From a bacterium (lineage in GTDB: Bacteria > Hydrothermota > Tepidihabitantia > B3-TA06): a stretch of 64,000 nt of DNA. Numbering within the stretch: position 1 is the stretch's first letter; each line of letters opens with the position of its first letter. A program made the position numbers and the translations under genes. Location of the stretch: assembly GCA_012517375.1 (NCBI GenBank), contig JAAYVC010000101.1, positions 19,438-83,437 of the forward strand, given 5' to 3'. The notes under the pieces are model-generated. The model worked only from the letters and a program-made list of their open reading frames with translations. It was not told the DNA's origin and did no database searches. Of the stretch, positions 1 to 64,000 are shown one piece after another.

Positions 1-184
1 TGCCGGGGACCTCTACTCTTACAATCAAGGATTCCTTGGTCTCTTCGATATCGACAAGAGGGGCCCATGTGGCAGGAAAGTCCTCAGCGCCCCAACGACC
101 AAAGAATGAATCGAAAAGACGCTCCATATCTCTGCGGAAAGTGTCTATACCCCAGAAGGGTTCATATCTTTTTATTTTAGTCAT
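1..184 (-). CDS. Hsp20/alpha-crystallin small heat-shock protein (partial, C-terminus beyond window edge)
   Basis: rc translation MTKIKRYEPFWGIDTFRRDMERLFDSFFGRWGAEDFPATWAPLVDIEETKESLIVRVEVPG; AGGAGG RBS 8 nt upstream of ATG at 184; not in ORF track because truncated. Confidence 0.7.
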   Translation of the reverse strand, partial: MTKIKRYEPFWGIDTFRRDMERLFDSFFGRWGAEDFPATWAPLVDIEETKESLIVRVEVPG

Positions 185-318
185 GTTTGCCAACCTCCTT
201 ATAATTTCTAGTTGGTTTGTATTCACAACTATATTATAGTTTGCTAAAATGGTTTGTCAAGGTCATTCGAAGAAGATGGTTATGGAACGTAAAGGAAAGA
301 TGCGACGTCTAGAATATA

Positions 319-753
319 GTGCGTTCAGAGTCAGCTCTTTATCACGAGATGCTTTTCCGTGAGATTACAAAGGCGGGCTGGTTCAGGTGTTTGATATGGG
401 GAAGCGTAAAGGCTGTTCTAGAAGGATTTCTGCATTTTCTCAATGTAGCAAACGTACTAGTTAGGGTAAGCATCGGTCTTGTGTGGATTGGTATTATTGC
501 TCCCGCGCTTGTGCTTTTTATTGCCACCTTTCGAAGCGCCAAGATACTGGGCTTCGAGCAGCCATACAAGTTCTTTATTGCCATGGAGATAGTTTTTCTA
601 GTAAGTCTTGTTGCCCAGCTTCCTTTGATATTCCTGGGGCTGTTCTTTCATGACGGGTTTGTAACAATCTTTTCACTTATTATAGTCAGCCTTGCCGGTT
701 ACAATATTAAAAGGGATTTAGAACAAAGAGGATGGAACAAACTCGAGGCTTAA
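319..753 (+). CDS. hypothetical integral membrane protein
   Basis: 144-aa ORF with 3-4 hydrophobic segments; no recognizable motif. Confidence 0.35.
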   Translation: MRSESALYHEMLFREITKAGWFRCLIWGSVKAVLEGFLHFLNVANVLVRVSIGLVWIGIIAPALVLFIATFRSAKILGFEQPYKFFIAMEIVFLVSLVAQLPLIFLGLFFHDGFVTIFSLIIVSLAGYNIKRDLEQRGWNKLEA

Positions 754-794
754 TTTTCAGCTTGACAATATATTGATTTAATATAGTATAAAGA

Positions 795-2255
795 GTGCCT
801 CTGATGGGAAAAAAGAAAAACTTAAATGTCAAGAAATCCCGTTTGATTGTCGTTTCGAATCGAAGTCCTTACTTTTTTGAATCTTATAAGGATGGAATAA
901 GGATGACTCGCAGCGTAAGCGGCATGGTTACAGGTCTTGAACCCGTGCTTGCTTCCACTCGGGGGATGTGGATAGCGTGGGGCGCTCTTCCAAAAGAAGT
1001 GACTGATAGAATCTTCCGCATTCCTCCTGAAAATCCCACCTTTGACCTTAAGTTGATACAGCTGGATGCAAACGAGATAAATCGTTATTATCTGGGATTT
1101 TCCAACAGTACGCTCTGGCCCCTGGCTCATAATTTCCTGGGCAGAACAGTCTACGAGGAGCAGGATTGGCATGTTTATGAACAGGTAAACGATAAATTTG
1201 CCCAGGCTGTTGCGGAGGAGATTCGATCGAAAGATACAATCTGGGTCAATGATTATCAGCTTTCGCTGGTACCTGGAAAAATGCGCGCCCTTGGAGTCAG
1301 AGGAAAGATTGGATTTTTCTGGCACATCCCTTTTCCGCCACTTGACCTTTTCCGCACCCTTCCATGGCGCAAAGAAATAATTTCGGGTCTTCTCGGTTCG
1401 GACCTTGTAGGCTTTCACTGTCGTTCATACGCTAACAACTTTCTTCAGGCGGTAGAGGAACTCCTGGGTCTGGATGTATCTTTCTCAAAGGGGCTTATTC
1501 GAACCAGAAGACCCGTTCAGGTTGCGGCTTTTCCAATGGGAATAGATTACAAGAGGATACAATCGCTTATAAAATCCAACAATGCAATAGATACGGCGCG
1601 GAAGATACGCAAGGAACTGGCTGCCAAGCATCTTGTCCTTGGAGTTGACAGGCTCGATTATTCAAAGGGTATTCCCGAACGTCTAGCCGCAGTTGAGAGA
1701 TTTCTTGAAGAAAATCCTGCATATATCGGAAAATTAAGCTTTATCCAGGTTTCGGTTCCGAGCCGCATCCAGCTTCCTGAGTACGCTAAGATGCAATCGG
1801 AGGTCGAAAACGCCGTAGGAAGGATAAATGGACGCTTCTCGAAGAGGGGATGGGTGCCGATACACTATTACTTCAGGGCATTGCCGTTTGAAGAACTAGT
1901 AAGCTATTATATGGCTTCAGATGTGTGTTTGATAACACCTCTTCGCGACGGCATGAACCTGGTTGCCAAGGAATACATTGCTTCCCAGAACAGAAACAGG
2001 GGAATGCTTGTTCTTTCGGAGTTCGCAGGCGCTGCAGAGGAGCTCAAGGAGGCAGTGCTTGTAAATCCTTACAGCATACCATCGATAGTAAGAGGCTTGA
2101 AAAAGGCGCTGGAGATGAAACCGGGCGAACGCTACTTCAGGATGAATGAGATGCACCAGCGGCTTAAGCGCCGCGATATAGAAAAGTGGGGAAGGCTGTT
2201 TCTTGAGAAATTATCCAGACAGATAGAAACCAAGCCCGTAAAGAGAAGACCGTAA
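795..2255 (+). CDS. otsA: alpha,alpha-trehalose-phosphate synthase (GT20)
   Basis: 486 aa; GT20 motifs [34 protein letters not shown]. Confidence 0.9.
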
Positions 2256-3022
2256 TGCAATCAAACGAGGAGCTTTTCAATATATTAAGGAACGCCCGCT
2301 CCCGCCTCCTGATGTTTGATTTCGACGGAACCCTTGTCGATATCGCGCCGACTCCAGGCAGCATAAAACCGTCCCGTGATCTTGGAGATTTGCTCAACTC
2401 CTTATCCAAAAAGACCTTAACAAATGTTTGCGTGATAAGCGGACGCATTATATCCGATCTCGTTAACTACCTTCGAGATGTAAAAGGAATCGCACTGGCA
2501 GGATGCCACGGAGCCGAGATTAAAATTCCTGGAAAGAGAAAAATACTTCTCGCGGATCAAGACAAGATTCAATCACTAATAACCCAGCTCAGAGAATATT
2601 TAAAACCTTTCTTCAATGAACCAGGCATAATTATCGAGCTGAAACCATTTTCACTGGCAATGCATTTCAGGCTGGCTGAAGAACAATTAAAAACTCGCGC
2701 TAAAAAAGAATTTATCGCTCGCGCAAAGAAATTGAACGGTAATGGAGATATGGAATTTCTCGAAGGGAAGATGGTTCTTGAATTCAAACCGAAGTATGTA
2801 AACAAAGGATTAGCCGTAAAATATATCCTTAAACATTTTATTCCCGAAAAGGACTCTCTTTGCGTTTATTTCGGTGATGATACCACAGATCTTGACGCAT
2901 TTGCAGCGCTTCCAGAGCGTTCAATCAAGGTCGCGGTAGGTGAGAAGATAACGGGGAAGGCTGATTATAATATTCATTCACCTGAAGATCTTCGTAATCT
3001 AATCCGGAGGTTGGTAAAATGA
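2255..3022 (+). CDS. otsB: trehalose-6-phosphate phosphatase (HAD family)
   Basis: FDFDGTL HAD motif I, VISGR, C-terminal GDDTTD; start overlaps otsA stop (translational coupling). Confidence 0.85.
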   Translation: MQSNEELFNILRNARSRLLMFDFDGTLVDIAPTPGSIKPSRDLGDLLNSLSKKTLTNVCVISGRIISDLVNYLRDVKGIALAGCHGAEIKIPGKRKILLADQDKIQSLITQLREYLKPFFNEPGIIIELKPFSLAMHFRLAEEQLKTRAKKEFIARAKKLNGNGDMEFLEGKMVLEFKPKYVNKGLAVKYILKHFIPEKDSLCVYFGDDTTDLDAFAALPERSIKVAVGEKITGKADYNIHSPEDLRNLIRRLVK

Positions 3023-3918
3023 AAGGTTTAACCATGCTTGAGGAGTATACTCCTGTTGAAGCCCAGCGGGAAAGCGAGTTGCATTTTCTGGATTGGGCAT
3101 TTTTGATACAGCAAGTGGCCGCTGTGTCTTTGCTGCTGGTTAAGTTGTTGAATCCGAGCACCTTAAAAAACCTTGGCCCTGCATTGGATGTTATTTCACA
3201 GAATGCAAATGGATTTCCGCTCATCATCTTTATCGCTCTGCATCTTGCAGCCGTAATCCTGATACTGTTTGTAAAACGGCCTGTAATACCTACAATCATA
3301 TGGTCATGGCTTGGCTTAATGACAATCTACTCGGTAATTGAGTTTATCCTTGGTGAAAAAGGTATTGCCAATCTGGCCGGAATAGGTCTATCCGCACTCT
3401 GGGGCGTCTACTTCCTTTTTTCCAAGCGCATCAAGATTCGTTACTTTTATAAGATGGCTTTTAATAATGCGGTGCGGACAATTATCTGCCCCAGATGCAA
3501 AAAAGAGGTTTTTATCGACACTAACGAATGCGGCGACATTCTTGCTGAAGATGAAACGCTTAATGCTCTCCAAGCGCGTATCGGGGATATAATAAATGTG
3601 CCTTCGCATATACGGGCTGCCCAGATAGAACTCACGGATTCACGCTTCGGCTCCAGAGCGCTCGGTTTCTTTAAGGAATTGTACCAGAAGGAAATAAAGT
3701 CTCTTGCCCCGAATGCACAGATAGCTTCTGCACTCATGAAAGTAATCTCGAAATATCCTTCCGAGTCATCACCTAAACCTCAGATAAAGAGCAAACCGTC
3801 CGCAACAAAACCAATGACCTCAAAAGCCTTGTCCAAAAAGGATGCAAAAAAGACGCAGAAACCATCATCAAAACCTGCAGCAAAAAAGAGTCCACCAAAA
3901 AGAAGCCGGCCAAAGTAA
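3019..3918 (+). CDS. membrane protein with zinc-ribbon-like CPRC..ECGD and lysine/proline-rich histone-H1-like C-terminal tail
   Basis: 4 predicted TM helices N-terminally; tail SKPSATKPMTSKALSKKDAKKTQKPSSKPAAKKSPPKRSRPK; ATGA overlap with otsB stop. Confidence 0.5.
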   Translation: MKGLTMLEEYTPVEAQRESELHFLDWAFLIQQVAAVSLLLVKLLNPSTLKNLGPALDVISQNANGFPLIIFIALHLAAVILILFVKRPVIPTIIWSWLGLMTIYSVIEFILGEKGIANLAGIGLSALWGVYFLFSKRIKIRYFYKMAFNNAVRTIICPRCKKEVFIDTNECGDILAEDETLNALQARIGDIINVPSHIRAAQIELTDSRFGSRALGFFKELYQKEIKSLAPNAQIASALMKVISKYPSESSPKPQIKSKPSATKPMTSKALSKKDAKKTQKPSSKPAAKKSPPKRSRPK

Positions 3919-4078
3919 CACACTGTTTTCGAGTTTTTGAAGGTGTATGAGAAAGTGTTACGGGGTGCTACGAGGTGTTACGTCTTAGACTGACGCTACG
4001 TATAGGAATACTTAGTAGAGATACGGGTGTTACGGGTATGGGGCTTGACAAACTCGAAATTTTGATTAAAGTAAACTT

Positions 4079-5299
4079 GTGAATACCGAACGCAAGCTCG
4101 AAACACTTGGTACGGCGGCGCAGTTCGATCTCTGCGGCGCCTGTCTGAACCCAAAGAACGACCCGAAGGCGCACCGTCAGAAGGGCCACATGGACCGCTG
4201 GGTATATCCTGCTGCAATGCCTGACGGCAAGACTATTCTTCTTTTCAAGGTTCTGATGGCAAACAGGTGCGAAAACAACTGCCTTTACTGCGTAGCAAGG
4301 AAGGGGAACGACCAGCCTGTATTATCCTTCGAACCTGAAGAACTTGCACGGTTGTTTATTGAAATGCTTGTCAAAAGACTTGTTGAGGGATTATTTCTCT
4401 CTTCTGCAATCCTTGGGAACGCGCAGCGGATGATGGACAAGATGCTGGCTACAGTCGAGCTTTTGCGGTTTCGATACCGCTTTCCTGGTTATGTTCACCT
4501 CAAGGTGCTTCCTGGATCGAGGATGGACCAGATTGAGCGGGCTGTACAGCTAGCAACAAGAGTAAGCGTGAACCTTGAGGCGCCTTCGCCAGAGCGTCTT
4601 TCCTTAATCGCGCCGGATAAGAGGTATGCCGAGGATTTGTTTAAGCAGATACTCGTTATGCACAAGCTTATAACGAAGTTCAACGAAGGAATTAAAGGTA
4701 TTCCGCCAAGGGGACAGACCACCCAGTTCATAGTGGGCGCCGCAGGCGAATCGGATGCAGAGATTCTCGGAATAACCAATACTCTTTACGGCAAGCTGAA
4801 CCTCTCAAGGGTCTTCTTCAGCGCATTCCAGCCTGCAGAAGGCACGCCGTTCGATTCAAGAAAACCTACGCCATTATTAAGGGAACACAGGCTGTACCAG
4901 ACCGATTTCCTTTTTCGCAGATACGGTTTCAAGCCAGAAGAGGTGGGATTGACCCAGGAAGGCAATCTGCCTTTGTCTAAAGATCCGAAAACGATATGGG
5001 CGGACGCTCACCCCGAGTTTTTTCCTCTGGAGATAAATACAGCCCCAGAACACGCTCTCTTAAGGGTTCCCGGACTAGGTCCCAAAACCATCAGAAAAGT
5101 CTTGAAGATACGGAGATATCACAAGTTCAGGAGCATTGAGGAGCTTGCAAACCTCGGAATGCGCACAAGAATCTCCTCAGGGTATCTATTGCTTAATGGC
5201 CGTCTTGCAAGCTCTCGATACACGCAAAAGGAGATCTGGCAGCCTGAGAAGATAGTTTTCGGAAAGATAACAGAGGCGCCCCTTCCCAACTTACCGTAA
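4079..5299 (+). CDS. putative DNA modification/repair radical SAM protein (TIGR03916-like) with C-terminal helix-hairpin-helix
   Basis: CENNCLYC = CxxxCxxC radical-SAM cluster motif; C-terminal LLRVPGLGPKTIRKVLKIRR HhH; GTG start. Confidence 0.7.
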   Translation: MNTERKLETLGTAAQFDLCGACLNPKNDPKAHRQKGHMDRWVYPAAMPDGKTILLFKVLMANRCENNCLYCVARKGNDQPVLSFEPEELARLFIEMLVKRLVEGLFLSSAILGNAQRMMDKMLATVELLRFRYRFPGYVHLKVLPGSRMDQIERAVQLATRVSVNLEAPSPERLSLIAPDKRYAEDLFKQILVMHKLITKFNEGIKGIPPRGQTTQFIVGAAGESDAEILGITNTLYGKLNLSRVFFSAFQPAEGTPFDSRKPTPLLREHRLYQTDFLFRRYGFKPEEVGLTQEGNLPLSKDPKTIWADAHPEFFPLEINTAPEHALLRVPGLGPKTIRKVLKIRRYHKFRSIEELANLGMRTRISSGYLLLNGRLASSRYTQKEIWQPEKIVFGKITEAPLPNLP

Positions 5300-5312
5300 A
5301 AAATCACGGCTC

Positions 5313-5362
5313 TTGACTTGTCGCTGCTTCGTGCTACAATCAGACAAATTGTAGCACGAAGC
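5313..5362 (+). promoter_or_regulatory. sigma70-like promoter (TTGACT-16-TACAAT) overlapped by a perfect 15-bp inverted repeat; candidate NikR operator
   Basis: GCTTCGTGCTACAAT-cagacaa-ATTGTAGCACGAAGC at 5326-5362; -10 lies inside left arm; AAGGAG RBS then ATG 5386. Confidence 0.6.
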
Positions 5363-5385
5363 TTGAAATTTGATAAGGAGCATAA

Positions 5386-5799
5386 ATGAATCTTGTACGT
5401 TTTGGCGTTTCCATGGAAAAAGACCTTCTTAAACAGTTTGATTATTCAATTGAAAAGAAGGGGTATCCGAATCGTTCAGAGGCGTTCAGGGACCTTGTCA
5501 GGCAGTGCCTTTTAGAGAAGATTGAATACGACCCTGCAACGTCCTCGATAGGAGTAATCTCGTTTGTTTACGAGCACGAGCATAAGGATATTTCGAGAAG
5601 ACTTGTAAGTATAGGTCATTCGAAGCTGGGTGAAATAATCTCATCCCTTCATATACATATTGATGAACACCAGTGCATGGAGGTAATAGTAGCTAAGGGT
5701 ACGGCCGAAGAACTGAAAAGGCTATCCGATCAAATCCTTGCGTCAAAGGGTGTCCTTCACGGCCAGCTAATGCTTTCTCCGCTCAAAAAACACCACTAA
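5386..5799 (+). CDS. nikR: nickel-responsive transcriptional regulator NikR (ribbon-helix-helix + ACT-like metal-binding domain)
   Basis: N-terminal RHH RFGVSMEKDLLKQFDYSIEKKGYPNRSEAFRDLVRQ; HEHEH and HIHIDEHQCMEV match NikR high-affinity Ni site H..H..H-x-C. Confidence 0.8.
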   Translation: MNLVRFGVSMEKDLLKQFDYSIEKKGYPNRSEAFRDLVRQCLLEKIEYDPATSSIGVISFVYEHEHKDISRRLVSIGHSKLGEIISSLHIHIDEHQCMEVIVAKGTAEELKRLSDQILASKGVLHGQLMLSPLKKHH

Positions 5800-5873
5800 C
5801 CATACAAACTTTTACGTCGCATGTAACATTCTAGTTACACTTGACACGTATATATTTTTGACTATCCTATGGT

Positions 5874-6272
5874 ATGCAATCAACAGTTGACAAAAAGACC
5901 CACGATTTATGGGCAAGCCGTATGGAGAACCCAGATCTCCTTACCAAGGCTACAGACATGATAAAAGATATCCTGGGTGAGCGAATCGGCGAGATCAGAG
6001 CCGATAAACTCGGGATACACTACATCTCCGACAGCCGCATCATAATGTCTCTCTATGCCTCTTTCCCTTACCTGCGCATCTCTTTTGCACCTGCAGCTGG
6101 CCTTCTTCTTCGCGAAGAGGAAACCTTCGACGTGTACCGCTACAACTTCTGGGAAACGACCTGGCGCATGACTCACGAATGTTATACAGGAATGTCCGTG
6201 TGGATTTCTGAGCCAAGACATCTCAAGGTCTTTCAATCTTTATTAGAGAGGATTAAAGCCGGAAAGGGATAA
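5874..6272 (+). CDS. hypothetical protein
   Basis: 132-aa ORF followed by intrinsic terminator; no recognizable motif. Confidence 0.4.
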   Translation: MQSTVDKKTHDLWASRMENPDLLTKATDMIKDILGERIGEIRADKLGIHYISDSRIIMSLYASFPYLRISFAPAAGLLLREEETFDVYRYNFWETTWRMTHECYTGMSVWISEPRHLKVFQSLLERIKAGKG

Positions 6273-6297
6273 TCCTTTCGTAATTCTAAAAATTATT

Positions 6298-6323
6298 AAG
6301 GCCCCCGCAGGGGGCCTTTTCTT
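6298..6323. terminator. rho-independent terminator hairpin AAGGCCCCC-gca-GGGGGCCTT + TTCTT
   Basis: perfect 9-bp GC-rich stem followed by T-rich tract. Confidence 0.6.
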
Positions 6324-6335
6324 AAATAAGCTAAG

Positions 6336-6407
6336 CTCCTCGGGAGGGATTTGAACCCCCGACCTAGTGGTTAACAGCCACCCGCTCTACCGCTGAGCTA
6401 CCGAGGA
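6336..6407 (-). tRNA. tRNA-Asn (GTT)
   Basis: rc gives cloverleaf TCCTCGG/TA/GCTC-AGCGGTA-GAGC/GGTGG-CTGTTAA-CCACT/T-arm GGGGG-TTCAAAT-CCCTC/CCGAGGA+G; anticodon GTT; CCA not encoded. Confidence 0.85.
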
Positions 6408-6460
6408 ATTTCCAATAAGCCTGGAGTATAGCCAGGAAAAAACTCGTGTCAAGAATTGGC

Positions 6461-9220
6461 TCATCTCAGCAATACGAACTTCGCCGTGTGTGCGTCCGTT
6501 GATGTGTGAAGAACGGCAAGGTAGAGCCCTGAAGCGGCGGGCATCCCCTTCGGAGTCAACCCGTCCCAGAAGGCGCCCATGTTATCCAGTTCTGTCTGAG
6601 TTGTGTAAACGCCTACGCCTATCTCTTTGAAGTCGTTGGGTTCGAGAGGCTCCAGTTCCTTTTCGATAACGAGCTCGCCGTTCAATGTATATATCCTTAT
6701 TTTCACGAAGGTGGACGCCTTGTTCAACCTGAATGGAAAGTAAACTCTTGCCGAGGCTGCGGCGTAGAAAGGATTAGGATAGGGAGCAAGAAATTCGTTT
6801 CGAGAAAAGGTGTCTGCCGTATCAGGCAAAGGCTCGATAGCCCTATATGCGTCGGGAATGCCGTAGCCGAGAGTGTCGTTAGGACTAGCGTACATCGTGG
6901 CGCTCCGCTCAAGAAGCGAGATTATAGTGTCGGGATTTCCTCTGTACTCGGGGTGCGCCTCGAGCATCAGGGCTGCGGTTCCGGATATCAGAGGAGCGGC
7001 ATAAGAAGTGCCGGAGTTGTAAAAATACAAGCTGAGCGAGTCGTCTATGTTTATGACGTATACTCCGCTTGCCGGCGCGACGAGTTCGGGCTTAAGACGT
7101 CCGTCAGAGGTGGGACCTACCGCGCTCCCCATACTGGAAGGGGTCTGCGGCCACCATGAACCAAGCGTATCGACGCCGCCCACAGTCAGAATGCCCTTTG
7201 CATCGGCAGGAGGAATAATATAAGGGGATGCACTTTTTACATTACCGGCCGCATTTACTACAAGAACGCCCCTTTCGGCAGCCATCGTTGCGGCCCGCGA
7301 TGCCGGTGATGTCAAGCCGTTTCTCTCGCTGTATTCATACCACTCTCCATAAGCGAGGGATGAATTTACAATATCTACGCCTTCGCGCTCGAGCCATTCA
7401 AGACCTTCTATCCAGATATCCTCCTCCGATTGAATCTCGTAGGTAAGACCGTACTTGTTGACGTGCTTTTCGGTCTTGGCTACGTAAAGCTCTGCAGCAG
7501 GCGATGCGCCTATGTATCTTGAGCCCTGGTATCCGACTGCCAGAGCAGCCGTCCTTGAGCCATGAGCGGGATGGGTATAATTATTCACGTCAATTCCATC
7601 CTCCAGAGGGTCATAGTCCGTATCACCGTCGCCTCTTTCCAGCCAAACGATCTCGAGATTGCCGCTATTCGAAAAAGCGGAAGGCAGATTGGAGAATCCG
7701 TCAGGAGAAAGGGGAGAGGGAGCATCCCAGTTCGCTTGTGAATTTCTTTTCGTCATAAATACCTGACCGGCTGATTCAAAAACAGCCTTGAGAGCGCCTT
7801 CATCATCAATGAGGTCCACGTTGTCAATAACTGCAAACGGCACCGGATGCTTGTAGGATGTCCAGGAGGTCCCGGCTCCGTCAGTTTCGTAAGAAACAAG
7901 GTTGTATTCGCCGGACGATATCTCCGCACACAAAAGGTTGTTGTTCACCATATCAAAGGCGACGACTCTACCGCTTGCAGGCGAGGAGATAGCGGTGAAA
8001 CTGGCTCCGGCATTCAGGCTTCTTGCAAGGAAAAGTCTTCCTTGAGTTAAATCAAGGGCGGATACAATAATCGTATCTCCTGAAAGAGAAGCCTTTGGCT
8101 GGTCGAGTATGCCGCCGGGCGATATTACTTGGAGGCTTAGCTGCCAGGCAAGACTGGTCCCCGTTCTCACTGCCTTGTTGAAGTACACGTTTCCGTCGTT
8201 CTTGACGTAAAAAAGAAAAGTCGTATCGTTTCTTGTGAGGATAAATGGGTTTCTTGAGTCGGTATCCAGCAGGCTCTTGCCGAAGGCTTGTCCTTCATAG
8301 TTTAGCACTGCCCACCTTAAATCCCTCGCAGTCAAGCCGTAATCTGATCCAGCCGAGCCTGCCTCCCACAATAAAACCAGCGAAGAATCCCCGGATGCCG
8401 CGTATGAACGAACAACGCCCTGCCTGTCTGAGAGTACGGCGGGGGTAAGGGGAATCGGGTCTGACCATCCCGAAGACGTGCGTCTTGATGCGAATAGTAC
8501 CCTTGCGGATTGAGAATTCTCGGGCGTCGAATCGGATATGAATAAAAGCCATTGCCCGTGAATCTCCGGCTGCTGAACTATTTCGTAGTTGTGGATGAAT
8601 GATTCATAACTTCCTTCGCTTTCACTCCAGACCACAATGTCGTCGCCCGTTATGAAATCGTGCTCGGCTCCGAGCTTCAAGGTGTTGAACACCGGATGTT
8701 TTTTGTGAAGCCCTGTATCAAGGAAACCTATTTTAACGCCGTTCCCGAATATGCCTAGGTTGTGAACGGCAGGTATATTCAGGAGCGCAAGCTGATGATA
8801 TGTAGGACCGAAGAATGCCGAGTCTATCGATTCCTTTTTCTGGATTTTTGTATCATCCGGCTGACTTATATTCAATTGGGTACAAGCAACCGGCTCCAGA
8901 GAGCGAACGAACGACATGTTCCTGAGACCGGGCAGAAGCAAGCTATCAGTTTCAACGCTTACTGCGTTAAGCCAACGCGAGCGGGTTCGAATCCTGGCGC
9001 CTGAAATCTCAAGAAGTCTTATGTACAAAGGATTGAGCGGCAGGTCCTCCTCGGCGTACTGAAAGCCAAGTGCCGACGCCGTTCTGCGCATCCCAGTTTC
9101 GGGCAGCACCCGCATGATCCCCGGTGCAGTATTCTGAATCTTATCCTTGAAATAGACCCAGTAAGGCTCCGCAGCAATGCCCAATGATACAAATAAAGCG
9201 ATAGATATAATGCTCTTCAT
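6461..9220 (-). CDS. secreted S8-family subtilisin-like serine peptidase with large internal insertion and T9SS-type C-terminal sorting domain
   Basis: signal peptide; catalytic-triad motifs GFLDTGL (Asp), HGSRTAALAVG (His), GTSYAAPLISGTAALML (Ser); C-terminal VKIRIYTLNGELV...GLYLAVLHT CTD. Confidence 0.8.
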   Translation of the reverse strand: MKSIISIALFVSLGIAAEPYWVYFKDKIQNTAPGIMRVLPETGMRRTASALGFQYAEEDLPLNPLYIRLLEISGARIRTRSRWLNAVSVETDSLLLPGLRNMSFVRSLEPVACTQLNISQPDDTKIQKKESIDSAFFGPTYHQLALLNIPAVHNLGIFGNGVKIGFLDTGLHKKHPVFNTLKLGAEHDFITGDDIVVWSESEGSYESFIHNYEIVQQPEIHGQWLLFISDSTPENSQSARVLFASRRTSSGWSDPIPLTPAVLSDRQGVVRSYAASGDSSLVLLWEAGSAGSDYGLTARDLRWAVLNYEGQAFGKSLLDTDSRNPFILTRNDTTFLFYVKNDGNVYFNKAVRTGTSLAWQLSLQVISPGGILDQPKASLSGDTIIVSALDLTQGRLFLARSLNAGASFTAISSPASGRVVAFDMVNNNLLCAEISSGEYNLVSYETDGAGTSWTSYKHPVPFAVIDNVDLIDDEGALKAVFESAGQVFMTKRNSQANWDAPSPLSPDGFSNLPSAFSNSGNLEIVWLERGDGDTDYDPLEDGIDVNNYTHPAHGSRTAALAVGYQGSRYIGASPAAELYVAKTEKHVNKYGLTYEIQSEEDIWIEGLEWLEREGVDIVNSSLAYGEWYEYSERNGLTSPASRAATMAAERGVLVVNAAGNVKSASPYIIPPADAKGILTVGGVDTLGSWWPQTPSSMGSAVGPTSDGRLKPELVAPASGVYVINIDDSLSLYFYNSGTSYAAPLISGTAALMLEAHPEYRGNPDTIISLLERSATMYASPNDTLGYGIPDAYRAIEPLPDTADTFSRNEFLAPYPNPFYAAASARVYFPFRLNKASTFVKIRIYTLNGELVIEKELEPLEPNDFKEIGVGVYTTQTELDNMGAFWDGLTPKGMPAASGLYLAVLHTSTDAHTAKFVLLR

Positions 9221-9251
9221 TGCATACCCCCTTTACAGGTTTGAAGTTTTT

Positions 9252-9539
9252 TTATAACCCGGCCATTGTGCCGACAAGTGCGGCAATGACTATTATAAGT
9301 ATAAAAAGTACAACCCATACACCTAGACAGATGAGAGAGATAATGAGGCATGTGTTTCCCACTTTCTTTGCGCGCTCCGAAAGGGAACCGGATTTCAAGA
9401 TTATGGCAATGATGATGCCGAATATGGGACTAACAACTGAGTAGACATAAAGGAAAGTGAGATTAAGAAGGTACAGGATATCGATGGTCGCTTCGAAGCG
9501 AACCCTTTTTCTTTCGTCGAAGTTCATCTCTTGATTCAT
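9252..9539 (-). CDS. small membrane protein (hypothetical)
   Basis: start taken at MNQEM to avoid overlap with tRNA-Lys; two hydrophobic helices. Confidence 0.4.
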   Translation of the reverse strand: MNQEMNFDERKRVRFEATIDILYLLNLTFLYVYSVVSPIFGIIIAIILKSGSLSERAKKVGNTCLIISLICLGVWVVLFILIIVIAALVGTMAGL

Positions 9540-9559
9540 GACTCCTCCTTTTTGAAAAA

Positions 9560-9633
9560 TACCCGGCATAGGAATCGAACCTATAACCTACGGATTAAGA
9601 ATCCGCCGCTCTGCCTAATTGAGCTAGCCGGGC
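9560..9633 (-). tRNA. tRNA-Lys (CTT)
   Basis: rc GCCCGGC/TA/GCTC-AATTAGGCA-GAGC/GCGGA-TTCTTAA-TCCGT/..GGTTCGATTCC../GCCGGGT+A; anticodon CTT. Confidence 0.85.
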
Positions 9634-9960
9634 GGTTAAGGTTTAATTCTACGCGGGATGCAAAGGCTTGTCAACAACCCGTACCCTTGAGGGGCATTTT
9701 CATATTTACCTGGAACCTCCGGTTCCCTCTAAAGGAAATAACACCGCAGTACACCCCACAAAAACAACAAGTTTTTTGCGGGGACACCATTATTGGGTCC
9801 GAAGAAAACAGGGAATATTTTTTCCCACAATTTGTATTGACAAAAATACATCGATAGATACAGAAATATCGGTAAGACAGGGAGGAGAGCTACCTGCCCA
9901 AGCATCCGGGCTTAAGGACGGTGTTGTCTGTCTTGCTATAAACAACCTATAGGAGGCTCA

Positions 9961-11304
9961 ATGTCAACCCTAAAAAAACTCGTCTTTTTCTTTGCTCTGA
10001 TGCTTACAAGCGTGAACGTCTTCGCCGAACAGCTTGAGGGCTCAGGGTCGCCTTGGGGAGTCAAAGGTACAGCGACCGTAACCTCTAACTTCGGTTACCT
10101 GGGGCATACTTCTTACGGCGCCTACGGTGAGTGCGAGTCATCCGGAAACTATGGATTGCTGGGCAGTGATTCGTACGGGGTTTTCGGGAAATACGGCTCT
10201 TCAAACACTTACGGGTTCCTGGGTTCTTCGAACTACGGGGTTTACGGCAGGCATTCTTCAGGTAACTACGGATATCTCGGCACCTGGAACTATGGCGCTT
10301 ACGCCCGCAACGCAAACGGCAACACTGCTATTCTGGGCGATCCGACAAGAGGAATCTATGCGTACGGAACGGGAACAAATTCCTTTGCAGGTCATTTTTC
10401 CCACTCAAGCGGCACTTATGCGTATCTGGCAGAAAACGCTATGGCCGGCCATTTCAAGGGCGCTGGAACGGAAGAAGTCCATATAGGTTTGCCTGGAATC
10501 GGTTTAAACGCCCGTGGCAGCGAATATGCGGGCAACTTCATCGGCGATGTCAATATCTCAGGCGACCTCTACGTTTCAGGCGACAAGGACAACGTCATTA
10601 AGCTCGACGACGGCAGCTGGGTGACCATGTCAGCAACAGAGGCTCCGTATCCGGAGTACACCATATCCGGACGTGCTAAGCTTGTGAACGGCGCCGTAAG
10701 TATTGAATTCGAGGAGCCTTACCCGCAGGTGATCTCAAAGGAAATACCAATAAAGGTCATAGTAACACCAGAGGGTTCTGCCAGTCTTATTTACGTCAAG
10801 GACGTTTCGGTTAAGGGCTTCACCGCCGCATCAGGGTTCGGCGACGAAAACGCAACCTTCAATTGGATAGCTATCGCACGCGTGAAAGGCAAGGAACAGA
10901 AGCAGGACTACAAAGCGGTCACTGCAAAGATGCAGAGACTGGAGGTTTCCCAGAAACTGCTAGGACTCTCGACTTTAAGCCTTCCTTCGTCGCAGAACGG
11001 GGAGGAAACCCACCAGGTGCAGTCGTCTTCTGAAACGAATCTATCCGTTGAAGACGTTGGCTCTACAGGCACAGTAAACATTCACTACCAGCTTCTGAAA
11101 CAAGCCAGCGTTACGCTCTCCGTGTTTGACGTATCAGGCAGACAAGTGAAGACGCTTGAAAGCGGTCAAGCGGGCGCAGGCAACCACACCCTCTCATGGG
11201 ACTGTACGGACGATGCAGGGCGCAAGGTTTCAGCGGGCGTCTACTATGTGAGACTCGATGACGGCACAGCCGTTAAGAATGCAAAGGTGACCATAATAAA
11301 GTAA
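9961..11304 (+). CDS. secreted Tyr/Gly-repeat protein with T9SS C-terminal sorting domain
   Basis: signal peptide; ~9 tandem ~10-aa repeats (NYGYLG/SYGVFG/NYGVYG...); C-terminal VTLSVFDVSGRQV...GVYYVRLDDG CTD. Confidence 0.7.
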   Translation: MSTLKKLVFFFALMLTSVNVFAEQLEGSGSPWGVKGTATVTSNFGYLGHTSYGAYGECESSGNYGLLGSDSYGVFGKYGSSNTYGFLGSSNYGVYGRHSSGNYGYLGTWNYGAYARNANGNTAILGDPTRGIYAYGTGTNSFAGHFSHSSGTYAYLAENAMAGHFKGAGTEEVHIGLPGIGLNARGSEYAGNFIGDVNISGDLYVSGDKDNVIKLDDGSWVTMSATEAPYPEYTISGRAKLVNGAVSIEFEEPYPQVISKEIPIKVIVTPEGSASLIYVKDVSVKGFTAASGFGDENATFNWIAIARVKGKEQKQDYKAVTAKMQRLEVSQKLLGLSTLSLPSSQNGEETHQVQSSSETNLSVEDVGSTGTVNIHYQLLKQASVTLSVFDVSGRQVKTLESGQAGAGNHTLSWDCTDDAGRKVSAGVYYVRLDDGTAVKNAKVTIIK

Positions 11305-11322
11305 AGAAAATTGTTTTCGTCC

Positions 11323-11346
11323 GCAGGGCGGCGAAAGTCGCCCTGC
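11323..11346 (+). terminator. weak stem-loop downstream of 9961..11304 (no T-tract)
   Basis: GCAGGGCG-gcgaaagt-CGCCCTGC. Confidence 0.3.
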
Positions 11347-11456
11347 CCTCATCATGCTCTTCCAGAGTTTCCCTCTCCCGATGGGAGAGGGATTAAGGGT
11401 GAGGGGGATATCTAATTCCATTTCCCTGATGGAGGGGGTAGGGGGCGGGGGGACTC

Positions 11457-11485
11457 TTGACAGCTCCCATAATCCACATTAAAAT
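11457..11485 (+). promoter_or_regulatory. near-consensus sigma70 promoter TTGACA-17-TAAAAT
   Basis: read directly; followed by inverse GTGTTACGGGTGT motif at 11497-11510 and RBS AGGAGTG before ATG 11610. Confidence 0.55.
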
Positions 11486-11609
11486 CGCACATGGCAACAC
11501 CCGTAACACCTTCCAGAGGGTGTAAAGCTAAAAAAATTCCAAACTCCCTGACCCGAAAGTGTGCGCGTCTCTTTCGGGTTTTCTTCAAGCACCAAACGTA
11601 GGAGTGTTA

Positions 11610-12449
11610 ATGAAGGTCGATGTAATTTCAGAGCCTGATCCATTTTTAGCTAGAGTAATTATCAAGGGGAAGTGGGAAGGCAACCGCAAAGAAGCTGAGA
11701 ATCTCCTTAGGCAAGTCTCCGCAAATTGGCCTGCCGGAACGGATCGCGTGAAATTCATAATCACTTGCGGAGGCTTCATAAACTTCGATTGGCCAGAAGA
11801 CATAACTCAACGAGACATCCCAGACGCTACAGAACCGCCGCCTGAAGTAGTCGAACAGCTCATAGCGGAAGCCGATAAAGCCGCAAAGGCTTTCCTCGAA
11901 GGTTCCCTTAACAAGGAGTTGACGAAAGTGTCCGATTATATTACCTTGGGATTCGACTCTCAAGATGAGAGAAGCAATCGGCATATAGAGCTTGTTCTCT
12001 TGGCTGGTCTTTCAACCACGCTTCGGCATTGGACGGGAAAATCCTATCCTACTTGCGGCCAACAAAGAGGCTTGGTAAGAATAACGGATTTGCGCACTCA
12101 CTTCATCCACTCTAACGACATTGGGCGAATAATGCTGCTGGGATGCTTTGATTTCCGTATGTTTGTCGATGGGAGGGCGTCACCTGGCGGTTGGAAAAAG
12201 GATTGCAAGAAGAGTATAAGGGAGATGGCGAAAAGCTTTTCTCCCGAATTGGTTCTACATCACCCACATTCGACAGATTCCGCTCGAATTTGGTCTGCTG
12301 GAAGTCTATTCAAACTTGTTCCATCAGTTCAAAGGTACGCCAGTGCAGGAAGGTATTATTACGATGGAAAAAAACCCCGGTCGCCATTAGACGAAGTGAG
12401 GCAAGCAACAAAGCGTGGTTTGAATACAATCGACTTCAAATTTTCTTAA
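11610..12449 (+). CDS. hypothetical protein (monocistronic, own promoter and terminator)
   Basis: 280 aa from ATG with RBS; no recognizable family motif. Confidence 0.55.
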   Translation: MKVDVISEPDPFLARVIIKGKWEGNRKEAENLLRQVSANWPAGTDRVKFIITCGGFINFDWPEDITQRDIPDATEPPPEVVEQLIAEADKAAKAFLEGSLNKELTKVSDYITLGFDSQDERSNRHIELVLLAGLSTTLRHWTGKSYPTCGQQRGLVRITDLRTHFIHSNDIGRIMLLGCFDFRMFVDGRASPGGWKKDCKKSIREMAKSFSPELVLHHPHSTDSARIWSAGSLFKLVPSVQRYASAGRYYYDGKKPRSPLDEVRQATKRGLNTIDFKFS

Positions 12450-12455
12450 CGTAGT

Positions 12456-12486
12456 GGCCGACCTTCAGGTCGGCCCGTTTTATTTC
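12456..12486 (+). terminator. rho-independent terminator GGCCGACC-ttca-GGTCGGCC + CGTTTTATTT
   Basis: 8-bp GC stem + T-tract immediately after stop of 11610..12449. Confidence 0.7.
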
Positions 12487-12682
12487 TAATGGTTGCTGAG
12501 ATTGTTATGGGCTATGTGTTTCTTGGTTCGCTCGTGACGCTCATCGCAAGGAAGATGGGGCGATAAATAAATCTCACGCGTCTACTTCGTACCCGCGCGG
12601 GAACCCTGAATTCTACTCCACAAGGAGCATTCCCTTCGGTAATAGATTGCCACGGTTGCACGATGCAACCTCGCAATGACAC

Positions 12683-13054
12683 TTATTTCTCTGGCTCCTT
12701 GTAAATTCGCCACTCGGCGACGAGGCCATCCGCGATTCGCGCTGTCCAGACGAAGGTCGTACTTGATTCTTCCTCAGGTGTGAGGTGCGAGCCCATTACA
12801 GAGCCGATAAGGGCAGCATCAGAGCCGGAGATGAAAACCTTGTGCACGTGAATCTTGTAATCGGGATAGAGCCTGAAATACTCCTTCCAACCTTCGAGCA
12901 TCCTCTCCCTGCCCTGAGTTCTCCCGCCTGCGTAATCGATAAAGACGTGATCGACACTCATCATATCGTCAAGTGCGGAAACGTCCTTCCGGTTTATAGC
13001 ATCCACGAATTCAAGAATCGTTTGTCTCGGATCGTGTTCTTTCTTTTTATTCAT
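12683..13054 (-). CDS. NTF2-like/SnoaL-like (ketosteroid-isomerase fold) family protein
   Basis: 123 aa; pattern ILEFVDAINRKDVSALDDMMSVDHVFIDYAGG...W typical of NTF2-like superfamily. Confidence 0.5.
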   Translation of the reverse strand: MNKKKEHDPRQTILEFVDAINRKDVSALDDMMSVDHVFIDYAGGRTQGRERMLEGWKEYFRLYPDYKIHVHKVFISGSDAALIGSVMGSHLTPEEESSTTFVWTARIADGLVAEWRIYKEPEK

Positions 13055-13307
13055 GCACTGGCTTCACAATCACGAAATTAGACCCGGCGTTTACAATTAA
13101 ACATGACTTCAAAGAGTCAAACTTGACTCCATTTCTATTCTCGAAATGAGGCATTGTTTCTTCAATCTTGACTTCTCCCACTCAAATTTTGTCCTATTTT
13201 TGACCATCTTTTGACCAACTTCTGTCCATAAAAAGAGGCCTTGTTTCTTGAATCCAGGCTCATGGGGTCACCTAAAGAATGATTCCAGCATTCTTTTTGG
13301 GGGCATA

Positions 13308-14153
13308 TCACTTTTGACAGATCGGACACACGTAACATGTTGAACCAAGGATATTTGACTTCTCGATAGTCGTTCCGCACTCAGGGCACGGCTTGCCAAT
13401 CATTCGTTTGTCTAATATTATCTTATACTTACCGGGCTTATCGTATAAATCGACCTCGGAATCGCGTCCGCCGAGTTTTAACGCGTCTTTAAGTGTCTGT
13501 TTGATGATGGAATGCAGGTTCTTGCGTTCATCCTCGGCAATGTCGCGCGCCTTGCGTTTGGGGTGGATTTTTGCTTTGAAGAGTATGTCCTGCAGGTAGC
13601 CGTTGCCGATGCCGGAGAGCGCCTCGCCTTGTCGTATGAGTATGAATTTTATAGGCTTAGAAGCGTACTTGTCAAGATAGTTCGAGAAGACCTGAAAGGT
13701 AAAGGCCTTGTCGTCCACGAGAGAAACCTCCTCCTTGCCAAGCCATCGGTGAGCGATAAGTTTTTCGGTAGTAAGAACTTGGCACCACCCCCACGCAATT
13801 ATGCGGTAGGAGAGAGCGGTCGAATCCGTAAAATCGATACGGACGTTCCACTTGTCCGGAATCGTAGCTATGTTTTTGTGAAAAAGCAGCTTGCCTGAAG
13901 TCTCAAGGCCAAATATGAGATTGAGATCATTGCCGAGATCAACGTATATTCCTTTGCCTTGCGAATGGATAGATTTGAAAGTTCTGCCCTCCAGCGTTGA
14001 CGTAAACTCTTTAGGTTGTAAGTTTATCATCTTCATCCGGAGCTGGCTTGCGGATTCCTTCTCGTCTATTATCGCATGTTTGATCTTCTTGCCCTTCAAC
14101 TCCTTATCCATTTGGTTTGCGATATTCAGAGCTTCTGGTAACTCGAAAGCCAT
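13308..14153 (-). CDS. Fpg/Nei-family DNA glycosylase homolog (H2TH + C4 zinc finger) lacking N-terminal proline
   Basis: start ATG at 14153 with AAAGGAGG RBS (track ORF starts upstream); N-terminus MAFELPEA vs Fpg MPELPEVE; H2TH GIGNGYLQDILFKAKIHPKR; zinc finger CPECGTT...CYVCPICQK. Confidence 0.75.
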   Translation of the reverse strand: MAFELPEALNIANQMDKELKGKKIKHAIIDEKESASQLRMKMINLQPKEFTSTLEGRTFKSIHSQGKGIYVDLGNDLNLIFGLETSGKLLFHKNIATIPDKWNVRIDFTDSTALSYRIIAWGWCQVLTTEKLIAHRWLGKEEVSLVDDKAFTFQVFSNYLDKYASKPIKFILIRQGEALSGIGNGYLQDILFKAKIHPKRKARDIAEDERKNLHSIIKQTLKDALKLGGRDSEVDLYDKPGKYKIILDKRMIGKPCPECGTTIEKSNILGSTCYVCPICQK

Positions 14154-14220
14154 TATAAAATCCTCCTTTAAGTCTTTACAGAAAGATTGCAGACAAAAAA
14201 CCCAATATTTTTTCCTTTGA

Positions 14221-14589
14221 TTATAAATTTCCTCGAAGAATGGTCGCAATATCCTGAGCAGTTTTGAATCTGTAGTTGCTTATTTCGACGCATTCACCCA
14301 GTTTTTCTCTTACAAGCTTGAAATATTTATGAATGCCTAACTCTTTGATGATTTCCGAGCATCCGATGCAGAATCCCTTCCATGCATCATCTCCGAAGAA
14401 GCCGTTAGAGCATGGAAAGTCCTCGCACTGCCAGCAGCCCTCGATTCCTTTAGCCACGCAGCATGAGCGTTGGTAGCAGTCTTTTGCGCCGCCTCGGTTA
14501 CGGCATCCGGAACACCCTTCCCTGTCAACAGTCGCGTGCACGCAAGTTCCGCAGCATATCCCGCAGTATCCGACTGTAATGGTGTTCAT
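14221..14589 (-). CDS. cysteine-rich protein (DUF3795-like)
   Basis: ~20 Cys in 122 aa incl. CGICCGTC, CSGC, CWQCEDFPC; family assignment from memory of the DUF3795 pattern. Confidence 0.4.
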   Translation of the reverse strand: MNTITVGYCGICCGTCVHATVDREGCSGCRNRGGAKDCYQRSCCVAKGIEGCWQCEDFPCSNGFFGDDAWKGFCIGCSEIIKELGIHKYFKLVREKLGECVEISNYRFKTAQDIATILRGNL

Positions 14590-15377
14590 TTTCCAAACTC
14601 GTCAAGGCGCGCCGCTAGATCTTTCTCAAGCAGGTAGTGGTAGCTCAGAAGGTTTCCGTTGTATACAATCGAAAAAACCCCGTAGGCAGAAGGTGAAAGC
14701 GTTTGCACGTCTTTTGATGTTGCAAGTTCGACGGCACGCGCTTCTATATTTCTCTCCTTTGCGGTCTTAAGAGCTATGCCGGTCGCATCCTCCGTATACG
14801 GGCACTGTCTAGTTCTGAGAATCGTCAAACCCTTCGGATAACGCTTGAGCCTTGCCTCCCAGTCTGCAGGAAATGAGGGTGCGGGGGAGGGTGGGGAGGG
14901 TGTAAATCTTTTAACCAAAAGATCGAAAACTGCAGGCGCCTTATCAACAATCTCGAATCCGTGATTTATGAAAATCTTTTTGCCCGGCAGCCAGTTTGCG
15001 TCGCTTGCAATAACAGTAACGCCTTTCTTGCCTGCTTCCTCGGCATCTTTGATGCAGGCTTTCAGGAGCCTGGCTCCGTATCCCTTTTTCTTATGCTTTC
15101 CCACAACCCAGATGCAGTGGATGAGCATGTATCCGGGAGCATCCACCACCCTCCAGCCGTGTTCAGCAGGTGTATACTCGATGAAGCCGCGTGATACAAG
15201 GTCTTTCTTGCCCTCATCCACCATCAGGAGCTTAATTTTCAGACCTTCTTTGGATCTTTCCCTGAACCAGCCGACCTTCTCCTTGTATCCTTTTTCTTTC
15301 GCCTTTGATTTCTGGCAGAAAAGATCGTATTGCCCGAGATTGTCAGCAGTCACATCCACTATTTCATAGTCAGGCAT
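14586..15377 (-). CDS. GNAT family N-acetyltransferase with C-terminal YoaP-like domain
   Basis: acetyl-CoA binding-like KKGYGARLLKACIKDAEEAGKKG; C-terminal ~100 aa YoaP-like region. Confidence 0.6.
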   Translation of the reverse strand: MPDYEIVDVTADNLGQYDLFCQKSKAKEKGYKEKVGWFRERSKEGLKIKLLMVDEGKKDLVSRGFIEYTPAEHGWRVVDAPGYMLIHCIWVVGKHKKKGYGARLLKACIKDAEEAGKKGVTVIASDANWLPGKKIFINHGFEIVDKAPAVFDLLVKRFTPSPPSPAPSFPADWEARLKRYPKGLTILRTRQCPYTEDATGIALKTAKERNIEARAVELATSKDVQTLSPSAYGVFSIVYNGNLLSYHYLLEKDLAARLDEFGK

Positions 15378-16002
15378 CCTGCTTATCCCATTTCTTCAGA
15401 AATTCCTTTGCTTTTTTCCGTGTTTTCGGGCTATCGCCAGCGAGCGCTTGCCGGACAAAACGAAGTATTCCTTCTTTATCCTTTGCACCTTCGAAATAAG
15501 AATCAAATGAATCTATGGCTCCTGCCTTCAAAAGATACTTGTGTTTTTGAGAAGTCTTATCTATATCAAGTAGTTTCTCTGTTATTCTGGGCTCCAGCTC
15601 CGGTCTTGCATGGATTATCCTTGCGGAGAGCGCTGCCACGTGCCCGGCGACTACGATGCTGTCCTCAAGAAGCGCATAGAATCTGGGAAATATCTCATCA
15701 AAACGTTTGTCCTTGTCGGCAGATAGAAGATTGACGATGAGATAAACCGCAATGTATTTATGATAGGTATTCTCACTATCAAGCAATTCAGAAAACAGAT
15801 TCCATTTATGGTAGAGCCTTTCGGCATCCATTTCGGATAACATCATAAGAGTATTGAAGCTGTTTGAACGGATAACATCCTTTTTTGATAAGATTCCTTC
15901 GAGAAGTTCGTCGACAAATCTGTTGTCATACAACGCTTTCTGAGCGAGCTTTTTTATATCCGCTTTTTTGTTTTCAAGATCAGGAGTAAGACTCATTTTC
16001 AC
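15370..16002 (-). CDS. hypothetical helical-repeat (HEAT-like) protein; possibly DNA alkylation repair (AlkD-like) family
   Basis: all-alpha repeat pattern; weak resemblance only. Confidence 0.3.
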   Translation of the reverse strand: MKMSLTPDLENKKADIKKLAQKALYDNRFVDELLEGILSKKDVIRSNSFNTLMMLSEMDAERLYHKWNLFSELLDSENTYHKYIAVYLIVNLLSADKDKRFDEIFPRFYALLEDSIVVAGHVAALSARIIHARPELEPRITEKLLDIDKTSQKHKYLLKAGAIDSFDSYFEGAKDKEGILRFVRQALAGDSPKTRKKAKEFLKKWDKQDA

Positions 16003-16116
16003 TCTCCTTGAGACTGAGGATAGCTACTCTACTTGAATTGTCAAGCGCCTCATACCGATCCTTGACAAGAGGACTGATGCAAGGTATGATAGCATAAAAC
16101 GGCTAAGGAGGAATCT

Positions 16117-16593
16117 ATGCAGGATTCAGATATAAGAATTGTCCGGCTGGGACCCATGCGGGTCGCTTATGCAAAAGGATTCGGAACGAGTCCGGAGGCG
16201 GAAGCGTGGAATAAACTTCTTTCGTGGGCTAAAGAAAAAGGAATGCTTGACGATACGGAAGACTTTCGTCTGTTCGGATTCAACAATCCGGAACCGACAC
16301 CGGACAAACCGGAATATGGTTACGAGCAGTGGATTACCGTCGAAGTCGATGTGGAGCCCGGTGGAGACGTGCAAATCAAGGATTTCCCGGGAGGGCAGTA
16401 TGCTGTTCTTCGTACAAAACTGAGTTCAATCACTGACTCATGGAAAAGTATGGCGGAATGGATAAAGAACAGCGAGTATGACTTCGGTCCATATCAATAC
16501 CTCGAGGAATGCCTTGGTGTTACGGGCTTTGAAGGGGGAGGACCCGATCTCGAAACCGAGTTCGACATCTACATGCCGATCAAGGAAAAATAA
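16117..16593 (+). CDS. GyrI-like small-molecule-binding (AraC effector-binding) domain protein
   Basis: 158 aa; GyrI-like fold signature at the N-terminus (VRLGPMRVAYAKGFG...) and matching overall length. Confidence 0.5.
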   Translation: MQDSDIRIVRLGPMRVAYAKGFGTSPEAEAWNKLLSWAKEKGMLDDTEDFRLFGFNNPEPTPDKPEYGYEQWITVEVDVEPGGDVQIKDFPGGQYAVLRTKLSSITDSWKSMAEWIKNSEYDFGPYQYLEECLGVTGFEGGGPDLETEFDIYMPIKEK

Positions 16594-16596
16594 GGG

Positions 16597-17373
16597 ATGT
16601 CAAGGTTAACGCTTCTTTCGTGGAACGTCAACGGAATCCGGGCAGCCGAGCGTAAGGGGTTTCTTGACTGGTTCAAGAAGACTCAACCCGACATTCTTGG
16701 CATTCAGGAGACCAAGGCGCAGGCCGGGCAGATAAAAGACGAACTTCTCTCACCCCATGGTTATATCACATACTGGTCGAGCGCCGAACGCAAGGGCTAT
16801 GCGGGCACAGCGGTTTTCACGAAGCGAATCCCTGATAGAGTCGAATATGACCTCGGTATCGAACGCTTCGCGGGCGAGGGACGCTTGATAATACTGCATT
16901 ATCCCGAGTTCGTTCTGTTCAACGTCTACATTCCTAACGGCGGCGCCGAAAACCATCGTGTACCCTTCAAGCTTGAATACTCTGACCGAATGCTTGAGGT
17001 TGCGGAGGGGTTTCGCAAAGAGGGGAGAGGGGTAGTGATATGCGGCGACCTGAACACCTGCCACAAGGAGATTGATATCGCGAGGCCGAAGGATAACGTC
17101 AATCATACCGGCTTCATGCCCATCGAACGGGAGTGGATGGACAAGTTCGTCTCCTTTGGCTACGTCGACACGTTCAGGCATTTCTATCCTGACAGACGCG
17201 ACGCATACACATGGTGGGACCCGCGCTTCCATGCCCGAGACCGCAACGTGGGCTGGAGGCTCGACTACTTCTTTATTTCCAATGAACTTATATCGAATCT
17301 CAAATCCGCGTCCATCCTTTCGGACGTGCAAGGCTCCGATCACTGCCCGGTAGGAATTGAGCTCGATGTTTGA
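16597..17373 (+). CDS. xth: exodeoxyribonuclease III (AP endonuclease)
   Basis: LLSWNVNGIRA, GDLNTCHKEIDIARP, SDHCPV C-terminal motif. Confidence 0.9.
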   Translation: MSRLTLLSWNVNGIRAAERKGFLDWFKKTQPDILGIQETKAQAGQIKDELLSPHGYITYWSSAERKGYAGTAVFTKRIPDRVEYDLGIERFAGEGRLIILHYPEFVLFNVYIPNGGAENHRVPFKLEYSDRMLEVAEGFRKEGRGVVICGDLNTCHKEIDIARPKDNVNHTGFMPIEREWMDKFVSFGYVDTFRHFYPDRRDAYTWWDPRFHARDRNVGWRLDYFFISNELISNLKSASILSDVQGSDHCPVGIELDV

Positions 17374-17403
17374 TTTACTTAAGGGATTTCGTCTAATCGC
17401 AGG

Positions 17404-18171
17404 ATGAACAACCAGATACTCGTTGCCCTTCTTTTATCCGCGCTCTCAGGTCTCGCCACGACAATCGGCAGCATTATCGGTATTTTTGTTCGAAAACCCG
17501 GTCCCCGTTTTCTCACGTTTACCCTTGGTTTCTCGGCAGGCGTGATGATACTTGTCTCATTCGTCGAGCTTCTTCCGAAAGGAATAAACAATCTCGGAAT
17601 GTTCTGGGGTTTAGCCGCGTTCTTTTCCGGAATGGGTCTTATGTTTGTTTTGGACGTTCTCGTACCCCACTCCTACATGGCTGAACAACCGAATAAAGGA
17701 GAGAGAGAAAAATCGAGGCTAATGCGTACTGGGCTTCTTGTAGCGTTCGGTATAGGCATCCACAATCTGCCCGAAGGGCTGGCGGCGTTCGCCGGCGCAT
17801 TGCAAAATCTCAGGCTTGGCGTATCGATAGCGGTCGCAGTGGCAATCCACAACATTCCTGAAGGCCTTGCCGTCTCAGCGCCCGTCTATGCCGCCACCGG
17901 CTCAAGATCTAAAGCCTTCTGGTGGTCATTCCTTTCAGGCGTTGCCGAACCCGCTGGGGCTGCTCTTGCCGCTCTCATTCTCCTGCCATTTCTCAATGAG
18001 AAGGTGCTGGGCGCTGTTTTGTCTGCCGTAGCAGGGATTATGGTTTTCATCTCGGTTGACGAATTAATACCTGCTTCAAAGAAGTATGGGTACGATCATC
18101 TCGCAATAACAGGAATCATCGTCGGAATGCTGATAATGGCATTCTCATTGCTTTTACTGCAGAAAGTTTAA
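17404..18171 (+). CDS. zupT: ZIP-family zinc transporter ZupT
   Basis: two GIHNLPEGLA / AIHNIPEGLA metal-binding motifs; 8 TM. Confidence 0.85.
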   Translation: MNNQILVALLLSALSGLATTIGSIIGIFVRKPGPRFLTFTLGFSAGVMILVSFVELLPKGINNLGMFWGLAAFFSGMGLMFVLDVLVPHSYMAEQPNKGEREKSRLMRTGLLVAFGIGIHNLPEGLAAFAGALQNLRLGVSIAVAVAIHNIPEGLAVSAPVYAATGSRSKAFWWSFLSGVAEPAGAALAALILLPFLNEKVLGAVLSAVAGIMVFISVDELIPASKKYGYDHLAITGIIVGMLIMAFSLLLLQKV

Positions 18172-18340
18172 CATATTCATATCTGACAAATATGCTCATT
18201 CCCTCTAAGAAGGACTTGACAAGCTATAAACAATATATATACTGTCTCATAAATTACATTTTTTGAAGCAGACTGAGAAGTGGGCCGAGCGTAAAAAATA
18301 AACAAGCTTAAGATTTTAAAGACATAATAGGTGGTGTACT

Positions 18341-18784
18341 GTGAATATTACGCTCGAAAACATCCATATGATATTGAGGGAACTTATTGACGGAACGCCT
18401 GGCGTAACATTAGGAATGCTTCTGGGTGAGGAGGGACTTCCGCTATATCTTTACCCGGCATCTGAGGTGTCAGCAAACCAGATTGACAAAGCCGCGATTT
18501 CTGCTCTGAACCTTTTGAGTACTGCCGAGAAAACTTCCACATACCTTGATTTACATGGATTAAAAGGCGTGCTCGTGAGAACTGAAAACGGGTATGTATA
18601 TGGAATAAGGGTAAAAGGCATTAAAGAAAGTACCTTCGTAGCAAAGACGGACTTGAGCATCTCATTAGGCGCCTTGTTTATGGCGGTGCACGAAACATGC
18701 AATAAGCTTACAATGGCTATGGCTAATATAAGTCCTTCAACAAATTTCAACCAAAATATCATTTTTGGTAAAGCGTTAAGGTAG
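18341..18784 (+). CDS. Roadblock/LC7 (MglB-like) domain protein
   Basis: pattern GTPGVTLGMLLGEEGLPLY...GLKGVLVRTENGYVY...LGALFM typical of Roadblock/LC7; TTGACA..TATACT promoter upstream. Confidence 0.6.
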   Translation: MNITLENIHMILRELIDGTPGVTLGMLLGEEGLPLYLYPASEVSANQIDKAAISALNLLSTAEKTSTYLDLHGLKGVLVRTENGYVYGIRVKGIKESTFVAKTDLSISLGALFMAVHETCNKLTMAMANISPSTNFNQNIIFGKALR

Positions 18785-19050
18785 ATTAAAACAACAAGGA
18801 ATCGATTGTCATATATTCTTCTTGGGCAATCGAGTGTTCTTTTGAAAACTTGGAGTTGTTTACAAGCGGACTACCCTGCACGTATTGTTGCAAGCGGGTT
18901 TGAGTGAAAAGGACTCCAATGCGTAATGTAATCTGATTATTCTCAAGACTCGATATCAGACATTTTACCTATTGACTAGGTTTAATTCCGTATTATTATT
19001 ATTATCATGGTTAAGTAATCGTTGAACAGGAGAGTTTAAGATGTTTTCTG

Positions 19051-20292
19051 ATGTTTCAGAGGGTTTTACGCATGACAAGCACCATGGTTAAAACGGATGA
19101 TAAGGGTTTGAAATCGGGAGTTGCTATCTCAGAAAAGCCCTGTATCTTACTTGTAGATGATGAAGAGATTTTTGCAAAAACAATGTCCCTTTTCCTTTCG
19201 AAGCGCGGTTTTGAAGTGGAGGTCGCCTCTACCGCTCCACAAGCTCTTTCCATATTATCTTCAAAAGATTTCAACCTGCTTGTAACAGATCTAAACATGC
19301 CTGGAATGGATGGGGTGGAGCTAATCAGAAAAGTCAGGGAGATTAAACCGCATCAGAAGATTCTTGTCTTTACCGGATTTCCATCTCGTGAGTCGCAAGA
19401 AGAGGCCTATCGCCTTGGCGCAATAAACTATATCGTTAAGCCTTTTACTTCTGAACGTTTTCTTGAACTTTTGCGCAAAGCCTTAACTGTTAACAACGAA
19501 GGCCTTCTGGGTCCGGTAGAGTTAACCTTTGAGGATCTTGTCCAGGTATACGCTCAACAACAAAAATCATTGCTAATCGAGATTCAGAAGGGCGATGAGA
19601 AAGGATATATATATTTCAAGAAGGGCCGCATCGTCCATGCAGAGACAAAAAACAATATCGGCGCAGAGGCTTTCTACGAGATTCAATCGTGGAAAGCCGG
19701 CAGATTCAAAGCGGATAACTACGATTCAGAAATAAAACAAACTATAAACACAACTGTCGACGCCTTGCTTCTTGAAGGTGCAAGGATCGAGGATGAAAAA
19801 GCAAAGTCAGTCGCTAAACCCTCTCCGGCAAAAAAAACGAGAGACTTAAGTAAGGAGGATAGGGCTGACGCAAACAAGCCGCAAAGGAGGCAGTCTATGC
19901 CCTCTATGATAGAAGAAATAAACTCGGCCTTGAAGGATCTGGCTGACAACACTCCCGGCCTTAGTCTTTCGCTTCTCGTCGATAACGAAGGCCTACCCGT
20001 TGCAAGATATACCTCTATTCAGATGCAGGAAGGAGCTGCAGAAAGGGTAGCCGTAGCATCCTTAGCGTTATTGGGATTGGCCCGCCGCAATACTGACCAG
20101 CTAGGTCTTCAGGGATTTCAGGAAGTGCTTATTAAAGCTGATACAGGCTACATATACTCTGTTTCAGTCGGAGGTTCAGCAGGTTATGTTCTTGTGGCTC
20201 GAACCGATCAATCAGTAACCCTTGGCGCTTTGTTTATGACTGTTCGTACGGCTCGTGAACGAATCAACAAAGCAATGGGTATAACACTTTAA
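19051..20292 (+). CDS. response regulator: REC receiver + DUF4388 + C-terminal Roadblock/LC7 domain
   Basis: REC LLVDDEE...LLVTDLNMPGMDG...K; DUF4388-like LTFEDLVQVYAQQQKSLLIEI...GYIYFKKGRIVHAE..GAEAFYEIQSWKAGRF; C-terminal PGLSLSLLVDNEGLPV...GALFM Roadblock. Confidence 0.65.
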   Translation: MFQRVLRMTSTMVKTDDKGLKSGVAISEKPCILLVDDEEIFAKTMSLFLSKRGFEVEVASTAPQALSILSSKDFNLLVTDLNMPGMDGVELIRKVREIKPHQKILVFTGFPSRESQEEAYRLGAINYIVKPFTSERFLELLRKALTVNNEGLLGPVELTFEDLVQVYAQQQKSLLIEIQKGDEKGYIYFKKGRIVHAETKNNIGAEAFYEIQSWKAGRFKADNYDSEIKQTINTTVDALLLEGARIEDEKAKSVAKPSPAKKTRDLSKEDRADANKPQRRQSMPSMIEEINSALKDLADNTPGLSLSLLVDNEGLPVARYTSIQMQEGAAERVAVASLALLGLARRNTDQLGLQGFQEVLIKADTGYIYSVSVGGSAGYVLVARTDQSVTLGALFMTVRTARERINKAMGITL

Positions 20293-20315
20293 TCGCCTTG
20301 GAACAGGAGGCCTAA

Positions 20316-20807
20316 ATGACATCATCTCTTGATCCTTTAACAGAGTTGCTGGCCAATACATTATTCGATGGCGCCTACAGGGCTACGGGTTATATTTTAG
20401 GGCCGCAACAACTTAAAGCGTTTGTTCGCTCGTTTGCAGAAGTCGCTTTTGAACATATGCTTACAAAGACATCCAAAACAGTTCAGGGTAAAGACGCAGT
20501 GTCCGCAGCTTCAGCCTGGGCTAGTGTGGAGACCGAACTTGGATTATATAAGTCTGATCACACTGAGATTTCTGCTACTGCTGAAGGTTTTGAGGCAACA
20601 TATACTGACTGCAATTATGCCGAAGCTTGTGGTTCTGTTCTTGCAGATCTCATCTCTCAGGGCGTCATGGACAAAGAAGAGTTGCCGTGCATGCGATGCA
20701 GTCTTTCTGTTGCTGCTGTTCAGAAGGTAACTCGAGCAAAATCCAAGTATAAAATGATTCAGCACGCACCAGGTTTTCGCTGCCGCTGCAGCGTGGTTAC
20801 AATATAA
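20316..20807 (+). CDS. hypothetical Cys-containing protein (possible degenerate V4R-like)
   Basis: first gene of tightly packed operon; C-terminal CNYAEACG...CMRCS..RCRCS; weak. Confidence 0.35.
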   Translation: MTSSLDPLTELLANTLFDGAYRATGYILGPQQLKAFVRSFAEVAFEHMLTKTSKTVQGKDAVSAASAWASVETELGLYKSDHTEISATAEGFEATYTDCNYAEACGSVLADLISQGVMDKEELPCMRCSLSVAAVQKVTRAKSKYKMIQHAPGFRCRCSVVTI

Positions 20808-20824
20808 TTACCTAAGGAGAAATC

Positions 20825-21403
20825 ATGGCTCAGCCAAATGCAGCAATATTAGAATCCTATCTAAAGACTTTCATGATTGACGCAGAACACTCTCGCATCA
20901 GAATAGGAAATCATGAAGTTGCCTTTCATTGCGATAAATTCAATACCCGAATTATAAAAGGTCTTGAAGACGTTATAGGCGTGGCAGACTCCTACAAGCT
21001 TCTTGTTGCGTCCGCAGAAAAAGCCACGCTTCAGATGTTTTCTGATTTTCTGGTTTCTGAGATTAAACCCCAATTCGATGCACTCTCACCCGAAGACAAG
21101 TTTACCACACTTGTTGAGATAGGGAAACTTCTTGGTTACGGAGCGCTTAATGCATCCCGAATAAGCGATAAAGGAGGGGAGTTTTCTTCGCCATCTTCAT
21201 ATCTGGCTGAAGGATGGTTGGAAAACCAAACTCGCTGGAATTGGAAGCAGCGCACTGATCCTGTATGTTATGACATGTGCGGTTTTATAGCCGGAGTTCT
21301 CTCTATTGTTTATGGAAAACCTGCTGGAACCTATAAAGTTACTGAGATGGAATGCCGTTCAAAGGGAGACTCCGTATGCAATTTTAAGGCGGAGGTAAAG
21401 TAA
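20825..21403 (+). CDS. V4R (4-vinyl reductase/Bet3-like) domain protein
   Basis: C-terminal VCYDMCGFIAGVLSIVYGKPAGTYKVTEMECRSKGDSVCNFKAEV matches V4R Cys pattern. Confidence 0.55.
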   Translation: MAQPNAAILESYLKTFMIDAEHSRIRIGNHEVAFHCDKFNTRIIKGLEDVIGVADSYKLLVASAEKATLQMFSDFLVSEIKPQFDALSPEDKFTTLVEIGKLLGYGALNASRISDKGGEFSSPSSYLAEGWLENQTRWNWKQRTDPVCYDMCGFIAGVLSIVYGKPAGTYKVTEMECRSKGDSVCNFKAEVK

Positions 21404-21404
21404 A

Positions 21405-22016
21405 ATGCCTATTAATGCAGATCAGATTAGAGAAGCCGTTGCCGGTCTCGGGCTTGTTGGCGATAAGGAAACCGGAATCCTTCGCAGATTCGGAGTGATT
21501 CTTGCAAACAATTCGGTCGATTTTCTCGTAGGCAGAGAGATAGATTTCATCGATTTTCTTGGCCCCAAGGCTTTGAATCTTGCCGAAAAAGTTTTAATAG
21601 ATGCAGCCCAATGGTGCGCCAATGCCACTTTTGGTGGTATAATGGCCTCCCAAGAGTGGAAAGGCCTTATTGAACCCGAGATAAAGTCCGTTCATGACAG
21701 GTTTGCCGGTCTTGTTGCAATAACGAATTGTCTGGGCTGGGGCAAGATATCAGAATTCAAGGTTGACGAAGCAAACGAGAAAGTCGAATTCACCGTGGAT
21801 CATTCGTATTACGTAGACGCCTGGAAAAAGCGCTTCGGCAAATCCGATAGGCCAATATGCTATATGTGGACCGGCGTTGCAGGAGGTTATGCCGACTTGC
21901 TTTTCAAAGGCGAAGTCCACAGCCATGCAGGGACCGAAACAGAATGTGCGGCTGTAAAAGGGTCTCTCTGCAAATTCATTGGTGAACCTCATTCAAAGAA
22001 GTTCGATTTAAGATAG
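21405..22016 (+). CDS. V4R domain protein
   Basis: C-terminal ICYMWTGVAGGYADLLFKGEVHSHAGTETECAAVKGSLCKF; start 1 nt after previous stop. Confidence 0.55.
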   Translation: MPINADQIREAVAGLGLVGDKETGILRRFGVILANNSVDFLVGREIDFIDFLGPKALNLAEKVLIDAAQWCANATFGGIMASQEWKGLIEPEIKSVHDRFAGLVAITNCLGWGKISEFKVDEANEKVEFTVDHSYYVDAWKKRFGKSDRPICYMWTGVAGGYADLLFKGEVHSHAGTETECAAVKGSLCKFIGEPHSKKFDLR

Positions 22017-22017
22017 G

Positions 22018-23217
22018 GTGAACATAAAACGTCTGCGAAGTTTCTTCCCTGCGCTTTCAGACGGAAAAAAAATATACTTTGATAATGCGGCGACCTCGTT
22101 GACACCTAAACCGGTAATCGACGAGGTCGTCAGTTATTACGAGAAATTCGGGGTCAATGCGGGGAGGGGCGCCTACAGGCTTGCCTTTGAACTCAGTATG
22201 AAACTTGAAGAAGCCCGCGAAAACGTGGCTTCATTCATAAATGCCTCACCGGAAGAAATTGTCTTTACTTTTAATACCACCGATTCCATTAATAAGCTTG
22301 CCCTGTCGCTTGACTTAAAACCAGAAGACCGTGTTTTGATTACTCAAATAGAGCATCATTCGAATCTTCTCCCGTGGAAATTATTGGAAAAGAATAAAGA
22401 AGTCAAGGTTGACGTATTGCCTGTTAATGAAGAGGGGGGAATCGATATTGATCTCCTTGATAAATACTTGAAGAATAAATCGAAGATGTTTGCATTCACG
22501 GCTGCATCAAACGTACTCGGAACAATACTGAAGGCGAAAGAAATGTCTGATTTAGCTCATACCAATGGAGCACTCGTATTAATTGATGCAGCCCAAATAG
22601 TTGGTCACAGAAAATTCGATGCAAGGGAAGTAGGTTGTGATTTCGCGGCTTTCTCTGCCCACAAGATGTGTGGTCCTCCTGGCGTCGGAGTGCTTTATAT
22701 AAAAAAAGGCGCTGAAAAGCATCTCTCGCCCGCTTTTCTTGGCGGAGGAACTGTCAAGGAAATTTCTGGAAATCAATTTTTTCTAAGGGAACATCCTTAT
22801 GATTTTGAGCCAGGAACACTTAATATACCTGGCATACTCGGTTTTAATCAGGCAGTCAAGTTTGTTGAAAACATAGGCTTGGATAACATTGAAAGAAAGA
22901 TTCAAAATCTTTACCGGTTTATTATTAACGAGCTATCATCGAACAAGAATATTCTCTTGTACAACAACACTCTGGAAGAAAATGTAGGAATAGTCTCCTT
23001 TAATATTAAAGGCGTTTCGCCGCACCAGGCTGCCGTTGCATACGATAATCTTGGCAATATCATGCTTCGTTCAGGATTTCATTGTGCAATCCCTTTCGTA
23101 CAAGCCATAGGAGCTAAAGAAGGAACCATACGCGCCTCCGTAGCCTTCTACAATACCATAGAAGAAGCAGAGCGTTTTATTGAAATTACTTCCGAGGTCA
23201 TCTCCGCAATTAAATGA
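22018..23217 (+). CDS. class V aminotransferase-fold PLP enzyme, cysteine-desulfurase-like (SufS/NifS family)
   Basis: N-terminus FPAL...IYFDNAATSLTPKPV; PLP-lysine motif FSAHKMCGPPGVG; GTG start 1 nt after upstream stop. Confidence 0.7.
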   Translation: MNIKRLRSFFPALSDGKKIYFDNAATSLTPKPVIDEVVSYYEKFGVNAGRGAYRLAFELSMKLEEARENVASFINASPEEIVFTFNTTDSINKLALSLDLKPEDRVLITQIEHHSNLLPWKLLEKNKEVKVDVLPVNEEGGIDIDLLDKYLKNKSKMFAFTAASNVLGTILKAKEMSDLAHTNGALVLIDAAQIVGHRKFDAREVGCDFAAFSAHKMCGPPGVGVLYIKKGAEKHLSPAFLGGGTVKEISGNQFFLREHPYDFEPGTLNIPGILGFNQAVKFVENIGLDNIERKIQNLYRFIINELSSNKNILLYNNTLEENVGIVSFNIKGVSPHQAAVAYDNLGNIMLRSGFHCAIPFVQAIGAKEGTIRASVAFYNTIEEAERFIEITSEVISAIK

Positions 23218-23525
23218 AGAAGATCATTACAATTGAAGGTCGCCAAACTACTTACTACAGCACCAATCTTTGCAGTTACGGAGAAAAAGGTGACTATGAA
23301 CTATTTCCATCCGAAGAACAGAAATTGGACATGATAAAGCTAAAAGACAGACTCTTGCTTTTTACATCTGTAAAGGGAAGCAACCTGGCTGTTCAATTTA
23401 TCTATGCCGATACCAAAGTAACTATCTATGAGGAGGGTAGGTTACTTCTGCTGGGAGTTACACCCGATACGCATGAACAGGCATTCAAAATATTGCTGAG
23501 GATTCTAAACCTTTCTGACAAATGA
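23214..23525 (+). CDS. hypothetical small protein (103 aa), translationally coupled to desulfurase-like gene
   Basis: ATGA overlap with 22018..23217 stop; no motif recognised. Confidence 0.4.
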   Translation: MKKIITIEGRQTTYYSTNLCSYGEKGDYELFPSEEQKLDMIKLKDRLLLFTSVKGSNLAVQFIYADTKVTIYEEGRLLLLGVTPDTHEQAFKILLRILNLSDK

Positions 23526-23945
23526 AAAATCATCCATACTGCACCTTATCTTGGGTTATCAGTAATTATACCTATTGACGCTCACTTCAAATGAATCATC
23601 ATTAACGCGTTACAGGAGGAACTGCTATGAGTATAATCAAAACCCTGCCGCGCAGGAAAAGCCGTCGAAAGAGAGAGAGTCTTTGCGACTTTCTCAGTGA
23701 ACTATATGAAGACATTATTCCGGCACGAGAAGATACCCCAGCAATCAGTAGGCGCAAGCATAAAAATGTTCAAAGTAATATACCTTCGGGTCATTTCTTC
23801 CCTCCGAATTCATCCGCTAAGGCACTCACGCTTTTGATTAAGAATTCATGTATTTAATCTGAATAATACTCGTTAAAATACTTCGTTCATTTTGCATTCT
23901 GTTTAATCAATAAAATTCAGTAAGATAAAGAGAAGGGATGTGTTA

Positions 23946-23973
23946 TTGACAGTCATTATTCCACAGCTATAAT
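23946..23973 (+). promoter_or_regulatory. consensus sigma70 promoter TTGACA-16-TATAAT driving 24060..25181
   Basis: perfect -35 and -10 hexamers read directly; ~80 nt leader. Confidence 0.6.
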
Positions 23974-24059
23974 GTATATCAACTAGGTTAAAATGATTGA
24001 AGTCTATCTAAAATTCCTTGGGTACTTGAATACAATTTTATTTTTAAGAAAGGATTAGT

Positions 24060-25181
24060 ATGGACGGTAAGAAAAATATACTAATCGTAGATGATGAGAT
24101 TGATTTTGCGAAAAACCTAGAAACATTATTGTCAACAAGAGGTTTTGATTGTAAAGCGGTTTTCAGCAGCGAACAGGCTATCGAAACTACTGCAAGAAAG
24201 AAGTTTCAGCTTGTAATTGTGGATTTGAATATGCCTGAAATGGACGGCATACAATTGATCAGAAAAATAAAAGCGGTTAATCCCAAGCAGCAAATCTTGA
24301 TAATAACCGGGTTCCCTTCCCATGACTCTCAAGCTGAGGCATTCGAACTCGGGGTTCAAAATTATTTAGTTAAACCCTTTTCAACCAATGAATTTCTTGA
24401 AACAGCATCTAAGTTACTTGATTATACTGAAGATGATAAGTCAATGGTTCTTTCCGGACCTGTTGTGCTTAATTATGAAAACTTGATACAGATGTATGCA
24501 AGGGAGGGGAAAAGTATGATTCTCGAAATCAGACACAAGGGAGATATTGGTCGGATATATTTTGAAAAAGGGAAAGTATGCCATGCTGAAACCAAGAAAT
24601 TTCAAGGTGAACAAGCTTTTTTTGAAATTCAAAATTGGAACGCGGGCTTGTTTGAAACCAAGTCTTTGGACTTTTCTTTCCCGAAAACAATTAATAAAAG
24701 CTTGGAATCATTACTTCTCAAGACCGTAAAATCAGCCGATTCAGAAAAGATTATCGAACAAAAAACAAAAAAAACTCCAACTCAAAGGAGGAACCAAATG
24801 GCGAATTTGGACGAAATCCTGGCCGAATTCAGATCCGAAGTCGCTGAATTCGTATCGACAGATATCGTAGAGATAGCATCAGGCTTGTCTATCGGAGGAG
24901 GCTCGATATATCCTGATTTTGACGCAACCGTAGCTTCCGCCGCTTATGCTGATGTCGTAAAAGCAAATGAAAGGGCTATCTTTGCACTTGGCGGTAAAGA
25001 TGCTTTAGGTTCAACCGAAGACATACTGATTACTACGGAGAAAGCCTATATACTTATTGTTGTTTACCCTGGAAACAAATTCTATCACGGTCTGGCGATT
25101 ACCAGAAAAGGTAACCTTGGTATGGCAAGAGTAATAATGAAGAAGTATGTACCTAGAATCCTTGAGGTAATTCCCAAGTAG
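24060..25181 (+). CDS. response regulator paralog: REC + DUF4388 + C-terminal Roadblock-like domain
   Basis: REC ILIVDDE...VIVDLNMPEMDG; DUF4388-like LNYENLIQMYAREGKSMILEI..GRIYFEKGKVCHAE..GEQAFFEIQNWNAGLF; same architecture as 19051..20292. Confidence 0.6.
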   Translation: MDGKKNILIVDDEIDFAKNLETLLSTRGFDCKAVFSSEQAIETTARKKFQLVIVDLNMPEMDGIQLIRKIKAVNPKQQILIITGFPSHDSQAEAFELGVQNYLVKPFSTNEFLETASKLLDYTEDDKSMVLSGPVVLNYENLIQMYAREGKSMILEIRHKGDIGRIYFEKGKVCHAETKKFQGEQAFFEIQNWNAGLFETKSLDFSFPKTINKSLESLLLKTVKSADSEKIIEQKTKKTPTQRRNQMANLDEILAEFRSEVAEFVSTDIVEIASGLSIGGGSIYPDFDATVASAAYADVVKANERAIFALGGKDALGSTEDILITTEKAYILIVVYPGNKFYHGLAITRKGNLGMARVIMKKYVPRILEVIPK

Positions 25182-25208
25182 CGCTTGCTTTATAAATGCT
25201 TATAATAC

Positions 25209-25235
25209 AAAAACCCCAATAATGATTGGGGTTTT
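25209..25235. terminator. bidirectional rho-independent terminator AAAACCCCAAT-aatg-ATTGGGGTTTT
   Basis: perfect 11-bp palindrome with A/T runs on both sides, between convergent 24060..25181 and tRNA-His. Confidence 0.65.
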
Positions 25236-25245
25236 CCATCAGAAG

Positions 25246-25318
25246 GGTGGGTGAGGGGATTTGAACCCCCAACAACTTGAGCCACAGTCAAGCACTCTGC
25301 CATTGAGCTACACCCACC
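25246..25318 (-). tRNA. tRNA-His (GTG) with encoded G-1
   Basis: rc G-GTGGGTG/TA/GCTC..GAGT/CTTGA-CTGTGGC-TCAAG/GGGGG-TTCAAAT-CCCCT/CACCCAC+C; anticodon GTG; extra 5' G typical of tRNA-His. Confidence 0.85.
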
Positions 25319-25453
25319 ATTGATGAGGCATTTTATCCGAATCCCTCAGGGTGTCAACACCCAAACGATTAAAAAATACCTGCAATCGTAAACACTTGAC
25401 CTTTCTTCTTTATCTAATATACTTTCTGCAAACCTTAAATATAGGAGATCACA

Positions 25454-25951
25454 ATGAATAAAAAGATGTTTCTGGGATTCTTGACAGCGGTGTCTCTGCT
25501 GTTTCTTAATTGCGGCTTGTCGCCTAAAAAACAACAAGAAGAAACAGTCGTGGAAACCGGCAAAGGCAAGATTTTTGCTAATCAAGTCAAGGATGCTATA
25601 GAAAATGCGGGGCCATTCAAAGTCAGCACCAAGGTGTTAAAAAGAGGCGATGAATATGACGTCAGGGTTGAACTGAAGACTGCATCCAGAACCGATGAGG
25701 ATTGGAATTCAATGTCCTCTGAAGAGCAATACGGCTACTTCATGGGTGTCTGCGCAGGAGCTACCGGTATTCTTGCCGCTCAATCAATTGATGATTTTGA
25801 TTTTGCGGATCTGCTGATAGATTATAAAGGAGAAACCTGGTCAATTCCGATCAACTACTGCTCCTACCTCGCTTCAGCGAGCATGTCCGGCACAATGAGC
25901 GACGAAGATATCGGCACCAAGCTTTTGGATAAATTGGAGAAAGTAAAATAG
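25454..25951 (+). CDS. hypothetical lipoprotein
   Basis: signal peptide ending in lipobox LFLNC. Confidence 0.5.
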   Translation: MNKKMFLGFLTAVSLLFLNCGLSPKKQQEETVVETGKGKIFANQVKDAIENAGPFKVSTKVLKRGDEYDVRVELKTASRTDEDWNSMSSEEQYGYFMGVCAGATGILAAQSIDDFDFADLLIDYKGETWSIPINYCSYLASASMSGTMSDEDIGTKLLDKLEKVK

Positions 25952-26014
25952 ACACAAGCTCTTAACTAAGCTGAAAGACCTTTTCAAACAATGCCTGTTG
26001 ATTTATTCGCTTGA

Positions 26015-28054
<2,040 letters not shown>

Positions 28055-28139
28055 GAAATCAGATGAGCATTCCAATCTATGTTTTTAATTTTCTTCAGTT
28101 AACTATATTTTTTCGAACGCTGCTCGGGTGTGTTGAGAA

Positions 28140-28802
28140 GTGAGTTCCACAAACTCTGAAGACTTGTACATAATCGCTCGCGAGAATATGGTCAAGACCC
28201 AATTGCTGAAAAGGGACATCGCTGATAAACGCGTACTTGAAGCTTTCCGGAAAGTCCCCAGGCATTTGTTTGTTCCTGTTGATAACCGGTCAAATGCCTA
28301 CGAAGACTGCCCGCTTCCCATTGGATTCGGTCAAACAATCTCGCAACCTTTAATGGTTGCCTTAATGACTCAATTGCTTCATCTTAAGGGGAATGAGAAA
28401 GTGCTTGAGATTGGCACGGGATCAGGATATCAAGCCGCCATTTTAGCTGAACTTTGCCGCGATGTATACACCATCGAATGTATTAAAGAGCTTAGCGATC
28501 TTGCCAGTGATATCCTCTTTTCTCTTGAATATAAGAATATTCACGTTAAAACAGGCGATGGATATTCAGGATGGCCCGAGGAAGCTCCTTTTGACGCTAT
28601 AATCATCACCTGTGCGCCGGAATATGTCCCCCCTCCTCTTTTCGAACAACTTAAGATAGGGGGGAGGCTTATTGTTCCGCTTGGCCCCCAGCACAAGATT
28701 CAATCGCTGACTATTTTTTTAAAAGACGAGTCCGGAATCTCCGAAAAATACGAAGGAGGGTGTTTTTTTGTTCCCATGAAGGGAATGGTTGAGAATAACT
28801 AA
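28140..28802 (+). CDS. pcm: protein-L-isoaspartate O-methyltransferase
   Basis: SAM-binding VLEIGTGSGYQAAILAE; length ~210 aa. Confidence 0.85.
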   Translation: MSSTNSEDLYIIARENMVKTQLLKRDIADKRVLEAFRKVPRHLFVPVDNRSNAYEDCPLPIGFGQTISQPLMVALMTQLLHLKGNEKVLEIGTGSGYQAAILAELCRDVYTIECIKELSDLASDILFSLEYKNIHVKTGDGYSGWPEEAPFDAIIITCAPEYVPPPLFEQLKIGGRLIVPLGPQHKIQSLTIFLKDESGISEKYEGGCFFVPMKGMVENN

Positions 28803-28867
28803 CATCTTTGATTAACTCCAGATTGACTTTTATAAAGACTTGCGTATTATTCGAAAAGGAGACTCAT

Positions 28868-29185
28868 ATGCTTCAGATAAAAACCGAAGAGGATTTCAGA
28901 AGGGAAGTGCTTGAAGCTGAAGTTCCTGTTTTAGTTGACTTCTGGGCTTCGTGGTGTCATCCTTGTACAATTCTTGGACCTGTAATCGAAGAACTGTCTA
29001 AAGATTACGCTTCAAAAGCTAAGGTAGTCAAAGTCAATGTTGATGAATCTCGCGTATTAGCCCAAGCTTACAACATAATGAGTATTCCGACTGTCATATT
29101 TTTCAGTAAAGGACAAATTGCAGATCGCAGCATAGGTGCAGTACCAAAAGAAGTTTTAAGCGAGAAACTTAATGCTTTGCTTTGA
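28868..29185 (+). CDS. trxA: thioredoxin with atypical WCHPC active site
   Basis: VLVDFWASWCHPC...SIPTVIFF; start taken at ATG 28868 (track ORF begins at 28808). Confidence 0.75.
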   Translation: MLQIKTEEDFRREVLEAEVPVLVDFWASWCHPCTILGPVIEELSKDYASKAKVVKVNVDESRVLAQAYNIMSIPTVIFFSKGQIADRSIGAVPKEVLSEKLNALL

Positions 29186-30675
29186 AGGGGATGAAGATGC
29201 CTAAACCCTTCGACTCGAAGAAACTCTCCCTCTCTGAGGGTTTGACATTCGACGACGTGCTTCTTCAACCGCAACGTTCAGAAGTTTTGCCAAGAGATGT
29301 CGATCTTTCCACAAAATTTACAAAGAAGATTTCACTCAAACTCCCACTCGTAAGCGCCGCTATGGATACGGTTACCGAATCCGCGATGGCTATCGCGCTT
29401 GCCCAGCAAGGCGGTATTGGCGTCATTCATAAAAACATGAGCATTGAACGGCAAGCTGATGAGGTCCGCAAGGTTAAGCGAGCAGAAAGCGGAATAATTG
29501 AAGATCCCTATACCGTACCTCCAGACATGAAGCTTAAAGCCGTAAAAGTTCTTATGGAACGTCACCACTACGCAGGTTTTCCAGTAGTGGACAAGGAACA
29601 TCGAGTGCTTGGAATTGTAACCCGACGGGATATTATGTTCGAAGAAGATCTCGATCTTACTGTAGATAAGGTTATGACCTCGGAAAATCTCATTTCCGCT
29701 AAAAAAGGAACAAGTCTAACAAAAGCAAGGGAAATTCTTAAGCGAAGCAAACTCGAAAAACTGTTACTTACGGATGATCAAGGTCGGCTGGCCGGATTAA
29801 TCACAGCGAAGGATATTCTCAAAAAGCTTGAACATCCTGACGCAACTGTCGATGATCGCGGCCGCTTACGGTGCGCAGCTGCCGTAGGCGTTTCAAAGGA
29901 CTCGTTCGAAAGAGTAGACGCTCTTATAGAAGCCGGTATAGACGCAATCGTTGTTGATACCGCTCACGCTCACCAAAAACTGACTATGGATCTTGCTTCT
30001 AAATTACGTAAAAAAACAACTACCGTACAACTTATCATAGGAAACGTAGGGACAACAGAAGCTGCTGCCGATCTTGTAAAATTGGAGCCCGATGCAATAA
30101 AAGTCGGGATAGGTCCCGGCTCAATATGCACGACCCGCGTAGTTGCAGGTATAGGAGTTCCGCAACTTACAGCAATAATTAACTGCTACAGCGAAGCTCG
30201 CAAGGCTAAAATCCCGATAATAGCTGATGGCGGCATAAGATATTCTGGAGATATAGTAAAATCGCTTGCTGTAGGCGCCGACACTATCATGATAGGCAAT
30301 CTCTTCGCCGGAACGGACGAAAGCCCTGGAGAGTCAATTTTATTGGAAGGTAGAAGATATAAAATCTACAGAGCCATGGGTTCCATTGATGCCATGAAGC
30401 AAGGTTCAGCCGATCGTTACTTCCAGGAAGAATCCAAGAAGTTTGTACCCGAAGGAATAGAAGGTATTGTCCCGTACCGGGGATCAGTAAGAGAACAAAT
30501 ATACCAACTTGCTGGTGGAACAAAATCCGGGCTTGGTTATAACGGAGCAAAGAACATAGCAGAACATCGTAAGAATGCAAAATTCGTAAAGATCTCCGGA
30601 GCCGGCCTGAGAGAAAGCCACCCTCACGATGTTCGAATAACAAAAGAAGCCCCTAACTACGAACTCCAAAGATAG
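29182..30675 (+). CDS. guaB: IMP dehydrogenase (with CBS pair)
   Basis: EGLTFDDVLLQP, catalytic loop GIGPGSICTTR, GGIRYSGDIVKSLAVGAD. Confidence 0.92.
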   Translation: MKGMKMPKPFDSKKLSLSEGLTFDDVLLQPQRSEVLPRDVDLSTKFTKKISLKLPLVSAAMDTVTESAMAIALAQQGGIGVIHKNMSIERQADEVRKVKRAESGIIEDPYTVPPDMKLKAVKVLMERHHYAGFPVVDKEHRVLGIVTRRDIMFEEDLDLTVDKVMTSENLISAKKGTSLTKAREILKRSKLEKLLLTDDQGRLAGLITAKDILKKLEHPDATVDDRGRLRCAAAVGVSKDSFERVDALIEAGIDAIVVDTAHAHQKLTMDLASKLRKKTTTVQLIIGNVGTTEAAADLVKLEPDAIKVGIGPGSICTTRVVAGIGVPQLTAIINCYSEARKAKIPIIADGGIRYSGDIVKSLAVGADTIMIGNLFAGTDESPGESILLEGRRYKIYRAMGSIDAMKQGSADRYFQEESKKFVPEGIEGIVPYRGSVREQIYQLAGGTKSGLGYNGAKNIAEHRKNAKFVKISGAGLRESHPHDVRITKEAPNYELQR

Positions 30676-30860
30676 GGCAGACCGCTATTATTGAGCACCA
30701 TTAGCTTACCGCAAGCAAGGAGATGCAGGATTAAGACTTAGTTTACATAATATAAATTATCGGCAAGAATATGTTTTGCAGAAGGTGGTCTAGCGGTTCG
30801 GCAAGGCGGATTTCTTTAAGAATCAAGCATTACGGTCTCGGGCTACTAGTCGCGGTTTTT

Positions 30861-31202
30861 TTAAGCTTTGCAACCCAGGCACAATTTCGACAAGACATTT
30901 CTCGTTGAAAATAAAAATGCGGCAACAGCTGCGGGAGCTACAACGATGATCTTCCAGTTGTACTCAATAGCATTATGGATATCTCCGTGAAGAAACAACC
31001 ATATTGCTCTCGTCATGCCGCAACCAGGGCAAGGATGACCGAAAACAATCCTGAAAAGACATACGGAAGAATTTCCCTCGATAAACGAAAAAGGAAGCAA
31101 TGATATTGCTACTGCAAGGATTACAGCCAGAAAAAGCAAACCAATTTCAGGCAGATTATAAATCAGAAAATCAGTTTTGAAGGAGTTCCCTGCCGTCTGC
31201 AT
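30861..31202 (-). CDS. DUF2752-family membrane protein
   Basis: [12 protein letters not shown] motif. Confidence 0.55.
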
Positions 31203-31551
31203 CCTTGAAACTGCCTGTAGCGATGAGAATTATATCTATAAGCCACCAAATTCCGCAGCCTCCTCCGGTCAAAAGCATCAAGATGCCCGTGCCTATATGG
31301 CCTGTGTAAAAGCGGTGTATTCCAAGGCCTCCCAAAAAAATAGCTAGAAGTAATGTCACTAGCCACTCTTTCCTATCTGAATCCGATTTCTTTTTCAGCA
31401 ATACTCCGCATTTGATGCATAATTCCTGATTAGATGCTGTTTCAGCTCCGCAATTCCAGCAGAATCTGTCCGAATTCAACGGCCTTACGCCGCATTTTAG
31501 ACATATATCCGCTTTTTCAGCAACCTCTGCTCCGCAATGCCTGCAGTACAT
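31171..31551 (-). CDS. double zinc-ribbon + TM2-domain membrane protein
   Basis: CRHCG..CLKCG and CWNCG..CIKCG ribbons; TM2 signature [32 protein letters not shown]. Confidence 0.6.
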
Positions 31552-31701
31552 CCGATATACTCCTTTTAATCGTTTTCCTGTCTGATACCCGTCAATTTTC
31601 TCATTCCAATTTTATAGACGTCAGATTTCAATTGTTGTTTCACTAAAATAATAAAGCCCCGGATATCCGGGGCTTTAAGAAATTCTGTATGGATTGTATG
31701 A

Positions 31702-32163
31702 TTAAGCAGTAGGTACCATTCCCTTGAACCAGCTTTCGGCAATTGCACCAATCACAGGCATCTTCCAGAACTTTCCCTGAGCGGCCTGAATGAGTCCGAT
31801 GATAGATAACACCTCTAATGCAAGCCCTACAAGCACTATTACTATCCACACGAGTACTCCGCAGATGCCCATGCCGATGCCGTATCCGTAGCCGTACGAA
31901 GCAACTGCAATGGCGCCGGCAATTGCCCACAGTATTCCGATGATGATACCGAACGCCACTTCAAACATGAAAAGAACCATACCCTGGCGCCCGTGATATT
32001 TTGAAAAAGGATTATCCTTGTGGGCAAGCAAGGGGACGAGGAAAAGAAGACCTGCAAGCCAGCCGACAAATGGAATAATTACCGCTGCTACACCGACATA
32101 GGCTAACCAGGCAAGGCTTTTACCTTCCTTGATTTGTTCTTCTGTTGCACTAGGAAAGGCCAT
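31702..32163 (-). CDS. hypothetical multi-pass membrane protein (DUF4870-like)
   Basis: 4 hydrophobic helices; GY-rich loop. Confidence 0.4.
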   Translation of the reverse strand: MAFPSATEEQIKEGKSLAWLAYVGVAAVIIPFVGWLAGLLFLVPLLAHKDNPFSKYHGRQGMVLFMFEVAFGIIIGILWAIAGAIAVASYGYGYGIGMGICGVLVWIVIVLVGLALEVLSIIGLIQAAQGKFWKMPVIGAIAESWFKGMVPTA

Positions 32164-32299
32164 TTAAACGCCTCCAAAGGTTTAGAGTTTCTATTGATTG
32201 GTTTGATTCTATTCAAAGCTTAGGGGTTGTCAACTAAAGTTAACTTGACCAACTATTTTTTCCCATTGACTTCATTCTGTTTTCTAAGAAAATTGTGCA

Positions 32300-32812
32300 A
32301 TGGTAAACAATCGCTCCGATTTTTCCAGTTTTACGGAAGACAAGGTATTCTTGACCTGCTGGATAGCTTTCCTTGCACTTATGTTAATTTTTTTTTCCGG
32401 TATATTTATTGCTCCAATTCTCGTAAGATTAGGAGCGGATCGTATTGCCGAGGTTCTGTATAAGATCTACCGCATCTCGTGTCATCAGCTTCCGTCCCGC
32501 TCGTGGCTCGTGTGCGGGAATAAAATGGGTGTCTGCGTCAGATGTTTTTCGATATATCTTTTTTTGATTATTTCCGGTTTCGCGCTTCTATTCAAGGGAA
32601 TCCGGATATGGCTTCTGCAAAAGAGATTTCTCCGGTTTGTTCTGCCGGTTTTCATCCTTCTCCTCTCCCCTCTTCTCATTGATGGTTTTATTCAGCTTTT
32701 TACTTCATGGGAAAGCAATAATTTTTTGAGATTCCTAACAGGAGCGTTCTCGGGCATAGGTACTTCATTCATTTTAGGCTATCTTGTGCTTCGCGTCGCG
32801 AATTCCAATTGA
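32300..32812 (+). CDS. DUF2085-family membrane protein
   Basis: CHQLPSRS...CVRCFSIY motif characteristic of DUF2085. Confidence 0.5.
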   Translation: MVNNRSDFSSFTEDKVFLTCWIAFLALMLIFFSGIFIAPILVRLGADRIAEVLYKIYRISCHQLPSRSWLVCGNKMGVCVRCFSIYLFLIISGFALLFKGIRIWLLQKRFLRFVLPVFILLLSPLLIDGFIQLFTSWESNNFLRFLTGAFSGIGTSFILGYLVLRVANSN

Positions 32813-32950
32813 CGCTTGGTTCTAAGAATCTTCCGTTCTCCAGCAAGAAGGATTATTAGTTCTGCAATCAGATGAAGGACTATGCCAAGCGCAGACGTTT
32901 CGTAATTTAATGCAAATTAGCGAGACAATATTCTTAACGGATATCCTGTT

Positions 32951-34114
<1,164 letters not shown>

Positions 34115-35179
34115 TCATGAGGATATGTTCCTTGAAAATTGGACTGGGTCCTCAAAAGAAACCGACGTTTTCTTTTGAGGTATTATTAGCATTCCGTCAC
34201 CGTAAGAAAGAAAACGGTAATCCCTCTTCAATGCTTCGCTGTATGCGTGAAATAAAAGATCCTTTCCGCAAAATGCAGCAGTAAGAAGAAGCGGTGTTGA
34301 CCCTGGCTGGTGGAAGTTTGTTAAAAGGGCATCAACATTTTTAAATTTATAACCCGGATAAATAAATAAACCCGTTTCACCGGTTTGAGCAATAACATTT
34401 CTTTGACTGAAGGACTCAAGAGTACGTGTAACAGTTGTTCCTACTGCAATTACTCTTCTGGCTTTGTTGATTAGTTCTGCATTGTATCGAGTAATACGGA
34501 AATATTCCGAAAGCATTACATGCTCTTCAACATTATCCGTCGCGATTGGCCTGAAAGTTCCCTCTCCTACATCAAGCTGAATATAAGCGATGCCTACGCC
34601 TTTATCGCGGATTTTTTTTAATAAATCAACAGTAAAATGAAGCCCTGCAGTAGGGGCCGCTATCGAAAACCCGTTTCTTGCGTAAACGGTTTGGTATGTT
34701 TCTAAATCCTTCTTCTCTGGCCGTCTGTCAATATATGCGGGAAGCGGAGCAAGCCCCAGCTTGTCAAAAATAGTAGATTCGCTCACAAGGAATTTGAGTA
34801 TAAGATGGCCCTCTTTTTTCTCAATAACCTCCGCAATACTTTGCCCCACCTCGTCTTGCAGCTTCTCCCCTATCTTTATTCTTTTTGATGGCCTGGCCAG
34901 AGAAGTCCACACCCCTTCTGAAAGCCTGTGCGTTAATAGAATTTCAACTATTCCACCGGTGTTGCGCCTGAGTATCAAACGAACTGGTTGGACTTTGGAA
35001 TCATTAAGAACAATGCAGTCTCCTGGTTCAAGATAGTCGCATATATCGCTGAACTTGCGATGAACTATTTCCCCTGAATCCTTATGGATTATTATCAAAT
35101 TACAGGAATCGCGAGGTTCAACAGGATATAACGCTATCTTCTCTGATGGAAGCTCGTAAGCGTATTCTTCCCTGTACAT
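34115..35179 (-). CDS. queA: S-adenosylmethionine:tRNA ribosyltransferase-isomerase
   Basis: start at MYREEYAYELPSEKIALYPVEPRD (matches QueA N-terminus); adjacent to tgt. Confidence 0.88.
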   Translation of the reverse strand: MYREEYAYELPSEKIALYPVEPRDSCNLIIIHKDSGEIVHRKFSDICDYLEPGDCIVLNDSKVQPVRLILRRNTGGIVEILLTHRLSEGVWTSLARPSKRIKIGEKLQDEVGQSIAEVIEKKEGHLILKFLVSESTIFDKLGLAPLPAYIDRRPEKKDLETYQTVYARNGFSIAAPTAGLHFTVDLLKKIRDKGVGIAYIQLDVGEGTFRPIATDNVEEHVMLSEYFRITRYNAELINKARRVIAVGTTVTRTLESFSQRNVIAQTGETGLFIYPGYKFKNVDALLTNFHQPGSTPLLLTAAFCGKDLLFHAYSEALKRDYRFLSYGDGMLIIPQKKTSVSFEDPVQFSRNISS

Positions 35180-35246
35180 TGGAGATGTTATTGTCCCTTG
35201 CGTTGAAGTCAACGAAAATTATTTCTAGCGCTTTTAATAATGAAAC

Positions 35247-36191
35247 CTAATTCTGTGAAATAGCTTCGAGTCCTGATTTGATCTTTGAATCTGATAGGGG
35301 CAATTGAATTTCACCGCGAGCGTCAAAACTTTTCTGACTGAAACCAGATTCTACTACAATATTAAAGAAACCGTAAAGCCTGTACCTGCCTTTCTCGAGA
35401 AAGCTTTTAGCCGTTTTCTTATTAAGGGATGAGTAAGGTATTATTAAATCTACATATCCTGTATTAGAGTTGTTTGGACCGATTTTCAACGATAGTTTAT
35501 GCTTACCTTTTACAACGGTTGCATCGTTGATGGAAAATGTGTAATCTAAGTTCTCAACCGAGATAGAATGTTTATAAGGATTAGTCGCTTGTAGATTAAG
35601 CCGCATCTTGAATCCTCCTGAATCCGAAGTCACCACTGATGCTGAAACAATCTTGAAGCCAACGTCTTCGTAAAGATTTATCCGCACGCCGCTAGACGTT
35701 GTAGTGTACTTATAGTCTGGTATCCCGACCGATACTTTTGCACCAACTGTTGAACCCCTTGTAACCATCGAACCTTGAACGGGTTCTGTGCTTATTACCT
35801 CACCGGGCTTGTATTTTTCGCTTTCTTCTTCACCGTTCGATAAGAGCTTAAGTCCCATTTTTGCTATAATCTCGGCTGCCTCAAGCAGCTGCACTCCTCT
35901 TACGTCAGGAAGTTTCACAGTCAGTGGTGCCGCAAGTTTGACTTTTATGGTATCTTGGACTGCCGAATCCGCTAAAGGATCCTGCCATGCTATAAGACCG
36001 CGAGGCATACTGTCGGTATACAGCGAATCTTCGAGGATTATAAGTACAATATCTGTGTCGCTTGCAAAAAAGGTTTTCGCGGAATCCGGCGTAAGTCCCT
36101 TAAGCTTAGGCATTATCATTGTCTGTGCGCTTGAGGTTGCAAATACGGCAACGACGGCCGATAAAATCAAATAAGGTTTCATATTTCTCAT
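35247..36191 (-). CDS. secreted protein with PASTA-like region and LEA_2/WHy-like C-terminal domain
   Basis: signal peptide; beta-rich C-terminus; weak domain resemblance. Confidence 0.4.
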   Translation of the reverse strand: MRNMKPYLILSAVVAVFATSSAQTMIMPKLKGLTPDSAKTFFASDTDIVLIILEDSLYTDSMPRGLIAWQDPLADSAVQDTIKVKLAAPLTVKLPDVRGVQLLEAAEIIAKMGLKLLSNGEEESEKYKPGEVISTEPVQGSMVTRGSTVGAKVSVGIPDYKYTTTSSGVRINLYEDVGFKIVSASVVTSDSGGFKMRLNLQATNPYKHSISVENLDYTFSINDATVVKGKHKLSLKIGPNNSNTGYVDLIIPYSSLNKKTAKSFLEKGRYRLYGFFNIVVESGFSQKSFDARGEIQLPLSDSKIKSGLEAISQN

Positions 36192-36438
36192 AGATTAGAT
36201 TCTAGGAATTAGACGAAAAAAGTCAAGGCAGGTTAGCTTCAACAAGGTCAGGTTTAGCTTACCTAGTCAAGTCAGAGTTAAAGATATTGGTCAGGTTTCG
36301 TAGTCAGGATTCAAAGAAATGCGGTCAGGAATCATGAACAAAACATGGACAGAAGATGGCCAAAAGTAGCGGCTGGAAGCCGCATTTGCCGAATTAGCGC
36401 TGAAAGCGCATACGTTTGGCAAAAACAATTTCAAAGTC

Positions 36439-36526
36439 CGGGGTCCCCACGTAAGTGCGAAGCAATTTCGTGGGGTAGAAAAAACCTTCCCATAATAATG
36501 CTAGAAGCATTATTATGGGGACCCCT
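36439..36526. repeat. structured intergenic repeat element: GGGGTCCCCA...TGGGGACCCC outer inverted repeat enclosing CCCCACG/CGTGGGG hairpin and 14-bp perfect palindrome CCCATAATAATGCT-aga-AGCATTATTATGGG
   Basis: read directly; second homologous copy at 46444-46490 and a fragment TGGGGTCCC at ~45976. Confidence 0.6.
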
Positions 36527-36620
36527 GTTGTCATGTTATTTGCCAAATCACGAGGCAGAAGCTAAACTGCACAGCTTATCTTTTCCTTGACATGCACTGC
36601 ATAAGCCCTAGAATTTGCGA

Positions 36621-38405
36621 GTGAGCATACGCGTACTCCCTCCTGAAACTGCAGCAAAAATAGCGGCAGGCGAGGTCATACAGAGACCTTCGTCCGTTGT
36701 CAAGGAATTGATAGAGAACTCACTTGACGCCGGAGCTACACGAATAGAGGTGTATCTCGAAGAGGGAGGCAAGAGTCTTATACGGGTTGCGGACAACGGC
36801 GAAGGCATAGCGCCGCACGAGGTGGAGCTTGCAGTCAAGCGTTTTGCAACGAGCAAACTCGAGACTGCGGAGGACCTTGTGCGGATTTCATCGTTCGGCT
36901 TCCGCGGCGAAGCGCTTGGTTCCATCGCTGAGGTGAGCGAGCTTTCTATCGAGACCCAGAAGCAAGGCTCTGAGAGCGGCATTTTAATGAGAGTGCACGC
37001 AGGAAAGATGGTGAGCAGGGAGGAGGTCGTGCGCATGCCGGGGACGACCGTAACCGTCTCCCGGCTCTTCTTCAACCTTCCGGCGCGCAGGGCGTTCCTT
37101 AAAAGCGAACCCTACGAGCGCAGGCTTGTGCTAGAGGTAGTGCGCAACTATGCCATCTGCTTTAATGATGTATATTTTGATGTCAAAGGTCCGAAACAGA
37201 CTTACGCTTGCTATCAGCCTCAGGATGACTGGATTACGCGGTTAAAGGAGATTTTGCCTGACTTGAAGAACGTCGAGTTGATTCCTATCGGAGCAAGTCA
37301 CTCCCAGCTTTCCGTAAAGGGAGTGATTGTCAGACCTGACCAGGCAAGAGAACTTTCGAGGATGCAGCGCACGTTCTTCAACTCAAGACCCGTTCTCTAC
37401 CGAGCAATATTCAGGGCCGTTCTCGAGGGATTCGGACCTCAGCCAGGTTCCCAGATACCTTTCTTCGTGTTGATGCTCTCCTCTCCCCCAGAACTTCTCG
37501 ATGCGAACATACATCCTGCAAAGACAGAGGTGCGTTACCGCGACGAACGCTTTCTCTTCGATTACATCTCCCAACTCGTGAGGAAAGGTCTGCACGGCCA
37601 GACTGTTGCGAACCTTGATATAGTGGAGCGTCCGGGATTCCGGCGTGGAAGCGAGTGGATAAGTGAGATGGATGCAAAACAGCTCTCTATGGATACCAAT
37701 CCCTCTTTGCAAACACGCATTGAAGGAACACTGGATGAGACGGATGTTACGGGTGTTAAGGGTGTTACGGGTGTTACGGGTACGGGCGGTGCTACTAGCG
37801 GTGAATACCGAGAGAGTGCAGACGAGCATCCAAAGGCTTTTCGGGAATCCCAGACTTCTTTCTGGCAGCTTCAGAACTCATACATTCTTGCTCAGATTGC
37901 CTCGGGGCTTGTGATTGTCGATCAGCATGCGGCGCACGAACGGATACTGTACGAACAGATGCTCGAGAGACTGAGTTCGAATTCCGCAAAACAGCCGCTT
38001 TTATTCCCATTGATAGTCGAACTGACGCCGGAGGAGTTCGCGACCTTTGAGGAGATAGAAAGCGAACTTTCGGAGCTTGGACTCGACGCGGAACCCTTCG
38101 GACCTAACCAGGTGATGGTGGAGACTCTTCCTGCAGATTCTCGGATGAGCGCTTCCGATTTGCGGGAGCTGTTCAGGGAGTTCAACGCAACGAGCGAGGT
38201 CAAGCTCGGAAACCGCGATAGGATGGCCGCACTCATTTCGTGCAAAGCGGCTGTTAAAGCGGGACGCGCGCTGTCCCAGGCGGAGATGGAATCCTTAATC
38301 AACAGACTCTTCAGCTGCAAGAACCCTTACTTCTGTCCGCATGGAAGACCCACGGTTATAAAGTTCACGATGGATGATCTTGACAAGCGATTCGGTCGAA
38401 TATAG
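36621..38405 (+). CDS. mutL: DNA mismatch repair protein MutL
   Basis: GTG start gives MSIRVLPPETAAKIAAGEVIQRPSSVVKELIENSLDAGA (cf. E. coli MPIQVLPP...); TTGACA-17-TAGAAT promoter just upstream; C-terminal dimerization domain. Confidence 0.9.
   Translation: MSIRVLPPETAAKIAAGEVIQRPSSVVKELIENSLDAGATRIEVYLEEGGKSLIRVADNGEGIAPHEVELAVKRFATSKLETAEDLVRISSFGFRGEALGSIAEVSELSIETQKQGSESGILMRVHAGKMVSREEVVRMPGTTVTVSRLFFNLPARRAFLKSEPYERRLVLEVVRNYAICFNDVYFDVKGPKQTYACYQPQDDWITRLKEILPDLKNVELIPIGASHSQLSVKGVIVRPDQARELSRMQRTFFNSRPVLYRAIFRAVLEGFGPQPGSQIPFFVLMLSSPPELLDANIHPAKTEVRYRDERFLFDYISQLVRKGLHGQTVANLDIVERPGFRRGSEWISEMDAKQLSMDTNPSLQTRIEGTLDETDVTGVKGVTGVTGTGGATSGEYRESADEHPKAFRESQTSFWQLQNSYILAQIASGLVIVDQHAAHERILYEQMLERLSSNSAKQPLLFPLIVELTPEEFATFEEIESELSELGLDAEPFGPNQVMVETLPADSRMSASDLRELFREFNATSEVKLGNRDRMAALISCKAAVKAGRALSQAEMESLINRLFSCKNPYFCPHGRPTVIKFTMDDLDKRFGRI
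37743..37779 (+). repeat. in-frame 9-bp tandem repeat (GTGTTACGG/GTGTTAAGG x4) inside mutL linker, encoding (VTG)n
   Basis: gatgttacgg gtgttaagg gtgttacgg gtgttacgg gtacgggcgg; same motif as intergenic GTGTTACGGG sites. Confidence 0.8.
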
Positions 38406-38408
38406 CGG

Positions 38409-39326
38409 ATGGAAAACCAAAGACTGATCCCGGTTATTCTAGGTGCAACTGGAGTGGGAAAAAGCGAAATCGCTTTCGAGCTGGCAAGAAGGTATTCATG
38501 GGAAATTGTGTCGGTTGATTCACGGCAGTGCTACCAGTTCATGGAGATTGGCACGGCAAAGCCGAACGCTGAAATGCGTTCGCTTGTTTCTCATTATTTG
38601 CTTGATCTCTGCCCTCCGGATTACAAGCTATCGGCAGGCGAGTTTGCCCGTCACGCATGGGAGCTTTTTTTAAGTCTCGAACGGCCTCTGGCTGTGGGTG
38701 GAGCAGGTTTTTACATGAAGGCCATATTCGAACCCTTGCACGCCAACCTGCCTCACAATCCATTGATTAGAGAAGAGCTTGAAACACTGCCTACGGCGAC
38801 GCTTGCTCGAAAACTCAAGGCCGAAGACCAAGTTACCTCTGAGAAACTTCATCCCAACGACCGCCAGAGACTACTCAGAGCGCTTGAGGTGTGTCTTGCC
38901 GCGCGAAGGCCGTATTCCGAACTCATCAAGGAGACTCCTCCTTCTCCTCCGGTCAAACCTTTCTACATCGGACTCAGGCTGGACAGAAACGAATTGAGAA
39001 AGCGTCAGGAACACAGACTTGAGCGTATGCTCAATGAAGGATTCGTTAACGAGGTTCGAAGGCTCAAGGAGATGGGCTTTTCTAGGGACTTGTACGCCTT
39101 CAACGCATACGGCTACAAAGAGCTATTCGACTATCTCGATGGTTTAACAACTCTCGATGATGCAAAGGGGTTAATCCTTTCTAAAATCCACTCCTTTACG
39201 AAACGCCAGGAGACTTTTTTCAAAACACTGGGCGAGATAAAATGGATAGACGCTTTTGATTTCAACAATACACAGGAAGCAGTAAGACTTCTTATTGAGA
39301 AACAGCTCCATGCTTATTTTATTTAA
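38409..39326 (+). CDS. miaA: tRNA dimethylallyltransferase
   Basis: P-loop GATGVGKSEIAFELA; conserved mutL-miaA linkage. Confidence 0.9.
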   Translation: MENQRLIPVILGATGVGKSEIAFELARRYSWEIVSVDSRQCYQFMEIGTAKPNAEMRSLVSHYLLDLCPPDYKLSAGEFARHAWELFLSLERPLAVGGAGFYMKAIFEPLHANLPHNPLIREELETLPTATLARKLKAEDQVTSEKLHPNDRQRLLRALEVCLAARRPYSELIKETPPSPPVKPFYIGLRLDRNELRKRQEHRLERMLNEGFVNEVRRLKEMGFSRDLYAFNAYGYKELFDYLDGLTTLDDAKGLILSKIHSFTKRQETFFKTLGEIKWIDAFDFNNTQEAVRLLIEKQLHAYFI

Positions 39327-40195
39327 TTAAAATCGTAATCGGTCAGACTGAACTCCAGGGTATCCTTTCCTATCATTACGGTCTGCTTGATTATCCCGAC
39401 ATCTGGTGCAAACCATATACCGCCGTCCTCGTAGGTAACATGCATGCATGAAAAGAAATTCCCTGCATCGGTTCCGAAATCCTTGAGGCTGTCAACGGTT
39501 GCACCCTCCCAGGTTTTACCTACCCAGAGGGGAAGCAGGCAAAGCAAACGCTTCTGGGAATTAGAAGAGTTGAAAAAGAATATCGAATCCATCCTTGTTT
39601 CGTAGTAAGAGAGGGTGTCTGTGAGCTCGACAGGAATTTTGAAAATTCTTTTGAGCTTCCACTTAATTCCTCCATCCTGCGGGAACGATTTTTCCGTTAT
39701 GCTCACTTCAAGCGTAATCGTTTGCAGACCGAGCGCCGCCTTGTAGTTCCACGTATTGCCGAGGTCGAGCGGAAAGTAGTTCTGCACGTGAATCGTTATG
39801 GTATCTGCAACCTTTATCAGCGTATCAGGGTCCCAGCAAGTGCATTCTATTCTGTAATCCCCGCTTTCCTGAGGCGATACCCAGAATGCCTCTGGCTGGT
39901 CAGAAGGAGCAAGAAGAGTGCCGCCGTTCAAAACCTGCCAGCGATAGTATATCTCGTTCTCGTTAGGATCTGTTGCCGTGCAGATGATTTTTACCGTATC
40001 GCCTGCCGTAATAAGAGTATCAATCGCAGGTTCGGTATAAACGCTCTCGATAACGGGCGGGTCGTTTTTTATACAGCCCGTGAAAAATATCAAAGCGACA
40101 ACGGCTGCTGCAGGAAGTATTAACAATAATTTCTTCAACGATTCCTCCAAAGGTTTCTTCGATTTTAATATACGCTTCGAGCGTATCCTTGTCAA
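39323..40195 (-). CDS. hypothetical lipoprotein
   Basis: signal peptide + lipobox FFTGC. Confidence 0.45.
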   Translation of the reverse strand: MTRIRSKRILKSKKPLEESLKKLLLILPAAAVVALIFFTGCIKNDPPVIESVYTEPAIDTLITAGDTVKIICTATDPNENEIYYRWQVLNGGTLLAPSDQPEAFWVSPQESGDYRIECTCWDPDTLIKVADTITIHVQNYFPLDLGNTWNYKAALGLQTITLEVSITEKSFPQDGGIKWKLKRIFKIPVELTDTLSYYETRMDSIFFFNSSNSQKRLLCLLPLWVGKTWEGATVDSLKDFGTDAGNFFSCMHVTYEDGGIWFAPDVGIIKQTVMIGKDTLEFSLTDYDFN

Positions 40196-40229
40196 GATTT
40201 ACGGCAATCGATTGCGGTCAATGTTTGCC

Positions 40230-42305
40230 TCAACGTACAAGGACAAACTTAGAAGTCGATAAAAACTTTCCAGACTTAGCCCGAGCGAAATATACGCCTG
40301 AAGGCTGGGAAAGAATTGACCATTCGATGACCGCAATGCCTCTTGAATCCGGACTCGCCTTTGCCGAGTAGACCATGCGGCCTGCTTCATCGTATACATT
40401 CAACATCACCAGGGATTCGGCCCCGTTTAACGAAAATCTGACACAGCGAGATAGATTTAAGGTTTGAACCGACAAAGCAAGCGGTTCAGGATTGCGAGCC
40501 GCTTCTTCAGATAATCCGAGTGAATGAACTCCGTTCCAGTCGGTCACAAAGAAATCTGTGAGCCTTCCCGGCGAAAATAATACTGTGGACCTGGAATTGG
40601 TCGCTTCGTAGGAGTTCGTCGGACAGTGACCGAGATCGTACTCCGCATCGAGCAGGAGCCGCACGCCTTTCTCCGTAATCGAGATCGTACCCGAGAGCGC
40701 CTCGCTCATCTCAGGGTAGTTGTTGAGGAAAACGAGATAGGCGTTTTTATCCTCAGGCATATCGATGGTTGTATCCATCTCTCCGGTTATCGCAAAATGG
40801 CTGTACATATTAATGCCGGAAAGATCCCTTGATTTGGGAATGTAGTCGGTGTTTAACGTACACGATATATTGAAATTACTTCCCGCAAGAGAGGATAAAG
40901 AATCAACGACCTTTCCCAGATTGTTACAGAGAACCTTGATATAGTAGTCTTGCTCCTCGCCTACCGCAGTCACGAAAACGCCGTCCCTGTTTGTGATTCC
41001 TGAATAGCCGTTCAGCACTTCATTTGTCTGCCATCCCTGACTGTTTACGTTCACGTTCATGTTCGACAAGGGCTTGCCGTTCGTTCCCAGGGCTTTTACC
41101 GTAAGGGTGCACGATTTTGAATACTGCTCTATGACACTGTACTGGTAGCCGTCGCCGCGCCAGTTCCAGATTAGTGAACAGTATTTACTGCCGCCGTGGT
41201 CCTTGTCAAACGCTCCGGAAGAGTCAGGTCTCCACTCACTCTCCTCAGGTAAATCGTAGCTTTTTGACATCCACATGGTACACCATACATGGTCTTCGTT
41301 GATATCGAGCACACCCACAGTAGGAATCAAGGCCGTTCTTCCGGCAGCCCATGTGATGTCCTGAAACTCGCCGCAGTTGCCGTCGTGATCGCAGGCAATC
41401 TCAATGGGCTGAATGGGTCTCGGCGAAGTGGCGCCCCATTTAACAACACCGTTAACCCAGTCATAGACTGCAGAGACGGCGCCCCCTCCAACGCTTTGAG
41501 GTTTTATCTCCCATGCGAATTCAATCGTATCGAGCGCGTCCTTGAGCAACGGGTAGGAGCCCGATTCCGTGTACGATTTAGTTCCGTTGTCGTAATAAAG
41601 ATACTCCCTCCAGAACTTGTTGTATATTATTGCAGGGTTCTCATCGGTCCCGCGCGGATGAATCACGTACCAGTAGTAAATCTCTTTCGGGATCTCGCAG
41701 TCAAGATTAATACCATCCTTGAGCACCTTGTAGCGGATGGTCGAATAATAATTCGTGTCCTTATCAGGGTTTCCATAGTCAACGATATCGGCGTATTCGA
41801 GTTCGTTATCAATCGCATAAAGCGAGTCCACGTTCTGTCTGATAACGTCGAGGTTAATCACTTTGAGATGACTGGCTGAGATGTGTGCGGCCTCGAATGC
41901 AATCTCGTCCCGCAACCGGGGTTCTCTGGGATTAAGAATCATATCCGCAAGAGTGTTCTGTCTCGAGGCGTCAAGCTGGGAAAGATTGTCCGTTAGATCA
42001 AGCTTTAGCCAAGAAGGCGATTTCTCGATAGCCAGCAGGGCATTCCCGGTCAATCCATAATCCGGAACAAGGGTGTCGGCAACGGTTCTTGACTGAGGAT
42101 TGTATTTGATAATCAATGCCGTTTTAGGCGGAAGAAGGAGCCTGAATCTTGAAACGCTTGCAGGCGTTCCTTGTACCGTTTCCAGGGGACGCTGGATAGC
42201 ATAAGCCTGGCTGGAAAGATACCTCCACTCTTCAGGCGAACTTAAATCCGCCGTGATGCCCGGACGATTCAACCCCTGGAAAATGATTAAGGTAGATGCA
42301 AACAT
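40230..42305 (-). CDS. secreted transglutaminase-like (Cys-His-Asp) domain protein with T9SS C-terminal sorting domain
   Basis: CGEF...AAGRTALIPTVGV..DHVWCTMW resembles transglutaminase core; C-terminal LVMLNVYDEAGRMV...GVYFARAKSG CTD. Confidence 0.5.
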   Translation of the reverse strand: MFASTLIIFQGLNRPGITADLSSPEEWRYLSSQAYAIQRPLETVQGTPASVSRFRLLLPPKTALIIKYNPQSRTVADTLVPDYGLTGNALLAIEKSPSWLKLDLTDNLSQLDASRQNTLADMILNPREPRLRDEIAFEAAHISASHLKVINLDVIRQNVDSLYAIDNELEYADIVDYGNPDKDTNYYSTIRYKVLKDGINLDCEIPKEIYYWYVIHPRGTDENPAIIYNKFWREYLYYDNGTKSYTESGSYPLLKDALDTIEFAWEIKPQSVGGGAVSAVYDWVNGVVKWGATSPRPIQPIEIACDHDGNCGEFQDITWAAGRTALIPTVGVLDINEDHVWCTMWMSKSYDLPEESEWRPDSSGAFDKDHGGSKYCSLIWNWRGDGYQYSVIEQYSKSCTLTVKALGTNGKPLSNMNVNVNSQGWQTNEVLNGYSGITNRDGVFVTAVGEEQDYYIKVLCNNLGKVVDSLSSLAGSNFNISCTLNTDYIPKSRDLSGINMYSHFAITGEMDTTIDMPEDKNAYLVFLNNYPEMSEALSGTISITEKGVRLLLDAEYDLGHCPTNSYEATNSRSTVLFSPGRLTDFFVTDWNGVHSLGLSEEAARNPEPLALSVQTLNLSRCVRFSLNGAESLVMLNVYDEAGRMVYSAKASPDSRGIAVIEWSILSQPSGVYFARAKSGKFLSTSKFVLVR

Positions 42306-42391
42306 TTTTTTCCTCCTGGATTGTCAGCTTAACCGGTCAGACTCAAAAGTCAAGTCTCCAGTATTGACTTGGTTCACATTTGTGAATATGC

Positions 42392-44491
42392 TTGAACGTG
42401 GAGCTTTTGACTGCAAAACGCTTTACGGCGTTAAGATGTAGTCTTGTGATAGGAATTGGAGTAATCGCCGGATTCCTCCTCCCCATTCCCTGGTGGGTTT
42501 TCTTGGCAGCAGGTTTTGCTAGTATTGTTCTTGTTTTTTTCTTCTCGGAGAAATTCCTTTACCTGACGATATTTCTTCTTGCTTTCGCTTACGGTAATAT
42601 TTCCATTCCATCAGGGATATCTAAAGAGACCTACAACGTTCGGATTGTTACGGAAGGCAAAATAGGAGAAAGAGAGGGAGAATATTCGACATTCACGATT
42701 GATTCACCTTCATTTTTGAAGGCAAGGAAAGTTCTTATTTATACGAACAGAGATATTACTCCTGGAACAGTATTGAGGGTAAAGGGAGAAATACTTCCCC
42801 TATCATTTCCGCGCAATCCCGGACTTTCTGACAGAAACGCTCGCTTAAAAAGGGAAGGTGTCATCGGACGCATAAAGGTTAGTGAGTTGACAATAATTTC
42901 CCCCCCTCAGGGCATCGATGCCTGGATAGCACGGGCAAGACAGGGAGTTATCAAGAGATCGAGCGTCCTCTTTGGTCCTGAAGCCGCGATATTCTCTGCA
43001 ATCCTTCTTGGTAAAACCGATCTTGTCTCCGAGGAACTTTTTTTTGATATGAGGAGAACGGGAACCCTTCATCTCCTGGCAGTATCGGGTCTTAATGTCG
43101 GAATCCTTGTCGCTTTTCTTGCTTTTCTTTTCAAGCTTTTAAACATACCTCGAAAATGGTCGCTACCCTTGCTTGTGGTGCTTCTCGCGGGTTATGTAGC
43201 TCTTGTAGGACCTTGCCCTTCGATTATAAGATCCTCGCTCATGTGCGTGGCGGTAGCGATAGGCTTTCTCCTCGATCGCAAGACCATGCCTTTGAATAAT
43301 CTCTCGATTGCAGGTTTAGCCATAATCCTCTGGAAGCCATCCCAGATTCTCGATTTAGGCTTCCAGCTCAGTTTCAGCGCAACTCTGTCTATAATCCTTG
43401 CCGTTGAATTGCTAAGTCATACATATTCTAAACTTAATCAGCCAAAGATTCCAAAATGGCTTAATCAATGGATAATCCTGCCCTTGGCTGTATCGCTCGC
43501 TGCGACCATATTTACCTTGCCTTTTCTGGCAAGTCAGTTTCATCAAATAACATTATCGTCTGTACTAGCCAATCTGCCGGCAGTGCCGCTCGTCTCATTC
43601 GTGTTTCCTTTGGGTCTGGTTGCCCTGCTCTTGAGTCTTATCTGGCTGCCTTTAGGCGAGATAATTGGTTATGCCGTAAGCGGATTATTGTGGTTTCTTG
43701 AAAATATACTGCACGTTTTGCCTGGAGAGCTTTTAGCGGCGGCAAGCTGGCCTGCCGCTGTAACGATTGCCCTTTTTGCTTCCGCTCTGCTTTTATATAC
43801 AGAAAAAGGGAGAAGATATCGATTTGCATTATCTGCACTGATTCTTCTTGCTGGAATCAATATCGGTATATGGCCCTGGGCCCTCAAGGACAGTAGACCG
43901 ACACTGACTCTTCTCGATACATATTACGGCAACGTCGCTGTTCTTGAATCCGATGGCCGCACTATCCTTCTGAATACAGGCTCAAAAAACGAAACAGTTG
44001 TTAGAAACTACCTTAACTCTAGAGGCTTAAGAACAATTGACTACGTGCTTTGCCTCTCAGATAAAGCGGGCGATATATCAGCTCTGGATACACTCATTAA
44101 ATACTTCAACATAAGTGAAGCAGGACTTATTCTCAAACAAAAGAATATGACAGTCGATGCGGCAGTCGATAGTAATGAAGTCAGAAAAGGGCTTCGAGGA
44201 GCTTCGCAGATTATACGGATACCGGCTGCAGGTATCTTAAAACTGCCCTCAGTAAATATTGCTTACGATCTAACCAGGTACTCGAAACCTTATTACGAAG
44301 TTCTTTCCAGAAATAAAAAGGTTGTTTTCACTTCTGAACTTGAAAAAATCGATTCAAATGCAATTAACTATCTCCTGAAAAGCAATTTAGAGCCAAATCT
44401 TAAAGGAGTCAGGCTGATCTCCAAGGAACCAGAGAACGGCGTTAAGACGGAGGTAATTCGTGAAACGGGCGGTATCAGGATCGATCTCTGA
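42392..44491 (+). CDS. comEC: DNA internalization competence protein ComEC/Rec2
   Basis: competence-domain motif GTLHLLAVSGLNVGIL; polytopic membrane; C-terminal MBL-like region. Confidence 0.8.
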   Translation: MNVELLTAKRFTALRCSLVIGIGVIAGFLLPIPWWVFLAAGFASIVLVFFFSEKFLYLTIFLLAFAYGNISIPSGISKETYNVRIVTEGKIGEREGEYSTFTIDSPSFLKARKVLIYTNRDITPGTVLRVKGEILPLSFPRNPGLSDRNARLKREGVIGRIKVSELTIISPPQGIDAWIARARQGVIKRSSVLFGPEAAIFSAILLGKTDLVSEELFFDMRRTGTLHLLAVSGLNVGILVAFLAFLFKLLNIPRKWSLPLLVVLLAGYVALVGPCPSIIRSSLMCVAVAIGFLLDRKTMPLNNLSIAGLAIILWKPSQILDLGFQLSFSATLSIILAVELLSHTYSKLNQPKIPKWLNQWIILPLAVSLAATIFTLPFLASQFHQITLSSVLANLPAVPLVSFVFPLGLVALLLSLIWLPLGEIIGYAVSGLLWFLENILHVLPGELLAAASWPAAVTIALFASALLLYTEKGRRYRFALSALILLAGINIGIWPWALKDSRPTLTLLDTYYGNVAVLESDGRTILLNTGSKNETVVRNYLNSRGLRTIDYVLCLSDKAGDISALDTLIKYFNISEAGLILKQKNMTVDAAVDSNEVRKGLRGASQIIRIPAAGILKLPSVNIAYDLTRYSKPYYEVLSRNKKVVFTSELEKIDSNAINYLLKSNLEPNLKGVRLISKEPENGVKTEVIRETGGIRIDL

Positions 44492-45742
44492 TCAGAACTG
44501 AGTAATATCGACTTCTTTGCGGTTTGGATAACGGATTACCTTGTTCTCCCATGTTCTGATGGTTATGAAATTCGGACCTCTCGAAATGATGTATTCCGGC
44601 AATATAGGCGTCTTTCCAAGACCGTGAGGAGCGTTTATTATGTATGTCGGTATAGCCATTCCGGACGTATAGCCGCGCAGAAACTCCATTATCTCGATTC
44701 CCTTGTCGACAGAGGTTACGAAATGGATAGTACCCCTTATCTCCTTTGCATGAAAGATGTAGTAAGGTTTTACGCGTATCCTCAAGAGTTCCTGATTGAG
44801 CGCCTTCACTACCGAACATCGGTCGTTTATACCGTTAAGTAAAACCATCTGATTGCCTAGAGGTATTCCACCATCTGCAAGCATGCTGCATGCATTTGCG
44901 GATTCAGGTGTAATCTCTCTCGGATGATTAAACTGCGTGTTCAAGTAGATTGGGTGGTGCTTTTGGAGTATTTTGACAAGTTCGGGCGTGATTCGCTGTG
45001 GCATGGTTACAGGCGTGCGGGAGCCGATTCTGATTATCTCAACATGCTTGATTTTCCTTAGCGAAGAGAGGATGCGTTCCAGGTCTTCATCATCGCGAGT
45101 GAGGGGGTCTCCTCCGGTCAAGAGAACGTCCCTGATCTCCGGATTATCCCTGACATACTTGATGGATTCCTCGATTTGAGGCCAGTCGGTGTGGTGGTCC
45201 TTCTGACCTATCAATCTGCGTCGCTGACAGTGCCTGCAATAGGTCGGACATATATTCGATACGAGTATTATAAGCCTGTCCGGATATCTTCGGGTTACGC
45301 TTGCTGCAGGCGAGTTGTGCTCCTCGTCCATCGGGTCAACGCTCCCGCCGTGAATGCTCAGTTCGGCTACAAGAGGAACGGCTTGAAGTTTAATCGGTCC
45401 GTAACGGCCTGAAAAATCAGCTAAGGACAAATAGTACGGCGACACAGCCCACCGAAACGTCTTGCCTACTTTAGTTATATCCTCGAGGTCCTCCTCTCTC
45501 AGGTCTATAAGCTTGGTTAATGTATCAACATCGCGAATCCGATTAGCAAGCTGCCAGTGCCAGTCGTTCCACTGCTCCTCAGTTCCTCCCAGTTCTTCCA
45601 TTATGCGCCTCTTGCGTACCCCAACATCCTCCACTAACTCAAAACCCGTGTGGATGGTCTTTCTAACCTCAAGATAATCACTGATGCGTTCGCGCAGTTT
45701 TTCGGCGCGCGCTATCGCTTTCAGGCGTTTCGGGTCTTTCAT
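44492..45742 (-). CDS. KamA-family radical SAM lysine 2,3-aminomutase
   Basis: CPTYCRHCQRR CxxxCxxC motif; 416 aa typical of KamA/AblA. Confidence 0.85.
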   Translation of the reverse strand: MKDPKRLKAIARAEKLRERISDYLEVRKTIHTGFELVEDVGVRKRRIMEELGGTEEQWNDWHWQLANRIRDVDTLTKLIDLREEDLEDITKVGKTFRWAVSPYYLSLADFSGRYGPIKLQAVPLVAELSIHGGSVDPMDEEHNSPAASVTRRYPDRLIILVSNICPTYCRHCQRRRLIGQKDHHTDWPQIEESIKYVRDNPEIRDVLLTGGDPLTRDDEDLERILSSLRKIKHVEIIRIGSRTPVTMPQRITPELVKILQKHHPIYLNTQFNHPREITPESANACSMLADGGIPLGNQMVLLNGINDRCSVVKALNQELLRIRVKPYYIFHAKEIRGTIHFVTSVDKGIEIMEFLRGYTSGMAIPTYIINAPHGLGKTPILPEYIISRGPNFITIRTWENKVIRYPNRKEVDITQF

Positions 45743-46030
45743 AAATCAATCTCCTTTTATTAAGCAAACCTTTTTAATACGACAGTTAAAAATTCTTGTT
45801 AAAGTCAATTAAAGGATTTTTATTAAAGCTTATTTTGATTATAGGAATAAAACAAACATCCGCAAGTAGCGAGCGGGCTTGACTCCATTGTTCTCCGACT
45901 TATAATTACAAGAGTTCTTTGGAAAACCGGCTAAGCATTGTCCTTTTGCACAACTCCGTAAGTTGATAGAATTTCTTCCCTTAAATGGGGTCCCAAGACA
46001 AGTACGAAAAAAATCGCTTGGGGCTTCTAC

Positions 46031-46382
46031 GGGGGCGAACGGCTTCGACGGGGTGTTGACGCACAAGAGGGCATGGCAAGGGTCTCTCGTGACCTTGTAA
46101 ATCCTGCGAGAGGAAAACTAACTGCTGATAACAGCTACGCTTACGCAGCTTAATTAACCGCGTCCTCGACCTTGTGTTCGGCCCGTTCGGTGCTAGGTTC
46201 GGGGTAATTTAGGACGGGTGAAACCTCCGGGTGGCTACTACCTGAAGGTGGATCTTTTTAGTAGCTGGTTCCTGAGTTGCTAGTCGCTAAGTTGCGAAGG
46301 AACGAGACTTTTTATAGCGACTAACCATGTAGTCCTCGACTGCCGACCATCTCGGACGCGGGTTCAATTCCCGCCGCCTCCA
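46031..46382 (+). ncRNA. ssrA: tmRNA (SsrA), ~352 nt
   Basis: 5' GGGGGCG-AACGGCTTCGACGGGG; 3' T-arm GCGGGTTCAATTCCCGC + acceptor CGCCTCC-A giving G3:U70; tag reading frame GCT GAT AAC AGC TAC GCT TAC GCA GCT TAA = ADNSYAYAA*. Confidence 0.85.
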
Positions 46383-46443
46383 TTGTAAACTAAAGAAAAA
46401 ACGGCTCTTAGGCCGTTTTTTCTTTAACCTAAATTATTCAAAG

Positions 46444-46547
46444 GTTGGGGTCCCCGTGAAGCTACGGAGTAGATTCGTGGGGTGAAAAAAAACTGGTCAA
46501 AAGTAGGTCAAAAGTGGGACAAAAGCTACCCAAAAGGTGGTCAAAAC
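46444..46547. repeat. second copy of GGGGTCCCC hairpin element followed by five ~11-bp phased direct repeats (NGGTCAAAAG)
   Basis: GGGGTCCCCGTGAAGCTACGGAGTAGATTCGTGGGGTGAAAAAAA then tggtcaaaag/taggtcaaaag/tgggacaaaag/ctacccaaaag/gtggtcaaaac. Confidence 0.6.
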
Positions 46548-46689
46548 ATGGACATTTTGGGGTCATTTTGAGCAAAAAAGGGGGCAAGTGCTGAAATAAT
46601 GGAATGGGATACAACCACAGTTTACCTTGTTGGCTTGACAAACAAATGGTACGAGGTATACTTTTTAGAAAATAATCAGAGGAGGATAA

Positions 46690-47784
46690 ATGCCCATTTG
46701 GAAAATTACTCAAAAAGGTCCTGTTCGGGTTTCTGAAACTAAATTAAAACAAGAGAAACTTCTTGAAGAGCATCTTGAGGATTGGGTTGTCAATGATTCG
46801 TCAATCCTAGGGGAACCCCTTTTGATAATAGGTCGACAGGTAATGATTCCTGATGTAAAAGACAGGCTCGACATCCTTGCTCTCGACCCTCAAGGAAACG
46901 CCGTAATTGTTGAGTTGAAGAGGGGGAAACTCAAGGACCCTGTGGACATGCAAGCTTTGAGGTATGCAAGCTATATCTCCAAGTGGCATTTCGAAGATTT
47001 CGAGAATCAAGCGCGAGCTTACTGGGGAAGGGATGGCGATGTTGAATTCAACTTCAATGATACATATGAGCAGTTTTGTACTGAGGCAGGTATTGATGAA
47101 GTTCCTGACATAAACTCAGATCAAAGAGTAATCATAGTGGGGTCTGAGGTAAAAGATAAACTGGGTAGCGTTGCTTTGTGGTTGCACGACCACAGTATTG
47201 ACGTAAAGGTTATTGAGGTTGAGGTTTTTCGTGAAGGGGAAACGCTCTTACTAGAACCCCATGTTATCATCCCTTTACCCGTAAGTAGATTCCATGATAC
47301 AGGCCGGGCTCCCAGAGGTGATATTTCAAAACCCTGGATTGGTGACGGAAAAACATGGCATCTGGATAAAAGATGTAGTTCCACAACAAAAAACATGCTA
47401 CTGACACTTGATGATCTTATTCGGGATAACTTGGATGTTGAAGAAACAAGATGGGATCAGAAATTCTATGTTGCATACCGAATCAATAATTATAATTGGC
47501 TAAGTGTTGGAACGCATCGAAAAATATTGATTCTTGATTTCCTCGTTAAACCTTCTGCCTTCAAGCTAACGGATTTGGCTAAGCGTTTGGAAGTAGAACA
47601 GTTCGATAAAGAGGAATCAATCGCTGAGAAGTTTGGATTACCAAGCTCTGTTTTCATAGAGAAAATAAACGAAAAAGTGGATCGAGTCAGGCTTAGGATT
47701 AAGGAAGGGTTCAACCTCAACAGTGAAGCGTTCCTTACCTTCTTAAAGGATGCGTTCAAGGCGTCTCCATTTTCGAAAGAGTAA
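46690..47784 (+). CDS. PD-(D/E)XK (NucS/RecB-like) nuclease-domain protein, uncharacterized C-terminal region
   Basis: LLIIGRQVMIPDVKDRLDILALDPQGNAVIVELKRGK...QALRYASYI = D...E-L-K restriction-endonuclease-like core. Confidence 0.5.
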   Translation: MPIWKITQKGPVRVSETKLKQEKLLEEHLEDWVVNDSSILGEPLLIIGRQVMIPDVKDRLDILALDPQGNAVIVELKRGKLKDPVDMQALRYASYISKWHFEDFENQARAYWGRDGDVEFNFNDTYEQFCTEAGIDEVPDINSDQRVIIVGSEVKDKLGSVALWLHDHSIDVKVIEVEVFREGETLLLEPHVIIPLPVSRFHDTGRAPRGDISKPWIGDGKTWHLDKRCSSTTKNMLLTLDDLIRDNLDVEETRWDQKFYVAYRINNYNWLSVGTHRKILILDFLVKPSAFKLTDLAKRLEVEQFDKEESIAEKFGLPSSVFIEKINEKVDRVRLRIKEGFNLNSEAFLTFLKDAFKASPFSKE

Positions 47785-48105
47785 GCTAGAGAACTTTCAG
47801 ATTCGCAAAGTTAAGAATATCCTCGCGAGGGAACCTTCAGCTTATCATGTAGTGCTATGAGATTGCTTCGCGGTTAAAACCGCTCGCAACGACAAACATT
47901 CGAAACTATTACCTTAAAGTAGGGGCCGACTTTTAAGTCGGCCCGGTTTAAATTACATTTCGGGCTGACCTAACGCGAAGCGGATGCTGAGGCCATCAAC
48001 GTCAGCCACTACGACCTAAAAAAATCTGAGAGCGTGTTACGGGCGGGTGTTACGGGTTGACATTTCCCCCTCCTCCCCTATGCTTTGGGAACCAAAGGAG
48101 GCGTA

Positions 48106-48309
48106 ATGCCCGGACCAAAGGTTTACCATCTCGAATACAGGAGAAAAATGTGGCGGCTTAAAGGGGCAAGCGCCGAAAAGGCTTTGCGAGTGTTCCAGAC
48201 CAAGGCGAAAGCGCTGAAGGAGTCGGCGAAAATAGTTCGCAGACAGAAGCCTTCAATGCTCAAGATACATAAAAAGAACGGAATCATTACGCGGACGAGA
48301 AGCTATTAA
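48106..48309 (+). CDS. DUF2188 family small protein
   Basis: PKVYHLEYRRKMWRLKGASAEKALRVFQTKAKALKESAKIV...LKIHKKNGII matches DUF2188 pattern; AAAGGAGG RBS before ATG 48106. Confidence 0.55.
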   Translation: MPGPKVYHLEYRRKMWRLKGASAEKALRVFQTKAKALKESAKIVRRQKPSMLKIHKKNGIITRTRSY

Positions 48310-48324
48310 ATCAAAGGAGGATTA

Positions 48325-48543
48325 ATGCCCGTATTGTCTTACGAAGGTCCCAAGCTTACGAAAGAGCAGAAGGAGAAATTAATCAAGGAGATGACCGAAG
48401 CCGCGGCAAGGGTTATACCCGATATACCCGAACAAGCCTATTATTTCTTTGTACGAGAATACGAAGACGAAAACGTGGGCGTCGGCGGTATGCCGCTTCG
48501 AGACTACATAAAATCGGTACGCGAGATGGGTAGCGGGCGTTAG
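48325..48543 (+). CDS. 4-oxalocrotonate tautomerase family protein
   Basis: N-terminal Pro1 (MPVLSYEG), ...VGVGGMPL; ~70 aa. Confidence 0.6.
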   Translation: MPVLSYEGPKLTKEQKEKLIKEMTEAAARVIPDIPEQAYYFFVREYEDENVGVGGMPLRDYIKSVREMGSGR

Positions 48544-48671
48544 CGTCGTCATCGGCCTAAATATGCTATAAAAAGATCTCGAGGCCGCTTTCTGTCTGAA
48601 CATCCGACAATCCATACTCTGGTTTGACAACCGCATTTCCCAGCCTATTATTCACGAAAAAGGAGAATTGA

Positions 48672-49154
48672 ATGGACGTACTAGAGGCGCTTTTAACCAG
48701 GCGGAGCATTCGTAAGTATACCTCAAAACCCGTATCGAAGGAGACGGTTGAAACTCTGCTGCGGGCGGCAATGGCCGCGCCGTCGGCAGGCAACCAGCAG
48801 CCGTGGCAGTTCGTGGTCGTGACCGACCGGACGGTGCTCGACGAACACCCGGTTTGCAAGGGCGCGCCGTGCGCTATCCTCGTTTGCGGGGACGCGAATC
48901 TCGAAAAGTACAAGGGATACTGGGTAATAGACTGCACGCTCGCGACGGCCAACATCCTTGCGGCCGCGCACGCCATGGGCCTGGGCTCGGTCTTTCTGGG
49001 AATCTACCCGCACGAAGAATCCATGAACAATCTGCGGAAAGCTCTGGGACTTGGAGATAATCTCATCCCACTCACCCTGCTACCCCTGGGATATCCGGCT
49101 GAGGAGAAGCCCGCATCGAACCGTTTTGACCCCGCAAGAATAAGCTGGAAGTAA
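48672..49154 (+). CDS. nitroreductase family protein
   Basis: LLTRRSIRKYTSKPVSKETVETLLRAAMAAPSAGNQQPWQFVVV; GC content visibly higher than flanks. Confidence 0.8.
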   Translation: MDVLEALLTRRSIRKYTSKPVSKETVETLLRAAMAAPSAGNQQPWQFVVVTDRTVLDEHPVCKGAPCAILVCGDANLEKYKGYWVIDCTLATANILAAAHAMGLGSVFLGIYPHEESMNNLRKALGLGDNLIPLTLLPLGYPAEEKPASNRFDPARISWK

Positions 49155-49303
49155 CGTCCGTAACACCCCGAGATCGCTCGGAGATTGTGCTTGAAAAACT
49201 TCCTAATTCGAGTATAGTTATTCTCCGATTTCTTTAACCACTTTGTAAGGAGGAGTCGATGCTTGTCAATTCGAGAACAATAGAAGTTAATTATCTTTGG
49301 AAG

Positions 49304-49858
49304 ATGGATTCGAAAATATATCGTCTTCTCCGCGGTACTCTTTTGACTTTCGCTTCGAGCGCGGCAATCGCGCTCTCCGCCCAGGTGGCAATACCGCTTC
49401 CTTTCACTCCTGTTCCAATAACATTGCAGACGCTCGTCGTGCTTTTGTCCGGCGCGCTTCTTGGAAGCAGACTAGGCCCCTTGAGCGTCATAGTCTACAT
49501 TGGACTCGGCATGACCGGCATCCCCGTATTCGCCTCGGGCGGAGCAGGTCTTGCAAGGCTTCTGGGCCCAACGGGCGGCTATCTTGTCGGCTTTGCCGCC
49601 GCATCCTTCGTTGCAGGTTTTCTTTTCGAGAATGGATTCGGAAAGACTCTTTTCGGGCGGACGCTAGCGATGCTTGCAGCAAGCGTCCTCATCTACGCGT
49701 TCGGACTTGCGCGCCTCGCCTCATTCACGGGCTGGGACAGTGTTCTTTCGCTCGGCCTTTATCCCTTTATCGCAGGCGATATGCTCAAGATAGGCTTGCT
49801 TACCTTGTTGCTGCCCGCGACTCAAGCCGTTGTGCAGATTCGTCAGAAAAGCTTGTAG
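49304..49858 (+). CDS. bioY: biotin transporter BioY (ECF S-component)
   Basis: LSAQVAIPLPFTPVPITLQTLVVLLSGALLG...PTGGYLVGF; start at MDSKIYR. Confidence 0.8.
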   Translation: MDSKIYRLLRGTLLTFASSAAIALSAQVAIPLPFTPVPITLQTLVVLLSGALLGSRLGPLSVIVYIGLGMTGIPVFASGGAGLARLLGPTGGYLVGFAAASFVAGFLFENGFGKTLFGRTLAMLAASVLIYAFGLARLASFTGWDSVLSLGLYPFIAGDMLKIGLLTLLLPATQAVVQIRQKSL

Positions 49859-50328
49859 CCAATCTTGCGAAGAAAGGACTGGCGTTCTCTTAAGTCGGCT
49901 TTGTTCTCGACGCCAAGAGGCGGGTAGCCGTCTATCACGCCGAGGATCCCTCTCCCCTGTTCGGTCTCTGCGACAATTACTTGGACAGGATTGGCAGTAG
50001 CGCAGAAGAAATTGACCGTTTCCGAGACAGCGTTGAGCCTTCGCAAGAGGCTTACAGGATAAGCGTTCTGGATCATCAAAACAAAGCTGTGACCTGCGCC
50101 TATCGCCAAAGCGTTTTTTGCGGCAAGCTCACGTAAAGACTCGTCCGTGCCTTCAACCCGGATGAGTCTTTTTGTCGACGCTTCGCAAAATGCAAGGCCG
50201 AACTTTATTCCGGGTACCGTCTCGACCATTGCTTCATGGAAATCCTCGCATGTCTTGATGAAGTGGGACATGCCGATAATGACGTTCGCGTCCTCAGGCT
50301 TTTCAACCTGCACTGCATTCAGTTCCAA
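49843..50328 (-). CDS. adenosine-specific kinase-like (PF04008-like) protein
   Basis: 161 aa; family recall from overall pattern only. Confidence 0.4.
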   Translation of the reverse strand: MELNAVQVEKPEDANVIIGMSHFIKTCEDFHEAMVETVPGIKFGLAFCEASTKRLIRVEGTDESLRELAAKNALAIGAGHSFVLMIQNAYPVSLLRRLNAVSETVNFFCATANPVQVIVAETEQGRGILGVIDGYPPLGVENKADLRERQSFLRKIGYKLF

Positions 50329-50455
50329 TATATCCTCCTTTTTTGAAATAATATATCCAGCGAGAAAGCGAAGTCAACTCTCCGTTTCAGTCTGAGCTGT
50401 TCTGTCCTACGAGAGAGTTCCAGCGAGGTCGCTCTTCGTTATTGCAGATTTGGAA

Positions 50456-50555
50456 TGGCGGAAGCGGAGCTTGCGCCCAGCGCCTCCGGCGCTCATCCTT
50501 GGATTTGAGAAAGTGAGTGGCGGAAGCGGAGCTTGCGCCCAGCGCCTCCGGCGCT
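50456..50555. repeat. two direct copies of a 38-bp hairpin-containing repeat GGCGGAAGCGGAGCTTGCGCCCAGCGCCTCCGGCGCTC
   Basis: copies at 50456-50493 and 50518-50555; internal palindrome AGCGCC-tccg-GCGCT. Confidence 0.7.
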
Positions 50556-50591
50556 CGCTTGCCCCGGCATCATTGATAGGTATAATTCCTT

Positions 50592-51752
50592 ATGGATAAC
50601 TCCTGGGACGTTATAGTTGTCGGTGCAGGGCCTGCCGGTTCTTCTTGCGCAAGAGTGATAGCCGAATCCGGCTACTCCGTTCTCGTTCTTGACAAGAAGC
50701 ATACCATAGGCGAGCCCAATCACTGCGGCGAAGGCGTATCCTCCGCTTGCTTAGACGAGGTTGGTGTCAGCGCGCCCCAGCCCTGGATAATCAGCGAGGT
50801 TAAAGGCTGCAAGCTCCTGTTTCCGAACGGGACAGAGATCCGCTTCACCCAGAAAGGCTACTGCATAGACCGCCCCTCGTTCGACCGGTTTCTTGCAGAA
50901 AGAGCGTCAAACCTCGGTGCCGTGTTCAGGACTTCCTCAGAGGTAAAAGCCATCGTTTCCGAACAATCAGGGTGGCGCGTCAGGACCGCCCACTCGGAAT
51001 TAAGAAGCCGGTATCTTGTCGGCGCCGGAGGAGCGCTTTGCCCCGTTTCAAAACACTTCAAGCAGAACCCCTTCATCCTTCCTGCCGTTCAGTACAAGTT
51101 CAGGAAAAAGGATGTGGCGTGCGATTTTTCCGATAGCTTTCTTCAATTCCACCATCACGAGGATTTCTCGGGCGGATACGCTTGGGTCTTTGACCGCTCT
51201 GATGAGGTCTCAATCGGGGCGGGCAGCCCAACGGGTCTTAAAGAGAAGCTTGAGAGATTCTGCGCCAGGATTGGCGTGGATCCGGACAAGAGGATCAAGA
51301 CGGAGGGCGGTCCTATCCCGTTCCTTCATAGACCGCTGCAGATCGCCTTTCCGCGCGCTCTCCTCTGCGGCGATTCTGGAGGGTTCACATATCCCTTCAC
51401 TAAAGGCGGCGTTCACGGTGCATGCTGGAGCGGAAGGATTTCAGGCGAGGTAATCGTTGAAGCATTAAGAAAGAACGATTCGTACACACTATCCGATTAC
51501 TCCAGACGCGTCTCTCTCTATCCCTGCCGTTCGAGGACCCACCTCATGATCCCCCAGGCTTTTTTTAAGTTCGATAACAAGATAATCGATACAATCGGCA
51601 GGATAATGGACGGCAAGGAATACACCGAAATCCCTGTAGGCCGCTTTGCAAGGCATTTCCTGCCGCATCCCTCGCCGAGGATATTGTGGGGCATCGCCGT
51701 GGGTTTCTGTGTACAGCGCTTCTATCATCACAGCCGCCGTTTTGCGTGGTGA
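50592..51752 (+). CDS. FAD-dependent oxidoreductase, geranylgeranyl-reductase family
   Basis: Rossmann DVIVVGAGPAGSSCARVIAESGYSVLVLDKK. Confidence 0.7.
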   Translation: MDNSWDVIVVGAGPAGSSCARVIAESGYSVLVLDKKHTIGEPNHCGEGVSSACLDEVGVSAPQPWIISEVKGCKLLFPNGTEIRFTQKGYCIDRPSFDRFLAERASNLGAVFRTSSEVKAIVSEQSGWRVRTAHSELRSRYLVGAGGALCPVSKHFKQNPFILPAVQYKFRKKDVACDFSDSFLQFHHHEDFSGGYAWVFDRSDEVSIGAGSPTGLKEKLERFCARIGVDPDKRIKTEGGPIPFLHRPLQIAFPRALLCGDSGGFTYPFTKGGVHGACWSGRISGEVIVEALRKNDSYTLSDYSRRVSLYPCRSRTHLMIPQAFFKFDNKIIDTIGRIMDGKEYTEIPVGRFARHFLPHPSPRILWGIAVGFCVQRFYHHSRRFAW

Positions 51753-52450
51753 ACAAGGTTTTCTTCGTCTCCGATTTGCACGCGCGACCTGACAGTCCTG
51801 AGCGTGAAGCGGTCTTCAAGGAATTCTTAAAAAGAAAGCTTATGAGCGGGGACTCTCTGTACATTCTTGGCGATCTGTTTGAGTTCGGCTTCGCATTTAA
51901 CGGTCAGATACTGCCTTACTACCAATCTCTTGTTTCTGTTCTGACAAGTCTTCAATCCTCAGGGGTAAGGATTTTCTTTCTCCCGGGCAATCACGATCTC
52001 TGGATGTGCAGCTATTTAGCCAGGAGAGGAATCAGAATAATCAGGGAAGGTAGCGTCATTACTGTTTTAGGCAAAAAAGTGGCTCTATACCACGGATTAC
52101 TGAAGGAGCCTGATTCACTGTCAAGATTAGCTTCTTCTGTTATGAGAAACCCCGATTGCGTCTGGCTCTATTCAGGTCTTCCTCAGCGTTTAGGCTTCGC
52201 TCTTGCAATGCGGCTGAGCGGATTCAGCCGCAGGCGCAACAAGCCGTTTTCGAAGAGACTGAACTCCTCGATGATAAGGAAGACTGCCGATGAAGCGGAA
52301 ATAATCATAAGCGGACACCATCACGAGCGACTGGTCTTCAAACTCAACGGTAAACTTATATACATTACTGGCGACTGGATTACGAATTGCACATATCTTG
52401 AGATGACGAAAAACGGATTAGAGCAAAGAATCTTTAGCGCAAAACCATGA
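51750..52450 (+). CDS. metallophosphoesterase, UDP-2,3-diacylglucosamine hydrolase (LpxH)-like
   Basis: VFFVSDLHARP, LYILGDLFEF, LPGNHDLW; GTG start overlapping previous stop. Confidence 0.65.
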
Positions 52451-52487
52451 ACAAAAAAAACAAGGGGAAAAAAATCAAGGGATTAGT

Positions 52488-53375
52488 TCAGTATTCGAAG
52501 CCCTTGCCGTGAATGCGTTCCTCGGCAAACATGGCAAAGCCCCCAGGCTCGAATCCATGCAGTTCGCAAAGCTCCTTCCATTCGGCAAAATCGCCCCATC
52601 CTTTGAAATCGGCTTCTACGGCAATAGTTTCCTGGGTTTCTCCGGGCCATGATAATACCGCCCACTCCCTATTCTTAAAGATATTCTGGAGATAAGGCTT
52701 TGCTGAAACAGGCAGCATCACGTGGACGTGAATGAAGTTATCAATCCTGAACCAGCATATGCTCGTTCGGAGCACCGCCACGCCCTGCGGATTATCGGAA
52801 TGAAGAATAAGCCTTTTCAATTTCGACTCAACCCAGAACAAGGGCTTATTGACGTAGTTAGATAGAGCGGAAGGCATTGCCTCACCAGTCGAATTAATCG
52901 CACGCAAAAGCATTCTTTCTTCGGCGCTTAAGGGTACTGGAAATGGAAAATTATACTCGCGTACAAGAAGAGGTTCATCCTCCACCCCCGCTCCCCTTGC
53001 AACAAGCTTGAGTTCCTCTTTTGTCCTGGAGAAGCAGAAAAAACTCGTATGCGGCAGGCGTTTTGTAAAAAAGCATGCATTGTGAATCGATTCCTCAAGC
53101 GCAGACAAAGAGTTAATCAACTGGTCTTCGGTTGCGAGATCCAGCTTGTGCAATCGAATTATGTAGCGTCCCCATGCTCCTCCGACTAAGGAGGGAACGA
53201 ATGGTACAGCCCTGAAGCGTCCGATGACGCTGGAGTGCTCAAGTGCTTTAATCCTTGCCGCGACCTCAAAACTCCCAATACCCGTGGCGGCGGCAAGGTC
53301 TCCGGGTGTCGCCCAGCCGCCGCGGCTCAGTCTTCTCAAAAGAGCTATTGAATTATTGTCAAGGATCGATCCCAA
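52488..53375 (-). CDS. hypothetical protein, possible N-terminal winged-helix
   Basis: 295-aa ORF; weak HTH-like N-terminus. Confidence 0.35.
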   Translation of the reverse strand: MGSILDNNSIALLRRLSRGGWATPGDLAAATGIGSFEVAARIKALEHSSVIGRFRAVPFVPSLVGGAWGRYIIRLHKLDLATEDQLINSLSALEESIHNACFFTKRLPHTSFFCFSRTKEELKLVARGAGVEDEPLLVREYNFPFPVPLSAEERMLLRAINSTGEAMPSALSNYVNKPLFWVESKLKRLILHSDNPQGVAVLRTSICWFRIDNFIHVHVMLPVSAKPYLQNIFKNREWAVLSWPGETQETIAVEADFKGWGDFAEWKELCELHGFEPGGFAMFAEERIHGKGFEY

Positions 53376-53380
53376 TGCTC

Positions 53381-54175
53381 TTACTTCTTGGATGACCTTG
53401 TTCTTTGAGGCTTTACTTCGGTCTTCTGTTTTTCAAGCCACGCTCTTAGAAGGTCTATAGGTACAGGAAATACTATGGTCGAGTTCTTTTCCGTGGCAAT
53501 CTCGGTTAGAGTGCTCAAAAATCTCAGCTGGATGGCGGTCGGTGTTTTATCGAGAACGACTGCGGCTTCACTCAGCTTCTGCGACGCCTGAAACTCGCCG
53601 TCGGCGTGAATGACCTTTGCGCGGCGCTCGCGTTCGGCCTCTGCCTGACGGGCTATCGCCCTGCGCATCTCCTCCGGAAGATTAACGTCCTTTATCTCGA
53701 CCATCGAAACCTTGACGCCCCAGGGATCCGTTTGCTTATCTATGATCTTTTGAAGACGCTCGTTAATTTTTTCGCGCTCGGCCAGAAGATCATCGAGTTC
53801 GTATTCTCCGAGCACGGAACGAAGCGTTGTCTGGGCAATCTGGGATGTTGCGTAGATGTAGTCCTGAACCTCAACAACGGCCTTTGCGGCATCCATAGGC
53901 CTGAAATAGGCCACTGCGTTCACTTCAACGGTGACGTTATCACGGGTTATGATGTCCTGCGGCGGAATATCCATGGTAATGGTTCTGAGACTAACCTTGA
54001 CCATCTTGTCTATCCCGAAAGGAATAAGGAAGATGAGTCCAGGTCCTTTAACCCCTACTAGACGGCCAAGCCTGAAGATAACGCCGCGCTCGTATTCGCG
54101 AAGGATTTTGATGGCGGAAATGATAATGATTAACAGCAAAACGCCTAAACCGATAAATATATAAGTCTGCGTCAT
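53381..54175 (-). CDS. SPFH/band-7 (stomatin-like) protein
   Basis: N-terminal TM then [18 protein letters not shown]...; coiled C-terminus. Confidence 0.8.
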
Positions 54176-54355
54176 AAAGCCTCCTTTGATTTAAGAGATT
54201 ATAGGCTGCTGTTTCTCGTTGTCAATTAAGCTCGTCTTAAAAAAAATGCCTTGACAGTGTTTATTTTATTTCTAAAATATATATATAGTATAAGTATTAT
54301 GAGGAGGAACCCCTCAGGAGGGTTCCGTTTTCGAAACCAAAAACAAGGAGGCATC

Positions 54356-56035
54356 ATGAAAAAAGCGTTTATTATGGGGTTATCAATATTATTGTTAGCC
54401 GCTGTCTTAAACGCCGCGCCAACGGTAACAGCAGGATCAGGCCTTTACCGCATTCAAAACGCATCCATAACCAAAGGTAATCTATCCTTCAATCTTCATC
54501 TTGCCGGAAACCCGGCAGGCGCCTACCACATGAACGACGGAGACTTTTCAACCTGGGACGGAATCTTCAGGCTTGGAGCAAGCTGGGCGCCTTTTGAGTT
54601 CCTTGAAGTAGGTCTCGTTCCGGCTTTGGGGTACTACAAACCGACTCCGGACGATACAGCGGATATCGGCTTGTGGGATATGGAAATAAACGCCAAGACT
54701 TCGTATTCAAGGATGAAGGTTTTGAAGCTGGGGCTCCAGGCAAGAGCGCTGGTCCCGCTCGCTTCCGATGTATTCTTTCCAGCGGGATATTCGAACGGAC
54801 TCGATGTCGGCGGACGCGGGCTTATAACTGCAGATTTCAGGGATGTCATGAAGTTTCCCCTTCTCTTGCACCTGAATGCAGGCTACATGCTGAGCATGGA
54901 CACATACGACTCGCTAATGAACGAATACAATATCGCTGGATATTTTGGACGCAATCGCATGACGCTCGGAGCCGGTCTTGAGATACCCACTCGTTTCGTA
55001 ACGCTTCTTGCTGAAATATACGCCGAGCAGCCAGGCGATGTATGGGTAACGCCCACGTTGAGGCTGAATCTGCCTTTTGGATTCCATGTCGACTACGGCA
55101 TGGATTTCCTGATACTGGCGGATACGAGCGATCCCAGAGAAGATCTCTACCGTACAGTAACAACCGGCATATCATGGTCAACTCCTCCCAAAAAACATAT
55201 CCCGATGGGTTCAATAAGCGGAACGGTCAAGGATGCCGATAACGGTTCCGGTCTCGTAGCTAAAATAAGCTTTTCCGGACCCGAAACAGGCATAATTGAT
55301 GCAGGCTCTATGGGATTCAGGATAGATTCTCTTGACCCTGGAACCTACACACTAGAAGCGATTGTCGAAGGTTATACGAGCGAAAAAAGATCTGTCGTGG
55401 TGCAGGACAGACAGGTTACCGAAATAAACTTCTCCCTGAAGCCTGCGCTCGTCAGCTTTTCGGGAACCGTTCACGAGAGAGAGAAAGACGCTCCTCTTGC
55501 CGCAACGATAAGGTTTACTGATGCGTCACTTCCGGATGCAATGACCGATCCAGGCACCGGAATATTCAAGGTTCAGCTTAAACCCGGCACCTACGGCGTT
55601 GAGGTCACCTCCGAGGGATATCTTCCCCAAACCTCGTCCGTTATTGTCACGAAGACGGGCGCGGTCAAAGACTTCAAGCTTATCAAGAAAGGAATGAAGA
55701 TTGCATTCCGCGGCATAAATTTCGAAACCGCAAAAGCCGTTATACTTTCCGAATCTTACCCTATTCTTGACGAGGCTGCTAAGATTCTTCTTGAAAACCC
55801 GGATATCAACGTTGAGATAGGCGGACATACCGATAATCGGGGCGCGGACTCATATAATCAGAAGCTCTCGCAGGAGAGGGCCGAGTCCGTAAGGCTTTAC
55901 CTTATTGAAAAACACGGCATAGAAGGTTCAAGGCTTTATGCAAAAGGCTACGGCGAGAGCCAGCCGGTTGCCCCGAACGATACCGAAGAAAACATGGCCA
56001 AGAACCGCAGGGTGGAGTTCACGATACTCAAGTAA
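54356..56035 (+). CDS. OmpA-family outer membrane protein with carboxypeptidase-regulatory-like middle domains
   Basis: start MKKAF with AAGGAGG RBS; C-terminal OmpA domain GGHTDNRGADSYNQKLSQERAESV...NRRVEF. Confidence 0.8.
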   Translation: MKKAFIMGLSILLLAAVLNAAPTVTAGSGLYRIQNASITKGNLSFNLHLAGNPAGAYHMNDGDFSTWDGIFRLGASWAPFEFLEVGLVPALGYYKPTPDDTADIGLWDMEINAKTSYSRMKVLKLGLQARALVPLASDVFFPAGYSNGLDVGGRGLITADFRDVMKFPLLLHLNAGYMLSMDTYDSLMNEYNIAGYFGRNRMTLGAGLEIPTRFVTLLAEIYAEQPGDVWVTPTLRLNLPFGFHVDYGMDFLILADTSDPREDLYRTVTTGISWSTPPKKHIPMGSISGTVKDADNGSGLVAKISFSGPETGIIDAGSMGFRIDSLDPGTYTLEAIVEGYTSEKRSVVVQDRQVTEINFSLKPALVSFSGTVHEREKDAPLAATIRFTDASLPDAMTDPGTGIFKVQLKPGTYGVEVTSEGYLPQTSSVIVTKTGAVKDFKLIKKGMKIAFRGINFETAKAVILSESYPILDEAAKILLENPDINVEIGGHTDNRGADSYNQKLSQERAESVRLYLIEKHGIEGSRLYAKGYGESQPVAPNDTEENMAKNRRVEFTILK

Positions 56036-56048
56036 ACCTATCTGCACA

Positions 56049-56080
56049 AAAAAGCGCCCCAGGGGGCGCTTTTTTATTTC
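56049..56080. terminator. bidirectional rho-independent terminator AAAAGCGCCCC-agg-GGGCGCTTTTTTATTT
   Basis: between convergent ompA-like and ABC permease genes. Confidence 0.7.
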
Positions 56081-56091
56081 TCGATGGATTA

Positions 56092-57270
56092 CTAGCGAAG
56101 CAAAACGCTCTCCTTACCGAATCCAGAGGCTGCAAAGCGGAGTGCAAGTGCGAGGAATACGATGCTTGAAGCAATGGTGTAAACGATTCCGGTCGCAGGA
56201 AGCGTATTCATTAGCATACCTCGCAGAACGAGCATCACGTTCATGAACGGAACAAAGTACATCCATGCAGGCGGAACAACAGGAATCATCTGCATGAAGA
56301 TGATGGGAATTACCATCACTATGTTCAAAGGCGCCATATATGCTCCGGCCTGTTTGGTCGATTGAGTTCTGACCGCAATAGCCATGAGAAGCGCCACAAT
56401 GAACGCGGCAAGAAGAAGGATGATGAGGAGTATCATGAGAATCTTGCCAACGGAAAGCATGCCTGCCAGATTAAGCCCGCTGCCTCCACCTGAGAGCAAG
56501 GGTATCACGAAGGATGCGGCAAGTGACATGCCCAGTGCCGTCAGAATGGGAGAAATAAAGGCAAACGTGACGCCTGCCAGATACTTGCCAAACATTATTG
56601 ATGAGCGCGGTATCGGCGCCGTCAGAAGAAGCTCAAGGGTCTTTCGCTCCTTCTCGCCTGCCGTGGAATCGATTACGATAGAGGAAGCTCCCATAAGAGT
56701 ACCCATCACGATGAACATGCCGATAACGAAACCCATATAGAAACCGAACATCTGCAGGGGATTAATGGCATTCTCACGAATATAGGAAACTGCCGTCAGC
56801 AATCTCTCGTCAACGCCTTCTCCTGCAAGCCGCTTTCTGACTACTGACTGGTCATAACTCGACAATGCAAGCTCAACCTTGTCTGCGGCAACCTTAGATT
56901 CCGTTCTCGTGGCGTCGTAGTAGATTCGGGTGTAGATAATCATCTTGTCTGCAGATACGCTGTCCACATATATAACGCAGTCTGCCAGCTTTTCCGATAC
57001 GGCAGTAGCAGGGTTTTTCACTTTTACGAGTTTAACCCGTTTCGATTCGCTTAAGAACTCCTCGAGTCCTGTATCCTGCGAAGAGACCAAAACGACTGAG
57101 GAACGCTTCTCCTCCGCTTTCTTTTCCCTTCCGCCGATGAGAAGGGTGGGCAGAACCGTAAACGCGGGCCAGATAAGAAGCGGAAAGAGGATAAGAAACA
57201 AAAACGTGCGCTTCTCGCGAAACGCCGTCCACATCTCCTTGCGGAAGATTAAACCTATTCCTTTAAACAT
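56092..57270 (-). CDS. ABC-2 family transporter permease
   Basis: 6 TM, overlaps ATPase gene stop. Confidence 0.7.
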   Translation of the reverse strand: MFKGIGLIFRKEMWTAFREKRTFLFLILFPLLIWPAFTVLPTLLIGGREKKAEEKRSSVVLVSSQDTGLEEFLSESKRVKLVKVKNPATAVSEKLADCVIYVDSVSADKMIIYTRIYYDATRTESKVAADKVELALSSYDQSVVRKRLAGEGVDERLLTAVSYIRENAINPLQMFGFYMGFVIGMFIVMGTLMGASSIVIDSTAGEKERKTLELLLTAPIPRSSIMFGKYLAGVTFAFISPILTALGMSLAASFVIPLLSGGGSGLNLAGMLSVGKILMILLIILLLAAFIVALLMAIAVRTQSTKQAGAYMAPLNIVMVIPIIFMQMIPVVPPAWMYFVPFMNVMLVLRGMLMNTLPATGIVYTIASSIVFLALALRFAASGFGKESVLLR

Positions 57271-57994
57271 TTTTACCTACCAGTTTGAGAAACGCCTGTT
57301 CCAGATCCTTTACAGCAGCTTGTCTGCATATCTCCTTGACCGTACCCTGGGCTACTATCCTGCCATGATCGATTATTGCCAGCCTGTCGCAAAGCTCCTC
57401 GGCTTCCGACATTATATGAGTCGAATAAAGGATAGTGCGGTCTTTCTTTATCTTTTGCAGCAGATCACGAATGGATTTTTGCGTGGGCACGTCCAGACCT
57501 GCGGTAGGCTCATCAAGAATCAGAAGCGGAGGGTCTACAACCAATGCCTGACCCAAAAGAACCTTCTGTCTGTTGCCCTTGGAAAGCTCCTTGAACTGCC
57601 GCTTGAGGTACTCATTGAGTCCGAGGGTTTCCGCAATTTGTCCAACTCTTTCTTTAATAACGTCTTTTTTGAGGCCGTGAAACTCCGCAAAGAGTATCAT
57701 GTTCTCTTCAGAGGTCAGTCTGTCGTATAGAGAGCCTTCTTCGAGTACAACTGCCATGCGTTTAAGGGCTTCAAGAGGATTCTTACTGACCGTCACGCCG
57801 TCAACATGAATTATGCCTGCATCGGGCTTGACTATAGAACATATCGACCTGATGGTCGTGGTTTTGCCTGCTCCGTTAGGACCGAGTAAACCAAAAAGCT
57901 CGCCTCGACGGCATTCAAAACTTATTCCGGAAAGCGCCTGGACATTGCCGAAACGCTTTGCAAGATTTTCAACAATAAGAACCTTTTCGTTCAT
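57263..57994 (-). CDS. ABC transporter ATP-binding protein
   Basis: Walker A GPNGAGKTT, signature LSKGNRQKV, Walker B LILDEPTAGLD. Confidence 0.9.
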   Translation of the reverse strand: MNEKVLIVENLAKRFGNVQALSGISFECRRGELFGLLGPNGAGKTTTIRSICSIVKPDAGIIHVDGVTVSKNPLEALKRMAVVLEEGSLYDRLTSEENMILFAEFHGLKKDVIKERVGQIAETLGLNEYLKRQFKELSKGNRQKVLLGQALVVDPPLLILDEPTAGLDVPTQKSIRDLLQKIKKDRTILYSTHIMSEAEELCDRLAIIDHGRIVAQGTVKEICRQAAVKDLEQAFLKLVGKNV

Positions 57995-58258
57995 CGCTTC
58001 CTTTCACGTAATTTTCGCATTTATTTACAGAACCTTTCCTGATTCTTTAAGACCATAAAAACATCAGGAAAGCATTAAGCTAACATCTAATATACAATAA
58101 ATACCTCTGTTTTCTTCAATTAAGAGCAGCCAGGCAAAGCCTTTGAATGAAAATCATACCCATGGGACATTGGCTGAGAGAATTTTGTGAAGCATCTATA
58201 TTTGAAGAGCGGTTTTTCGCTTTTACTCGGAGTTCGTTCATATTGAGAAAAGAATCTC

Positions 58259-58585
58259 TCAATCCTTTTTTTTCTTTTTTTGTTGAATCCGCTCCATTTC
58301 ACGTTCAATCAATCTCTCTCGTAAGCCATGAAAAACAAATACATTAAAGAAATGTGCGATAACCCCGATCCCCCATCCGGCAAGCGGAATAACGAACCAC
58401 GGAAAACCTTTTCCATGATCGGTAACAAAAAACCACACGAAGAAAATTGCCGTGTTAATAACGAAGTAGCTCGCCAGATGCATGTAGAAGCTAATCCGTC
58501 TTTCCACCCTCTCTTCAGCCTTACGACGGATTTCATGTTCCATTCGCTTGTTTCTCCTTAATCTTTCTTTTCGAAGATTACGCAT
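58259..58585 (-). CDS. 2TM-domain membrane protein
   Basis: charged coiled N- and C-termini flanking two TM helices (2TM family). Confidence 0.5.
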   Translation of the reverse strand: MRNLRKERLRRNKRMEHEIRRKAEERVERRISFYMHLASYFVINTAIFFVWFFVTDHGKGFPWFVIPLAGWGIGVIAHFFNVFVFHGLRERLIEREMERIQQKKKKKD

Positions 58586-58617
58586 CTCCAGGGGATTGTC
58601 AATCTCAACTGTTTTAT

Positions 58618-60507
58618 TTGAAAAGGAGATACAAGGTTTTACCTATTGACAAACCCCGATTAGCAGTTACAATTTTATCCATGCAGGAGTTCGTTCTCTT
58701 ATTATCGCTAATCTCTTTACCGCTTGGGGAGGCTCGCGTAAACGGACTGGCGGATGCATGCGTAACCATGGCAGATCAGCCGCTTGCACTTTTTGTCAAC
58801 CCGGCTCTCCTGACTAAGAATCAGGACAGAAAGCTTCTTTACAATCCAATCGGATACCAGATAGGCTCCAGCCCTGTCGACTTACCTTTCCTTTTGAATG
58901 TAGGTTTTCTAGGTTACAGTCAGCCAATCGGTCAGTTCGGTACAGGTCTTGCCGGCTACAGGGACGAGGAGGGTGGCAGCGGAATACTCGCAGGAGCCGC
59001 CTATAAGCTAGGCTTCCTTCACGCCGGAGCGAGTCTCGGAATTCGCTACGAAGCATACGGCACCTTGCCCGTAAGACCCGCTATAGCGTTGGGCGCGGCT
59101 GCGCCGTCAATTAAGTTCGCGGACGTACCTGGCGAGATAACGATAGCCGCTTGCGCTCGCTGGATAGACTTTTTCAATATTCAGGCGGGCATCGACTACA
59201 GCATTGCTTTTTTCCGCTTCATGGCTAACTTCAACGCTCGGGAACCGTTCCTGTCGGGTAATCAGGAATCCGTGCGTCTTGCCGCGCTCTTCAAACTCGA
59301 TGATCTTGTGGGATTTCCATTAGAGTTCGGCGGCGGTTGGGGTTCAGACAACAACAGATTCGGCGTACTGCTTGCATCTGATCTCAATCTTTGCCGCATC
59401 AATCTAAGCTATTCCGACTTCGGCTACGGAAACGGCAGAATAGGGTTATCGCTTCTTTTCAGCATCGCATCCACGAAAGAGGTGGCGGAACGTCTTGCAG
59501 CTATTGAAACCGAGCAGAAGACCAAGAATGAGATAACCAGCAAGACTTATACAACCCAGGGCATATCTCTGTACAAGGAAGGTGACTACGAAGCGGCGCT
59601 CAGCGCTCTCGATATAGCATTGATTTGGGACCCTGCGAATAAGGAGGCCTTAAGCTGGCTCGAGCGCGTGCGCAACGAAAAGAACGCCTCCGAGCTTACA
59701 ACGCTTATATCGGATGCAAACGCTTCCATGAAATCGCAGAACTATCTTGACGCCTTGAGAAAAGCGCAGGAAGCCTTAAAGATTGACTCTTCCTCGGCTG
59801 AAGCTAAATTCCTTTCCCAGGAATCCCAGAGAAAATTCTCCCAGATGGTGCTTTCACAGACCAGTTCCGCGCACAACTCAGGTGAGATAAGCGCCCTTTA
59901 CCAACAAGGTCTGGAGCAGTATACATCAGGGGACTACAAGTCCGCTACTGAAACCTGGGGCAAGATAGAAAAACTTCAGCCCAAATCAACTACCGTCCAG
60001 ACTTACCAAAGACAGACCGCTGACAGGATAACGGAACAGATAACTCAGGGGATGAGCCAGCTTGAAGTTCTTGAGCGTAAAGGCCGCTGGCGCGAAGCAT
60101 TGACCCTTGCCAATAGACTGCATGAACTGGCACCATCGAACAAAGAGATATCGGCAAAGGTTACTACTTACCAGTCAAAAATAAGTTCTTTAATCTCGGA
60201 GTATCAAACACAGGGCGTAGATTTTTATAATCGCGGATACTACGTAAGCGCTCAGAACTCATTTTATTCGATTTTAGCCCTTGACCCCAACAACTCCTCA
60301 GCCAAAGACTATCTCGCACGCATGAAAGGAAAAATCGAGAAGAAGAACGCCAACGAGCTTTATCTATTGGGCGTTCAGGCGTACACGAACAATCAGTACG
60401 AACAGGCTATTCAGTACTGGCAGCAGGTTCTCGAGATAGACTCATCGTTCGATAACGCAGCCAAGAACATACAGAGAGCGCGGGATAAGCTGGCCCAGCT
60501 CAAGTAG
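58618..60507 (+). CDS. TPR-repeat protein with N-terminal beta-rich region
   Basis: multiple TPR-like repeats in C-terminal half (ALxxDP.N..A pattern). Confidence 0.6.
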   Translation: MKRRYKVLPIDKPRLAVTILSMQEFVLLLSLISLPLGEARVNGLADACVTMADQPLALFVNPALLTKNQDRKLLYNPIGYQIGSSPVDLPFLLNVGFLGYSQPIGQFGTGLAGYRDEEGGSGILAGAAYKLGFLHAGASLGIRYEAYGTLPVRPAIALGAAAPSIKFADVPGEITIAACARWIDFFNIQAGIDYSIAFFRFMANFNAREPFLSGNQESVRLAALFKLDDLVGFPLEFGGGWGSDNNRFGVLLASDLNLCRINLSYSDFGYGNGRIGLSLLFSIASTKEVAERLAAIETEQKTKNEITSKTYTTQGISLYKEGDYEAALSALDIALIWDPANKEALSWLERVRNEKNASELTTLISDANASMKSQNYLDALRKAQEALKIDSSSAEAKFLSQESQRKFSQMVLSQTSSAHNSGEISALYQQGLEQYTSGDYKSATETWGKIEKLQPKSTTVQTYQRQTADRITEQITQGMSQLEVLERKGRWREALTLANRLHELAPSNKEISAKVTTYQSKISSLISEYQTQGVDFYNRGYYVSAQNSFYSILALDPNNSSAKDYLARMKGKIEKKNANELYLLGVQAYTNNQYEQAIQYWQQVLEIDSSFDNAAKNIQRARDKLAQLK

Positions 60508-60573
60508 TTCACTGTCCCCATATTCTGGAATTTATAGGATAGAGGTAGATTGCATGTGTAATTGACTACTTGT

Positions 60574-60604
60574 AAAAAAAGCGGCCTAAGCGGCCGCTTT
60601 TACT
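60574..60604. terminator. bidirectional rho-independent terminator AAAAGCGGCC-taagc-GGCCGCTTTT
   Basis: between convergent TPR gene and NuoI-like gene. Confidence 0.7.
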
Positions 60605-60616
60605 CTTTTCCCGTGA

Positions 60617-61225
60617 TCAGTATCCCCAGATTTCGTTAAGAACTACCTTGCGTCTGCAGTCCGGACATAGCAGTCTCTGATGTCCGCTCCGGTAAGGATT
60701 TGAATCACCTTTGTCATACTGGATTTCAACCGTTTTAAGTGAAGTCTGCTTCGCAAGAACAAGGGTCGGGTTTGCATACGAAAGCTCGCCTATCCTTTCT
60801 GCTATCCAGATAAGATGATCGCGAGTGGTAATAACTTCCCCGCATTCTTCGCAAAACACGAGTTCCTTGTCTATTGAATCTTTATACTTGCTTTTATCGA
60901 CGTAACTTAAATCGTAATCCACGGTATGATGGATTCCATTTTTCGTCGTGCAGTAAGCGACGCATTGACCGCAATATATGCACATATCCTTAAAGTATGC
61001 AACATGTCTTATACGTTTGTCCAGATCATCCTCGAGTGCTCGCGCTTTAGCCGGGCAGACTTCAACACAGGCTCCACATCCAATGCACTCCTTTTCATCG
61101 AAAAGTATGGTGCCCCGAAACCGGGGAGCCGGAATACTTGGTTTGAAAGGATACTTAGTGGTATAAGGAGAAGAGAATAAAGATCTTATTGCTTCGCCTA
61201 GTTCTCTCAGTTTAGGCCACTTCAT
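60617..61225 (-). CDS. NuoI-like 2x[4Fe-4S] ferredoxin with C-terminal Cys4 extension
   Basis: MKWPKLRELGEAIRSLF..YPF N-terminus like NuoI/HycF; CIGCGACVEVCP and CIYCGQCVAYC; extra CEECGEV...CPDCRR; overlaps mrpG end. Confidence 0.65.
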   Translation of the reverse strand: MKWPKLRELGEAIRSLFSSPYTTKYPFKPSIPAPRFRGTILFDEKECIGCGACVEVCPAKARALEDDLDKRIRHVAYFKDMCIYCGQCVAYCTTKNGIHHTVDYDLSYVDKSKYKDSIDKELVFCEECGEVITTRDHLIWIAERIGELSYANPTLVLAKQTSLKTVEIQYDKGDSNPYRSGHQRLLCPDCRRKVVLNEIWGY

Positions 61226-61592
61226 CTTTTTTCTCCTCTCTTTCGATCTGTTCTCCGCCAAGCTTATCTTTTCCGTAGGTATCCTTTACCGTGCCCTTCC
61301 ACATTTTTGCACCAAATCTAAGTGAACCTCTTGCAAGGGCATGGGCTGAAACAGGAGCCGTCAAAAGAAGAAACGCTCCGCAGATAATGGCTTTTATACC
61401 CATTGGGGTAAAACCCTTTAAAAACAGTATGCCTATCATTATGCCCAGTGTTCCAAGAGTAACGCTTTTCGTCGCAGCCTGAAGTCGGTTATAAACGTCG
61501 GGCATGCGTACAAGTCCGATTGCTCCAAGAAGATTGAATAGAACGCCTACAGCTATTATGATAAACCCGATTATGTAGAGAATATTAATCAT
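61212..61592 (-). CDS. mrpG: monovalent cation/H+ antiporter subunit G
   Basis: GAIGLVRMPDVYNRLQAATKSVTLG. Confidence 0.75.
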   Translation of the reverse strand: MINILYIIGFIIIAVGVLFNLLGAIGLVRMPDVYNRLQAATKSVTLGTLGIMIGILFLKGFTPMGIKAIICGAFLLLTAPVSAHALARGSLRFGAKMWKGTVKDTYGKDKLGGEQIEREEKKDEVA

Positions 61593-61851
61593 CCAGCGTC
61601 CTCCTTTCCAGATACTTAGCAAGAGCCAGCGTGCCTATGAAGCTAATCAATGCGAGAACAATGGCTATATCGAGAAGGTATGATAGATTGAAGAAAACGC
61701 CGGTAAGCGCAGTTACACCAACAAAGATTATACCCATGATATCTACGCCGACCATTCGGTCGGAGATTGAAGGCCCCCTGGCTATACGAAAGAGGCACAG
61801 AAAAGCGGAAAGCGCCAGAATGACAACAACACCTATTTCATAAATGTTCAT
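61585..61851 (-). CDS. mrpF: monovalent cation/H+ antiporter subunit F
   Basis: 88 aa, 3 TM, FRIARGPSISDRMVGVD. Confidence 0.75.
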   Translation of the reverse strand: MNIYEIGVVVILALSAFLCLFRIARGPSISDRMVGVDIMGIIFVGVTALTGVFFNLSYLLDIAIVLALISFIGTLALAKYLERRTLDD

Positions 61852-62372
61852 TCGAAGATCCTCCTCAAGTACTTTTCAAACTTCAAAGAGATCCTCTTTG
61901 TATTTGCTTCTATATCGTCGCCGTCACCCTGAACGTCAATCCAATGAATGTAGAGAAACTCCCCGTCGATATCTATCGACATGGTTCCCGGTGTAAGGGT
62001 AATGGAGTTTGCGAGAAACGCCTTCGCAGTATCCGTTTTGAGAGATGTACGGATCTTTACTATACCCGGCTTAACTGGGCATGAAGGGTGAAGAACCCTG
62101 AAAGCAACATCAAGATTAGCTACTATCATATGCCACGCAAAAACAGGTACGTATGCAATTGCCCAGAACCATCGTCTCGGATTCAGAAAGGAGAGAGGCT
62201 TGTGCGTGAACTCACCGCCAAAGAGCAACGCAGTGATAATTACCACAACTGCACCAGCAACCCAGACGTACCACTTATCCGGCAGGGTCAAAAGCATCCA
62301 GAGACAGTATGCTAATACAAAGAATACAATCCTCCTCATCTCAACCTCCTCCTCCAATAATCTTGGTTCCAA
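61848..62372 (-). CDS. mrpE: monovalent cation/H+ antiporter subunit E
   Basis: size/topology and position between D and F. Confidence 0.6.
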   Translation of the reverse strand: MEPRLLEEEVEMRRIVFFVLAYCLWMLLTLPDKWYVWVAGAVVVIITALLFGGEFTHKPLSFLNPRRWFWAIAYVPVFAWHMIVANLDVAFRVLHPSCPVKPGIVKIRTSLKTDTAKAFLANSITLTPGTMSIDIDGEFLYIHWIDVQGDGDDIEANTKRISLKFEKYLRRIFE

Positions 62373-63864
62373 GCTCTAAAACCGTCTCCGCGTATTTGCC
62401 TCCCGAAAGAAGCACATTGCTTGCGGGCCCGAATAGATTAGTTTTCAAAAGGAAGAAGAAGGCGCCGCCCGCTATCAAGAGAACTACAAGGGATGCCATG
62501 GCAAAAACCATTATAAAGGGCGACTCCTTGATGCCTTTAATGCCTTCTTTGCCCCAGAATACGTGATTGGTTATCTTCAAGAGATAGCCGAGCGTTACTA
62601 CCGCAAAAAGCGAAGCTATGATAGCGCCAGGTATCATGCCTGCGGCAAGAGCGCCAAGGATGATGAAAAGCTTTGAGAAGAATCCAAGGAACGGCGGCAT
62701 GCCTGCAACCGAAAGCCCGCCTGCGCTGTAGGCAAGAGAAGTCCAGGGCATCTGTTTGCCCAGACCGCCTGGAAACTTCGTGATGTCGCGTTCTCCAGTC
62801 CTGTAGACCACTGAGCCTGAGGTGAGGAACAGTACTCCCTTGCCTAGGGCATGGCTCAGTATGTGCGCAAGCGCACCTATCAGAGCAAACTCGTTACCTA
62901 TTCCGAACCCGAAGATTATGTATCCTATCTGACTAATGCTGGAATATGCCAGAAGACGCTTGTAGTCATTCTGGTTTAATGCCAAAAGACTGCCGATGAT
63001 GATGGATGCAAGTCCGAGTACAATCATGGCATCAAAAACCTGAGGATAAGAACTCCTAGTAAAACCGTAAACATTGAAGACCAGTCTGGCTATGGCATAG
63101 ACACCAAGCACCTTTATGAATACGCCCGAGAGCAAGGCGGACACAGGGGCGGGTGCCGAAGGGTGGGCGTCCGGCAACCAAGAATGGAAGGGTACTAGTG
63201 CGGCTTTGACTGAAAAACCAAAAAGAAGCAAGATGAAGACGAAATAGAATCCAACGCTCCGGTTCATTGTGGCAAGCATACGCGATATATCGGCAAGATT
63301 CAAAGTGGAGGTCGCGGCATAGATAAAAGCTATGGCGAGAAGAATCATGAGGCTCGCTATCTCGCCCATAACCATATACTTGAAACCGGCTTCAAGTTCC
63401 TCCGGTTCCGTCCCGAAAGCAACCAGAGCGTATGAGGCGATGGATGATATCTCGATGAATACGAACATATTGAAAAGGTCGCCTGTCATTGCCACGCCAT
63501 TCATCCCGACAAGCATGAGAAGAAGAAGCGTGTAGAACTTCCATGTTCCAGTGAAGTGATCCATGTACTTCAGAGCGAAAAGATAGGCGAAGAATACAAG
63601 AACCGATATGACGAGCAGCATAAGGATTCCAAGGGAGTCGACTGCAAAAACTATACCCAGAGGGATAGGCCAGCGTCCGAAGTTATAGACAAGCATGGAA
63701 CCCGGTTTGAAGGAAATAATGAGATATACAGTCAAGGCCAGAACCGCAGCCACAGACAACCCGCCGACAATCTCGGCAAGCCTTTTCCATAACTTGGAGA
63801 GAATAGGAACTAGAAATGCACCGCCAAGAGGGACAGCAATCAATAATACAAGAATCATCTCCAT
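62341..63864 (-). CDS. mrpD: monovalent cation/H+ antiporter subunit D (NuoN/NuoM-like proton-translocating subunit)
   Basis: ~14 TM; complex-I antiporter-like conserved region. Confidence 0.8.
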   Translation of the reverse strand: MEMILVLLIAVPLGGAFLVPILSKLWKRLAEIVGGLSVAAVLALTVYLIISFKPGSMLVYNFGRWPIPLGIVFAVDSLGILMLLVISVLVFFAYLFALKYMDHFTGTWKFYTLLLLMLVGMNGVAMTGDLFNMFVFIEISSIASYALVAFGTEPEELEAGFKYMVMGEIASLMILLAIAFIYAATSTLNLADISRMLATMNRSVGFYFVFILLLFGFSVKAALVPFHSWLPDAHPSAPAPVSALLSGVFIKVLGVYAIARLVFNVYGFTRSSYPQVFDAMIVLGLASIIIGSLLALNQNDYKRLLAYSSISQIGYIIFGFGIGNEFALIGALAHILSHALGKGVLFLTSGSVVYRTGERDITKFPGGLGKQMPWTSLAYSAGGLSVAGMPPFLGFFSKLFIILGALAAGMIPGAIIASLFAVVTLGYLLKITNHVFWGKEGIKGIKESPFIMVFAMASLVVLLIAGGAFFFLLKTNLFGPASNVLLSGGKYAETVLELGTKIIGGGG

Positions 63865-63867
63865 CGC

Positions 63868-64000
63868 TTATCCTTTTAGCTTCTTGATCTCATCGAGATC
63901 GAAAGTACCGGTTCTCTGATAGATACGCAACGCCATTGAAAGCATCAATGCCGTCGTTCCCAGTCCTATGACGATTGCAGTCAGAACAAGAGCCTGCGGA
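63868..64000 (-). CDS. mrpC: monovalent cation/H+ antiporter subunit C (NuoK-like), C-terminal fragment; continues beyond window
   Basis: rc translation ...PQALVLTAIVIGLGTTALMLSMALRIYQRTGTFDLDEIKKLKG*. Confidence 0.7.
   Translation of the reverse strand, partial: PQALVLTAIVIGLGTTALMLSMALRIYQRTGTFDLDEIKKLKG

What the first reader, a model, noticed from the sequence alone, without database searches (positions are those of the whole stretch)
3955..4050. Recurrent GTGTTACGG(G) motif in promoter-proximal intergenic DNA, also present as a tandem array inside mutL
The 9-12-mer (G)GTGTTACGGG occurs in small clusters just upstream of -35-like TTGACA boxes: 3955-3966, 3975-3985 and 4027-4038 (before the radical-SAM repair gene), and 48033-48044 plus 48046-48057 (before the DUF2188 gene). 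It also occurs in inverse orientation at 11497-11510, downstream of the TTGACA-17-TAAAAT promoter of the 11610 gene, and at 49158-49169 between the nitroreductase and bioY genes. The identical 9-bp unit is tandemly repeated four times inside the mutL coding sequence (37743-37779). This suggests either a binding site for a global DNA-binding factor or a short dispersed repeat that has also seeded a simple-sequence repeat in a mismatch-repair gene.
Basis: seen in the sequence. Interest (0 to 1): 0.55.

Follow-up and report, generated by a model that had tools for sequence, protein, structure and literature searches.

The report
Dispersed 9-bp repeat that invades genes
The motif GTGTTACGG is real, but it looks less like an ordinary regulator binding site than like the unit of a short tandem repeat, found only in one group of uncultured WOR-3 bacteria, that has been copied into many places in the genome, including in-frame into conserved genes, by a mechanism still unknown.

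Summary
GTGTTACGG occurs 9 times in the window against 0.2 expected, and GGTGTTACGGG is the window's most frequent 11-mer. The window comes from a candidate division WOR-3 bacterium.

Across 171 kb from related WOR-3 genomes there are 41 exact copies against 0.6 expected. Across 277 kb from other phyla there are none. Exact copies are hugely enriched while isolated one-mismatch copies are at chance level, which is unlike a transcription-factor site.

Orthologue comparisons show the unit was inserted de novo and in frame into conserved genes:
- GyrI-like protein: 0, 1, 2 or 4 copies in different species.
- MutL linker: only in this species.
- TGT, ComEC and DUF2752: in another species.

Joints between units vary in length, and inside genes the spacing is always a multiple of 3. 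Presence varies among sister lineages, and some contigs end in arrays.

A subset of arrays ends 1-10 nt upstream of a -35 box in the same orientation (5 of 23 clusters, 0 in the mirror control). The promoter link is therefore partly real but is not the defining property.

Best reading: a self-propagating dispersed nonamer repeat, closest to the TAACTGA repeats of Beggiatoaceae. It is filtered by selection, and some copies may have been co-opted at promoters. The copying mechanism is unknown.

The parts
3955..3983 (+). Three units at 10-bp period (GTGTTACGGG GTGCTACGAG GTGTTACGTC): the distal cluster upstream of the radical-SAM/HhH gene
   Evidence: TRF period 10, 2.8 copies. The orthologous position in L131 (9787-9831) carries six units at 9-bp period.
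3984..4026 (+). Probable decayed remnant of the ~110-nt element that sits inside a split unit in relatives (low confidence)
   Evidence: Alignment with L131 9832-9930 and L131 15860-15944. The similarity is weak.
4018..4037 (+). Promoter-proximal unit (GAGATACGG + GTGTTACGGG) ending 9 nt upstream of the -35 box
   Evidence: In L131 an exact unit lies 10 nt upstream of the orthologous -35 box. Unchanged in 9 contigs of the same species.
4045..4072 (+). Sigma-70-like promoter TTGACA-16-TAAAGT of the radical-SAM gene (GTG start at 4079, apparently leaderless)
   Evidence: conserved in L131.
9679..9744 (-). Short copy of the composite element (GTGTTA|TTTCC...GGGTA|CGG) that abuts the tRNA-Lys promoter (-35 box at 9674-9669)
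   Evidence: The L131 orthologue (15841-15966, - strand) carries three exact units there, one of them 4 nt upstream of the -35 box.
11492..11509 (-). One exact unit plus a decayed unit (GTGTTGCCA), inverted, just downstream of the 11457 promoter. The decayed unit supplies a -35-like TTGCCA on the minus strand.
   Evidence: Appears absent from the L131 stretch that looks orthologous when read by eye (16030-16120; not formally aligned).
16517..16525 (+). Single in-frame unit (Gly-Val-Thr) inserted near the 3' end of the GyrI-like gene
   Evidence: Orthologues carry 0 (L163, L159 and eight other orthologous proteins), 2 (L158) or 4 (L131) copies at exactly this point.
37740..37800 (+). Array in the disordered linker of MutL (DVTGVKGVTGVTGTGGATSG): 4 units plus a decayed tail
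   Evidence: TRF score 70. Absent from 19 WOR-3 MutL orthologues. Other strains have the same copy number with point differences.
48034..48055 (+). Two exact units 13 bp apart, ending 1 nt upstream of the -35 box of the DUF2188 gene promoter (48057-48084)
   Evidence: The contig of a related species (L168) begins just after this -35 box.
49149..49166 (-). One exact unit plus a decayed unit (ACGTTACTT), inverted, overlapping the nitroreductase stop codon and 25 nt upstream of the bioY -35 box
   Evidence: L168 has four decayed units (CCGTAAYAC-like) at the orthologous place in the same orientation.

Best explanation
GTGTTACGG is the unit of a dispersed short tandem repeat family specific to one clade of candidate division WOR-3. 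It behaves like self-propagating or mutationally propagated DNA rather than like a classical regulator site.

Shown directly:
- The same exact 9-mer occurs at many unrelated loci in several species whose MutL proteins are only 62-67% identical.
- It occurs singly or in head-to-tail arrays of 2-6 units.
- The joints between units vary (0-6 extra G/T-rich bases).
- It has been inserted de novo into coding sequences where orthologues have nothing, and then changed in copy number.
- Inside genes the spacing is always a multiple of 3, and the insertions fall in linkers or loops.
- Sister lineages differ in having exact or decayed copies.

Inferred:
- A sequence-specific copying process keeps producing exact units and places them at new, often G-rich, sites. 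Replication slippage then expands or contracts the arrays.
- Selection removes disruptive insertions. What survives is intergenic copies and in-frame copies encoding harmless Gly-Val-Thr or Val-Leu-Arg stretches.
- Some copies next to -35 boxes may have been retained because they help, or at least do not hurt, the promoter.

The nature of the copying machinery is not established. Candidates are templated insertion at breaks, or recombination linked to the ~110-nt element that always sits inside a split unit.
For: Enrichment and clade specificity:
- 41 exact copies against 0.56 expected in 171 kb of WOR-3 loci, and 0 against 0.97 expected in 277 kb from other phyla.
- L131 has 10 copies in 21 kb. 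L171 has 15 copies in 21.7 kb.

All-or-none pattern: 42 exact copies, but only 31 isolated one-mismatch copies, with roughly 20 (scaled from the dinucleotide shuffles) to 37 (block shuffles) expected by chance.

De novo in-frame insertions:
- GyrI-like gene: CTTGGCTTT in L163 against CTTG(GTGTTACGG)nGCTTT with n = 1 (window), 2 (L158) or 4 (L131).
- MutL linker: only in the window species among 20 orthologues.
- In L171: TGT gains 16-17 aa (DRCVTGRVTGGCVTGVTGVTGR), ComEC gains 12 aa in a different reading frame (GVLRVVLRG), and the DUF2752 protein has SVTGVTGVTG. All three are absent from the orthologues.
- In L171 an array replaces the last two codons and the stop codon of IMPDH.

Array structure: variable joints, with periods of 9, 10, 11, 12, 13 and 15 bp.

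Patchiness:
- L131/L169 have 12 exact copies in 43 kb. Their sister L170 (MutL 82% identical) has 0 in 21.7 kb, with decayed copies at an orthologous place.
- L182 has 1 copy and L183 has 0.

Other points:
- Contigs L159, L160 and L162 end in arrays.
- No within-species copy-number variation was seen, so these are not contingency loci.
- A precedent exists for the same short unit as dispersed direct repeats with unknown mechanism: TAACTGA repeats, PMC4679880.
Against: - No transposase, reverse transcriptase or nuclease that could do the copying was found in the window or the fetched flanks. The active-copying step is therefore inferred only from the insertion pattern.
- Five clusters (4 independent promoters) lie 1-10 nt upstream of a co-oriented -35 box, with none in the mirror control. 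The radical-SAM proximal copy is conserved between two species. This hints at function.
- A single unit directly after the tmRNA 3' end is conserved between L169 and L171.
- The sample is only about 190 kb from about 8 species. No complete genome could be scanned.
- Binding sites can lie in linker-coding DNA. In a viral contig family the same 9-mer forms arrays inside a Prim-Pol/helicase gene. A coding location alone therefore does not exclude function.
Confidence: 0.6

Rival explanations
1. The 9-mer is the binding site of a global transcription factor or nucleoid protein. Arrays next to -35 boxes act as upstream activating (or repressing) elements of a regulon that includes DNA-repair genes. 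Coding copies are incidental.
For: - Units end 9, 10, 1, 4 and 3 nt upstream of co-oriented sigma-70-like promoters: the radical-SAM gene in two species, DUF2188, tRNA-Lys, and an antisense promoter at 11497. None occur in the mirror control.
- Neighbouring genes include the radical-SAM/HhH repair protein, an exonuclease III-like gene after the GyrI-like gene, and mutL.
- The unit sequence is conserved across species with about 64% MutL identity.
- Arrays of short contiguous repeats are bound by some ribbon-helix-helix repressors (own knowledge: MetJ metboxes, omega heptads).
Against: - No excess of isolated near-consensus sites.
- Variable distance to the -35 box and mixed orientation: about 6 of 11 intergenic clusters point away from the nearest gene.
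- The tRNA-Lys promoter exists with an exact unit in L131 and without one in the window.
- Copies inside TGT, ComEC, DUF2752 and MutL are far from any start codon.
- The sister lineage L170 has lost exact copies.
- Most TTGACA promoters of the window have no unit.
Confidence: 0.2
2. The 9-mer is a DNA uptake signal sequence. It would be enriched by biased uptake and recombination during natural transformation, as in Neisseria (DUS) and the Pasteurellaceae (USS).
For: - It is an exact, highly over-represented 9-10-mer shared by a clade and absent from other phyla.
- It is found on both strands, in intergenic DNA and in tolerated reading frames of genes.
- ComEC is encoded in the window at 42392-44491.
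- Copies lie near gene ends and terminators: the tmRNA trailer and the nitroreductase and IMPDH stop codons.
- Known uptake sequences are biased towards genome-maintenance genes (own knowledge: Davidsen et al. 2004).
Against: - Density is about 0.1-0.7 copies per kb and clustered, against about 1 per kb and evenly spread for DUS/USS (own knowledge).
- Head-to-tail arrays are not a feature of known uptake sequences.
- Copies arise here by clean 9-bp insertions, not by point mutation.
- There is no excess of one-mismatch variants.
Confidence: 0.07
3. The arrays are selected as G-quadruplex-forming elements, (GGGTGTTAC)n, that modulate transcription or replication.
For: Arrays of 4 or more units match the pattern G3-N6-G3-N6-G3-N6-G3: mutL 37751, L131 19462 and L171 148. 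Several copies also sit next to extra G-runs upstream of -35 boxes.
Against: Only 3 of 23 clusters have four G-tracts. Single and double units and CGA-ending variants (L131 9787-9804) cannot form a quadruplex. The conserved part is GTGTTAC, not the G-run.
Confidence: 0.03

Closest known systems
TAACTGA direct repeats of marine Beggiatoaceae, some Cyanobacteria and Bacteroidetes (MacGregor 2015, PMC4679880)
   Same: - One specific short unit occurs as dispersed head-to-tail sets of 2-6 copies at many loci.
- Sets are mostly intergenic. Some overlap stop codons and some lie inside ORFs at tolerant positions. Some lie at contig ends.
- Related variant units split the sets.
- Phylogenetic distribution is patchy.
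- The spreading mechanism and the binding factor are unknown.
   Different: - The unit is 7 bp, so in-frame expansion needs three copies.
- Most sets end 1 nt upstream of a start codon, which suggests a translational role. The WOR-3 9-mers instead lie upstream of -35 boxes or elsewhere.
- Clean in-frame insertions into conserved enzymes (TGT, ComEC, MutL) documented by orthologue comparison are a feature of the WOR-3 family.
Cyanobacterial contiguous heptamer repeats (STRR-type), e.g. upstream of recF and recO in Nostoc PCC 7120 (bioRxiv 10.1101/2022.06.06.494920)
   Same: Short contiguous repeats of a fixed unit recur near promoters or start codons across the genome, including at DNA-repair genes. 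A regulatory role and an unidentified binding protein have been proposed.
   Different: There are several different heptamer units. No coding insertions are reported there. It is a different phylum and a different sequence.
Rickettsia palindromic elements (selfish DNA inserted in frame in protein-coding genes; reviewed in PMC10969869)
   Same: A repeat family inserted in frame into unrelated conserved genes at positions compatible with protein function.
   Different: RPEs are about 100-150 bp, palindromic and single-copy at each site. Here the unit is 9 bp, non-palindromic and tandemly iterated.
Tandem repeats of Borg extrachromosomal elements (bioRxiv 10.1101/2022.05.18.492195)
   Same: Perfect tandem repeats evolve fast in both intergenic DNA and ORFs. 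In ORFs the units are multiples of 3 and create disordered stretches.
   Different: Each Borg repeat region has its own unit and arises independently. Here one and the same unit recurs at all loci and across species.
Replication-origin iterons lying inside a replication gene
   Same: In a family of viral contigs (L046 and relatives) the very same 9-mer forms direct and inverted arrays. They lie in the linker-coding part of a Prim-Pol/AAA_25 gene and just downstream of it. This shows that such arrays can be protein-binding sites inside coding DNA.
   Different: Those arrays are confined to one locus per replicon, include inverted copies, and occur in GC 54-59% contigs unrelated to WOR-3. They were retrieved because the scan asked for this motif, so the identity of the sequence may be coincidence.

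Membership tests
Dispersed short direct-repeat family (TAACTGA / STRR kind) | The same short unit occurs as head-to-tail sets at many unrelated loci of one genome | tested here: met
   The window has 7 loci and 9 exact units. L131 has 4 loci and L171 has 6 loci. TRF reports period 9-15 arrays.
Dispersed short direct-repeat family (TAACTGA / STRR kind) | Lineage-restricted, patchy phylogenetic distribution | tested here: met
   41 copies in 171 kb of WOR-3 loci against 0 in 277 kb of other phyla. L170, L182 and L183 have 0-1 copies.
Dispersed short direct-repeat family (TAACTGA / STRR kind) | Mostly intergenic, with exceptions at gene ends and in tolerant parts of ORFs | tested here: met
   About 10-11 of 18 loci are intergenic although the sequence is mostly coding. 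The coding copies lie in linkers, loops or termini.
Transcription-factor binding site / regulon | Degenerate consensus with many near-matches in promoter regions | tested here: not met
   42 exact copies against 31 isolated one-mismatch copies, with about 20-37 expected by chance.
Transcription-factor binding site / regulon | Consistent position and orientation relative to promoters | tested here: inconclusive
   5 of 23 clusters lie 1-10 nt upstream of a co-oriented -35 box, against 0 in the mirror control. The other clusters are inverted, downstream of the promoter or inside genes.
Transcription-factor binding site / regulon | A cognate DNA-binding protein | not testable with these tools
   No candidate was found next to the sites. 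NikR at 5386-5799 is the only ribbon-helix-helix protein nearby, and it is a nickel regulator by Pfam.
DNA uptake sequence (DUS/USS) | About one copy per kb, dispersed singly, arising by point substitution | tested here: not met
   0.14 copies per kb in the window, in clusters. The copies originate as 9-bp insertions.
Contingency-locus simple sequence repeat (phase variation) | Copy number varies within a species and switches a gene on or off | tested here: not met
   Copy numbers are identical in 10 contigs of the same species at the radical-SAM locus and in 2 at mutL. The unit is a multiple of 3, so it causes no frameshift.
MITE / Rickettsia-palindromic-element-like mobile element | Defined element of about 100-400 bp with terminal or internal palindromes | tested here: not met
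   The 9-mer itself is not palindromic and has no inverted ends. A separate ~110-nt element sits inside split units, but it shows no clear terminal inverted repeats and only weak structural support.
G-quadruplex motif | Four or more G3 tracts with loops of 7 nt or less | tested here: not met
   Only 3 of 23 clusters qualify.
Known RNA family | Match to an Rfam model | tested here: not met
   At gathering thresholds the window matches only tmRNA and three tRNAs.

The most novel reading that the evidence does not exclude
The units are written into the chromosome by a dedicated sequence-specific machinery. One option is RNA-templated synthesis at breaks, a bacterial counterpart of interstitial telomere-like repeats. 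The unit G(n)(TG)(m)TTAC with its stuttering G-run resembles fission-yeast GGTTAC(A) telomere repeats (own knowledge). Another option is a nuclease or replication protein that uses GTGTTA|CGG as its joint, linked to the ~110-nt element that always sits inside a split unit. That would be a new kind of micro-mobile DNA able to remodel conserved proteins in frame.
Probability: 0.12. Interest if true: 0.9.

Novelty: new variant of a known kind. Interest (0 to 1): 0.62.

Why it matters
A single exact 9-mer has stayed identical across species whose MutL proteins are only about 64% identical, yet it keeps appearing at new sites, including inside essential enzymes. That requires an unknown sequence-specific copying or homogenising process.

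- Finding that process would explain a class of dispersed short repeats (TAACTGA, STRR) whose origin has been open for decades.
- It would show a route by which bacteria gain new disordered protein segments.
- In practice, the repeat breaks short-read assemblies of these uncultured bacteria.
- It is a convenient marker of one WOR-3 clade.

Tried and rejected
- **Chance or composition:** rejected by shuffles.
- **Assembly artefact:** rejected. The same features occur in independent Logan, NCBI and ENA assemblies and keep reading frames open.
- **Known RNA:** no Rfam match at the sites. The consensus fold of the ~110-nt element is weak (-2.8 kcal/mol, no compensatory pairs).
- **Literature:** a full-text search for the motif string found only primers.
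- **Close relatives in JGI metagenome contigs:** none closer than 44% identity.
- **Viral contig scan for paired units:** it saturated at more than 120 hits.
  - My first guess, that these are collagen-like Gly-X-Y coding repeats, was wrong. They are heterogeneous repeats of period 15-30, open in all frames.
  - The hits also include an iteron-like family next to a Prim-Pol gene. None are evidently from WOR-3.
- **Viral scan for the ~110-nt element core:** only chance hits in one unrelated phage gene family.
- **Gene insertion bounded by motif copies:** the FlgD_ig gene 9961-11304 (present in the window, no counterpart seen in L131) was considered. The breakpoints, read by eye from the sequences, do not coincide with units.
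- **Truncation of the nitroreductase by the inverted unit:** rejected. The C-terminus is only 2-3 residues shorter than in homologues and identical in length to the closest one.
- **Other motif classes:** sigma-54 or ECF promoter, DnaA box, parS and LexA box were compared by eye with consensus sequences from memory. None fits.
- **Mobile-element genes:** no reverse transcriptase or transposase in the window (and the gene tables).

Full report
**Observation.** Exact GTGTTACGG lies at 3955, 4027, 16517, 37762, 37771, 48034 and 48047 on the + strand, and at 11501 and 49158 on the - strand. That is 9 copies against 0.21 expected from dinucleotide-preserving shuffles. With one mismatch there are 17 copies against 6.4 expected. 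GGTGTTACGGG is the most frequent 11-mer of the whole window.

Sigma-70-like promoters follow two clusters directly:
- TTGACA-16-TAAAGT at 4045.
- TTGACA-16-TATGCT at 48057.

The inverted copy at 11501 lies just downstream of TTGACA-17-TAAAAT. The inverted copy at 49158 lies between the nitroreductase gene and bioY.

Two corrections are needed. The mutL array (TRF period 9, 4.7 copies, the best tandem repeat of the window) has two identical units, two one-mismatch units and a decayed tail.

**Source organism and relatives.**
- The radical-SAM/HhH protein (4079-5299) is encoded identically on 13 metagenome contigs.
- Its closest genome relative (80% identity) is a candidate division WOR-3 MAG, GCA_965649265.1 (locus L131).
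- MutL homologues named by their sources are also WOR-3.
- The upstream region is virtually identical in nine contigs of the same species.

**The motif is a clade-wide feature.**
- L131 (21 kb) has 10 exact copies.
- L171, from another WOR-3 species with MutL 64% identical, has 15 in 21.7 kb.
- L159, L160 and L162, from a further species, end in arrays GTGTTACGGG x4 with periods 10, 10 and 11.
- Altogether 171 kb of WOR-3 loci hold 41 exact copies against 0.56 expected. The 277 kb flanking radical-SAM homologues in other phyla hold none against 0.97 expected.

The distribution inside the clade is patchy. L131 and L169, which come from one genome, have 12 copies in 43 kb. The sister lineage L170 (MutL 82% identical) has none in 21.7 kb, only decayed copies at an orthologous place. 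L182 has one copy and the distant L183 has none.

**It behaves as inserted, expanding DNA.**
- *GyrI-like gene.* The ten orthologous proteins without a unit read ...ECL-GF... (L163 DNA: CTTGGCTTT). The window has one unit, L158 has two and L131 has four perfect units at exactly that point, encoding (GVT)n.
- *MutL.* The (VTG)n stretch exists only in the window species among 20 WOR-3 orthologues with otherwise hypervariable linkers.
- *L171.* Arrays are in-frame insertions absent from the orthologues. They occur in TGT (+16-17 aa in a loop), in ComEC (+12 aa, in a different reading frame, Val-Leu-Arg) and at the N-terminus of a DUF2752 protein. Another array replaces the last two codons and the stop codon of IMPDH.
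- *Spacing.* Between units it is 9, 10, 11, 12, 13 or 15 bp because of extra G/T-rich bases. Inside genes it is always a multiple of 3.
- *Stability within a species.* Strains of one species show no copy-number change, so these are not phase-variable loci.

**It does not look like a typical regulator site.**
- Exact copies are about 70-fold enriched. Isolated one-mismatch copies (31) are no more frequent than chance (about 20-37).
- Orientation relative to neighbouring genes is mixed.
- Most TTGACA promoters in the window have no unit.
- The tRNA-Lys promoter has an exact unit 4 nt upstream of its -35 box in L131, but only a decayed one in the window.

**The promoter proximity is nevertheless not pure chance.**
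- In 5 of 23 unit clusters a co-oriented sigma-70-like promoter starts 1-10 nt after the last unit. These are the radical-SAM gene in two species, DUF2188, tRNA-Lys, and an antisense promoter-like site at 11497 whose -35 box is itself a decayed unit.
- The mirror control gives 0 of 23, and the genome-wide expectation is 0.42.
- Allowing for the higher promoter density of intergenic DNA, my rough estimate is about 1 expected.
- At orthologous intergenic sites arrays persist but change. The nitroreductase-bioY spacer has 1-2 units in the window and four decayed units in L168. A single unit directly after the tmRNA 3' end is shared by L169 and L171 and lost in the window.

**An associated larger element.** A ~110-nt sequence recurs in five places:
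- L131 9832-9930.
- L131 15860-15944 (- strand).
- L169 2582-2636 (with an internal deletion).
- L170 2593-2690.
- Window 9679-9744 (- strand, short copy).

A decayed trace may lie at window 3984-4026. The sequence reads TTTCCTYT...CTGCTGATGAAAATGACC...GGGTCAGRCCCTGCCCCGAAGGGGTA. It is always flanked by GTGTTA on the left and CGG on the right, as if it sat inside a split unit. RNAalifold gives it no convincing structure, and it has no Rfam match in the window. Its relation to the spread of the 9-mer is unknown.

**Mechanism.**
- *Shown:* dispersal of one exact unit, de novo insertion, change in copy number, filtering for reading frame, and patchy lineage distribution.
- *Inferred:* a sequence-specific copying or homogenising process must exist. 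Neutral repeats would drift apart across species this divergent, and slippage alone cannot create the first copy in an unrelated gene.

I could not identify the machinery. No reverse transcriptase, transposase or HUH nuclease is present in the window or flanks.

The alternatives are:
- *Global binding protein:* 0.2.
- *Uptake signal sequence:* 0.07. ComEC is present, but density, clustering and origin by insertion do not fit.
- *G-quadruplex:* 0.03. Only 3 of 23 clusters qualify.

**Comparison with known systems.**
- *TAACTGA direct repeats* of Beggiatoaceae, cyanobacteria and Bacteroidetes are the closest described phenomenon. They form 169 sets of 2-6 copies. Most are intergenic, some overlap stop codons or lie in ORF peripheries, and some lie at contig ends. 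Their distribution is patchy and their mechanism unknown (PMC4679880).
- *Cyanobacterial contiguous heptamers* near recF and recO promoters are a further parallel.
- *Rickettsia palindromic elements* share in-frame invasion of conserved genes, but they are about 150-bp palindromes.
- *Borg tandem repeats* share in-frame, disorder-creating expansion, but each has its own unit.

The WOR-3 nonamer differs from all of these in three ways. Its unit is a multiple of three, its clean insertions into housekeeping enzymes are documented by orthologue comparison, and a subset of copies abuts -35 boxes. I therefore class it as a new variant of a known kind.

**Limits.**
- Only about 190 kb from about eight species could be examined.
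- Promoters are consensus predictions.
- The small-ORF and hairpin impressions for the ~110-nt element are by eye only.

Noticed in passing
window 13187-13229 (+) and 46494-46546 (-): A second dispersed tandem repeat. The unit TTTTG(A/T)CC recurs at an 11-bp period (about 3-4 and 4.8 copies) at two unrelated intergenic loci. One lies between the tmRNA terminator and a gene with a weak NucS_C-like match (46690-47784). Contig L166 begins inside this array.
   Followed up: partly
window 9679-9744 (-); L131 9832-9930; L131 15860-15944 (-); L169 2582-2636; L170 2593-2690: A ~110-nt element that always lies inside a split 9-mer unit (GTGTTA|...|CGG). By eye, the two L131 copies differ mainly at third codon positions of a possible small ORF (MKMT..THP.GQTLPR). 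They also show one compensatory change in a hairpin (ATGA/TCAT against ATGC/GCAT). RNAalifold gives no support.
   Followed up: partly
L046 3510-3551 and 4660-4772 (also L017, L065, L081, L084, L113, L122): A family of GC 54-59% viral contigs carries the same 9-mer as direct and inverted arrays. They lie inside the linker-coding part of a Prim-Pol/AAA_25 replication gene and just downstream of it, which looks like origin iterons.
   Followed up: partly
viral loci L062, L079, L130, L033 and many others: More than 120 viral contigs contain paired GTGTTACGG within longer tandem repeats of period 15, 18 or 30 that are open in all three frames. Their nature is unknown, and they are not collagen-like.
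   Followed up: partly
window 4045-4081: The radical-SAM/HhH gene appears leaderless. The -10 box TAAAGT ends at 4072, the GTG start is at 4079, and there is no Shine-Dalgarno sequence. This arrangement is conserved in L131.
   Followed up: no
L169 19796-19804 (-) and L171 19471-19479 (-); window 46385-46400: A single unit sits two bases after the tmRNA 3' end, before the terminator, in two divergent species. In the window it is replaced by TTGTAAAC.
   Followed up: partly
window 9961-11304: A gene encoding a FlgD_ig / Por_Secre_tail protein lies between the tRNA-Lys gene and the 11457 promoter. No counterpart was seen in the corresponding interval of L131 (about 15966-16687), judged from the ORF list and by eye. 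It is either an insertion in the window or a deletion in L131.
   Followed up: partly
window 11430-11456; L131 16030-16060; window 4036-4044; L131 9957-9966: G-rich tracts (GGGGTAGGGGGCGGGGGG, GGGGGAGGGGG) lie immediately upstream of several -35 boxes in this lineage, whether or not a 9-mer is present.
   Followed up: no

What the first reader, a model, noticed from the sequence alone, without database searches (positions are those of the whole stretch)
18341..25181. GTPase-less Roadblock / REC-DUF4388-Roadblock / triple-V4R / cysteine-desulfurase-like cluster
Seven genes form one neighbourhood. A stand-alone Roadblock/LC7 (MglB-like) protein comes first, at 18341. Two paralogous response regulators with the rare architecture REC + DUF4388 + C-terminal Roadblock (19051 and 24060) flank the rest. 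Between them sits a tightly overlapping operon (20316-23525) encoding three V4R (Bet3-like) domain proteins, a SufS/NifS-like PLP enzyme and a 103-aa unknown. Roadblock/MglB proteins normally act as GAPs/GEFs for Ras-like GTPases (MglA), but no GTPase gene is present here. V4R and Roadblock are the folds that also underlie eukaryotic TRAPP and Ragulator. V4R proteins carry conserved cysteines and the partner is a desulfurase-like enzyme, which suggests a sulfur- or metal-dependent ligand-sensing step feeding the two Roadblock-fused regulators. Both regulator genes sit behind long AT-rich leaders; the second has a perfect TTGACA-16-TATAAT promoter at 23946-23973. I know of no characterised system with this composition.
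Basis: partly seen in the sequence, partly recalled or inferred. Interest (0 to 1): 0.72.

Follow-up and report, generated by a model that had tools for sequence, protein, structure and literature searches.

The report
Bet3-fold trio, Roadblock, desulfurase signalling module
This uncultured WOR-3 bacterium carries an undescribed gene module, found in more than ten phyla, that joins three TRAPP/Bet3-fold proteins and a dedicated cysteine desulfurase to Roadblock switch proteins, and in other lineages to small Ras-like GTPases, a parts list so far known together only from eukaryotic GTPase regulators.

Summary

Comparison changes the picture. The five middle genes form an invariant syntenic core in every complete locus of 25 found, all in metagenome-assembled genomes (MAGs) or metagenome contigs, spanning WOR-3, Chloroflexota, Caldisericota, Zixibacteria, Acidobacteriota, Bacteroidota, KSB1 and Fermentibacteria. 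Roadblock genes accompany it in 20/25, often inside the operon. PATAN proteins occur in 8 and a small GTPase (true MglA or an Arf/Rab-like one) in 8.

The window is therefore a GTPase-less, phosphorylation-wired variant of an MglA/Roadblock-linked module, not an isolated oddity. No GTPase lies in the 64 kb window or the 10 kb to its right.

The conserved V4R cysteines match the structural zinc site of MopR/PoxR/Thor-TRAPPC3, so they do not by themselves argue for Fe-S or sulfur sensing. The desulfurase keeps all catalytic residues. Its translationally coupled partner has one invariant cysteine and a weak similarity to a TATA-box-binding protein (TBP) repeat.

I found no published description. 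Function is inferred, not shown. Interest is fairly high.

The parts
18216..18243 (+). Promoter-like site TTGACA-16-TATACT upstream of the Roadblock gene
   Evidence: 11/12 consensus match. This is a consensus match only. The total number of sites in the region is not above the shuffle expectation.
18341..18784 (+). Stand-alone Roadblock/LC7 (MglB-like) protein, 147 aa, GTG start
   Evidence: Pfam Robl_LC7 E 4.2e-5, 23.6 bits against GA 23. hhalign 99.8% to other cluster-linked Roadblock families. 36% identical to the C-terminal domain of the first regulator. 74% identical orthologue at the same position in the WOR-3 MAG L011.
18972..18999 (+). Promoter-like site TTGACT-16-TATTAT upstream of the first regulator
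   Evidence: 10/12 match, in a 266-nt intergenic region with GC 0.35.
19051..20292 (+). Response regulator RRa: REC (aa 32-141), PATAN/DUF4388 (157-250), Roadblock (about 286-413). The start may instead be 19072 (406 aa).
   Evidence: Pfam Response_reg 1.9e-26, DUF4388 5.9e-18, Robl_LC7 7.9e-10. The acidic pocket DD, the phospho-acceptor D in TDLNMPG, T and K are visible in the sequence. The Roadblock domain is 93% identical to L011 against 72% for the whole protein. Its nearest relatives elsewhere are Roadblock genes directly upstream of the 163-aa gene or inserted in the core operon. Metagenome contigs of the same organism (L001-L005) call the gene at 406 aa, while L006 aa.
20316..20807 (+). 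A163: Cys-rich 163-aa protein with a Bet3/TRAPPC3/V4R fold (first core gene)
20825..21403 (+). V4R192: V4R-domain protein (second core gene)
   Evidence: Pfam V4R 4.8e-10, 39.8 bits, above GA 31. Only 37 clusters of homologues among 5.8 billion. C148, C177 and C185 invariant in 28/28; H35-C36 present in 25-26/28.
21405..22016 (+). V4R203: V4R-domain protein, the most conserved core gene
   Evidence: Pfam V4R 5.6e-6, 26.8 bits, below GA. The family profile hits the MopR sensor domain 5kbe at 1.8e-7, with the C-E-C-C motif aligned. hhalign 98.6% to the V4R192 family. 49-89% identical across phyla. C152, C181 and C189 invariant in 28/28. Conserved C-terminal tail KKFGL.
22018..23217 (+). AT5: type II (SufS/CsdA-group) cysteine desulfurase, divergent subfamily
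   Evidence: Aminotran_5 1.9e-116. TIGR01979 sufS 378 bits, below its cutoff of 475. Best PDB matches are SufS/CsdB (5b7s 1.6e-87, 5j8q, 1i29). K216, C356, H114, D190, Q193 and R372 are conserved in all full-length orthologues, apart from one Ser at the His114 column.
23214..23525 (+). E103: 103-aa protein with one invariant Cys (C20) and a weak TBP-repeat-like C-terminal domain. Overlaps the AT5 stop by 4 nt.
   Evidence: No Pfam or NCBIfam hit. L19, C20, D27 and G75 are invariant. Only 21 representatives among 1.84 billion proteins, all stand-alone at 101-127 aa. The family profile hits TATA-box-binding proteins over residues 36-100, best E 0.0024. The AF2 model is unusable (pLDDT 42).
23627..23857 (+). 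Probable small protein gene (76 aa, basic N-terminus), specific to this lineage
   Evidence: AGGAGG Shine-Dalgarno sequence. A syntenic homologue in L011 (45% identity, E 2e-17) although the surrounding DNA is not alignable. Absent from the other loci. No family hit.
23946..23973 (+). Perfect sigma-70-type promoter TTGACA-16-TATAAT upstream of the second regulator
   Evidence: 12/12 match, in a 202-nt stretch with GC 0.27.
24060..25181 (+). Response regulator RRb: REC (aa 7-115), PATAN/DUF4388 (141-229), Roadblock (about 236-373)
   Evidence: Pfam Response_reg 4e-26 and DUF4388 6.5e-13. The C-terminus is Roadblock by hhalign at 97-98.8%. It is 54% identical (E 2e-49) to a stand-alone Roadblock protein encoded directly upstream of the A163 orthologue in a Cytophagia MAG. 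42% identical to RRa over REC and PATAN.

Best explanation
The region is the WOR-3-lineage version of a conserved, horizontally spread signalling module.

**Core.** Five genes always occur together, in the same order.
- Three are paralogous or analogous Bet3/V4R-fold proteins (A163, V4R192, V4R203). Each carries a Cys3-4 zinc-type site. They most likely assemble into a hetero-oligomeric platform that binds a small molecule or a partner protein.
- The other two are a dedicated SufS-type cysteine desulfurase and a translationally coupled small protein with a single invariant cysteine. These most likely act as a persulfide donor/acceptor pair, as SufS-SufE and CsdA-CsdE do. They would load or modify the platform or its ligand.

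**Coupling.** Roadblock-domain proteins are the cognate partners of this platform. Through them the core is wired to a molecular switch.
- In Chloroflexota, Acidobacteriota, Caldisericota, Zixibacteria and others, the switch is a small GTPase (MglA or an Arf/Rab-like GTPase), often with a PATAN protein.
- In this organism no GTPase is encoded nearby. The Roadblock domains are instead fused to PATAN and to phospho-receiver (REC) domains.

**Proposed working in this organism.** The state of the V4R/desulfurase core is read by the Roadblock domains of RRa, RRb and the free Roadblock protein. It is combined with phosphorylation from an unlinked histidine kinase. It is passed on by the PATAN domains, which in cyanobacteria bind the type IV pilus motor.

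**Shown:** the folds and domains, the invariant synteny, the intact catalytic residues, and the Roadblock, GTPase and PATAN linkage.

**Inferred:** every physical interaction, the sulfur relay, the signal and the output target.
For: **The core is one unit.**
- A163-V4R192-V4R203-AT5-E103 are syntenic in all 19 loci not cut by a contig end, out of 25 non-redundant loci from more than ten phyla.
- In the window the genes are separated by 17, 1 and 1 nt and then overlap by 4 nt.

**Roadblock coupling.**
- Roadblock genes occur in 20/25 loci.
- In 9 loci a Roadblock gene is inserted between V4R203 and AT5. In 9 loci a protein ending in a Roadblock domain is encoded directly upstream of A163.
- The RRb Roadblock domain is 54% identical to the stand-alone Roadblock upstream of A163 in a Cytophagia MAG. 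The nearest relatives of the RRa Roadblock domain are those upstream of A163 or inserted in the operon.
- In L007 the quartet Roadblock-A163-V4R-V4R is duplicated as a unit, while AT5-E103 is present once.

**Switch linkage.**
- MglA (E 2e-57 to 3t12) or an Arf/Rab-like GTPase occurs in 8/25 loci, and PATAN in 8/25.
- REC, PATAN and Roadblock appear in different fusions across loci: REC-PATAN-Roadblock, PATAN-Roadblock, REC-PATAN and REC-Roadblock-like.
- The PATAN-MglA/MglB neighbourhood is published (PMC4316618). PATAN is the output domain that binds PilB1/PilC in Synechocystis (bioRxiv 10.1101/2021.06.11.447907).

**Active desulfurase.**
- The PLP lysine, the catalytic Cys and the other active-site residues are conserved in all full-length orthologues, apart from one Ser at the His114 column.
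- The enzyme carries the type II motif RSG(F/H)HCA.
- E103 C20 is invariant in 22/22 sequences, and the AT5 and E103 genes overlap.

Against: - No interaction, ligand, metal or output has been observed. All homologues come from uncultured organisms.
- The core exists alone in several loci (L008, L012, L032, L035). Roadblock coupling is therefore not obligatory.
- The conserved Cys of the V4R-fold proteins are explained by a structural zinc site. That leaves no obvious sulfur acceptor beyond E103 C20 and the nearly conserved V4R192 C36 and V4R203 C71.
- E103 has no similarity to SufE, SufU, CsdE or TusA.
- AT5 and E103 diverge much faster than the V4R proteins between the window and its closest relative: 57% and 48% identity against 77-89%. 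This is unexpected for a tightly co-adapted complex.
- The window contains no histidine kinase and no type IV pilus genes.
- A GTPase may be encoded elsewhere in the genome.
Confidence: 0.45

Rival explanations
1. **TRAPP-like GTPase regulator.** The three Bet3-fold proteins plus Roadblock-domain dimers form a nucleotide-exchange or GAP platform for a small GTPase, built like the eukaryotic TRAPP core (three Bet3-family subunits plus longin subunits acting on Rab1). In this organism the GTPase would be encoded elsewhere in the genome. REC phosphorylation would gate the platform. The desulfurase would be an accessory or maturation factor.
For: - A163's best structural matches are TRAPPC3, TRAPPC5, Trs31 and Bet3.
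- Three Bet3-fold proteins occur together with three Roadblock domains in the window. L009/L010 add MglA, and there a PATAN-Roadblock fusion, an MglB-like Roadblock protein and a Roadblock-like 174-aa protein flank the GTPase.
- A GTPase lies in cis in 8/25 loci.
- In TRAPP a longin dimer very similar to MglB is the platform, and the Bet3 C-terminus supplies GEF activity (PMC3747258). V4R203 has a conserved C-terminal tail KKFGL.
Against: - Roughly half of the loci with adequate flanks have no GTPase within 8-10 kb, and some have no Roadblock gene either.
- Two unrelated GTPase types are linked to the core, which argues against a specific GEF-substrate pair.
- The reading does not explain the invariant presence of an apparently active desulfurase and E103.
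- Bacterial V4R domains with known function (MopR, PoxR, DmpR) are small-molecule sensors.
Confidence: 0.2
2. **Autonomous sulfur or redox module.** The five-gene core is a sulfur-mobilising, cofactor-maturation or redox-stress module. The V4R-fold proteins act as carriers or scaffolds for a hydrophobic or sulfur-containing compound. The Roadblock, REC, PATAN and GTPase genes are only regulators attached to it in some lineages.
For: - Core-only loci exist. L012 lies beside a class II aldolase, L035 lies within purine-biosynthesis genes, and L008 and L032 have no switch genes.
- In Fermentibacteria-type loci the core sits divergently next to Fur, catalase and AhpC. A catalase gene also lies in L028.
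- All catalytic residues of the desulfurase are kept.
- V4R relatives include ligand carriers and sensors, and the related ATC hydrolase cleaves a C-S bond (PMC5847659).
Against: - Roadblock genes are embedded inside the operon in nine loci. The Roadblock-plus-three-V4R quartet duplicates as a unit.
- There is no transporter, no Fe-S scaffold and no second enzyme in the core.
- The V4R proteins hit no enzyme family.
Confidence: 0.2
3. **Housekeeping enzyme and chance adjacency.** AT5 is the organism's ordinary Fe-S-cluster cysteine desulfurase. The other genes are unrelated neighbours.
For: AT5 resembles SufS most closely. The genes flanking the cluster are housekeeping genes.
Against: - The same five genes stay together in the same order in more than ten phyla.
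- AT5 scores below the SufS family cutoff (378 against 475 bits).
- No sufBCD, sufE or sufU gene lies nearby.
- AT5 overlaps E103, a protein found only in this module.
Confidence: 0.03
4. **DNA-modification or defence system.** The cluster works like Dnd/Ssp, with a DndA/SspA-like desulfurase and a TBP-like DNA-binding protein.
For: AT5 matches the PADLOC models SspA and DndA at about 190 bits. E103 weakly resembles a TBP repeat. The distribution is patchy and looks horizontally transferred.
Against: - No DndBCDE or SspBCD homologue is present, and none of the other proteins hits PADLOC apart from weak matches to the REC domains of the two regulators.
- AT5 scores twice as high against SufS.
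- There are no nucleases, ATPases or mobile-element genes in the module.
- In the window and in the WOR-3 relative the cluster sits at the same chromosomal position among housekeeping genes.
Confidence: 0.03

Closest known systems
MglA/MglB polarity switch with PATAN-domain partners (Myxococcus, Thermus; Wuichet & Sogaard-Andersen 2014; Makarova et al. 2006)
   Same: Roadblock (MglB-type) proteins and PATAN domains are encoded together. Homologous loci contain a true MglA with MglB-like Roadblock genes. The published PATAN-MglA/MglB neighbourhood link applies.
   Different: There is no GTPase in this window. The Roadblock and PATAN domains are fused to REC. The invariant partners are three V4R-fold proteins, a cysteine desulfurase and E103, none of which belongs to any described Mgl system. 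Some loci use an Arf/Rab-like GTPase instead.
Eukaryotic TRAPP core (Bet3/TRAPPC3, Trs31/C5 and Trs33/C6 plus longin subunits, a GEF for Rab1) and Ragulator (Roadblock dimers with Rag GTPases)
   Same: The parts list of folds is the same: several Bet3-fold paralogues, Roadblock/longin-type platform domains and a Ras-superfamily GTPase (in related loci). A163's closest structures are TRAPPC3 and TRAPPC5.
   Different: There is no sequence homology beyond fold level. The platform domains are Roadblock, not longin. No exchange activity has been shown. A desulfurase and a TBP-like protein have no counterpart in TRAPP. The bacterial proteins keep the Cys zinc site, which mouse TRAPPC3 has lost.
V4R sensor domains of MopR/PoxR/DmpR and stand-alone V4R proteins (MJ1460)
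   Same: V4R192 and V4R203 match Pfam V4R. The V4R203 family profile aligns to MopR, including the zinc-binding C-E-C-C motif.
   Different: These are stand-alone proteins, present as a fixed trio, not N-terminal sensors of sigma-54 activators. No aromatic-catabolism genes lie nearby. The third member has lost recognisable sequence similarity.
SufS-SufE, SufS-SufU and CsdA-CsdE two-component cysteine desulfurase systems
   Same: A type II desulfurase with all catalytic residues sits beside an adjacent, translationally coupled small protein bearing one invariant cysteine.
   Different: E103 is unrelated in sequence to SufE, SufU, CsdE or TusA. There is no SufBCD scaffold. AT5 scores below the SufS family cutoff.
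Actinobacterial conservon (CvnA kinase, CvnB Roadblock, CvnC, CvnD GTPase)
   Same: It is a multi-gene signalling cassette that joins two-component elements, a Roadblock protein and (in related loci) an MglA-family GTPase to proteins of unknown role.
   Different: There is no CvnA-type kinase or CvnC (DUF742). The composition and phyla differ. Here the receiver domain is fused to the Roadblock domain.
PatA-type response regulators (PATAN-REC) of cyanobacteria
   Same: REC and PATAN occur in one protein. PATAN is the probable output domain.
   Different: The domain order is REC-PATAN rather than PATAN-REC. A Roadblock domain is added. There is no chemotaxis-like operon.

Membership tests
MglA/MglB small-GTPase polarity module | An MglA-type Ras-like GTPase encoded with the Roadblock partner | tested here: not met
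   No MglA or other small GTPase in the 64 kb window (tblastn and P-loop scan; Pfam of the flanking genes) or 10 kb further right. The feature is met in 8 of 25 homologous loci. The rest of the genome could not be examined.
MglA/MglB small-GTPase polarity module | An MglB-like Roadblock/LC7 domain protein | tested here: met
   There are three Roadblock domains. They are at 18341-18784 (Pfam 23.6 bits, hhalign 99.8%), RRa aa 295-374 (Pfam 7.9e-10) and RRb aa 236-373 (hhalign 97-98.8%). GAP activity was not testable.
PatA-type (PATAN) response regulators | PATAN/DUF4388 domain and REC domain in one protein, with phospho-acceptor residues | tested here: met
   Pfam Response_reg and DUF4388 in both regulators. 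DD, D, T and K are visible in the sequence. The domain order (REC-PATAN-Roadblock) differs from PatA (PATAN-REC).
V4R domain family (PF02830) | Sequence match at or above the Pfam gathering score | tested here: inconclusive
   V4R192 passes (39.8 against 31 bits). V4R203 falls below (26.8 bits), but its family profile hits MopR at 1.8e-7. A163 has no match at all.
V4R domain family (PF02830) | Bet3/V4R alpha-beta fold with a Cys-based zinc site | tested here: met
TRAPP core complex | Hetero-oligomer of Bet3-family and longin-family subunits with GEF activity towards a Rab GTPase | not testable with these tools
   Only the folds are shared. No longin domains are present (Roadblock instead), no Rab is encoded in the window, and no multimer prediction or biochemistry was available.
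SufS-type (type II) cysteine desulfurase | PLP lysine, catalytic cysteine in an RxGHHCA-like loop, and the conserved His, Asp, Gln and Arg | tested here: met
   K216, C356 (RSGFHCA), H114, D190, Q193 and R372 are conserved in all 22-23 full-length orthologues, apart from one Ser at the His114 column. Best PDB hits are SufS/CsdB.
SufS-type (type II) cysteine desulfurase | Score above the SufS family cutoff, and a SufE/SufU/CsdE acceptor or SufBCD scaffold nearby | tested here: not met
   TIGR01979 378 bits against a cutoff of 475. No suf or csd partner genes lie in the window. E103 has no similarity to known acceptors.
TBP-domain superfamily (for E103) | Significant profile or structural match to a TBP repeat | tested here: inconclusive
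   The family profile hits many TBPs over residues 36-100, but weakly (best E 0.0024). There is no Pfam hit. The AF2 model is too poor to search (pLDDT 42).
Actinobacterial conservon (CvnABCD) | CvnA-type histidine kinase, CvnC (DUF742) and CvnD GTPase alongside the Roadblock protein | tested here: not met
   None of these is found in the window.
Dnd/Ssp DNA phosphorothioation systems | DndBCDE or SspBCD partners of the desulfurase | tested here: not met
   The PADLOC scan hits only AT5 (SspA/DndA, about 190 bits), plus weak matches to the REC domains of the two regulators. No other Dnd/Ssp component is present.

The most novel reading that the evidence does not exclude
Bacteria possess a TRAPP/Ragulator-style GTPase-regulating machine. 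It is a hetero-oligomer of three Bet3-fold paralogues docked on Roadblock-domain dimers, and it controls a Ras-superfamily GTPase (MglA or an Arf/Rab-like protein). A dedicated cysteine-desulfurase sulfur relay serves as its input. In the WOR-3 lineage the machine is rewired so that receiver-domain phosphorylation replaces or supplements the GTPase. If so, the Bet3-Roadblock/longin-GTPase partnership would predate eukaryotes and would exist outside the Asgard archaea. [quoted passage not shown]
Probability: 0.2. Interest if true: 0.9.

Novelty: new variant of a known kind. Interest (0 to 1): 0.72.

Why it matters
Prokaryotic V4R proteins are regarded as the likely ancestors of the Bet3 subunits of TRAPP, yet stand-alone V4R proteins have no established function. 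No genomic link to small GTPases or Roadblock proteins was reported in the literature I could search.

This module supplies such a link. Across more than ten bacterial phyla, three Bet3-fold proteins are operonically tied to Roadblock proteins. In a third of loci they are also tied to MglA or Arf/Rab-like GTPases.

That makes an open question testable with a handful of small soluble proteins: do Bet3-fold proteins work with Roadblock platforms and GTPases outside eukaryotes?

The module also presents an unexplained pairing of a signalling cassette with a dedicated cysteine desulfurase and a tiny family of Cys-bearing, TBP-like proteins. This may point to a sulfur-based input into polarity-type switches.

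The window's variant shows how such a switch can be re-plumbed from GTP control to phosphorylation control.

Tried and rejected
1. **Sequence tests of the 163-aa protein as V4R.** Pfam, NCBIfam, a PDB profile search and hhalign against both V4R families were all negative. Only the predicted fold settled it.
2. **Structure prediction of E103.** Only a 2-sequence alignment was possible, because the word-indexed search found a single homologue. The model had pLDDT 42 and was unusable.
4. **Fusion partners of E103.** All 21 representatives are stand-alone proteins of about 100-127 aa, so there is no domain-fusion clue. Pfam on 19 family members gave nothing.
5. **GTPase search.** There is none in the window or 10 kb to the right. 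The left-end look-up found no record.
6. **Defence system.** Rejected.
7. **Housekeeping SufS.** Rejected on synteny and on the family cutoff.
8. **Fe-S reading of the V4R cysteines.** Set aside, because they align with the known zinc site.
9. **Other recurrent neighbours.** All-against-all clustering of locus ORFs found nothing beyond Roadblock, PATAN, REC and GTPase genes, a catalase in four loci, and a weak PATAN-like protein beside the GTPase in three Caldisericota-type loci.
10. **Rfam.** No RNA element lies in the leaders. The scan found only three tRNAs and a tmRNA in the whole window.
11. **Literature.** Searches for V4R with cysteine desulfurase, with MglA, and for Bet3/Roadblock gene neighbourhoods gave no description of the module.

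Full report
**What is in the sequence.** Eight + strand ORFs lie between 18341 and 25181.

Pfam gives:
- Roadblock/LC7 for the 147-aa protein (23.6 bits against a gathering score of 23).
- Response_reg + DUF4388 (now called PatA_N, the PATAN domain) + Robl_LC7 for the 413-aa regulator (RRa).
- V4R for the 192-aa protein (39.8 bits) and the 203-aa protein (26.8 bits, below the threshold of 31).
- Aminotran_5 for the 399-aa protein (E 1.9e-116).
- Response_reg + DUF4388 for the 373-aa regulator (RRb).
- Nothing for the 163-aa and 103-aa proteins.

Genes from RRa to the 103-aa ORF are separated by 23, 17, 1 and 1 nt and then overlap by 4 nt. The perfect TTGACA-16-TATAAT promoter at 23946-23973 is confirmed. 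Good matches also precede the Roadblock gene (11/12) and RRa (10/12). The leaders are AT-rich, with GC 0.27-0.36 against 0.46 for the window.

**Closing the gaps in the domain calls.**
- Profile-profile comparison shows that RRb residues 236-373 are a Roadblock domain (hhalign probability 97-98.8%).
- It also shows that the 147-aa protein is a solid family member (99.8%). That protein is 36% identical to the Roadblock domain of RRa.
- The 163-aa protein (A163) has no detectable sequence similarity to V4R (hhalign probability 4%; no PDB hit).
- The 'three V4R/Bet3-like proteins' claim therefore holds, the third by fold only.

**The desulfurase and its small partner.**
- The PLP enzyme (AT5) is closest to type II cysteine desulfurases. 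It scores 378 bits against TIGR01979 sufS, below that model's cutoff of 475. Its best PDB matches are SufS/CsdB at E 1e-87 to 1e-71.
- The PLP lysine (K216), the catalytic cysteine (C356, in RSGFHCA), H114, D190, Q193 and R372 are conserved in every full-length orthologue, apart from one Ser at the His114 column. An active enzyme is likely.
- The 103-aa protein (E103) overlaps the AT5 stop codon. It has four invariant positions, including a single cysteine, C20.
- E103 belongs to a tiny family: 21 representatives among 1.84 billion proteins, all stand-alone.
- Its family profile weakly but consistently matches one repeat of TATA-box-binding proteins over residues 36-100 (best E 0.0024).
- Its structure prediction failed (pLDDT 42).

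**Comparative genomics changes the interpretation.**
- The window comes from an uncultured bacterium. The identical V4R192 protein is deposited as a hypothetical protein from 'bacterium' with locus tag GX441_11045, and contigs about 99.4-99.95% identical to the window occur in several metagenome runs.
- The closest genome is a WOR-3 MAG with the same flanking synteny (Fpg, GyrI-like, ExoIII and ZIP at 77-89% identity).
- V4R192 has only 37 homologue clusters among 5.8 billion.
- A scan of 185,579 species genomes with a V4R203 alignment found 23 loci, all in MAGs. The taxa are WOR-3, Ca. Zymogenus, Anaerolineae/Ardenticatenia/Ornatilinea, Zixibacteria, Caldisericota, Solibacteraceae, Myxococcota, Cytophagia, Hyd24-12/Fermentibacteria, KSB1 and others.
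- I mapped gene families onto these loci and onto further metagenome loci with jackhmmer.
- The five genes A163-V4R192-V4R203-AT5-E103 are present, in this order, in all 19 loci not truncated by a contig end.
- Roadblock-type genes occur in 20 of 25 non-redundant loci.
  - In nine (Caldisericota, Solibacteraceae) one is inserted between V4R203 and AT5.
  - In nine a protein ending in a Roadblock domain is encoded directly upstream of A163, as RRa is here.
- PATAN proteins occur in 8 loci and a small GTPase in 8.
- The GTPases are of two kinds. One is bona fide MglA (E 2e-57 to Thermus and Myxococcus MglA) in Chloroflexota, a Solibacteraceae MAG and one unclassified MAG. The other is an Arf/Rab-like GTPase (best PDB hits Arl8 and Rab3) in Caldisericota and Zixibacteria.
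- REC, PATAN and Roadblock occur in several fusion combinations across loci.
- All-against-all clustering found no other recurrent neighbour apart from a catalase in four loci and a weak PATAN-like protein beside the GTPase in three Caldisericota-type loci.

**Both regulators are tied to the core.**
- RRb's Roadblock domain is 54% identical (E 2e-49) to a stand-alone Roadblock protein encoded immediately upstream of A163 in a Cytophagia MAG.
- The nearest relatives of RRa's Roadblock domain are the Roadblock genes upstream of A163 in three loci (a metagenome contig of unknown taxon and two Chloroflexota MAGs) and those inserted in the Caldisericota operons.
- RRa's Roadblock domain is 93% identical to the WOR-3 relative, against 72% for the whole protein.
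- In L007 the quartet Roadblock-A163-V4R-V4R is present twice, while AT5-E103 is present once. This suggests the quartet is the structural unit and the desulfurase pair acts catalytically.

**The cysteines.**
- V4R192 and V4R203 each have three invariant Cys (28/28). A163 has four (25/25).
- In V4R203 they align with the C...E..C...C motif of the MopR sensor domain. From my own knowledge of the MopR and PoxR structures, that motif is their zinc site.
- The Asgard TRAPPC3 study reports a Cys4 zinc site in Thor-TRAPPC3, similar to PoxR (PMC10933270).
- The cysteines therefore do not by themselves point to Fe-S or sulfur chemistry.
- The only invariant cysteine without such an explanation is E103 C20. 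Two nearly conserved ones are V4R192 C36 and V4R203 C71.

**GTPase-less or not.**
- No small GTPase is encoded in the 64 kb window or in the 10 kb to its right, which encode an Mbh/Mrp-type hydrogenase. The rest of the window is housekeeping, with no histidine kinase and no pilus genes.
- The WOR-3 relative also lacks a GTPase in the 9 kb upstream of its cluster; only 1.1 kb of that contig lies downstream.
- About half of the loci with good flanks lack a GTPase as well, and a few have the core alone.
- Whether this genome encodes a GTPase elsewhere could not be tested.

**Most likely mechanism (confidence 0.45).**
- The three Bet3/V4R-fold proteins form a hetero-oligomeric platform.
- AT5 and E103 act as a persulfide donor/acceptor pair serving it.
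- Roadblock domains dock on the platform and connect it to a switch.
- In other lineages the switch is a small GTPase plus PATAN. Here it is the two REC-PATAN-Roadblock regulators, which would integrate phosphorylation.
- Output would go through PATAN, the domain that binds the pilus motor in Synechocystis.
- The folds, the synteny, the catalytic residues and the linkages are shown. The interactions, the signal and the output are inferred.

**Rivals.**
- A TRAPP-like GTPase-regulating complex acting on a GTPase encoded elsewhere (0.2).
- An autonomous sulfur or redox module to which regulators are attached in some lineages (0.2). Core-only loci and Fur/catalase/AhpC neighbours in Fermentibacteria-type loci support this.
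- A housekeeping SufS with chance neighbours (0.03).
- A Dnd/Ssp-like DNA-modification system (0.03). Only AT5 hits PADLOC, and more weakly than it hits SufS.

**Comparison with what is known.**
- The PATAN-MglB/MglA neighbourhood is published (PMC4316618).
- V4R as the likely ancestor of Bet3 is published (PMC2253512). On a term search that paper contains none of the words operon, neighborhood, GTPase or Roadblock.
- In TRAPP a longin dimer resembling MglB is the GTPase platform, and a Bet3 C-terminus supplies the exchange activity (PMC3747258).
- REC fusions to V4R-like and Roadblock-like output domains are known in archaea (PMC5847659).
- I found no paper combining V4R with a cysteine desulfurase or with MglA in an operon. 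The library does not cover subscription-only papers.
- The region meets the definitions of Roadblock, PATAN-REC, V4R fold and type II desulfurase at the level of single proteins.
- It fails the defining features of an Mgl module (no GTPase here), a Suf or Csd system (no known acceptor or scaffold), the conservon and Dnd/Ssp.

**Verdict.** The feature is real and conserved, and undescribed in the searched literature. I classify it as a new variant of the Roadblock/small-GTPase signalling kind, with an undescribed five-gene core. Interest is 0.72. The operonic tie between a Bet3-fold trio, Roadblock proteins and Ras-like GTPases in bacteria would surprise specialists in GTPase evolution and can be tested with a few soluble proteins. 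Function remains inferred, and all carriers are uncultured.

Noticed in passing
window 23627-23857 (+): A 76-aa ORF with a basic N-terminus and an AGGAGG Shine-Dalgarno sequence lies between E103 and the second regulator. It has a syntenic homologue in the WOR-3 MAG (L011 12223-12468, 45% identity, E 2e-17), although the surrounding intergenic DNA is not alignable. It is absent from the other loci. It is probably a real lineage-specific small protein of unknown role.
   Followed up: partly
window 25246-25317 (-); 46031-46385 (+); 6336-6407 (-); 9560-9633 (-): A tRNA gene lies 65 nt after the stop of the second regulator and marks the right edge of the cluster. A tmRNA gene and two more tRNA genes lie elsewhere in the window (Rfam).
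   Followed up: no
window 18341-25181 compared with L011: Divergence from the closest relative is uneven. V4R203 is 89% identical, the flanking housekeeping genes 77-89%, and A163 and V4R192 77%. The desulfurase is only 57% identical, E103 48% and the 76-aa ORF 45%. The sulfur-relay pair therefore evolves much faster than the V4R proteins.
   Followed up: no
L008 6404-9111; L031 1750-3252; L032 5834-8652; L028 1172-2539: In the Fermentibacter locus L008 the core is divergently adjacent to Fur, catalase and a peroxiredoxin (AhpC-TSA). The related loci L031 and L032 carry a catalase gene at the same position, but their other neighbours were not annotated. A catalase gene also lies about 7 kb away in the Cytophagia locus. 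This may hint at a link to oxidative stress or iron.
   Followed up: partly
L016 12763-13913 (-), L018, L019, L017 13569-14114: Caldisericota-type and Zixibacteria loci carry an Arf/Rab-like small GTPase rather than MglA. In the three Caldisericota-type loci it is transcribed divergently from the core and followed by a roughly 200-aa protein with a weak PATAN match (E 0.0026).
   Followed up: partly
window 21990-22016 (V4R203 C-terminus); alignment A1: The V4R203 family ends in a conserved tail KKFGL (F200 and L202 invariant) after the last strand. In TRAPP, the C-terminus of Bet3 supplies the exchange activity. This is an analogy only.
   Followed up: no
L007 6259-12762; L027 1-2401: L007 carries a tandem, diverged duplication of Roadblock-A163-V4R-V4R, with only one AT5-E103 pair. 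L027 also has a second V4R192-V4R203 pair at the contig start.
   Followed up: partly
L035 12458-12688: In one core-only locus, embedded in purine-biosynthesis genes, an extra 76-aa ORF sits between the desulfurase gene and the E103 orthologue. I did not compare it with the window's 76-aa ORF.
   Followed up: no
window 19051 vs 19072: The start of the first regulator is ambiguous. The longest ORF starts at 19051 (413 aa) without a Shine-Dalgarno sequence. Gene calls on metagenome contigs of the same organism (L001-L005) give 406 aa, while L006 gives 413 aa.
   Followed up: no
window 62341-63864 (-) and beyond the right end (L036): An Mbh/Mrp-type membrane-bound hydrogenase and antiporter gene cluster starts at the right end of the window. 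This fits an anaerobic, fermentative lifestyle. Elsewhere the window has trehalose synthesis genes (otsA/otsB-like, 795-3022), two radical SAM genes and a ComEC gene.
   Followed up: no
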